32,000 bases of DNA, from contig OW818653.1 in assembly GCA_942492995.1 (NCBI GenBank), positions 1,170,001 through 1,202,000 of the forward strand, in the 5' to 3' direction. Shown piece after piece: positions 1 through 32,000 of this stretch (position 1 is the first letter of the stretch; each line of letters begins with the position of its first letter). Made by a program: the position numbers and the translations under genes. This DNA is from an uncultured Erysipelotrichaceae bacterium. GTDB taxonomy: Bacteria > Bacillota_I > Bacilli_A > Erysipelotrichales > Erysipelotrichaceae. The notes beneath the pieces were generated by a model. It saw only the letters and a program-made list of their open reading frames with translations. It made no database searches and was not told where the DNA came from.

Positions 1-253
1 CTTTGGAATAAAACATAACCGTAAATGATTGATTAAGCTCAACAACACTAAATAAATGACTATCGGGGTATATTGGAACTAAATCGCTCGGAAACGATTC
101 TGGCAGAGTAACTACAACTTCTTCATCATCTTCCACATCTATAACAGGCATTTCTTCTACAGGTTCTTCTTCTTTAGAACATGCGGTCAAACTTATACCT
201 AAGATTAACAATACAATGACTAATAACAATTTAGAAAGTATGGATTTATGCAT
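1..253 (-). CDS. Lipoprotein, N-terminal part (gene continues beyond position 1)
   Basis: Not in the ORF track because it runs off the window. The reverse complement from ATG 253..251 reads MHKSILSKLLLVIVLLILGISLTACSKEEEPVEE... This has a basic n-region, a hydrophobic core and the lipobox L-T-A-C. An AAAGGAG Shine-Dalgarno (265..259) lies 5 nt upstream. Confidence 0.6.
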   Translation of the reverse strand, partial: MHKSILSKLLLVIVLLILGISLTACSKEEEPVEEMPVIDVEDDEEVVVTLPESFPSDLVPIYPDSHLFSVVELNQSFTVMFYSK

Positions 254-370
254 AATAACTCCTTTCAGTTTGAACTATCCGGAATAACAACATTTTAATC
301 CCTTCTATTTAAATCATAGGCTCTATAAAGCTTTTCGTCAATTAATGTGAAAAATGATAGAATAGGATTA

Positions 371-1375
371 ATGAAATCTCAAAACTACCCCTGGATTGAT
401 CGTGTTAAGTATTTAGTATCATTTTTGGTATTAATCATCCATTTTAGACCTTTATCCGACTATAATCCGATTGTTGATTTTAGTTCTGCACAGATTGTTG
501 CTAGAATTGCCGTACCCTTCTTTTTTATAAGTGCAGGTTATTTTATTGGCGTTAATGGTTTAGAGAAGAATGTAGTCATGAAATCAATTAAAAAGAACTT
601 CAAACTGTATATCGTTTGGACAATAATTTATCTTCCTATATCCATTATTATATTTATGCCTCAATATCCAAATATCCTATTAAATTTAACTGTATTAGGT
701 GTTTATTTTCATTTATGGTTTATTCCAGCACTTATATTCTCTTTAATTGCTTTGTATTATTTAAGTAAATTCCTCAAGCCTCTCACAATCACACTTATTG
801 CGTTTATCTTTTTTGTGATTGGTGTCTTTGGGGACGCATACTACGGAGTTTTACAAAACGGTTTATTTCTTGATGGTATGAATAAATATTTAGATGTATT
901 TACCACTACACGTAATGGTTTATTCTTTGGACTATTGTTTGTATCACTTGGTTACTTCATCCAAAAGTCAGAAATTACGTCAAAGATTAATGTGAAAGTC
1001 GCATGGATTGGTTTTATTGTTAGCTATTTACTCATGTTTGTAGAAATGGGATTATTGATGACTTACACTAAACCATTTGAATATAATATGTACTTCAGTA
1101 TAATACCTACTACTTTCTTCTTATTTGCGATTTGTTTAAACTATCCGTCAGATGATAAATCAATTGATATACGTAATAAGGCAACACTAATCTACTTCTC
1201 ACATTTTATTGTTTACTTTGTATGCTTTGGATTAATCTCTATTTTAAAATTGGATTTCCTTCTACGTTCAAGCTTAAGTCGATATTTAATCATAGTATTC
1301 TTCTCAATACTCTTCGCGAATTTTGTGATTAAACAAAAAAAGAGAAATAAAAAATGGGCTAATTATTTAGTTTAG
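371..1375 (+). CDS. Integral membrane acyltransferase family 3-like protein
   Basis: ORF 347..1375. About 10 hydrophobic helices. The N-terminus (W-I-D-R-V-K-Y-L-V-x-F-L-V-L-I-I-H) resembles the R/K-x-D-x-x-K...H start of acyltransferase_3 proteins. I prefer ATG 371 over the GTG at 347, because TGATAGAAT (355..363) looks like an extended -10 box. Confidence 0.5.
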   Translation: MKSQNYPWIDRVKYLVSFLVLIIHFRPLSDYNPIVDFSSAQIVARIAVPFFFISAGYFIGVNGLEKNVVMKSIKKNFKLYIVWTIIYLPISIIIFMPQYPNILLNLTVLGVYFHLWFIPALIFSLIALYYLSKFLKPLTITLIAFIFFVIGVFGDAYYGVLQNGLFLDGMNKYLDVFTTTRNGLFFGLLFVSLGYFIQKSEITSKINVKVAWIGFIVSYLLMFVEMGLLMTYTKPFEYNMYFSIIPTTFFLFAICLNYPSDDKSIDIRNKATLIYFSHFIVYFVCFGLISILKLDFLLRSSLSRYLIIVFFSILFANFVIKQKKRNKKWANYLV

Positions 1376-2386
1376 CCCATTGTATATACGTAGTATTGAT
1401 TCACACTCATTCTTCATTAATTTTACATTCTGATGGTTTCTCGAATTATCTACTTCATTTACGTGATGAAACTGGAAGTTCGATTTTTTTATGTTCGTAA
1501 AATCGATTGACTCGAATACTGTTAATAACTCATTTATTATTTCAATATCATCGTCGGATATTGTTTCATTTAATCCAGATGTTATAAATAAACAGTCATA
1601 CGCACAATGTGAAATATTTTTGATATGCATGACAACTTTTAATAAATCATCTAACTTATCCTTTTCACCTTTATTAAATGGTATAAAATTCTCTTTCATC
1701 ATCGTCTCTAGATTCGCTTTAACCATATCGACATCATTAAATATACTTGCTAGTATAAACTCCGTATTAGTCGAAAGTTCTCGATTCTTTAATCCATTTA
1801 AACTATGTTTAATCGCATTGGTTGCTTGTAGTTTAACGAACTCTACACGTTTACGACCAATCTTCTGATAATAGAACAATGAGAATAAGAAGTTAAAAAC
1901 TAACGCAATTACTACCCCAAGACCCAATGCGACAATTCTCAATCGGAATGTCAGTAATACACTTGGTAAACCTAGATCATTTGTCTGGATCAACTGAGTC
2001 ATATATATACTTGTAAAGATTGCGACTGGAGATACCATTCTGTAATCGATTTTAAGTGCTACATAAAGTGTTAAACCAATCCCTAACGCAACCGTTAAGA
2101 ATGTTACTTGATAACCCATTAAATAAACTAAGAATCCTGTTATTAGTGCGCCTAATGTAGATGCGAGTAATTGATTGACTCCACCTTTTAAACCTAATAC
2201 ATTTATTGGTTCAAGATTGTACATAACCCCAAGTAGTACAGATATCATATCTAATCGAGTTATCGCAAATGTTCTTCCTAGGATAAATCCAACACTTATC
2301 GCACACATTGCCTTAGCGATGTATAACCAAGAATCGAGTAAAACAGCTTCTCTTTTTAATCCAAATATTTTCATTATTGTATTCAT
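1367..2386 (-). CDS. Aromatic acid exporter (ArAE)/FUSC-like membrane protein (UPF0421-type)
   Basis: The N-terminal half has about 5 TM helices (FILGRTFAITRLDMISVLLGVMYNLEP... pattern). The C-terminal half is a soluble helical domain. Its start overlaps the stop of the upstream DUF5131 gene (ATGA, 2383..2386). Confidence 0.5.
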   Translation of the reverse strand: MNTIMKIFGLKREAVLLDSWLYIAKAMCAISVGFILGRTFAITRLDMISVLLGVMYNLEPINVLGLKGGVNQLLASTLGALITGFLVYLMGYQVTFLTVALGIGLTLYVALKIDYRMVSPVAIFTSIYMTQLIQTNDLGLPSVLLTFRLRIVALGLGVVIALVFNFLFSLFYYQKIGRKRVEFVKLQATNAIKHSLNGLKNRELSTNTEFILASIFNDVDMVKANLETMMKENFIPFNKGEKDKLDDLLKVVMHIKNISHCAYDCLFITSGLNETISDDDIEIINELLTVFESIDFTNIKKSNFQFHHVNEVDNSRNHQNVKLMKNECESILRIYNGLN

Positions 2387-3129
2387 ATTACGTCCTCATT
2401 ACGGTATTCCGCATTTCTATAGCGTGTATTTATGTTCGCACGTTTAGCCTGACTTAATTGATTCATTCTTTCAATTTTATAATTCTTATTCTGCTTAATA
2501 AAATTAGCACCTGTTTGTTTAAATGTAAAATCTATTTTATGTAATTCAACTTGTGATCTTAAATCTAAAACCCAATCGTAATTACACACTCTTGCATTTG
2601 GGCCACTTTCTCCACCAACTAATACCTCTTCTATAGATTGATCAAGGTAATCACTTAAATCAATTCTCTCTAAAATTGGTTCACATATAATAATCTTATG
2701 TTTTATAGGATACAACTTGAATAATGGTAAACGTAAATCCGCTTGTGTTTGATTTTCAACTGTACATGCGATTGTCACATTATCATAACCTAATTCCCAA
2801 TCACTTGGGATACATTCTAAAAATCGATTAATCCGTTTTGTGATAATAAAGAAATGACAATCAACTCGCTCTTTTATCATACTCCAAACATCATTTCTCC
2901 ATTCATCTGCTTCTTCAATAAAAAAATCAGATGTTAAGCAGGTATAAAGTGTTGTATTACTTTTCACTTTATACGTTCCATCTTTTTTCTTTTGAATTGG
3001 TAAACTAAATGCTTGAGTCTTACGAACTGTATTTGCGTCACGATCAAATCGTTCATCTCCTCTAAACATATAACAATTTACACATCCAGCACTAATTTTG
3101 TGACACCCATGCCAAGGATTATAACTCAT
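2383..3129 (-). CDS. DUF5131 (phage Gp37/Gp68 family) three-Cys-motif protein
   Basis: The sequence NPWHGCHKISAGCVNCY (C-x6-C-x2-C), ...LTSDFF..., HFFIITKR, EPILE, VGGESGPNAR and FTFKQTG match the conserved blocks of the family in the right order. The ORF track begins at TTG 3147. I prefer ATG 3129 (MSYNPWHGC). Confidence 0.8.
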   Translation of the reverse strand: MSYNPWHGCHKISAGCVNCYMFRGDERFDRDANTVRKTQAFSLPIQKKKDGTYKVKSNTTLYTCLTSDFFIEEADEWRNDVWSMIKERVDCHFFIITKRINRFLECIPSDWELGYDNVTIACTVENQTQADLRLPLFKLYPIKHKIIICEPILERIDLSDYLDQSIEEVLVGGESGPNARVCNYDWVLDLRSQVELHKIDFTFKQTGANFIKQNKNYKIERMNQLSQAKRANINTRYRNAEYRNEDVI

Positions 3130-3140
3130 ATTTAAAGTAT

Positions 3141-3165
3141 ACAACAAAACCGGCTTTTACCGGTT
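3141..3165 (-). terminator. Weak hairpin/partial terminator between pflA and the DUF5131 gene
   Basis: Minus strand AACCGG-TAAAAG-CCGGTT followed by TTGTTG. The pflA TAA stop (3159..3157) sits in the loop. The stem is short and the U-tract imperfect, so read-through is likely. Confidence 0.35.
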
Positions 3166-3900
3166 CTGTTTATAATATTCGATTTTTTCAAACAATAAAT
3201 CCGATAGTATTTTTAATTTATCTGGATTCATTGCCTCAACACCTTCAAGTGGGTATTTATAATCGAGCTTTTTGTACTTACTTGTCCCAAGTGTATGATA
3301 AGGAAGAAGTTCTATCTTTTCGACATTCTTTATCCCAGCAATTAATCTCGCGGTTTCATCAATGTTTACTTCGTTATCATTTAATCCAGGCACAATAACT
3401 TGTCTAAGCCAAAACTTAACATTCAAGCTTTGCGCTAATTCTAAGAAATCACTTGTGACTTGCATATCTTGGCCTGTAATCTTTTGATATAACTCAGGAT
3501 TTGCGGCTTTAATATCGTATATTACAAGATCTGTATGACTTAATATTTCTGGTAAGAATGGACTTCTACTGTATCCTGATGTATCAAGACAGGTATTAAT
3601 TCCAGCTTCTTTTAGTACTCTTAATGATTCATTTAAGTACGATGCTTGCATCAATGGTTCACCACCACTAAATGTAACACCCCCCATATCACCATAATAG
3701 GGTTTATAACGTTTCACTAAATTCAATAGCTTCAATGTGTCCATTTGAATACCCGATTCTTGTTGCCAAGTCTCAGGATTATGACAGTATAAACATCTTA
3801 GTGGACAACCTGAAAGGAAGAATAAGGTTCTTATGCCAGGACCATCCACTGTGGCAAATGTTTCTATTTTGTTTATGAAACCGATTTTAGATTGATTCAT
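3157..3900 (-). CDS. pflA: Pyruvate formate-lyase activating enzyme (radical SAM)
   Basis: [14 protein letters not shown] (CX3CX2C) follows [25 protein letters not shown] is also present. Size is 247 aa. The gene overlaps the 3' end of pflB by 14 nt. Confidence 0.93.
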
Positions 3901-6112
3901 GGAAAGTACGTTTTAGAACTTCCAATTGTTGAGATTTTGTTAGACGGTTGAAATGAACCGCATACCCAGAAACACGGATGGTTAGATTTGGGTATAATTC
4001 AGGATGATCCATTGCCATCATTAACACTTCACGAGAATAAACATTAACGTTCAAGTGATGTGCGTTTTGCGCAAAGTAACCATCTAAGATTGAGACTGTA
4101 TTAATAACTTGTTCTTCTTTTGTCTTACCCAATGTTTCAGGTAGGATAGAGAATGTATTACTTACACCATCTTGACATACATCATCATATGGAATCTTCG
4201 CTACTGAGTTAAGAGAAGCTAAAGCACCAGATGTATCACGTCCATGCATTGGGTTAGCCCCAGGTGCGAACGCTTCACCTTTCTTACGACCATCAGGAGT
4301 TGACCCTGTCTTTAGACCGTATACAACGTTTGATGTGATAGTAAGAATGGATAGAGTATGAACTGCCTCACGATATAATGCATGTTCCTTCAACTTAGCT
4401 GCGAAACGTTTAACAACATCTACTGCAATTAAGTCAACACGATCATCATCATTACCGAATTTAGGGAAATCACCTTCGATTTCGAAGTCTACCGCTAAAC
4501 CATGTTCATTACGAATCGGTTTTACTTTAGCAAACTTAATTGCGGATAGAGAGTCAGCGACTACGGACAATCCAGCTGCACCAAACGCCATTAAACGCGT
4601 GATGTGTGTATCATGTAGAGCCATCATGCTCTTTTCATATGCATATTTATCGTGCATGAAGTGGATAATATTCATTGTATCGACATACAACTTAGCTGTC
4701 TTATCCATCATTAGATCAAATAATTCATTAACTTTATCGTAATCAAGCACTTCATCAGTATAGTCAGGAATACCATCAATGATCTTCTCATTGTAGTTTT
4801 CATCACGTCCACCATTGATTGCATATAACAATGCTTTAGCTAAGTTCGTACGTGCACCAAAGTATTGCATTTGCTTACCAATTTGCATCGCACTTACGCA
4901 ACATGCAATCGCATAATCCGTCTTATAAAGTGGTGACATTAAGTCATCATTTTCATATTGAATAGCGCCAGTTTGGATGGACATTTTAGCACAGTACTTC
5001 TTAAAGTTTACTGGTAATAAATCTGACCATAACACTGTCATATTTGGTTCAGGAGCAGGTCCTAAGTTACTTAAGCTATGTAAATATCTGAATGAGTTCT
5101 TAGTCACAAGTGGTTGACCATTACTGGAAACGCCACCAATTGATTCAGTAACCCAAGTAGGATCACCCGCAAACAACTCATCGTATTCAGGAGAACGTAA
5201 ATGACGAACTAAACGTAGTTTAATAATGAATTGATCAATAAGTTCTTGTGCAAATGTTTCATCAATTAAACCTTTTTGTAAATCACGTTCAATATAAATA
5301 TCTAAGAACGTTGAAGTACGGCCTAATGACATCGCTGCGCCGTTATTTTCTTTAACTGCAGCTAAATATGCAAAGTATAACCACTGAACAGCTTCTTGAG
5401 CATTTTGAGCAGGACCTGAGATATCAAATCCATAGGTTGCTGCCATTTTCTTCATATCATTTAACGCTCTGATTTGATCACTCACTTCTTCACGTAAACG
5501 AATGTTAACTTCTGTAATATCTGTAATTTCCGCATGATCTTGTTTCTTAAATGCGATTAATTGATCAATCCCATATAACGCAACTCTACGGTAATCTCCG
5601 ATAATACGTCCACGACCATACGCATCTGGTAAACCAGTTAATAATCCCGTATGACGTGCTTTTTTCATACCTGAAGTATACGCATCAAATACACCTTGAT
5701 TATGTGTCTTTGAATAGTCATTGAAGAACTTCTCAAATTCAGGTTTCATTTGTCTTCCATATACTTCTAAGATTTTTGACGCTAATTTAATTCCACCATA
5801 AGGGTTGATAATACGTTTAAGTGGTGCATCTGTCTGTAAACCAACAATTGATTCATTTTCTCTGATAATATAACCAGGTTTAAAGCTGTTTACGCCAGAG
5901 ATAGAATCCATTTCTATATCTAAAACGCCTAAACGTCTTTCTTCTAACAATAACTCTTCACAACGTTCCCAAACCTTCGCTGTATTCTTAGAAATAGGTG
6001 CTAAAAACGCATCATCTCCTGAATAAGTTGTGAAATTTAAACGGATAAAATCTTCTACATCAATATCTTTCTGCCAATAGCCTTCTTTAAAATTTTCCCA
6101 TGCTTTTTCCAT
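3887..6112 (-). CDS. pflB: Formate C-acetyltransferase (pyruvate formate-lyase, glycyl radical enzyme)
   Basis: 741 aa. It carries the glycyl-radical signature RVSGYAVHF near the C-terminus and the catalytic Cys pair [17 protein letters not shown] lies 6 nt before the ATG. Confidence 0.97.
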
Positions 6113-6142
6113 AGAACACTCCTTTATTGACTAAACATAGGT

Positions 6143-6168
6143 ATTCTACCATAGTGATTTACATCACA
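6143..6168 (-). promoter_or_regulatory. pflB promoter (extended -10 TGGTAGAAT) overlapped by a Rex/CRP-FNR-like palindrome TGTGA-N6-TCACT
   Basis: Minus strand reads CTGTGATGTAAATCACTATGGTAGAAT. The inverted repeat is at 6168..6153 and TAGAAT at 6148..6143. The palindrome covers the -35/spacer region. Confidence 0.4.
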
Positions 6169-6194
6169 GTAGTATTATTATCTTGTTTTTTTAA

Positions 6195-6208
6195 TGTAAG
6201 CGCTTATA
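6195..6208. promoter_or_regulatory. cre-like (CcpA) site TGTAAGCGCTTATA
   Basis: One mismatch to the TGWNANCGNTNWCA cre consensus. It lies about 65 bp upstream of the predicted pflB transcription start, in the divergent pflB/response-regulator intergenic region. Confidence 0.45.
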
Positions 6209-6244
6209 TACGAAAAGTTTCATCTTTCTTTCTTTTCTACCAAT

Positions 6245-6264
6245 TTTGCGTCAGTTTTGCGTAA
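6245..6264 (+). promoter_or_regulatory. 11-bp-phased direct repeat TTTGCGTCA-gt-TTTGCGTAA (putative OmpR-family operator, copy 1)
   Basis: Seen directly in the sequence. It sits 20 bp upstream of TATACT (6285..6290), in front of the response regulator gene. The same motif recurs at 8338..8357. Confidence 0.5.
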
Positions 6265-6296
6265 CATTTTTAGTTTGTTTACACTATACTAAAACT

Positions 6297-6986
6297 ATGA
6301 ACATGATCTACTTAGCGGAAGATGAAACCGCAATACGCGAAACGATTATAAGCTTTCTAAGTTCTGAAGGTTACCAAGTTATTGGATTCGAGAACGGTGA
6401 TGCTTTATACGATCAATTTATTAAACAATCCTGTGATTTGGTTATTTTAGATGTGAATATGCCAGGCAATAATGGCTTTGAAATCACTAAGAAAATCAGA
6501 CAAAATAGTATCGTTCCCATTCTACTTCTTACTGCTCGAGATAGTGATTTAGATTATGCGACTGGAATAAATCTTGGTAGTGATGATTATTTCACTAAAC
6601 CATTTAGCGCTATCGCATTGGTCATGCGTGTAAAAGCATTATTACGTCGTGTTGAGATGGACCAAAAATCAAATGATTCAAACCCAAAAGAAATCGATCA
6701 GAATGGTGATTTAAGTATTAATCGTAAGACACTCGAAGTAAAGATTAATGACCAAACCATTGATCTTACGCCAATGGAATATCAAGTTTTATGTTACTTT
6801 TTTGATCATAAAGAAAAAGCGATTTCACGCGATGAACTTCTAAATAATGTTTGGGGTTATAGTAAAGAAGTTGAAACTCGTGCATGTGATGATACAATAC
6901 GCCGTTTAAGAAAGAAATTAGAACTCAGTCAAGTTCAAATAGAGACAATTTGGGGATTTGGCTTTAAATTAGGGTTGAAACAATGA
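6297..6986 (+). CDS. OmpR/PhoB-family response regulator
   Basis: Receiver domain: LAEDE, the phospho-acceptor context VILDVNMPG, and KPF. C-terminal winged helix: LTPMEYQVL...VWG...IRRLRKKL...GFGFKL. The ORF track start at TTG 6246 is rejected because it covers the operator and promoter. ATG 6297 gives MNMIYLAEDE. Confidence 0.9.
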   Translation: MNMIYLAEDETAIRETIISFLSSEGYQVIGFENGDALYDQFIKQSCDLVILDVNMPGNNGFEITKKIRQNSIVPILLLTARDSDLDYATGINLGSDDYFTKPFSAIALVMRVKALLRRVEMDQKSNDSNPKEIDQNGDLSINRKTLEVKINDQTIDLTPMEYQVLCYFFDHKEKAISRDELLNNVWGYSKEVETRACDDTIRRLRKKLELSQVQIETIWGFGFKLGLKQ

Positions 6987-8326
6987 TAAAGAAACCGCTA
7001 TCCATAAAGTTTAGATTTATGTCATACATTACCGTCGTTCTTATCGGTGTTTTTATCGTAATCACATATACTTTTAATACTGTTTTTACCCAGTATATTG
7101 AATCCAATGCGACGAAAGCACTTGAATACAATCGAAGTTTTATAACGGGTGGTGACGATGGTCCACGTCAACATGAGTTTAGCAATCAAACACAATTAAT
7201 CGTAATTAATTCTAATTATCAAATCATTGAAGATCGACCGATTCCAAATCTACCGAATACAGATCCAAAGATATCAATTGTACAAGCGATTAAGGATAGC
7301 GAAATTAGTTTAGAAACACAATCCATTGAACAAATACTCGTCAATGATCAACCTGTCTATTTTACAGTTGTGACGAGTGATAAAACGCCAGGTTACTACC
7401 TTATTTTCTATATTCAAATGGATTCCCTTACAACTTTCCAAGATAATGTGACATATGCATTATGGATTATTATGTTTATTGTATTAGGTTTAGCTCTTAT
7501 CACTATGAATTTTATGACAAACTCGATTGTTAAACCAATCAAAGCTGTTCAGAAATTTGCGCATCGTATTGGTGAAGGCGACACATCAAATGAATATGTT
7601 CATTATCCCGATCTTGAAATCAATCAACTAAATGCTTCTATGAATGATATGGTTAATAAACTTAACGCTCAAGATGAATCGCAACGTTCGTTTTTCCAAA
7701 ATGTGTCTCACGAATTAAGAACACCACTTCAAATCATAAAATCACAAACAGAAGCTGTACAAGCCGGTTTAACACCTATCAATACCGCAGCTCAAACAAT
7801 CCACACTGAAGTTGATAATTTAAGTCAATTAGTTGATGATATTCTAGTACTTTCTCGCTTAGAGAGTAAGAGTAATGAATTGATTAAATCTAAGAATGAT
7901 TTACGTGAAACTATTAGTTCTACGAGTGAGCGATATCGTAGTTTAGCTAACCAAAAAAATATAGCGTTTAACTTTGAATTTGATTTAAAACCAGTTTATT
8001 TTGACTATAATGAATCGTCAATGGAAAAAGTTATTTCTAATTTATTAAGTAACGCATTAAGGTATGCGAACCATACCATCACATTAAGATGTATGAGTCA
8101 AAATGATTGGATATTAATTGAAATTGAGGATGATGGGGATGGAATTCTTGAAGAAAATATACCGTATCTATTTGATCGATTCTACAAGGATAAAACAGGT
8201 CAATACGGTATTGGATTAAGCATTGTTCAATCCATCATACATTCATACAATGGTCATATTGATGTTAAATCAAACCCAGGCAAAACATGTTTCACAATCT
8301 TACTCTACCCAAATTACCCAGCTTAG
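6983..8326 (+). CDS. Sensor histidine kinase (2 TM, extracytoplasmic loop, HAMP, HisKA, HATPase_c)
   Basis: H-box FFQNVSHELRTPL, N-box LSNALRYA, G-boxes EDDGDGI and GIGLSIV. TM helices at about aa 15-35 and 158-178. The start overlaps the RR stop (ATGA). Confidence 0.9.
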   Translation: MIKKPLSIKFRFMSYITVVLIGVFIVITYTFNTVFTQYIESNATKALEYNRSFITGGDDGPRQHEFSNQTQLIVINSNYQIIEDRPIPNLPNTDPKISIVQAIKDSEISLETQSIEQILVNDQPVYFTVVTSDKTPGYYLIFYIQMDSLTTFQDNVTYALWIIMFIVLGLALITMNFMTNSIVKPIKAVQKFAHRIGEGDTSNEYVHYPDLEINQLNASMNDMVNKLNAQDESQRSFFQNVSHELRTPLQIIKSQTEAVQAGLTPINTAAQTIHTEVDNLSQLVDDILVLSRLESKSNELIKSKNDLRETISSTSERYRSLANQKNIAFNFEFDLKPVYFDYNESSMEKVISNLLSNALRYANHTITLRCMSQNDWILIEIEDDGDGILEENIPYLFDRFYKDKTGQYGIGLSIVQSIIHSYNGHIDVKSNPGKTCFTILLYPNYPA

Positions 8327-8340
8327 CTGGGTTTTTCTTT
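8317..8340 (+). terminator. Rho-independent terminator of the two-component operon
   Basis: CCCAGC-TTA-GCTGGG followed by TTTTTCTTT. The HK stop codon TAG (8324..8326) spans the loop and the first base of the 3' stem arm. Confidence 0.6.
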
Positions 8341-8357
8341 GCGTCAAACTTGCGACA
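8338..8357 (+). promoter_or_regulatory. 11-bp-phased direct repeat TTTGCGTCA-aa-CTTGCGACA (putative OmpR-family operator, copy 2)
   Basis: Same motif and phasing as 6245..6264. It follows the TCS terminator directly and lies upstream of TATACT (8400..8405) and the GGAGG SD of the VTC gene. Confidence 0.5.
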
Positions 8358-8425
8358 TATTTCTATCGTTTTACCGTAAGAACAAATTCCTACATTTTTC
8401 TATACTTAGTGTAGGAGGTAAGAAA

Positions 8426-9109
8426 ATGACACATATACTTCGCAATGAGTTGAAATATGAAATTCCATTAAAAGAGAAAAATAGCTTAATCGAACGTTTA
8501 AATCCAGTTTTAAAACTTGATCCACATTCATCTTATGATGGTTATTTGGTTAAAAGTTTATACTTCGATGATTATTTTGAATCAGCGTTAAATGACAACT
8601 TAGAAGGCAATCAAATAAGACACAAATATCGTATACGATTTTACAATTCAAATACGTCATACATCTGTTTAGAGAAGAAAGTTAAAGTATTAAACAAAGG
8701 TTATAAAGAAAGTGTTTGTATCAGTGAAGATGAAGTAAGAATGATTCTTAATGGTTCATATGATTGGATGTTAGAGAAAAAGAATAACGTATTAATGGAG
8801 TTGTATACCGAGATAAAAAATAAAGGGTTAAGACCTAAAACAGTAATTGTTTATCAAAGAATTCCATACTTATTTCAAGCCGGGAATATACGTATTACCC
8901 TTGATTTCAATATTCATTCCACCAATCAAATTGAACATTTTCTTGATATAAACAAATCATTTGTACCACACACTCAAGATCGATGTTTATTGGAAATTAA
9001 ATATGATGCGTTTATTCCAGACTTTATAAAACAACTTATTCAATTACCTCAATCGAATTGGATATCACATTCAAAATATGTCCAGAGTCGACTCATACAA
9101 AAACGTTAG
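8426..9109 (+). CDS. VTC domain protein (polyphosphate polymerase-type triphosphate tunnel domain), soluble
   Basis: Blocks R-N-E-L-K-Y-E-I, YRIRFYN, LEKKVK, YQRIPY, IRITLDFN, LEIKYD and SKY match the conserved basic/acidic tunnel residues of VTC/CYTH-like domains. GTAGGAGG SD precedes ATG 8426. The longer ORF from TTG 8339 is rejected. Confidence 0.85.
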   Translation: MTHILRNELKYEIPLKEKNSLIERLNPVLKLDPHSSYDGYLVKSLYFDDYFESALNDNLEGNQIRHKYRIRFYNSNTSYICLEKKVKVLNKGYKESVCISEDEVRMILNGSYDWMLEKKNNVLMELYTEIKNKGLRPKTVIVYQRIPYLFQAGNIRITLDFNIHSTNQIEHFLDINKSFVPHTQDRCLLEIKYDAFIPDFIKQLIQLPQSNWISHSKYVQSRLIQKR

Positions 9110-9120
9110 GAGATTAAAGT

Positions 9121-9792
9121 ATGACATTCAGTGAAATTTTTAAGAATAATTTTTTAGAACAAATGAGTGAATTCTCAATGATTGATTCACTTATCGCATT
9201 AGGTGCCGCTTTCTTATTAGGTTTACTAATCTACACATTATATAAACGCACGTTTAAAGGTGTAATGTATTCAGAATCATTCAATCTATCATTAATATTA
9301 CTAACCCTTCTAACAACATTTATCATACTTGCGGTCACATCAAACGTTGTATTATCACTAGGTATGGTTGGGGCATTATCAATTGTTCGTTTTAGGACTG
9401 CGATAAAAGACCCTCTTGACCTTGTGTACTTATTTTGGGCTATTGGTGGAGGAATTGTGGTTGGGGCTGGAATGATTCCATTAGCTCTAGTTGGATCATT
9501 CTTTATTGCCCTAATCCTATGGATTAAGTCGAGTGTTAGTGATAAAAACCAACCTTATTTAGTGATTATCCATACCAATGAAGAGAAAGCAGAAATAAAA
9601 GCCCAATCAATTTTATTTAGAAGAGCTTATAAAATTCGATTGAAATCTAAAACTAAAAACAAGATCGAAACAGAATTAATCTTTGAAATACAGTTAAACA
9701 ATCAAGATAATGCGTTTATCAATGAAATAGCAGCGATTGTTGGGATTACAAACGTTCAATGTGTTAGTTACAACGGTGATTTCAATGAATAA
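9121..9792 (+). CDS. DUF4956 domain membrane protein
   Basis: Several TM helices and the highly conserved SIVRFRTAIKDPLDLVYLFWAIGGGIVVGAG block. A soluble C-terminal domain of about 80 aa follows. It lies 12 nt downstream of the VTC gene. Confidence 0.8.
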   Translation: MTFSEIFKNNFLEQMSEFSMIDSLIALGAAFLLGLLIYTLYKRTFKGVMYSESFNLSLILLTLLTTFIILAVTSNVVLSLGMVGALSIVRFRTAIKDPLDLVYLFWAIGGGIVVGAGMIPLALVGSFFIALILWIKSSVSDKNQPYLVIIHTNEEKAEIKAQSILFRRAYKIRLKSKTKNKIETELIFEIQLNNQDNAFINEIAAIVGITNVQCVSYNGDFNE

Positions 9793-9892
9793 ATTAATCA
9801 TTGTGTGTATTATCTTGCTTACCCAATTTACAGGTTGTACTCAAGTAGATACACAGACACAGACAAGTCAAAAAACAGAAAGTAGAAACTAA
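9785..9892 (+). CDS. 35-aa mini-lipoprotein candidate
   Basis: Not in the ORF track (too short). It reads MNKLIIVCIILLTQFTGCTQVDTQTQTSQKTESRN, i.e. a signal peptide plus the lipobox F-T-G-C. A GGTGAT SD-like element lies 4 nt upstream. It overlaps the DUF4956 stop by 8 nt. It could be a remnant rather than a functional gene. Confidence 0.35.
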   Translation: MNKLIIVCIILLTQFTGCTQVDTQTQTSQKTESRN

Positions 9893-9898
9893 AGAGTT

Positions 9899-10186
9899 AT
9901 GAAACATAGATTCATTATCGGAATATTATTATTAAGTTTATTCGGCGCGTGTACACAGGAAGTTGTAAGTGTCGAGGATGAAGATGAGTCAATCATGGAA
10001 GATGAAACAAAAGAAGAATCTGAATCAGCCGTTGAAAATGAAACAGAAGAAGAATCTGAATCAATCGAGTTGAATACAACTGAAGATACACAAACTAAGA
10101 CAAGTAAACAAAAACGTCATAGTGCTATTGAAAGTGAATCAACTTTAATTAGCGCTTACGATTTATACGAAAATGAGGAGATTTAA
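9899..10186 (+). CDS. Small, highly acidic (Glu/Asp-rich) lipoprotein
   Basis: Signal peptide MKHRFIIGILLLSLFGAC with lipobox L-F-G-A-C. The mature part is dominated by E/D/S/T and contains a 36-nt tandem repeat. Confidence 0.6.
   Translation: MKHRFIIGILLLSLFGACTQEVVSVEDEDESIMEDETKEESESAVENETEEESESIELNTTEDTQTKTSKQKRHSAIESESTLISAYDLYENEEI
10001..10072 (+). repeat. 2 x 36-nt in-frame tandem repeat (DETKEESESAVE / NETEEESESIEL)
   Basis: gatgaaacaaaagaagaatctgaatca... at 10001 and aatgaaacagaagaagaatctgaatca... at 10037. Aligned by eye. Confidence 0.7.
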
Positions 10187-10187
10187 C

Positions 10188-11951
10188 ATGAAAAACAAGT
10201 TAACAATAGGATTAATATTATTAAGTTTATTTACTGCATGTGTATCAGATACAGATGTTGTTCAAGAAGAAACGAACACAACTGAAGTCACAAATGATGT
10301 AGAAGTATTATCGAGCATCACAATTGAATATAACGAAGATGATTTATTAATGGAATATACTGACTTTGAAGTTATTACCCTAGAATCAAGTTCTATCAGT
10401 TATACCGGTTCAAATGCGACAATCGATGGGACTACACTTACAATTACGAAAGCTGGTACTTACAAGGTTATTGGAACACTAGATGATGGAATGATTGTGG
10501 TAAATGCTGGACAAGAAGAAGATGTCGTTATTGTGCTAGATAATGCGACAATTCACAATGAAGATGGACCTGCAATATCGGTATTGCAAGCAGATAAAGT
10601 AATTATAAACTTAGCTGATGGAAGTTCAAATTCATTAAGTGATGGGTCGAGTTATACATTATTAGATGGCGAAGATGAACCAAATGCGACACTTTATAGT
10701 AAAGATGATCTAACAATTAATGGCTTAGGTTCTTTAACCATTGATTCTAATTATAATCATGGGATTTATACAAAAGATGATTTGAAACTTGTGTCAGGTA
10801 CTATTACAGTTAATGCAGTTAATGATGGTATAAAAGGTAAAAACTTTATTGCGGTAAAAGATGCGAACATTACTGTTAATGCGAATGGAGATGGACTCCA
10901 ATCCAATAATACAGAAGATACGACAAAAGGATATGTTGTGATCGATGGTGGAAACATCATAATCACTGCTGGATTAGATGGTATTCAAGCTGAAACACAA
11001 CTCGTTGTATCTGATGGTACTATTTCAATTGAATCTGGGAGTGAAGCAGATAGTACTGAAAGTGGAAAAAGTTTAAAAGCTACAGTTCAAGTTGAGATTT
11101 TAGGTGGTGAAATTACCTTAAACTCATTAAGTGATGATGCGATTCACTCAAATAATACAGTCATTATTAAAGGTGGAAAATTAACCTTAAACGCAAATGA
11201 TGATGCGATTCATTCAGATAGTTTATTACAAATAGATGATGGCACAATAAACATCCAATCATCTTATGAAGGACTTGAAGGTAATACGATTATTATAAAT
11301 GGAGGCGATATTGAACTTATCGCAAGTGATGATGGAGTTAATACAGCTGGAGGAAATGATAGTAGTGGAAGTACATCACCTAATGGAAGAGAAGATATGT
11401 TCGCAAGTGATGGTAGTACACTAACCATCAATGGTGGTAATTTGGTTGTTAATGCGAATGGGGATGGGTTAGATTCGAATGGATCAATTGTACAAAATGG
11501 TGGGACTGTAATCGTTTATGGTCCTACTAATAGTGGAAATGGGTCACTTGACTATAATTCATCCTATACATTGAACGCTGGAACATTACTCGCTGTTGGT
11601 AGTAATGGAATGGCACAGAATGTATCTGAATCCAAACTATATGCATTCTTACTCGGTACAACTACAATTGAAGCTGATACATGGGTAAGTATTGTACAAG
11701 ATGGGAATACACTTGTTAGTTTCAAATCACCTAAGGCATATCAAACAATCGTATTCGCATCAAACGAATTAACAAGTAGCGATGTTAGTATTGTGTCAGG
11801 TGGTACGTTAGATACATCTGAATCAATTGTGTTTAACTCTCCATTAAATGGTGGATCTGAGCTTACCACATTAACATTGACTGACATCATTACGAATAGT
11901 ATTGTGGGAAGTACCCAAACTCCGGGTCAAAAACCAGGAAGACCAAACTAA
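10188..11951 (+). CDS. Cthe_2159/DUF4353-like right-handed beta-helix lipoprotein (annotated in databases as carbohydrate-binding domain-containing protein)
   Basis: Signal peptide MKNKLTIGLILLSLFTAC (lipobox). There are at least ten periodic turn motifs: DGPAIS, NHGIYT, NDGIKG, GDGLQS, LDGIQA, DDAIHS (twice), YEGLEG, DDGVNT and GDGLDS. AGGAG SD precedes ATG 10188, so ORF track start 10173 is rejected. Confidence 0.7.
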   Translation: MKNKLTIGLILLSLFTACVSDTDVVQEETNTTEVTNDVEVLSSITIEYNEDDLLMEYTDFEVITLESSSISYTGSNATIDGTTLTITKAGTYKVIGTLDDGMIVVNAGQEEDVVIVLDNATIHNEDGPAISVLQADKVIINLADGSSNSLSDGSSYTLLDGEDEPNATLYSKDDLTINGLGSLTIDSNYNHGIYTKDDLKLVSGTITVNAVNDGIKGKNFIAVKDANITVNANGDGLQSNNTEDTTKGYVVIDGGNIIITAGLDGIQAETQLVVSDGTISIESGSEADSTESGKSLKATVQVEILGGEITLNSLSDDAIHSNNTVIIKGGKLTLNANDDAIHSDSLLQIDDGTINIQSSYEGLEGNTIIINGGDIELIASDDGVNTAGGNDSSGSTSPNGREDMFASDGSTLTINGGNLVVNANGDGLDSNGSIVQNGGTVIVYGPTNSGNGSLDYNSSYTLNAGTLLAVGSNGMAQNVSESKLYAFLLGTTTIEADTWVSIVQDGNTLVSFKSPKAYQTIVFASNELTSSDVSIVSGGTLDTSESIVFNSPLNGGSELTTLTLTDIITNSIVGSTQTPGQKPGRPN

Positions 11952-11974
11952 AAGGACAATTAAGTCCTTTTTTA
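11951..11974. terminator. Bidirectional terminator hairpin between convergent genes
   Basis: AAAGGAC-AATTAA-GTCCTTT followed by TTT on the plus strand. The AKR stop codon abuts it on the other strand. Confidence 0.6.
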
Positions 11975-12775
11975 TAAAGTATCTAGAAAATCTAAGGATT
12001 CCTTTGGAATTTCAAACTCTAATGATGCATTTTCTTCCATTCTACCTTTATGTGTTGTTTTAGGAAGTGGTAATGTTCCCTTTTCGATACAATATCGTAT
12101 ACAAAGTTGTGCAACACTTACACCTAATTGATCCGCAACTTCTTTTATCTTTTCGTCATTAAATACTTTACCTGTCGCAAGTGGTGAATAAGCTTCTACT
12201 AGAATATTATGTTTATTACAGAATTCAACCGTTTCCTTTTGAGTTAATCCAATGAAATATCGAATTTGATTTACCATTGGGACAATATCACAATTATCAA
12301 GGATTGCCTGTATATCTTTTGGAGAGAAATTAGATACTCCAATTGATCGAATCTTACCTTCTTTGTATAAAACTTCCATCGCTTTCCAAGATTCAATATT
12401 TTCTTTTGTACAATCTTTGCCCATTTTATCCCATGGCCAAGGTGCATGAATTAAATACAAATCAAGATAATCGAGTCCTAAATCACTCATTGTTTCATTA
12501 AATGCCTTTAATGTAACATCGTATCCTTTTATCTCAGCAGGTAATTTACTTGTCACAAAGATATCTTCTCTATTTAGCCCAGAGTCTTTTATCGCCTTAC
12601 CAACAGCTCTCTCATTACGATACGCTTTTGCGGTATCAACATGTCGATATCCAATCGATAATGCGTCCAAAGTTGTTTGGTATGCTTCAGAGTTTGGAAT
12701 CTGCCAAGTTCCATATCCAACTTTAGGAATCTTTATACCATTATAAAGTGTATATACTTCAGTTAATTGTTTCAT
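11972..12775 (-). CDS. Aldo/keto reductase (2,5-diketo-D-gluconate reductase / glyoxal reductase-like)
   Basis: GYGTWQ, GYRHVDTAKAYRNE, LDYLDLYLIHAP, SIGVSNF and similar blocks. 267 aa. Confidence 0.9.
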   Translation of the reverse strand: MKQLTEVYTLYNGIKIPKVGYGTWQIPNSEAYQTTLDALSIGYRHVDTAKAYRNERAVGKAIKDSGLNREDIFVTSKLPAEIKGYDVTLKAFNETMSDLGLDYLDLYLIHAPWPWDKMGKDCTKENIESWKAMEVLYKEGKIRSIGVSNFSPKDIQAILDNCDIVPMVNQIRYFIGLTQKETVEFCNKHNILVEAYSPLATGKVFNDEKIKEVADQLGVSVAQLCIRYCIEKGTLPLPKTTHKGRMEENASLEFEIPKESLDFLDTL

Positions 12776-12809
12776 AGAATTCCTCCTGACTTAATTATAA
12801 ACTAATTTA

Positions 12810-13547
12810 CTATTTAAGTTTGAATCCTTTCGAACTTAAGAATGCATTCATCTGAGGTCTCAATGTATTACTAAAATAATGTGCCATTTGATATGTCCAA
12901 TTTTCACTCTTATTATTTGATGATCTTTTTGAATAGTATACTTCCATTTCTTTATCATAATTTAATAAGTTTTGAATTGATTTATCCATATTATATTCAT
13001 TTAAATGCACAACTTCATTCATCGGTAAGCGTGGTTTAACTTCATTAATCTTATTAGGATAACCCAAACTTAAGCCAAACAACGCAAAAGATTTACTCGG
13101 TAATTTCAATATATCAGATATTTCTTTTGGATAATTACGAATAACACCGGTATAAACTCCACCCAATCCTAACGATTCTGCCGCTATCATCATGGTTTGT
13201 GCAGCTAAAGTTGTATCAACTGTCGCAATCAATAATGCTTCACTTTCAAGGGATCCCATTTCAATATTATGGTGCTTTGTGATTTGTTCATGTCTTGATA
13301 AATCTGCCACAAACACAAAGTAAACTGGTGCTTCAATAATATGTTTAGGATTATCTAAGAGTTCGGCAATTTTATTTCGAATGGATAAATCTGTAATTTG
13401 AATCATTGAATAGGCTTGAACAAAATGTGAAGATGATGCGGCTTGTGCACATTTAATAAGTGTCTCAACAATCTCCTCACTCACTTTCTCTTTCGTAAAT
13501 GATCGAACTGATGTATGCGATAAAATGGATTGGATGGTTAGGTTCAT
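12810..13547 (-). CDS. NfsA/NfrA-like oxygen-insensitive NADPH nitroreductase
   Basis: HTSVRSFT at the N-terminus and the nitroreductase fold pattern, 245 aa. AAGGAG SD. TGATAGAAT extended -10 at about 13579..13571. Confidence 0.85.
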   Translation of the reverse strand: MNLTIQSILSHTSVRSFTKEKVSEEIVETLIKCAQAASSSHFVQAYSMIQITDLSIRNKIAELLDNPKHIIEAPVYFVFVADLSRHEQITKHHNIEMGSLESEALLIATVDTTLAAQTMMIAAESLGLGGVYTGVIRNYPKEISDILKLPSKSFALFGLSLGYPNKINEVKPRLPMNEVVHLNEYNMDKSIQNLLNYDKEMEVYYSKRSSNNKSENWTYQMAHYFSNTLRPQMNAFLSSKGFKLK

Positions 13548-13590
13548 AAATACTCCTTATCTTTAATATTCTATCATAGATTGATTTCAC

Positions 13591-13616
13591 AAAAAAAAGG
13601 AACCCTGAGGTTCCTT
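13591..13616 (-). terminator. Rho-independent terminator of the purine permease gene
   Basis: Minus strand AAGGAACC-TCAG-GGTTCCTT followed by TTTTTTT. Confidence 0.75.
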
Positions 13617-13636
13617 TAGTCTATAATTATTTAAAA

Positions 13637-15019
13637 TTAAAGTGCAGCTAAGACAAAGTTCAATAAGAACAATAATGCAGCAACACCCAAGATTGGATGA
13701 ATTTCTTTTGTTTTACCAGTAACAACTTTGATCATTGCATAAGCAATAAACGCAAAACCAATACCTGTTGAAATATTGTAAGTGAATGCCATGAAAGCAG
13801 CTGCGAAGAATGCAGGAACAGCTTCAGAGAAATCACTCCAGTTAATATCAGCAAATGAACTAGCCATTAAGATACCAACGATAACAAGGATAGGACCTGT
13901 TGCGGCTGCTGGAACTAATCCAACAAATGGAGCAACGAAGATTGAGACTAAGAATAGAACAGCAACTGTAACAGCGGTTAAACCAGTACGTCCGCCTTCT
14001 TCAATACCAGCTGCAGATTCAATATAAGTAGTTGTATTAGATGTACCTAGTAAAGCACCAACGGAAGTTGCGATTGAATCCGCAAATAACGCTTTATCCA
14101 TACGACTTGAGAAACCTTTACCGTTTTCAAGTGCAGCTTCATCTTCTGCAGAGAAAATACCAGAACGACGACCTGTACCAATGAATGTACCGATTGTATC
14201 AAATGTATCAGATAAACTGAATGCGAAGATTGTAGTAAGAACTACAGGTAAACGTGAAGCATCAGTGAATAATGAAGGAATACCAACAGTAACACCTTTA
14301 CCAAACACATCACCTAACGCTGTGAATGCAGCACCGATTGAACTAAAATCTAAGCTAGCAGCAGATAGATTAACTACGCCTAGAGGAATACCAATTAATG
14401 TAGTAGCAACAATAGAAATCAACATAGCCCCTTTAACTTTTTTAACAAGTAAAACAATCGCTAGTACTAGACCGATTAAGAATAAAACTTGGTGTGGTTG
14501 TTTGAATGCCAATAATTCAGTATAACCTGTACCGAATTCTGAGAATGGGGATAATAGTAACATTTTCGCATCATTTAGACCAATGAATGCGATGAATAAA
14601 CCAATACCACCACCAATTGCGTGTTGAAGGGATAAAGGAATCGATTTAACAATATGCTTACGGATACGTGTAACCGTAATTAGAATGTTAATGATACCAC
14701 AGATGAATACCATACCTAATGCTTCAAATGGAGTAAATCCTAAACCAAATACAACAACGAATGTAAAGAATGCATTAAGACCCATTCCTGGAGCTAAAGC
14801 ATAAGGAACATTTGCGAATAACCCCATCACAAGTGTACCAATTGCGGACGCAAATACAGTCGCTAAGAATAAAGCCCCCTTATCAAGACCGGTATTAGCC
14901 AAAATACTAGGGTTTACAATAAGAATGTATGCCATAGTAAAGAATGTCGTAAAACCAGCAATGATTTCAGTACGTACGTTTGTTCCATACTGTTTTAATT
15001 TAAAAAACTTTTCCATCAT
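13637..15019 (-). CDS. NCS2/AzgA-family purine (guanine/hypoxanthine) permease, PbuG/PbuO-like
   Basis: The N-terminus FFKLKQYGTNVRTEIIAGFTTFFTMAYILIVNPSIL is typical of AzgA-type permeases. About 13 TM helices. A guanine riboswitch precedes it. Confidence 0.9.
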   Translation of the reverse strand: MMEKFFKLKQYGTNVRTEIIAGFTTFFTMAYILIVNPSILANTGLDKGALFLATVFASAIGTLVMGLFANVPYALAPGMGLNAFFTFVVVFGLGFTPFEALGMVFICGIINILITVTRIRKHIVKSIPLSLQHAIGGGIGLFIAFIGLNDAKMLLLSPFSEFGTGYTELLAFKQPHQVLFLIGLVLAIVLLVKKVKGAMLISIVATTLIGIPLGVVNLSAASLDFSSIGAAFTALGDVFGKGVTVGIPSLFTDASRLPVVLTTIFAFSLSDTFDTIGTFIGTGRRSGIFSAEDEAALENGKGFSSRMDKALFADSIATSVGALLGTSNTTTYIESAAGIEEGGRTGLTAVTVAVLFLVSIFVAPFVGLVPAAATGPILVIVGILMASSFADINWSDFSEAVPAFFAAAFMAFTYNISTGIGFAFIAYAMIKVVTGKTKEIHPILGVAALLFLLNFVLAAL

Positions 15020-15055
15020 CTCTCCTCTTTCTTTCTGTACTCTGATTACACAACA

Positions 15056-15186
15056 ACAAAAAAAGTCGGGAGAAACCGACTCAATCTTTATAAATTAGAT
15101 TGATCGCTTCAACCACAGTAGTCGGTTCGTTTAAGGTGACCCGGTAGAGACTGTCCCACCATATTAGGGACATTATATTGCTGGTT
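15056..15186 (-). promoter_or_regulatory. Purine riboswitch, guanine/hypoxanthine class, with terminator expression platform
   Basis: Minus strand reads AAUAUAAUGUCCCUAAUAUGGUGGGACAGUCUCUACCGGGUCACCUUAAACGAACCGACUACUGUGG. This matches the G-box core UAUAAU...AUAUGG...GUxUCUACC...CCGACUA with C at the specificity position (CCGACUA, not UUGAUUA). Terminator GAGUCGG-UUUCU-CCCGACU plus U7 is at 15056..15083. Its 5' arm can alternatively pair with the P3 3' strand. Confidence 0.85.
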
Positions 15187-15204
15187 AATTGTGAATACTT
15201 TTAG

Positions 15205-15233
15205 AGTATAAATAAAAAAGAGTTTAAAGTCAA
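15205..15233 (-). promoter_or_regulatory. Sigma-A-type promoter of the riboswitch/permease unit
   Basis: TTGACT, 17 nt, TATACT on the minus strand. Confidence 0.55.
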
Positions 15234-15283
15234 TGTGATTTTTCACATAATGATGTAGAATTTTCCACAATTCTCTAATAATA

Positions 15284-15310
15284 CAAAAAAATAGAGCAAT
15301 TATGCTCTAT
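15284..15310 (-). terminator. Terminator of the marR/FMN-binding/flavodoxin operon
   Basis: Minus strand ATAGAGCA-TAAT-TGCTCTAT followed by TTTTTTTG. The flavodoxin stop codon lies in the loop. Confidence 0.65.
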
Positions 15311-15782
15311 TAAATTGATTTACGATATCCAAAGTACGATTTGGATACGTTGGATAAGGTTTTGCGTCTGGTTGCGATTTCTCAATATTACTAATTATGA
15401 ACTTATAAAAGAAATTTAATTTCTCTTTTTGAATCTTACCACCTAAGTACGTAATAGAAGACGCATGTTCCACAAGAGCTTCGGGAAAGTTATTCTTAAC
15501 TTGTAAATCAAAGTTCTCTTCAGATCCACACGCTAGAAATAAACTTATCTTTTTACCCATTAGAACAGTTAGATTCTTAGACACAAAATCCTTTAATTTA
15601 CGATCCATTTGTCCAATATAGATTGAACTTCCTAAGATAACACCTTCGTATTTACTTAGATCAATTCTATTTGAACTGTTAATATTAATCGAATCAAACT
15701 CGTTATTCGATTCAACAATCATCTTCTTAACCAATTCTTCTGTATAACCATACTTACTAGCATAGATAATTAGTGTTTTCAT
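15300..15782 (-). CDS. Flavodoxin-domain protein
   Basis: MKTLIIYASKYGYTEE start, alternating beta/alpha pattern, 160 aa. ATGA overlap with the upstream gene. Confidence 0.75.
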   Translation of the reverse strand: MKTLIIYASKYGYTEELVKKMIVESNNEFDSININSSNRIDLSKYEGVILGSSIYIGQMDRKLKDFVSKNLTVLMGKKISLFLACGSEENFDLQVKNNFPEALVEHASSITYLGGKIQKEKLNFFYKFIISNIEKSQPDAKPYPTYPNRTLDIVNQFNRA

Positions 15783-16171
15783 TTACTTTCCTCCAGTGCA
15801 TTTTCAATTGATTTTAGATATGCAAGACTAGTTACTGTTGAACCTGTTTCAATATCAACATCCAATGTTTGATTCATAATGACATTATTGAATAAGCGTT
15901 GCGTTAATTCATCAAGTTGTATCATCACATCATCAATTACAACAATATTCTCGATACGATGATTCACAATAGTTACTTCAACTGTGTTACTCCAACGTGT
16001 TAGATCATAGGACCCCGTGTATGTTCCATCTTCCACATTCTCTAGATTAATTTGATTTATCTCAACAGCTTTACCCTTTTCCATTCCATTCATTAATACG
16101 ATAATTGCGACAATCACAATTACACCTAACATTCCTATAAATCCTATGAATATCTTTAGCCAAACTTTCAT
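15779..16171 (-). CDS. Membrane-anchored FMN-binding domain protein
   Basis: An N-terminal TM helix, then GTYTGS...VEVTIVNHRIENIVV...TGSTVTSLAYLKSIENAL. This matches the FMN_bind pattern with T-[GA]-[AS]-T-x-[ST] near the C-terminus. Confidence 0.7.
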   Translation of the reverse strand: MKVWLKIFIGFIGMLGVIVIVAIIVLMNGMEKGKAVEINQINLENVEDGTYTGSYDLTRWSNTVEVTIVNHRIENIVVIDDVMIQLDELTQRLFNNVIMNQTLDVDIETGSTVTSLAYLKSIENALEESK

Positions 16172-16629
16172 TCCGATTCCTCCATTTTCCCAAGATTCTC
16201 ACTTAATTGATTAAATACTTTTCTAACGACATTTAATTCTTCTTCACTAATATTTTCAAATAACTTTGACATGAATATGTTTGAATCTTGATCTGTTTTT
16301 TGCCAGAATTCAACACTATTCTCAGTTAGACATACACGTGTTGTCCGTGCGTCATGCGGATCCTTATACATTGATAATAAATCTTTATCCTGTAACTTCA
16401 ACGCCACTTGTTTAACATTTTGATGAGAGGAACCACTTTCTCTCGCTAGTTCCTTTAAGGAAGGATCACGTTCAAACAATGATGCGACACAGATGGATAA
16501 GAACCATTGTTTAGAACTCACATTGTATTTCTGAAGCGCTCTTTCTAATAATGTATCTACACGATTCGCTAATACAAATAAACTACCGAAAATATATTGT
16601 ATATTTGGGATTTGATCTAGTTTTGGCAT
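16168..16629 (-). CDS. MarR-family transcriptional regulator
   Basis: Winged HTH region SLKELARESGSSHQNVKQVALKLQDKDLLSMYKDPHDARTTRVCLT. 153 aa. Confidence 0.85.
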   Translation of the reverse strand: MPKLDQIPNIQYIFGSLFVLANRVDTLLERALQKYNVSSKQWFLSICVASLFERDPSLKELARESGSSHQNVKQVALKLQDKDLLSMYKDPHDARTTRVCLTENSVEFWQKTDQDSNIFMSKLFENISEEELNVVRKVFNQLSENLGKMEESE

Positions 16630-16639
16630 ACATTTCCTT

Positions 16640-16691
16640 TAGGTAACACATTACCTATATAGATAATATATTACCTATTTATGCTTGTCAA
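16640..16691 (-). promoter_or_regulatory. marR operon promoter (TTGACA-17-TATTAT) with perfect 7-4-7 palindrome TAGGTAA-TGTG-TTACCTA and an extra TAGGTAA half-site
   Basis: -35 at 16691..16686, -10 at 16668..16663. The palindrome at 16657..16640 lies between the -10 and the SD. A third TAGGTAA (16678..16672) sits in the spacer. Confidence 0.5.
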
Positions 16692-16708
16692 TAAAAAATA
16701 TCAACTTT

Positions 16709-18586
16709 TTATTGATATTTCTTATAAATCTTTATTACTTCTGCAGTGTTTTCAATAAACAAATCGACAAGATATGGATCAAGTGTTTCATTTCGCATTG
16801 ATTTTAATAAATCAAATGACTTTTGTATATCAAACGCTTCTTTATATATTCTCTTACTCGATATCGCATCAAACACATCCGCAACTGATACAATTCGTGC
16901 AACTAATGGAATCTCTTTGCCCTGTAGCCCTAATGGATATCCTTTACCATTCCATTTTTCATGGTGGTAACGTGTTATATCCTCAGATACTTTATATAAT
17001 TCTGGATCAAATACTTTTAATCCTTCACGTATACTCTTAAATATATCTCCACCTATCGTTGGATGAGTACGCATTATTTCCCATTCTTCATCAGTTAACT
17101 TACCTGGTTTTTTAAGTATTGAATCTGGTATTCCAACTTTCCCTATATCATGTACAGCCGCATTACGCTCAATCTCAAGCATGATTCTTTCGGTCATTGG
17201 ATAGTCTGGATTATTTTTTTCTACTAATTTTCTGGCAATTAAACTTGAGTACTTAACCATTCTTAAAATGTGCTCACCTGTCTCATTATCCTTTTTCTCA
17301 ACTAATTCTGAGAAACCATTTGTTATTTTACTAAAAACAACTTTTGTGAAATACGATCTATTTAGTAGACCTTTAATCTCATAAACAATTTTTTCCGCTA
17401 AATGCATATGATTTAATGTAAAGAAATCTTTTTGTTTAGAACTTAAGAACAAGAATCCAAACACAACATTTCCCATTGTTAACGGTAAAATTAAATTAGA
17501 TTTAATCCCTTCTTGTCGTAATAAGTATAAAGATGAACTTTTTGGACGTTTGTTAAACTGTTCTTCAAGATCATTATTTATAATCGGTTTCTTAGATTCG
17601 ATTAAATCATATAAAGATGTTCTTACGAAAGGTACTTCAAAACCAGGCCCAAGTATCAACTTCTGGTCATTCACAACTCCATACTCTGCCACAATCATTT
17701 CACGTGTATAGTCAATAAACGCTAAACCAACACGATCTATTCCAATGCGTTTATTCAGTAACGTAAACAAACGATCTACTACATCTTCCACAACATATGA
17801 ATTTTGTAATACTTCTCTAACATCTTCAATAAAGCGATTTTCTTCGAATAAATTATCAATGTAGTTATGTATATTCTTTTCTTCTATAAAAAATGGTTTT
17901 GTTTTACGTAAATTCTGATTATCATATTGTTTATCCCCAAGCATGGTTAAACCTGTCACGATATAAGGAATTTGGAAATACACAAAACGAATAAGTCCAA
18001 AGAATAATAAACCTACGATAATAAGTAAAAGAATAAACATTCCATTTAGTAATAAACTTAAATCATTTAAGATTATTTTATTTAAATCCTTATAATCATC
18101 TTCAATGTCGTAAATAAGATTCTCTATCTCATTTCGACTAACTAAACTTGTTTCAAGAATCTCAGCTAAACTAAGGTTTTGATTTAATACAAACTGCATT
18201 CTATCTAAATGGATTTGTAATTGTAAAAGTTTTTGCGATATATCTTGAATTCTTATTTGGTGACGATTTAAACTAATAGAATTCATTACCGTTAAGTTGT
18301 TTTTTAACTCAAGTGATTTCACCTGCATGTCTTGTATTATATCCATCGTATCGTTTTTTATAATCGCGATAGAAACGGATGTTCTTGAATACTCATGTAT
18401 ATCCGCTAGCTTTTGAAGAGGTATATCTAATTTCAGTTTATTTTCTTTAATGTTTTCTACAATTTCATAATTCTTATTCACGTAAAAACGAACATTCACA
18501 ACTAAATCAAAATTGATATAAATTGCGAATACTATTATAAAAAAAGCGATGATGATTGCGGATATTGTAAGATTTTTAATTTTCAT
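16709..18586 (-). CDS. Membrane-bound HD-GYP domain protein (TM / extracytoplasmic helical region / TM / GAF-like / HD-GYP)
   Basis: HDIGKVGIPDSILKKPGKLTDEEWEIMRTHPTIGG and HHEKWNGKGYPLGL are the HD and GYP signatures. Two TM helices at about aa 5-27 and 183-205. GAF-like block IDRVGLAFID...LILPL. Confidence 0.85.
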   Translation of the reverse strand: MKIKNLTISAIIIAFFIIVFAIYINFDLVVNVRFYVNKNYEIVENIKENKLKLDIPLQKLADIHEYSRTSVSIAIIKNDTMDIIQDMQVKSLELKNNLTVMNSISLNRHQIRIQDISQKLLQLQIHLDRMQFVLNQNLSLAEILETSLVSRNEIENLIYDIEDDYKDLNKIILNDLSLLLNGMFILLLIIVGLLFFGLIRFVYFQIPYIVTGLTMLGDKQYDNQNLRKTKPFFIEEKNIHNYIDNLFEENRFIEDVREVLQNSYVVEDVVDRLFTLLNKRIGIDRVGLAFIDYTREMIVAEYGVVNDQKLILGPGFEVPFVRTSLYDLIESKKPIINNDLEEQFNKRPKSSSLYLLRQEGIKSNLILPLTMGNVVFGFLFLSSKQKDFFTLNHMHLAEKIVYEIKGLLNRSYFTKVVFSKITNGFSELVEKKDNETGEHILRMVKYSSLIARKLVEKNNPDYPMTERIMLEIERNAAVHDIGKVGIPDSILKKPGKLTDEEWEIMRTHPTIGGDIFKSIREGLKVFDPELYKVSEDITRYHHEKWNGKGYPLGLQGKEIPLVARIVSVADVFDAISSKRIYKEAFDIQKSFDLLKSMRNETLDPYLVDLFIENTAEVIKIYKKYQ

Positions 18587-18703
18587 AAATGTATACTTTT
18601 ACAATACCATACTTTTTTTGATTATGTTATAGATTAACCTATTAACCTATTTGATTAACGATCCAATATTAAATGATTTGTTAAATAGTGCTATACTTTT
18701 TAT

Positions 18704-19435
18704 ATGCTCACAAAACTTACAGAACGAATTTATATCTCTGATTTTGATTCAAGTAATGATCGACCTCGCTTAGCGTATATCAATGGGTCGAACTTTAACG
18801 TAATGGTTGATGCAGGTAATTCACCAATGCATTTTAGAAGTTTTATCGATGAATGTCATGCATATGGATTAGATGATCCAGATTATATTGTGTTAACACA
18901 TTGGCATTGGGATCATGTATTTGGATGTGCAGAAACGAATGTTCCTATCATCTGTACAAACTTAACCCAACAAAAACTATTGGAAATGAGTCAATGGAAA
19001 TGGGACGATGAATCGATGAAGAAGCGTTTATTAACGGGTGAAGATATCGAATTCTGTGATCTAAATATGCGTATAGAATATCAAGATTATTCAAAAATAA
19101 AAGTGAAATTAGCTGATATTACGTTCTTTAATGAACTTACGATTAATTGTGGGGATGTTACATGTGTTATTAAACACGTTGAGAATGATCATTCCCCAGA
19201 TAGTTGTGTAATCTTCATACCAGAAGATAAAGTATTGTTCCTAGGTGATATTATCTCACCTGATTATCATCATGGAACACCTCATTATACACAAGAGAAG
19301 TTCTATGCATTATGGAAAGAATTATTAACGTATGATTTTGATTTTGCGATTCATGGACATACGGATGTATTCACTAAACAAACAATGAATGAATTCTTTG
19401 AAGAATCAATCGAAATGTTAAAAAAGTCAACATGA
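18704..19435 (+). CDS. MBL-fold metallo-hydrolase
   Basis: LTHWHWDH (HxHxDH motif), later H/D ligands (HVENDHSPDS, GDII, HGH). 243 aa. Confidence 0.8.
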   Translation: MLTKLTERIYISDFDSSNDRPRLAYINGSNFNVMVDAGNSPMHFRSFIDECHAYGLDDPDYIVLTHWHWDHVFGCAETNVPIICTNLTQQKLLEMSQWKWDDESMKKRLLTGEDIEFCDLNMRIEYQDYSKIKVKLADITFFNELTINCGDVTCVIKHVENDHSPDSCVIFIPEDKVLFLGDIISPDYHHGTPHYTQEKFYALWKELLTYDFDFAIHGHTDVFTKQTMNEFFEESIEMLKKST

Positions 19436-19452
19436 CACTCGTCAAATTGACT

Positions 19453-19947
19453 TTATTTTTTTGATATACGCATCGTGTCGATAATACCTTTTAACTTCTC
19501 AAAATTCATTTCAGTATAAGGTGTCGTATCGATATTTAGGTTTTTTCCTAGTGCACAACGTCTTAAACAATTTTGAGTTTTAAGTTCAAACAAACCGTCT
19601 TTACTAACTCCACCAACTGTACACCCTAAGTATTGTTCAACTTCATGAATGAATTTGAATGCGCCTTTATCTTGGCATCGTTCACCTGTACACATTAACA
19701 ACAAATGTGGTCCACCCTCTTCAATTAAACTAGGTACTCGATGAATAATCGACTTGATTATTTGTGGACTCGTATTAAATACTTTAATTAAATCCGGATA
19801 ACTTTCAATCGGCACATACCCAAATTCTGTTTGGATTTCTTTTAAGCATGTGATTAAACTTTGTTGGTCTAATGGCGCAAACGCATCTCGATAGTAATCT
19901 AAGATGGTTTGAATGGTTTGTAGTTCTGACTCTGAATGTTGTTTCAT
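19453..19947 (-). CDS. NuoE/HndA-like thioredoxin-fold [2Fe-2S] ferredoxin, stand-alone
   Basis: Cys pattern CTGERC ... CLRRC (C-x4-C ... C-x3-C) in a 164-aa protein. ORF track start 19983 is rejected because it lies inside the metQ terminator hairpin. ATG 19947 gives MKQHSESE. Confidence 0.65.
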   Translation of the reverse strand: MKQHSESELQTIQTILDYYRDAFAPLDQQSLITCLKEIQTEFGYVPIESYPDLIKVFNTSPQIIKSIIHRVPSLIEEGGPHLLLMCTGERCQDKGAFKFIHEVEQYLGCTVGGVSKDGLFELKTQNCLRRCALGKNLNIDTTPYTEMNFEKLKGIIDTMRISKK

Positions 19948-19969
19948 AGGATAATTATACCTTGAAGTT

Positions 19970-19996
19970 AAAAAAACCTCCATTTAATTGGAGGTT
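19970..19996 (-). terminator. Terminator of the metNIQ operon
   Basis: Minus strand AACCTCCA-ATTAAA-TGGAGGTT followed by TTTTTTT, starting 5 nt after the metQ stop. Confidence 0.75.
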
Positions 19997-20001
19997 AGTT
20001 T

Positions 20002-20808
20002 TTATTCAATAACGGAAATAACAACTGGGTAATACGTATCTTGGATAAATTGTTTAACTTCATCAGAACTTAGTGCTTCGATTAGAACTAATGTTTTTTC
20101 TGATGTTTCATTGCCTTCTTTTACCGCTAAGATATTAGCATATTTAAGTGCCGCATCAGATGCTTTATCTTCAGTTGTTAATACAGTTGATGTGATACCA
20201 GCTTCAAGTGCATAGTTACCATTGATTACAGCCAAATCAACATCTGGTAGAGAACGTGCAAGTTGAGCTGCTTCTAATTCTACGATCACAAGATTCTTAG
20301 GATTTGATGTAATATCAAGGATTGTCGCAGTTTCTGATTTGCTTGGATCGATTGTAATTAAACCTAAAGCTTGTAATAGATTTAACGCACGCGCTTCATT
20401 TGTCGCATCATTTGGAACAGCTATTGTAGCCCCATCAACTAACGCTTCGACAGTTGCTGTTTTCCCTGGATATAAACCTAGAGGTTCAAAGTGTACAGCT
20501 AATACAGACACAATCTTAGTTCCATTTTCCGCATTGAAATCGGTTAAGTAAGGAACGTGTTGGAAGTAGTTCGCATCAAGTTCACCTTCATTTAGGTTTG
20601 TGTTTGGTAATACGTAATCCGTAAATTCAACAATTTCTAATGTATATCCTTTAGCTTCTACAAGTGGTTTGATAACTTCTAAGATTTCCGCATGTGGCGT
20701 AATCGATGCGCCAACTTTAATAACAGTATCTTTCTTTTCAGTTGTACATGCAGTAACAGTTAGTAATAATGCGATGAGTAATACACTTAATTTTATAAAT
20801 TTTTCCAT
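20002..20808 (-). CDS. metQ: Methionine ABC transporter substrate-binding lipoprotein (NlpA/MetQ family)
   Basis: Signal peptide with lipobox LTVTAC. MetQ-type blocks KVGASITPHAEILE and ANYFQHVPYL. Confidence 0.9.
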   Translation of the reverse strand: MEKFIKLSVLLIALLLTVTACTTEKKDTVIKVGASITPHAEILEVIKPLVEAKGYTLEIVEFTDYVLPNTNLNEGELDANYFQHVPYLTDFNAENGTKIVSVLAVHFEPLGLYPGKTATVEALVDGATIAVPNDATNEARALNLLQALGLITIDPSKSETATILDITSNPKNLVIVELEAAQLARSLPDVDLAVINGNYALEAGITSTVLTTEDKASDAALKYANILAVKEGNETSEKTLVLIEALSSDEVKQFIQDTYYPVVISVIE

Positions 20809-20819
20809 TTTCTTTTCCT

Positions 20820-21479
20820 TTAATTTCTTTTATCTATTTTTCTAACAATAAATCCAATGGTTGTTTGAATTAGTTCTACCATTACGACAAGGATAATAAG
20901 TGCGTAATACATGATGGTATAGTTATATCGATAATACCCATAACGTATCGCAATATCACCTAATCCTCCACCACCCATCAATCCAGCCATTGCGGAATAT
21001 CCAACCAACATAATCATCGTGATGGATAAGCCTTGGACAAGTTGCGGTAGTGCTTCTCTAAACAATACTTTCGTTACGATTTGAAGCTTAGTCGCTCCCA
21101 TCGTAATAACAGATTCAATCATATCTTGATCTACTTCCAACAGAGCACTTTCGACAAGTCTTGCGACAAATGGAATAGCACCGACTGAGAGTGAGAAGAT
21201 AGTTGCTTTAATTCCTAAACTAGTCCCAACCACAAAGCGTGATAGAGGCATAAGTGCCACAACCAAGATGTAGAATGGAATACTTCTAAATACATTTATG
21301 ATTCGATTCAATCCAAGTGATAAAACTGGCTTTGGATATAATCCATCTTTACGGGTCAATGTGATTAGTACGCCTAATGGAAAACCAAACACATATGCCA
21401 CAAAACTTGAGCCTAGAATAATCCAAATCGAATCGATTAAACCTTCAGACAAGAGTTCAAATAGTTGTACATTACTCAT
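20820..21479 (-). CDS. metI: Methionine ABC transporter permease
   Basis: 219 aa, 5 TM helices, and the EAA-type loop ESVITMGATKLQIVTKVLFREALP. Confidence 0.9.
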   Translation of the reverse strand: MSNVQLFELLSEGLIDSIWIILGSSFVAYVFGFPLGVLITLTRKDGLYPKPVLSLGLNRIINVFRSIPFYILVVALMPLSRFVVGTSLGIKATIFSLSVGAIPFVARLVESALLEVDQDMIESVITMGATKLQIVTKVLFREALPQLVQGLSITMIMLVGYSAMAGLMGGGGLGDIAIRYGYYRYNYTIMYYALIILVVMVELIQTTIGFIVRKIDKRN

Positions 21480-21481
21480 AT

Positions 21482-22219
21482 TTAATCCCCCAACCCTAAT
21501 AGTAATCGCGTTGTTTTATGTTTTGGATGGTTGAAGATATCTGAAACAGAGCCTTCTTCAATAAACTTCCCATCATCGATAACGACAACCTTCTCACATA
21601 CTTTTTCGACAACACTTAGTTCATGTGTGATGATTACAATTGTCGCATTTGTTTTCTGATGAATTTCTTTTAGTAAATCTAGAAATGCACGGGTAGTGAT
21701 TGAATCAAGTGCACTGGTTGGTTCATCTAATAAGAGTAAATCAGGATCACTAGCTAATGCTCGAGCGATTGAAACACGTTGTTTCTGACCACCTGATAAC
21801 TGTGAAGGATAACTAAATTCTTTGCCTGATAAACCAACTAATTCGATTAATCGCTTTATCTTTTCATCATAATCTTCTTTTTTTCCGTTACGTAGGGTCA
21901 ATGGAAAGGCAATATTATCATACACATTACGTTGTTTTAATAATTGATTTCCTTGAAATACGACACCTATTTTTTGTCTGTACTCACGCATTCGATCATC
22001 TTTTGCGGCTAATAGATTTAAGTGATCGATTGAAATTTCACCTGAATCAGGTTGTTCAAGTAAACTTAAACATCTTAATAATGTTGTTTTACCTGCACCA
22101 GACATTCCAATAATTCCGACTAACTCGCCTGCTTGTAATGTTAAATTAACATTATCCAAGGCTAATAGAGTTCCGTTAGCGGTCTTAAAGGTTTTACTTA
22201 GTCCTTTAATCTCTATCAT
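21482..22219 (-). CDS. metN: Methionine ABC transporter ATP-binding protein (short form without C-terminal NIL domain)
   Basis: Walker A GMSGAGKTT, signature LSGGQKQRVSIARAL, Walker B LLLLDEPTSALD. Only 245 aa. Confidence 0.9.
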   Translation of the reverse strand: MIEIKGLSKTFKTANGTLLALDNVNLTLQAGELVGIIGMSGAGKTTLLRCLSLLEQPDSGEISIDHLNLLAAKDDRMREYRQKIGVVFQGNQLLKQRNVYDNIAFPLTLRNGKKEDYDEKIKRLIELVGLSGKEFSYPSQLSGGQKQRVSIARALASDPDLLLLDEPTSALDSITTRAFLDLLKEIHQKTNATIVIITHELSVVEKVCEKVVVIDDGKFIEEGSVSDIFNHPKHKTTRLLLGLGD

Positions 22220-22253
22220 TTGTCATTGTTCCTCCTATATAAGTTTAGATAAT

Positions 22254-22520
22254 ATAAAAGCCCTCATCCTAAGGACGAGGGCTTACCCGTGTTACCACCT
22301 TTGTTCGTTTATAAATTACTTTATAAACCTCATCAAGTACGCCTAACGTGTAGGTTATACTCTATCGCTTTAACGGGCGAATCCGGCATTTTCTAAAGTT
22401 TCCCATCGATATGCTTGCTCCAAGACCATGTTCAATTGTTTTTGATTTACCCTTTTCAGCACTTCAGGGTTCTCTAAGAAATCAACCGCAATTTACTCTT
22501 CTCTTCATTGCTCTACGCAA
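22254..22520 (-). promoter_or_regulatory. T-box leader, Met (AUG) specifier, with terminator
   Basis: Minus strand. Stem I has a GA/K-turn start (GCAAUGAAGAGAAGAGUA) and an AGUA S-turn. The specifier is GAAC-AUG-G directly 5' of the UCUU helix strand (AUG at 22429..22427). The T-box sequence AAAGGUGGUAACACGGG is at 22300..22286, and UGGU fits an A73 discriminator. Terminator AAGCCCUCGUCC-UUAG-GAUGAGGGCUUUU. Confidence 0.85.
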
Positions 22521-22523
22521 AAA

Positions 22524-22553
22524 ATAATACCAGTGCATTTAATTATTGTCAAA
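22524..22553 (-). promoter_or_regulatory. metNIQ promoter TTGACA-17-TATTAT (TG-extended), with the -35 inside the last codons of the upstream gene
   Basis: Minus strand GTGTTTGACAATAATTAAATGCACTGGTATTAT. The TAA stop of the 5'-nucleotidase-family gene is inside the spacer. Confidence 0.6.
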
Positions 22554-23939
22554 CACTTTAACAATTCTTTTTATTTTCGATTGATTAATCAAATCATTAT
22601 TATTAATATTGCGCTTAATCACATCACGAATATAACCATTAAAGAAGATCGAATCTTCATTATCGACTTTTAAACTCTTATACCCAGAACCTCTTTGTAA
22701 ATAATCACTTGTCATTACACGGTAACGTTTATTTTCATCAATTGGTTTATCGTTTATTGTGATTGTAAATGGACTTTGATGAACACGTACATTGTAACTT
22801 ACACTCAATGCCCCAACAAATAACCCTCTAAAACCTGGTCCTCTGCCTTCTGATAAACACAACTCTTCATTAAAACTATCTTGAAATGCTTGGATAATTT
22901 GATGTCCAAATACTTCAATCAATGTTGGGTTTAATGGTGAAGGACATGATTCTAATAAGCTCAATTCACTAATTGCTTGAGCTAAAGGATACGAAATTAT
23001 TCCGTGATTCATCATCGCAAAATCACATTTTACTTCATTATATAATGCATCACATATAAAATTAATTGTTCTATTTTCACGTATTGGGTCAAAATCTAAT
23101 TCATGTGAAACACGAATCGTTTGGCTCATATTAACTCTCGCTTCATTAATCTTTTCTTCTCTAAGCTTTAATAAATCAGGATTCTCTTCTTCATGTATTT
23201 CAATACATTTACCCTCAAAGTGCGTAATTTTATTTTCATCAATGGAAATATATAATACTCCTAAATGTTGCGCATACGCACCTGCTTGATGAATTATACA
23301 GTTATTCACAACGAGTGGTTCTTCCATAAGTGAATGTGAATGTCCACCAATTATGATGTCAATCCCTTCAATCTCACTCGCGACTTTTTGATCATATGTT
23401 ATGCCAAGATGACTGAGAAGAATCACAAAATCATATTGATTTTCGTACTTCGATTTTTCATCGTTTATACATTGAATCGGATTATTGGATTTAAGATTCT
23501 CAAGTTTAAAGAACGCATTATAACCATCATTGTTTTCTAGATTATAATAAGGTGTAATTCCGATAATTAAGAAGCGAATCGTATCTTTTGTGATAATACA
23601 TGACTTCTTAAGAAATGGTAATTCTTCGCCATTTAGATAGGTTAAATTAACAGATAATAGAGGTACTTCATCTAATGACATCTCATTAAGACATTCGATT
23701 CCACTGTACCCTTCATTGTTGCCAACACAAATCGCATCATAGTTCATATGTTTTAATAGCGCTTTGCCTGCTTTACCTTTAGTGCCAGTAATCATGATAT
23801 CTTTGAAATCATGGAAATCACCCGCATCTAATAGTAAGTCATTCATTTTTTTATGTTCTAATAAATATGTTTGTATCGCAGCTAAACGATTGAATTGACT
23901 ATGAACATCGTTCGTGTGATAGATTGTTATATTTTTCAT
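22539..23939 (-). CDS. Cytosolic bifunctional metallophosphatase/5'-nucleotidase family protein (UshA/CpdB-like)
   Basis: Calcineurin-like motifs in order: DVHS, GDFHD, GNNE, SHLG, GGHSH. The C-terminal 5'-nucleotidase substrate domain is present. No signal peptide (MKNITIYHTND...). Confidence 0.8.
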   Translation of the reverse strand: MKNITIYHTNDVHSQFNRLAAIQTYLLEHKKMNDLLLDAGDFHDFKDIMITGTKGKAGKALLKHMNYDAICVGNNEGYSGIECLNEMSLDEVPLLSVNLTYLNGEELPFLKKSCIITKDTIRFLIIGITPYYNLENNDGYNAFFKLENLKSNNPIQCINDEKSKYENQYDFVILLSHLGITYDQKVASEIEGIDIIIGGHSHSLMEEPLVVNNCIIHQAGAYAQHLGVLYISIDENKITHFEGKCIEIHEEENPDLLKLREEKINEARVNMSQTIRVSHELDFDPIRENRTINFICDALYNEVKCDFAMMNHGIISYPLAQAISELSLLESCPSPLNPTLIEVFGHQIIQAFQDSFNEELCLSEGRGPGFRGLFVGALSVSYNVRVHQSPFTITINDKPIDENKRYRVMTSDYLQRGSGYKSLKVDNEDSIFFNGYIRDVIKRNINNNDLINQSKIKRIVKVFDNN

Positions 23940-25138
23940 GCATTCTCCTTAATCGATACTTCTGTTTTACCCCAAATTGCAAATATGATTGTCCCAATAA
24001 ATCCTAGAATACTTGCGATAATAAAATTGGTTTGTGGAGATATTAGCCATAAATAAGCACTGCTGAGTGAAACTATGGATACGATTGTATCTCTAAATAG
24101 ATAATAACTTCCAAAAGTAGTTGCTTTGTGTGCACTTGGTGCTAAACGAACAATAAGTGCTTTACGTGTTGGTTCACCAAATTCTTTTAATCCACGAATG
24201 ATAAACGCAAAGATTAATAGTGAGAATGAAGTAGAGATTAATAGTACAAGTGGGAAGATACTAAAGAAAATAAACGTAATTACGATTAATACTTTATGAT
24301 GAATGGATTCAGATAAATATGCGACAGGAATGTAGATTAATAATGCGACAATCATTTCTACCATGGTTAATAAACTAAACTCAACTGCACTAAATTTTTG
24401 AACATTTATTACCCATAAGACGACAAACGCATACGGAATTTGTTCCGCAAAACGAATAAAAATATCACTTACGAGTAAGATACGTAACTCTTTTGGCATA
24501 TCACTAAGTGTTTGAATTGGATTCGGAATAACATCAATTTTCTTAACTTCATCATGGATAAATAGTTGAATAAATAACATGGATAATATCGCAAATACAA
24601 ATGCGATACTAAACGCAACACGTGTTCCATTCACAATCCCTAAACTTTGAATAAATAAGCTTCCTACAATCGGTCCTACAGCCATAGGGATGCGTCTAAC
24701 CATCGAATGAATAGAAACACCCATTGTATGTTTCTCTTGTTTAAGCGTACTAGAAACCATTGATAGAATGGCAGGCAGAGATAACGCAGTCCAAGAGATA
24801 AAGAATATAGCCCCAAATAATACAGCTTGCCAATATGGAAAGACGATGACAATACTATATCCACATGCCGCAATAAAAGAATAAAGTAATAATGCTTTCT
24901 TATACCCTATCCAATCCGACACAAAACCACCTAGCCAAGAATAAATTGCACTTAAGAAATTATCCAATGCGTTTAACAAACCAACAGAATATGCCGATCC
25001 ACCAATCGCAATTAAATAGATAGGTAAAAAACGTTCACCCATCTTTTCTCCTAAACCCAAAAGTATCACCATAACTAACATCGTACTGATGCTTTTATTT
25101 AAGCCTAGAAATTCTTGTATTTTTTTATATTTTGTCAT
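23936..25138 (-). CDS. MFS transporter
   Basis: 400 aa, about 12 TM helices in a 6+6 layout with a central loop (HDEVKKIDVIPNPIQTLSDMPKE). ATGA overlap with the downstream nucleotidase gene. Confidence 0.8.
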   Translation of the reverse strand: MTKYKKIQEFLGLNKSISTMLVMVILLGLGEKMGERFLPIYLIAIGGSAYSVGLLNALDNFLSAIYSWLGGFVSDWIGYKKALLLYSFIAACGYSIVIVFPYWQAVLFGAIFFISWTALSLPAILSMVSSTLKQEKHTMGVSIHSMVRRIPMAVGPIVGSLFIQSLGIVNGTRVAFSIAFVFAILSMLFIQLFIHDEVKKIDVIPNPIQTLSDMPKELRILLVSDIFIRFAEQIPYAFVVLWVINVQKFSAVEFSLLTMVEMIVALLIYIPVAYLSESIHHKVLIVITFIFFSIFPLVLLISTSFSLLIFAFIIRGLKEFGEPTRKALIVRLAPSAHKATTFGSYYLFRDTIVSIVSLSSAYLWLISPQTNFIIASILGFIGTIIFAIWGKTEVSIKENA

Positions 25139-25143
25139 TTTAC

Positions 25144-27162
25144 TTAACTCTTAAGATTAATATGACACAAGTCGATTTGTTCGTCATCAATAATATCAAT
25201 AAATATTTTCACGATACTTGGATCAAACTGAATATTTGAATTCATCACAATCTCTCTTTTAGCTTGTTCAAGTGACATAGCTCTTCGATAACTACGATCA
25301 GATGTCATCGCATCAAACGAATCCGCAATCGATATAATTCTAGAATAAACAGGAATATCTGTTCCTCTTAATCCCTTAGGATAACCTTTACCATCCCAAC
25401 GTTCATGATGCGCTAAAATATAATCCGCTATCTCTGAAAATTCATTCGCTGCGCTTAAGATACGATATCCAACTTCAGAATGTTTACGAATTAAGCTAAA
25501 TTCTTCTTCGTTTAAACGATCTGGTTTATTTAGTATTGAATCAGGAATTCCTATTTTACCAATATCATGCATTAACCCAGCAATCTTCAATTTAGACACA
25601 ATATTTGATTCTAAATTCATACGCTGTGCAATCTTCTCACAAATACTTGCGACACGTTTAGAGTGTTCCATTTCACGTGAATTCTTCTCATACAATGAAT
25701 TCATAATAATCTCTATCGTACGACTTAACATACTACTCGCATCGATCAATTTCTCACGACTTAATTTCATTTCCGCTTTATTTACGATACTCATTAAATT
25801 CTGTTGTTCAGAATTCTTAATCGCATACGCTAATGAAACAGATACTTTGATGTTTTGAATGGTTTCATTAATCATCGCATGATTGATTTGCGCCATGATA
25901 ATATCGATATACGCTTGTTGAACTTTCGTATAAATGATAATGAAATCACTTCCCCCAAATCGACAAAACATATCCGCATTATAGACAAGTGGTTTAATAA
26001 TTGACACAACTTTTTTAACCATTGTATCCCCGATTTCATAACCAAACGCATCGTTAATCAATTTAATCCCATTAATATCTATTTTTATGATTGTGATTGG
26101 ATAATTTTCAACCACATCAATTTTCGCAATATTTGATTCATAGAAATGTCGATTATTTAATCCTGTTGTTTGATCATGATAGGTTAAATAATGCATCATT
26201 TCTTCAGCTTTTTTACGTTCACTAACATCAATAACCGTACTCATAAATATATCTTCTTCATTGAAATTAATTCGTGAAACACTCACATTCGCCCAAAATG
26301 ATGTACGATCTTTTCGTACTAATGGTTTCTCTAAAGTATGATCAGATTCAATTTGACTTGAAACAACTTTCGTAAGTGCATAATCCTTATTAAACTCTGT
26401 TGTATCATTTAAATCACGAATGGAAAGTTTTAGGATTTCATCTGATGTATACCCAAACATTTGGTTAAAATATTCATTCGTATTGATAAATTGTCCATCA
26501 GAATTTAAATAACAGATTCCAATTTGTGCTTGTTCAAATAACGATCTAAATCTCTTTTCCGCAAAGCGAACTAAATGAAGTTGGTTGACTTGTTCACGTT
26601 GTATGATGAATAGTTTACCTACAACAACCGTTGTGATGGGGAATATTATCAAAAGTGGTACGAATGAATTCGCAAATGCACTCGCATAGTTACCATTAGA
26701 TAAGAACATGATATAAAACGTCATAATTAAATGAATGATTATTCCAAAAAGATAAAAATTTAATAATGAATATCTCTTTAAAAGTTTTGTGTCTATTTTT
26801 CTAAATAATAAACCAATTATTCCGCTTGTAACGATTATAAGTATCCCTACAAATGCCCCATTACCACCTAAGATTACTCGATAAATTATAAGAATTATCA
26901 TTAAGAAATAACTTGTTTTACCACCGAAAATATACGCAATTAATCCAACTAATATTGATCGTGTATCAATAAATAATCCACTGGAAGGAACATATGGAAA
27001 ACTCATGATTAACATGCCAATTACACCAAACAAAAAGGCATCGAGAATCTCTGAGGATTGATCATATGTCTCTTTTATATAGGTAGATACTTGAAAGAAA
27101 ATGGTAGAGGCGATTAACAAAGCCGCATTATCCACTATTATATGTAAATTACTTGCGCTCAT
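25144..27162 (-). CDS. Multidomain signalling protein: 5TMR-LYT membrane module / PAS / degenerate GGDEF (GGSDF) / HD-GYP
   Basis: N-terminal 5-6 TM helices of LytS-YhcK type. PAS block (FEQAQIGICYLNSDGQFINTNEYFNQMFGY...). GGDEF fold with YHDQTTGLNNR and FCRFGGSDF. HD-GYP signatures (MHDIGKIGIPDSILNKPDRLNEEEF, HHERWDGKGYPKGL). Confidence 0.85.
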   Translation of the reverse strand: MSASNLHIIVDNAALLIASTIFFQVSTYIKETYDQSSEILDAFLFGVIGMLIMSFPYVPSSGLFIDTRSILVGLIAYIFGGKTSYFLMIILIIYRVILGGNGAFVGILIIVTSGIIGLLFRKIDTKLLKRYSLLNFYLFGIIIHLIMTFYIMFLSNGNYASAFANSFVPLLIIFPITTVVVGKLFIIQREQVNQLHLVRFAEKRFRSLFEQAQIGICYLNSDGQFINTNEYFNQMFGYTSDEILKLSIRDLNDTTEFNKDYALTKVVSSQIESDHTLEKPLVRKDRTSFWANVSVSRINFNEEDIFMSTVIDVSERKKAEEMMHYLTYHDQTTGLNNRHFYESNIAKIDVVENYPITIIKIDINGIKLINDAFGYEIGDTMVKKVVSIIKPLVYNADMFCRFGGSDFIIIYTKVQQAYIDIIMAQINHAMINETIQNIKVSVSLAYAIKNSEQQNLMSIVNKAEMKLSREKLIDASSMLSRTIEIIMNSLYEKNSREMEHSKRVASICEKIAQRMNLESNIVSKLKIAGLMHDIGKIGIPDSILNKPDRLNEEEFSLIRKHSEVGYRILSAANEFSEIADYILAHHERWDGKGYPKGLRGTDIPVYSRIISIADSFDAMTSDRSYRRAMSLEQAKREIVMNSNIQFDPSIVKIFIDIIDDEQIDLCHINLKS

Positions 27163-27235
27163 TTAATACCTCTTTTTCACATTATTCGTTGAGTTTAATG
27201 GTACAGTATCTAGCAAGTAGAATCAAGGAAGTTCT

Positions 27236-27261
27236 AAAAAAAAGGACTATTTCTAGTCCTA
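27236..27261 (-). terminator. Rubrerythrin terminator
   Basis: Minus strand AGGACTA-GAAA-TAGTCCT followed by a T9 run. Confidence 0.75.
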
Positions 27262-27269
27262 TTTGCATA

Positions 27270-27806
27270 TTAATAATTTTTTTCGTCCATCGCGAAATGC
27301 GCATGACTTTCGCCACATACTGGGCATACACTTGGAGCGTTGTTCGCTTCAACTTGATAACCACAGACATCACATTCCCAAACAACTTTTTCATCTTTTT
27401 TGAAGACTTTATTATCTTCAATATTCTTAACTAAATCTTTATAACGCGCTTCATGACGAGCTTCAATTTTTCCAACTTCTTTCATCAAGAACGCAATTTT
27501 CTTGAATCCTTCTTCTTCCGCATCTTTTGCGAAATCAACATACATTGTTGTCCATTCATAATGCTCACCAGCAGCCGCATCTTTTAAATTTTCTGTTGTT
27601 GTTGGTAATCCATCATGTAAGAATTTAAACCATAAGAATGCATGTTCTTGTTCGTTACGAGCTGTTTCTTTGAAGAAATCAGCGATTTGTTCATAACCTT
27701 CTTCACGTGCTTTCATTGAGTAGAATGTATACTTTGTGTTAGCCATTGATTCGCCAGCGAATGCGGCTTGTAAATTCTTTTCTGTTTTAGTTCCTTTAAG
27801 TTCCAT
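27270..27806 (-). CDS. rbr: Rubrerythrin (N-terminal diiron four-helix bundle, C-terminal rubredoxin-like domain)
   Basis: TEKNLQAAFAGESMANTKY, two E-x-x-H motifs (NEQEHA, IEARHE), and the C-terminal CDVCG...CPVCG. I prefer ATG 27806 (MELKGTKTEKNL) with an AAAGG SD over 27821. Confidence 0.9.
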   Translation of the reverse strand: MELKGTKTEKNLQAAFAGESMANTKYTFYSMKAREEGYEQIADFFKETARNEQEHAFLWFKFLHDGLPTTTENLKDAAAGEHYEWTTMYVDFAKDAEEEGFKKIAFLMKEVGKIEARHEARYKDLVKNIEDNKVFKKDEKVVWECDVCGYQVEANNAPSVCPVCGESHAHFAMDEKNY

Positions 27807-27833
27807 TGTAATACCTTTCATTTAACTACATTT

Positions 27834-27860
27834 ATTATAGTAGTTTATACACTTATAAAC
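27834..27860 (-). promoter_or_regulatory. rbr promoter (TATAAT) preceded by perfect 7-4-7 palindrome GTTTATA-AGTG-TATAAAC
   Basis: Palindrome at 27860..27843, 3 nt upstream of TATAAT (27839..27834). It occupies the -35/spacer region. It is an AT-rich Fur/PerR-like inverted repeat. Confidence 0.4.
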
Positions 27861-27868
27861 AATGCCTA

Positions 27869-27887
27869 ATTAGGAATTATTCCTAAT
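27869..27887. repeat. Perfect 9-1-9 inverted repeat ATTAGGAAT-T-ATTCCTAAT directly after the SIS gene stop
   Basis: Seen directly. It has no strong U-tract (TAGGCATTGTTTAT follows on the minus strand). It is either a weak terminator or a protein-binding site. Confidence 0.4.
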
Positions 27888-27888
27888 A

Positions 27889-28632
27889 TCAATTCATATA
27901 GAATATATTTTTATGATACTTTTCCATTAAGAGTTTATTGTGTTCATCTCCACCATCAATATTAGCGCTATGGAATACAGGCACTTCTATATTATGATCT
28001 AAAAGTTTGCGTGCAACTTCGATGGATAAGCTATTTACTATGAATGCCCCTGTGACAGTTGATGTAGGACCCATCTTTTGACTCATCCCATTAAGCGTAT
28101 AACTAGAGTCTTCAAATTCTCCACAATTATCAATCACGACATCGCCACAATCCATTAGTTTCTTATGACTAGAGTGTCGACTTGTGACTTGATTCGTATA
28201 CGATACATTGGTTATTACGATTACTTTTAAGCCTAAACGATGTGCTTCGATTGCCATATCAATGGTCACCGCATTACGACCTGATACAGAATGTAAAATG
28301 AGGACATCCCCTGCTTTAACTGGCGCATTTCTAAGAATTAATGTGCCGAAACCTTCTAATCGTTCAATATCACTCGTTAAAGTAGCTGGTCTAATATTAG
28401 ACATCAAATCTGCCGCAAAGATTGGATTAATATTTACTAATCCACCCGTACGGTAAAATAACTCCATCGCCAACATACCTGCATGCGATGCCCCAAACGC
28501 AAAGATTGAATTCTGACTCATGATAGCCTGCGTCATTAACTCAGCTGCTTGATCAATTGATTGCGATTGTGTCTCACTTACACGTTTAATCAATTCTACT
28601 AAATGATCTCCATAATTCTGGTAATCCTTCAT
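27889..28632 (-). CDS. SIS domain protein (UPF0309-type sugar-phosphate isomerase/binding fold)
   Basis: 247 aa. FAFGASHAGMLAMELFYRTGG and DVLILHSVSGRNAVTIDMA are typical SIS nucleotide-fold blocks. Confidence 0.75.
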   Translation of the reverse strand: MKDYQNYGDHLVELIKRVSETQSQSIDQAAELMTQAIMSQNSIFAFGASHAGMLAMELFYRTGGLVNINPIFAADLMSNIRPATLTSDIERLEGFGTLILRNAPVKAGDVLILHSVSGRNAVTIDMAIEAHRLGLKVIVITNVSYTNQVTSRHSSHKKLMDCGDVVIDNCGEFEDSSYTLNGMSQKMGPTSTVTGAFIVNSLSIEVARKLLDHNIEVPVFHSANIDGGDEHNKLLMEKYHKNIFYMN

Positions 28633-28653
28633 AGTTTTCTCCTTATATTCGGT

Positions 28654-29466
28654 TTAATCGATTGTATATGGAATTGGTTTCATTTTATCGAATCGATATA
28701 ATTCAGTAAAACCAATTTCTTTTAATTGAATAATTATCTCTTCAAAATGATCTTTTAAATTCTCTATCTTATGGGTATCTGATCCCATTGTAAGTAATCT
28801 TCCACCTAATTCATAATATCTTTTTAAGATTAAAGTGGAAGGTGTTAAATCGGGTAAATTGTAACGATAACTCGATGTATTTACTTCTAATCCTTTATTC
28901 TTTTCAATCAAACGTTTTAATATTCGATCGATAATATCCATACTATGTGAATCATCCAATACTCCATTTTGATCATAACGTTTTATCACATCCAAATGAC
29001 CCATTACACTAAAGTCATCAAATTGATCGACTAATTGATATAGGTATTCGTAATAACCACGATTGTATTCGATTTGTGTTTTTGATTCTTGGTATTGGTT
29101 TAACCATAATTCTTTATTATCAATTTGGTGACAACTCAATAAGATAAAGTCAAAATCATAGTTCTTCATATCATCTCTATAACGATCAATGGTATGGAGT
29201 TGTACACCAAATTCTAGTCCTAATTTTATCGTAATCTTTTCTTTATAAAGTTCATTCAATCGATTGTATTCTTTGATAAACTCTGGATAATCTACTTCTT
29301 GTTTATCAACATATTGGTTTTTCACACCATAATCTACATGGTCTGTAAAACATATTTCATCCAATCCAAGTTCAATTGATCGGATGATAATTTCTTCCAT
29401 GGTTAATTTAGAATCGACACTAAAATTGGAATGAATGTGGTAATCAGCTCTCATCTTTATCTCCAT
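28654..29466 (-). CDS. PHP-domain phosphatase, HisJ (histidinol-phosphatase) family
   Basis: DYHIHSNFSVDS, CFTDHVDY, GHLD and GSDTH give the PHP metal ligands in canonical order. 270 aa. Confidence 0.8.
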   Translation of the reverse strand: MEIKMRADYHIHSNFSVDSKLTMEEIIIRSIELGLDEICFTDHVDYGVKNQYVDKQEVDYPEFIKEYNRLNELYKEKITIKLGLEFGVQLHTIDRYRDDMKNYDFDFILLSCHQIDNKELWLNQYQESKTQIEYNRGYYEYLYQLVDQFDDFSVMGHLDVIKRYDQNGVLDDSHSMDIIDRILKRLIEKNKGLEVNTSSYRYNLPDLTPSTLILKRYYELGGRLLTMGSDTHKIENLKDHFEEIIIQLKEIGFTELYRFDKMKPIPYTID

Positions 29467-30232
29467 ATAGTATTTGATTTAAGTTTTGGTATAATTCAGG
29501 ACTACTTGTCGCAAATAAGAATACTGATTTTACATTAAGTTCTTGGTGCTCTTCAAACGGTAGATACGTACGACCACCAACTTCTTTTAAGACGATTCTA
29601 GATGCCGCAAAATCCCAAATCTTTAAATGACTTGATATATATATATCATGTAGTCCTCGTGCAATCTGACACATACTAATTGCGGCAGATCCGATATTGC
29701 GATGCGCAAATACTTGTTGGGATAATAATTTTACATTCGCATCGTATTTTTCTTGTAAAGTATAAAGTGTTTTAAGATTCATATCTAAAACAGATTGATT
29801 CATTGTACGAACTGGTAAATAACTCATTTTCACTTTATTTAGATATGCCCCAACGCCTGTAATACCTAAATATAAATCATCTTTTACAACATCATAGACA
29901 AACCCAAACAATGGTTTCTCATATTCATAATAGGCAATGGATATCGCAAAATCTTCTTTACGTCGAAAGAAGTTCTTTGTCCCATCAATTGGATCAATAA
30001 TCCACATTTTATCAGTAAAGATATGTTCAACACTTTCTTCACCTAAAACATGTGTATCAGGAAATGCGTCAGTTAGTGATTTGATCAATGTATCTTGTAC
30101 TAAAATATCTAAATCTGTAACGATATTATCAAATTCATTATCTTTAACAATTACTTCATGTATTGTTTTACTTAATACTAATTGTCGTATTTCTGGTAAT
30201 AACTTCTCTAAGAACTCTATTTTTTCTCTCAT
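29444..30232 (-). CDS. Inositol monophosphatase (IMPase/SuhB) family phosphatase
   Basis: GEES, WIIDPIDGTKNF and WDFAAS motifs. 262 aa. The 3' end overlaps the PHP gene by 23 nt. Confidence 0.85.
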   Translation of the reverse strand: MREKIEFLEKLLPEIRQLVLSKTIHEVIVKDNEFDNIVTDLDILVQDTLIKSLTDAFPDTHVLGEESVEHIFTDKMWIIDPIDGTKNFFRRKEDFAISIAYYEYEKPLFGFVYDVVKDDLYLGITGVGAYLNKVKMSYLPVRTMNQSVLDMNLKTLYTLQEKYDANVKLLSQQVFAHRNIGSAAISMCQIARGLHDIYISSHLKIWDFAASRIVLKEVGGRTYLPFEEHQELNVKSVFLFATSSPELYQNLNQILYGDKDES

Positions 30233-30257
30233 CGTTTAAACCTCATATTCTATTGTA

Positions 30258-31508
30258 TCAAATCATTCTCTTATTTCGTCGTATTTGCTTAATTTCACTT
30301 ATTAAACTTTCAATGAATCGTTCACCTTCACCTTTAACAAATAAACTCGTTAATCCTTCATAGGTATTTTCATATGATTCTTCATCTACACAATAGCCAA
30401 TTGATGTATTCGTTAATCCAAATAATATTATTGGATGATCTACTTGTTTTTTTAAGCTTAAGTATAAACTTGAAAATAATTCCATCGGTACACAACATAT
30501 TATTATTTCATCCAGATCGATAATCGAATATTCTATTTCTTGAACATTAGAAATATCCATTTGTAGTCGATGTTCTAATACAGTATTTGTCGCGTTTAGG
30601 AGTTTGAGTGCATCTTGATTTGATGTCGTTTGAATTAACTCTTTATTTAATTGAATCGCGTCTTCAATTCTACTTTTATCGTTCGAACAAATGAAATCAA
30701 ACTTTTTTTGATAAAGTACAAATTCAGAGATATTTAATAATCTCGAATCTAATTGAATTGGAATCTGATTCAATATGCCATTTCCTGTTCGAATTAGTTC
30801 TAATTCATCCGAACTAAGTCGATAATGGCGATTGCTTATATCACCTTCTGCCCCATTTGTCATTATGACGGGACAATTATATCGTTCTTCTAAACCTTGA
30901 CGAATTATACCCATTAAATCAGAGCTTATTTTTGTGTTTTGTGCACCAAGAATTGTTGGATGACAAGCTAAATTAACTAATAGTGCAATAGTCTTATCAT
31001 CATGATTAAATTGAACAATTCTTATATTCTTATCACTTAGCTTATTCGGATCATTTCGATTCCCATAATATCCATCAATCGAAATTTCAGAATAACTTAA
31101 TGAACATTCTATTAGATTATCTAGACTTTCTTTTACACTATTTAAGCTAATATCAACTAAGAAATCTAAGTAACTTTCTTGAACTTCTGATTCTGTTTTA
31201 ATCCCAAATAGACCATCACGTAATACTTCTGGACCTGCATGTGTATGACTTGGTATCGTAAAGATATGTGATTTTAAAATGCGAGTATTAATTGAAATAC
31301 TATCTCGAATTCGATTCGATAAATACTCATCAAACTGTAAGAGATCATATGCGATAAAACACATTAATTCATTATTTATTTCTAGAACGAGTGATGTGCA
31401 ATAAATCGTGTCTAAAATATCCGTATGTTTACTTATCCTATTTATTTGACCGGATAAGTAACTTGGGATAATTGGATTGATATTTTTCTTAATTATTGAA
31501 ACGCGCAT
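30258..31508 (-). CDS. Cytosolic neutral/alkaline-ceramidase-N-terminal-domain-like hydrolase (function unknown)
   Basis: The pattern V-x-I-x-x-x-I-x-P...L-S-G, D-x-I-Y-x-x-x-L-V-L, IPSHTHAGPE, NLACHPTIL and NGAEGDISNRH parallels the conserved blocks HTHSGP / HPT / GDVSPN of the ceramidase_alk family. No signal peptide. I prefer ATG 31508 (GAGAGG SD) over GTG 31520. The family call is by eye only. Confidence 0.5.
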   Translation of the reverse strand: MRVSIIKKNINPIIPSYLSGQINRISKHTDILDTIYCTSLVLEINNELMCFIAYDLLQFDEYLSNRIRDSISINTRILKSHIFTIPSHTHAGPEVLRDGLFGIKTESEVQESYLDFLVDISLNSVKESLDNLIECSLSYSEISIDGYYGNRNDPNKLSDKNIRIVQFNHDDKTIALLVNLACHPTILGAQNTKISSDLMGIIRQGLEERYNCPVIMTNGAEGDISNRHYRLSSDELELIRTGNGILNQIPIQLDSRLLNISEFVLYQKKFDFICSNDKSRIEDAIQLNKELIQTTSNQDALKLLNATNTVLEHRLQMDISNVQEIEYSIIDLDEIIICCVPMELFSSLYLSLKKQVDHPIILFGLTNTSIGYCVDEESYENTYEGLTSLFVKGEGERFIESLISEIKQIRRNKRMI

Positions 31509-31527
31509 AGGACCTCTCACATTAAAT

Positions 31528-31555
31528 AGGAAAAGGAATCTCGTTTGAGATTCCT
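31528..31555 (-). terminator. Intra-cluster hairpin (attenuator/terminator) between PTS IID and the downstream enzyme genes
   Basis: Minus strand AGGAATCTC-AAAC-GAGATTCCT followed by TTTCCTATTT. Confidence 0.45.
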
Positions 31556-31578
31556 GATTGGAAGGGAGTTTATTATGA

Positions 31579-32000
31579 TTAGAATAAACCTAAGAAGCCA
31601 CCAACTAAGCCTAAGACTAAGAGAAGTGCGATACACTTAACTGCAGACCAGTTCTTATTTTTGATGAGCCAGTATAAACCTAATGTTAATCCAAGAGGAA
31701 TAAGTTTAGGTAAAATACCATCTAAGATTGTTTGTAAAACAATAGGACTTTCACCGTTAGGAATCGTTAGAGCGATTGTTGTACCACCGTATAGGGAGGT
31801 AAGGGCACCAACAACCAAGATACCTAAGATAGAAGCAGCACGTGTAAATTCTTTTGCGTTACGCGTGATTGCTTCAATTGCTTTAGTACCTAGATTATAG
31901 GACCAGTGCATTAACCAATAACGTACGCCAAATTGTACAACGTTAAACATTAATAAGAATACGATAGGACCAGCGATACTGCCATCAAGAGCCATATTAG
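31579..32000 (-). CDS. PTS mannose/fructose/sorbose-family IID component, C-terminal part (gene continues beyond 32000)
   Basis: GPIVFLLMFNVVQFGVRYWLMHWSYNLGTKAIE plus the C-terminal TM helices are typical of ManZ-type IID proteins. The reading frame stays open to the window edge. Confidence 0.85.
   Translation of the reverse strand, partial: NMALDGSIAGPIVFLLMFNVVQFGVRYWLMHWSYNLGTKAIEAITRNAKEFTRAASILGILVVGALTSLYGGTTIALTIPNGESPIVLQTILDGILPKLIPLGLTLGLYWLIKNKNWSAVKCIALLLVLGLVGGFLGLF

Follow-up and report, generated by a model that had tools for sequence, protein, structure and literature searches.

What does a VTC domain do in a bacterial operon whose other products are a membrane protein and a set of lipoproteins? 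The operon lies in a 32,000-nt stretch of Erysipelotrichaceae DNA (hereafter, the window), and the host is a gut Firmicute. At positions 6297-11951 the window encodes a response regulator (RR) and a histidine kinase (HK), followed by a VTC-domain protein and a membrane protein of the DUF4956 family; small lipoprotein ORFs come next, and a Cthe_2159 beta-helix lipoprotein is last. Published reviews assign polyphosphate (polyP) synthesis to PPK in prokaryotes and to VTC4 in eukaryotes (PMC7332688).

Organization and conservation of the locus

Domains were assigned with Pfam profiles, and NCBIfam equivalog cut-offs were also applied. All genes are where an earlier sequence-only reading of the window had placed them, and its VTC, DUF4956 and Cthe_2159 assignments were all matched in Pfam. 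The distances between consecutive genes are -4, 99, 11, -8, 6 and 1 nt, and the last four agree with the tight packing described for the genes from VTC to the beta-helix. The same operon is seen again in Erysipelotrichales, Lactobacillales and Clostridia. This arrangement is far beyond chance, and the operon of VTC, DUF4956 and an exported partner is a real, conserved system.

Two-component system and candidate operators

All features described here and below are on the forward strand, unless stated otherwise. The OmpR/PhoB-family RR (229 aa, 6297..6986; Pfam Response_reg and Trans_reg_C) scores under every NCBIfam equivalog cut-off. Its gene is overlapped by 4 nt by the gene of the sensor HK (447 aa, 6983..8326; Pfam HAMP, HisKA and HATPase_c), in which two TM segments flank some 120 extracytoplasmic residues ahead of the HAMP, HisKA and HATPase domains. 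As claimed before, the pair has its own intrinsic terminator past the HK gene, identified by folding (8316..8341; 7-bp GC-rich stem and U-tract); the hairpin at 8316-8332 (-11.9 kcal/mol, z -3.0) is kept in relatives.

The direct repeat of TTGCGTCA has exactly two copies in the window, each just 5' of an operon start. The copy at 6246..6262 (TTGCGTCA-N3-TTGCGT), 5' of the RR gene, is a candidate autoregulatory RR box and is unchanged in three relatives, while the copy at 8339..8355 (TTGCGTCA-N3-TTGCGA), 5' of VTC, is a candidate operator through which the RR would act on the VTC operon. TATACT at 8402..8407, the candidate -10 box of this operon, is invariant in four aligned relatives. A similar 11-bp-spaced repeat precedes the RR gene of M. 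piezotolerans, and VTC has equivalent 11-bp-spaced repeats on its 5' side both there and in Romboutsia.

The RR is 63.5% and 56% identical to VTC-adjoining RRs of Marinilactibacillus and Romboutsia, respectively, and the HK is 40% and 30% identical to VTC-linked HKs (loci L166 and L167). In three orders, an orthologous RR (56-63% identity) and HK stand 5' of the operon. Since the orthologous system and the 11-bp-spaced repeats recur across these orders, control of the operon by the sensor pair, proposed in the sequence-only reading, is supported; the system travels with the operon, and the conserved box precedes both VTC and the RR gene. Clostridia have a second two-component system family, with its own box CTAAG-N6-CTAAGG in the same place.

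Catalytic residues of the VTC protein

The soluble VTC (triphosphate tunnel) domain protein, a candidate polyP polymerase (227 aa, pI 9.0; 8426..9109), matches the Pfam VTC profile PF09359 with E 1.4e-36, and a profile of its family matches the Vtc4 structure 3G3Q (E 1.8e-11). AF2 predicts an eight-stranded tunnel (pLDDT 91.8), for which the best PDB matches in Foldseek are Vtc4 (TM 0.75-0.77), with the triphosphate-tunnel (TTM) hydrolase YgiF behind (0.60).

The mapping of residues to yeast Vtc4 in the sequence-only reading is correct on alignment: K10 corresponds to K200, R69/R71 to R264/R266, E83-K84-K85 to E279-R280-K281, Y143/R145 to Y359/R361, R156 to R373, E190/K192 to E426/K428, and S216/K217 to S457/K458. 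All triphosphate- and Mn2+-binding residues of yeast Vtc4 are present. Mutagenesis has shown that polyP synthesis by Vtc4 needs nine residues (K200, R264, R266, K281, R361, K458, S457, Y359, E426), of which K458 is the sole one differing in the inactive Vtc2 and Vtc3; the VTC protein has 9/9. Across 249 bacterial homologues, conservation is 97-100% at the positions needed for synthesis and at least 97% at those that bind triphosphate or Mn2+. The protein carries the complete Vtc4-type catalytic constellation, and we infer that it is a polyP polymerase.

The TTM superfamily is catalytically diverse, with CyaB-like cyclases and ThTPase, along with YgiF, among the structural neighbours of the model. 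The VTC protein could instead be a tunnel hydrolase or phosphotransferase (a tripolyphosphatase, an NTP-dependent transferase, a cyclase-like enzyme), without polymerase activity, whose product or energy feeds envelope modification together with DUF4956 and the exported partner. In particular, strand 1 of the bacterial family carries R-x-E-x-K without variation, and its Glu, missing from Vtc4, is the second Glu of the ExExK motif of hydrolases. Since this Glu (E8) is invariant where Vtc4 has T198, part of the hydrolase motif is recreated, which we counted against the export model proposed below. However, the first Glu of the motif has given way to Arg, which Vtc4 also has here (R196), the nearest matches by both sequence and structure are Vtc4 and not hydrolases, and the residues of polyP synthesis are all invariant, including K458 that separates active Vtc4 from inactive Vtc2/3. 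We regard a non-polymerizing enzyme as improbable.

DUF4956 as a candidate membrane partner

The 223-aa product of the next gene (9121..9792), a candidate membrane partner or conduit, matches DUF4956 PF16316 (E 1.8e-10, 41.3 bits, cut-off 30.6). Its AF2 model (pLDDT 72.5) starts with an amphipathic helix, continues with five helices (residues 20-143) and closes with a beta-alpha-beta-beta-alpha-beta domain at the C terminus, the nearest PDB match of this domain being the MgtC C-terminal domain 2LQJ. MgtC profiles match weakly (Pfam 19.7 bits vs cut-off 31.4, NCBIfam 25 vs 214), and no relation to the Vtc1/DUF202 channel was detectable in Pfam, which counts against the export model. DUF4956 is MgtC-like and unrelated to Vtc1. 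For this reason, and since no SPX domain was found in the system, the operon is not the eukaryotic VTC complex.

The pairing of the two genes is near-obligate: in 74/79 loci DUF4956 is the gene immediately 3' of VTC and in the same orientation, typically with a gap of about 24 nt, and VTC was found in all three look-ups begun from DUF4956. No VTC-DUF4956 fusion occurs among 81 loci, another point against export. Identity across orders is higher for DUF4956 (55%) than for VTC (35%). About 40 TM residues in a row are invariant, as are the core motif SIVRFRTAIKDPxD and R90, R92 and K96, on a loop predicted to face the cytoplasm. DUF4956 may contact the VTC protein and translocate its polymer.

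On the other hand, a genuine polymerase might work at the membrane with its polyP kept inside the cell. DUF4956 would then be no conduit but an anchor or regulator of MgtC type, recruiting VTC or adjusting ATP, Pi or cation homeostasis, and the exported beta-helix or CotH proteins would simply be co-regulated within the same stress/colonisation regulon. The intact catalytic constellation fits this, and so do the MgtC-like architecture, a TM block with a C-terminal domain best matching that of MgtC, and the weak profile matches. Moreover, MgtC proteins are known as regulators of F1Fo ATP synthase and PhoR (cited in PMC12345266) and not as channels, which also counts against export. However, the extremely conserved, polar, small-residue TM core of DUF4956 resembles a pore or substrate path more than an anchor.

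Exported partners

As the sequence-only reading had it, the downstream partners are exported: lipobox-type signal peptides (FTGC, FGAC, FTAC) start 3/3 ORFs 3' of DUF4956. The first ORF (35 aa, 9785..9892) has no entry in the protein collection. A relative with a 90%-identical Cthe_2159 protein has a single uninterrupted small lipoprotein ORF at this place, and the window differs from it by an insertion of about 230 nt, through which the 35-aa ORF is only an N-terminal remnant. It probably arose when the small lipoprotein gene was partly duplicated and is not the separate mini-lipoprotein gene initially described. The 95-aa acidic lipoprotein (9899..10186; lipobox signal peptide, pI 4.08) has an internal 36-nt acidic repeat at 10005-10086, and the final codons of its gene hold the ribosome-binding site for the beta-helix gene. 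It is a lineage-specific accessory: only its C-terminal part is conserved in loci L081 and L086, and it is missing from L083, L166 and L168.

The 587-aa beta-helix lipoprotein (10188..11951; lipobox LFTAC) matches Cthe_2159 PF14262 with E 1.7e-94 and PDB 4PEU with E 7.5e-42. The operon ends, as noted before, in a terminator, a bidirectional hairpin at 11950..11971 (-8.8 kcal/mol, z -2.5, then UUUUUU) between it and a convergent aldo-keto reductase gene. The beta-helix may capture or use the polymer. It is strongly acidic (pI 4.05, net charge -59), and therefore any polyP binding would need bridging cations; direct binding without them is unlikely, a further point against export.

Among fully flanked Cthe_2159 relatives, 23/29 adjoin VTC/DUF4956. 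Within 6 kb of VTC, CotH is found in 54/81 loci, Pel genes in 21, Cthe_2159 in 12 and DUF4832 in 12. CotH and Cthe_2159 occupy the same operon slot and have an N-terminal anchor motif in common; N-terminal hydrophobic (export or anchor) segments are present in 52/55 CotH and 12/12 Cthe_2159 partners, compared with 1/81 VTC proteins. The third partner is nearly always exported, be it CotH kinase, Cthe_2159 or Pel/DUF4832 genes. Since the product would stay cytoplasmic, purely intracellular polyP is hard to square with an exported third gene of several families nearly everywhere in hundreds of genomes, and we consider it unlikely.

The cassette itself has been described: cotH, polyP-polymerase, DUF4956 and DUF4832 genes accompany the pel operons of Gram-positive bacteria (Whitfield et al. 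2020, PMC7112168), NELoc-2 of C. perfringens has VTC, 'tubulin' and CotH genes (PMC2879425), and SIR_1592-1594 of S. intermedius were deleted singly (PMC12345266). In the latter study, deletion of DUF4956 or CotH altered Pel-dependent aggregation, which speaks for the export model, while deletion of VTC, unlike that of its neighbours, gave no aggregation or Pel phenotype, which counts against export. The earlier statement that such operons had not been characterised is partly outdated by these papers; none of the three papers contains enzymology, and we found none for bacterial VTC proteins in the literature, also a point against export. PMC12345266 holds the triad to be absent outside Pel loci, whereas, of the 81 loci here, 33 have CotH but no Pel genes, and in 12 Cthe_2159 occurs with neither CotH nor Pel.

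Alternatively, the operon might be a surface glycan or adhesion module, in which phosphate or polyP groups from VTC and DUF4956 would be attached covalently to a glycan or protein instead of free polyP being released, the main output being a carbohydrate-binding beta-helix, or CotH acting on a Pel-like polysaccharide. The Pfam description of Cthe_2159 is that of a beta-helix binding cellulose and pectin (see also PDB 4PEU), and this carbohydrate-binding annotation of the solved homologue also counts against export. About a quarter of loci sit inside Pel operons with a DUF4832 protein; in S. intermedius the counterpart of this protein, SIR_1591, has glycoside hydrolase activity. CotH is a kinase, and Pel levels are changed in the S. 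intermedius mutants (PMC12345266). However, neither CotH nor genes for polysaccharide synthesis lie nearby in the window and at many other loci, and the phosphate donor must still cross the membrane, making this a sub-variant of export more than a true alternative. In this form we find it quite improbable.

Proposed mechanism

The observed gene content, domains, catalytic-residue conservation, fold, synteny, export signals and operator-like repeats are consistent with a signal-induced envelope operon centred on a bacterial Vtc4-type polyP polymerase, with the polymer exported to surface partners. We consider export plausible and hold this model tentatively, at somewhat less than an even chance. 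Of the interpretation in the sequence-only reading, control by the two-component system, the catalytic constellation, the VTC-DUF4956 pairing and the exported partners stood, and the rest stays a proposal. An extracytoplasmic signal would activate the HK, and the phosphorylated OmpR-type regulator would bind the 11-bp-spaced TTGCG-type direct repeats, activating the VTC operon as well as its own. The 227-aa tunnel enzyme would dock onto the cytoplasmic face of a DUF4956 oligomer and make polyP from ATP (with Mn2+/Mg2+), and the chain would be passed to, probably through, DUF4956 to the outer side of the membrane. Exported partners would then capture, organise or use the polymer, probably via bridging divalent cations; these would be the acidic beta-helix and the small acidic lipoprotein here, and CotH kinase, the Pel polysaccharide machinery or DUF4832 in other genomes. 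If true, some bacteria would have a route to polyP without the usual kinases, placed on the cell surface, and this candidate system is widespread.

Comparison with known systems

The VTC protein shares with yeast Vtc4 (PDB 3G3Q/3G3R, 7YTJ, 8I6V) the PF09359 domain, the eight-stranded tunnel (TM 0.75-0.77), and identical triphosphate- and Mn-binding residues, K458 included. The genetic coupling to a membrane protein is also similar, consistent with synthesis coupled to membrane transit. It differs in being a stand-alone 227-aa protein without SPX, the fused 3-TM domain, or the extra helices of Vtc4 and Vtc3, and in the family's invariant Glu at T198. The partner is DUF4956 and not Vtc1, regulation is by a two-component system and not by inositol pyrophosphates, and the target would be the cell exterior and not the vacuole lumen.

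The pel cassettes and NELoc-2 have the same VTC-DUF4956 core pair and an exported third partner, from the same families and in Firmicute hosts; the window lacks Pel genes, CotH and DUF4832, has a Cthe_2159 lipoprotein as the partner, and has a dedicated two-component system upstream.

DUF4956 resembles MgtC/SapB proteins (Salmonella MgtC; M. tuberculosis 2LQJ) in size and in the order of about five TM helices and a cytoplasmic beta-alpha-beta-beta-alpha-beta domain, but it scores far under their cut-offs, has its own core motif and, unlike MgtC, is obligately paired with a VTC enzyme.

PPK1/PPK2 would have the presumed product in common, polyP from a nucleoside triphosphate, but their folds are unrelated, and they have no coupled membrane partner or exported proteins. 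Finally, Cthe_2159 of Clostridium thermocellum (PDB 4PEU/4PHB) is a right-handed beta-helix 41% identical to the window protein over about 207 residues, while the latter, a lipoprotein of 587 aa, has a long extension at its C terminus and comes from a subfamily mostly linked to VTC/DUF4956 (23/29).

Operon structure

In the low-GC DNA of the window (~32% GC), a two-component system (TCS) precedes the VTC operon. The genes of the OmpR-type response regulator (RR; 6297-6986; receiver and winged-helix domains in Pfam) and the histidine kinase (HK; 6983-8326; HAMP, HisKA and HATPase domains in Pfam) overlap by 4 nt and are followed by a terminator (8316-8332). Then come, with intergenic gaps of 11, -8, 6 and 1 nt, the genes encoding a VTC domain protein (8426-9109; Pfam E 1.4e-36), a DUF4956 membrane protein (9121-9792; Pfam E 1.8e-10, above the cut-off), products of 35 aa (9785-9892) and 95 aa (9899-10186), and a Cthe_2159 beta-helix protein (10188-11951; Pfam E 1.7e-94; PDB 4PEU, E 7.5e-42), and a second terminator (11950-11971). 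All three distal products start with lipoprotein-type signal peptides. The pI of the 95-aa protein is 4.08, and that of the beta-helix protein, which matches the Cthe_2159 family profile (PF14262) with 316 bits, is 4.05 (net charge -59).

This gene set had been described in the sequence-only reading, and this first observation is confirmed, since every described ORF is present, the domains are matched in Pfam, the spacing and the signal peptides are as described, and both terminators fold as a hairpin followed by U. PADLOC gave no match for the VTC, DUF4956, 95-aa and Cthe_2159 proteins, which excludes an anti-phage defence reading.

The VTC protein

The VTC protein matches PF09359 with 126.6 bits (cut-off 23), covering profile positions 2-231 of 235. 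The Pfam scan identified neither an SPX domain nor a TM segment in it, the 227 aa being the VTC domain alone. A phmmer search of PDB with the single sequence yielded only spurious matches to PPR repeats, and a family profile was needed; the profile of 31 homologues matched the catalytic domain of yeast Vtc4 at E 1.8e-11. According to the profile alignment (window/Vtc4 numbering), the tunnel residues correspond as K10/K200, R69 and R71/R264 and R266, K85/K281, Y143 and R145/Y359 and R361, R156/R373, E190 and K192/E426 and K428, and S216 and K217/S457 and K458. The C-terminal stretch of this alignment is weak by itself, while the full-length structural match backs the mapping.

In the cryo-EM study of Vtc4 (10.1101/2023.01.27.525886), residues K200, R264, R266, K281, R361, K458, S457 and Y359 are triphosphate ligands, E426 is the Mn2+ ligand, and synthesis of polyphosphate (polyP) needs every one of them; the inactive Vtc2 (Ile) and Vtc3 (Leu) differ at the K458 position alone. 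Conservation of the ligand positions among 249 bacterial homologues is 97-100%; at the K458 position (window K217), all 237 aligned bacterial sequences have Lys (100%). The residue mapping of the sequence-only reading is thus correct.

The AF2 model of the VTC protein, built on the family alignment, has eight strands (pLDDT 91.8). Its closest structural neighbour is Vtc4: the first 12 Foldseek ranks are taken by chains of Vtc4 or the VTC complex, followed by Vtc2 at rank 13 (E down to 4.8e-14), with TM scores of 0.75-0.77 for Vtc4 structures versus 0.60 for the triphosphate-tunnel enzyme YgiF. From the residues and the AF2 fold, the protein looks catalytically competent.

Strand 1 of the window protein reads R6-N-E8-L-K10. 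The first Glu of the ExExK motif is replaced by an Arg that is invariant in the bacterial family, as in Vtc4 (R196), while the second Glu is kept (E8, also invariant) where Vtc4 has T198. Thus strand 1 is R-x-E-x-K, midway between Vtc4 and the hydrolase motif: CYTH/TTM hydrolases have the full ExExK, whereas the window protein lacks it and retains one Glu. This retained Glu may be set beside the reading of the VTC protein as a non-polymerase tunnel enzyme, which, given the ligand conservation and the structural ranking, we regard as unlikely. The VTC protein is probably a polyP polymerase.

The DUF4956 membrane protein

The DUF4956 protein matches PF16316 with 41.3 bits (gathering score 30.6), and the same profile is matched by all 32 aligned homologues. 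Across orders, its identity is 55-65%, compared with 35-46% for VTC, and the near-invariant core ...LLTTFIILAVTSNVVLSLGMVGALSIVRFRTAIKDPLDLV... holds R90, R92 and K96. In the AF2 model (pLDDT 72.5), an amphipathic N-terminal helix and a TM block of five helices in residues 20-143 precede an ACT-like C-terminal domain of beta-alpha-beta-beta-alpha-beta topology. By the positive-inside rule, the basic loop and the C-terminal domain would be cytoplasmic, on the side of VTC.

In PDB, this C-terminal domain is matched best by that of MgtC (2LQJ; E 1.2e-4, target TM 0.63), with ACT, NikR and BMC folds close behind. Profile matches to MgtC are sub-threshold (Pfam MgtC, 19.7 vs 31.4 bits; NCBIfam PRK09977, 25 vs 214), so the window protein does not reach the curated cut-offs of the MgtC/SapB family, and a weak MgtC match was observed in just three of the 32 homologues. 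The Vtc1/DUF202 channel domain gave no Pfam match in any operon protein at E <=0.01, and neither single-sequence nor profile search of PDB identified a solved DUF4956 homologue. Taken together, the MgtC-resembling C-terminal domain, the weak MgtC profiles and the lack of a Vtc1/DUF202 match mark DUF4956 as probably MgtC-like and not Vtc1-like, and the eukaryotic complex is an analogy for the DUF4956 pairing, not a family assignment. The MgtC likeness also bears on an alternative in which polyP stays inside the cell and DUF4956 is an MgtC-like regulator; beside the exported partners of the operon, described below, this alternative seems doubtful, and we prefer the reading in which DUF4956 takes part in polyP delivery.

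In a divergent VTC clade (loci L104, L124 and L154, 6.4-8.0 kb) the VTC proteins are longer (267-283 aa, with an N-terminal extension of ~40-50 aa), and a Cthe_2159 gene also follows the VTC-DUF4956 pair. The Pfam E-values of DUF4956 are 1e-48 to 1e-50 in this clade versus 1e-10 in the Firmicute clade, and thus the window DUF4956 belongs to a divergent branch of its family.

Gene neighbourhoods and exported partners

At least 594 VTC relatives, found by a single peptide pattern, were confirmed in species-representative genomes, and the neighbourhood counts rest on the best 80 of them. DUF4956 is directly downstream of VTC, on the same strand, in 74 of the 79 loci with room for it, the typical gap being ~24 nt. 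Three DUF4956-first look-ups, started from relatives because the exact window DUF4956 matched no contig, all have VTC upstream. In the Cthe_2159-first scan of metagenomes, limited to the 29 relatives with >=3 kb on either side, 23 are linked to VTC, 20 by our own HMM and three by Pfam; our own VTC and DUF4956 HMMs missed the divergent clade, and Pfam recovered these three further loci. For the pattern scan a smaller Cthe_2159 alignment was used, as the initial one was too diverse. These statistics rule out chance juxtaposition of the operon genes, so that the proposed co-occurrence of VTC and DUF4956 is indeed above chance. No VTC-DUF4956 fusion, which would be a Rosetta-stone signal, was seen in 81 loci. 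With good confidence, we suggest that the VTC protein works physically with DUF4956; the adjacency and the exported partners further suggest that polyP synthesis may be coupled to membrane translocation.

Within 6 kb of VTC (81 loci, the best of at least 594), CotH kinase genes are found in 54 loci, Pel genes (PelF, PelG, DUF2194) in 21, DUF4832 in 12, true Cthe_2159 in 12, and a TCS in ~14. Two layouts recur, [RR-HK]-VTC-DUF4956-(CotH or Cthe_2159) and (Pel...)-CotH-[short Cthe_2159]-VTC-DUF4956-(DUF4832). The exact window order, RR-HK-VTC-DUF4956-Cthe_2159, is observed in Marinilactibacillus piezotolerans (GCA_900169305.1), while a Romboutsia-type contig has RR-HK-VTC-DUF4956-CotH and an Erysipelotrichaceae MAG has VTC-DUF4956-Cthe_2159. 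The Romboutsia-type locus L167 also encodes, convergently to its VTC-DUF4956-CotH operon, a second protein of 595 aa (10123-11910, minus strand) with faint Beta_helix/NosD matches alone, which may be a distant Cthe_2159-like partner.

The claim that the downstream partners are exported holds across the loci, as export or anchor segments are present in 52 of 55 CotH and 12 of 12 Cthe_2159 partners, compared with one of 81 VTC proteins. Moreover, one slot of the first layout is filled by either CotH or Cthe_2159, and the proteins of both kinds encoded after DUF4956 have in common an N-terminal signal-anchor motif, MSTHKxIDKIC...LFMNGExLG, in the first ~35 residues (loci L002, L009-L013, L018-L020, L026, L032, L036, L039 and L042). 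Two unrelated extracellular domains thus seem to have been exchanged on a common anchor at this operon position, a sign of module swapping, and the motif might serve for docking to DUF4956. The window Cthe_2159 protein has a lipoprotein signal in place of this anchor. A further reading, covalent phospho-modification of surface glycans or proteins, we find quite improbable, and it is largely a variant of export.

Small lipoprotein genes

The separate 35-aa mini-lipoprotein gene of the sequence-only reading did not survive the comparison. Relatives at ~70% identity have a single ORF of 62-73 aa between DUF4956 and Cthe_2159, and more distant loci have no small ORF there. The 62-aa product is a lipoprotein whose N-terminal part resembles the window 35-aa ORF and whose C-terminal part resembles the end of the 95-aa ORF. 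In L086, a locus with a 90% identical Cthe_2159 protein, this place is occupied by one uninterrupted ORF of ~54 aa. In the window, a ~230-nt insertion brings in another signal peptide and an acidic tandem repeat of 36 nt (10005-10086), resulting in a truncated 35-aa ORF and the 95-aa ORF (9785-10186). The 35-aa ORF is therefore best read as a duplication remnant, and the acidic lipoprotein, judged by this comparison, as a lineage-specific accessory gene.

The ribosome-binding site of the Cthe_2159 gene, GAGGAG, falls within the conserved ...ENEEI codons of the small lipoprotein (10171-10190), 1 nt ahead of the ATG region. Because of this overlap with the Shine-Dalgarno sequence, part of the peptide conservation may come from translational coupling, not from protein function.

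Predicted regulation by two-component systems

The domain composition of the RR and the HK in Pfam is that of an OmpR/PhoB-type TCS. None of the named equivalogs of NCBIfam (PhoB/PhoR, WalRK, CseBC, BaeSR and others) is reached, the best scores being 187 vs 350 for the RR and 167 vs 725 for the HK, and the extracytoplasmic loop of the HK (~120 aa) has no family match in Pfam. The window RR is 63.5% and 56% identical to the VTC-linked RRs of Marinilactibacillus and Romboutsia, respectively, and the HK is 40% and 30% identical to their HKs, which is high beside the VTC identity of just 35-37% in the same comparison; hence the sensor pair is orthologous and travels with the operon.

Putative RR boxes, each a TTGCGTCA-N3-TTGCG repeat, are located just upstream of the RR gene (6246-6262) and just past the HK terminator, upstream of VTC (8339-8355); the TTGCGW-N5-TTGCGW pattern has exactly these two copies in 32 kb. 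Both boxes are kept in relatives with ~70% protein identity amid variable non-coding sequence, a contrast that is clearest ahead of VTC, where TATACT is likewise conserved. The distance from the repeat to TATACT is ~46 nt in the window, and Romboutsia has a third repeat at the -35 position. In both Marinilactibacillus and Romboutsia, VTC is preceded by repeats with the 11-bp spacing, and so is the RR gene of Marinilactibacillus. The orthologous TCS and the conserved repeats thus argue for the proposed TCS control, with RR-dependent activation of the VTC operon, a prediction well supported by comparison.

In many Clostridia, a second, non-orthologous family of OmpR-type TCS (RR ~31-35% identical to that of the window) is found upstream of VTC. 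These loci (L008, L009, L017, L026, L037, L039, L042 and L079) have their own direct repeat, CTAAG-N6-CTAAGG, ~60-100 nt upstream of VTC and ~12 nt before TATAAT, and thus TCS control of VTC operons seems general.

The half-site octamer TTGCGWCA occurs ten times in the window (positions 3033, 6246, 8339, 8350, 12173, 13221, 16105, 21161, 25647 and 29507), compared with 1.65 expected and a maximum of five in 100 shuffles; just the two tandem pairs are at promoters. The RR gene and the pyruvate formate-lyase gene (minus strand, 3887-6112) diverge from a 184-nt intergenic region, 6113-6296. Its identity to the equivalents in loci L081, L084 and L085 is ~90%, at a protein identity of just ~70-80%, which suggests a high density of regulatory elements besides the RR box.

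Proposed model and significance

The catalytic constellation and fold of the VTC protein, its near-obligate pairing with DUF4956, the exported partners and the regulatory link are firm. In the model that we propose, the TCS would induce the operon, the Vtc4-type polymerase and the MgtC-like membrane protein would deliver polyP to the envelope, and the exported partner would hold or use it there; a role of the acidic beta-helix protein would need cation bridging. Activity, coupling, translocation and beta-helix role combined, this full synthesis-and-export model is plausible but tentative. Still more speculative is its generalization to a second, PPK-independent bacterial polyP route, in which the polymerase might feed the chain through an MgtC-like DUF4956 pore to the surface, where interchangeable exported modules (Cthe_2159, CotH, Pel/DUF4832) would tether or use polyP, possibly as an extracellular phosphoryl donor.

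For the route by which bacterial polyP reaches the cell exterior, the operon, with at least 594 relatives, is a concrete and widespread candidate. If the model is true, the system would be the first polyP synthase-translocase from a bacterium. It would likely share ancestry with the catalytic core of eukaryotic VTC, and pathways of this kind would be candidates for making the extracellular polyP that Gram-positive bacteria are now reported to produce independently of PPK; activity of the VTC protein would also bear on the origin of the eukaryotic VTC polymerase. The operon also connects Pel biofilms, CotH kinases and a pathogenicity locus of C. perfringens with polyP. Moreover, two small core proteins, an own sensor pair with a recognisable candidate operator, and cultivable hosts such as Marinilactibacillus piezotolerans make a compact test bed, in which the question of PPK-independent and extracellular bacterial polyP becomes directly testable.

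Comparison with known systems

In reviews, PPK is the polyP-making enzyme of prokaryotes and VTC4 that of eukaryotes (PMC7332688). An August 2026 preprint (PMC13484657) reports that the B. cereus group, with no need of PPK1 or PPK2, produces extracellular polyP at ~100 uM, and its authors assign it to an 'uncharacterized pathway'. According to them, B. cereus has no VTC4 homologue, so the VTC-DUF4956 system is not the source of this polyP.

The sequence-only reading knew of no prior characterisation. This stands for enzymology, as our literature search found none for a bacterial VTC protein and no publication treating DUF4956 and VTC together, while the gene association itself had been published. 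Accessory genes of Gram-positive pel operons include cotH, a 'poly-phosphate polymerase' (PPP), DUF4956 and DUF4832 (Whitfield et al.; PMC7112168), and C. perfringens NELoc-2 contains VTC, 'tubulin/FtsZ' and CotH genes (Lepp et al.; PMC2879425). In NELoc-2, each VTC gene is followed by a gene labelled 'putative tubulin/FtsZ GTPase, cytoplasmic membrane' (CP4_0461/CP4_0464). From their length (222-226 aa), their place in the locus and their membrane annotation, the products are very probably DUF4956 proteins; a glycine-rich GGGIVxGAG stretch may be behind the tubulin label. In S. intermedius, where the three genes were deleted (2025 mBio; PMC12345266), the DUF4956 and CotH mutants aggregate less and have altered Pel levels, whereas the VTC mutant shows no change in aggregation or Pel. 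The same paper states that the DUF4956/VTC/CotH triad is absent outside Pel loci; however, 33 of our 81 loci (the best of at least 594) have CotH with VTC-DUF4956 and no Pel genes within 6 kb. The association was thus noticed before but never explained, and we found no earlier mention of the TCS link, of the Cthe_2159 variant or of its module swap with CotH.

The window shares with the Gram-positive Pel accessory cassette (cotH/PPP/DUF4956/DUF4832) the adjacent PPP-domain and DUF4956 genes, here on the same strand with an 11-nt gap, whereas CotH, DUF4832 and pelDEADAFG of that cassette do not adjoin the window operon, which is flanked, as in a syntenic relative, by housekeeping genes. The eukaryotic VTC complex (Vtc1/2/3/4/5) has SPX on its catalytic subunit and a 3-TM Vtc1/DUF202 channel, fused or separate, while the window protein lacks SPX and its membrane partner is DUF4956. 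Lacking SPX and a Vtc1-type channel, the system falls outside the eukaryotic complex and represents a bacterial version of the VTC polymerase principle, with another membrane partner and other regulation.
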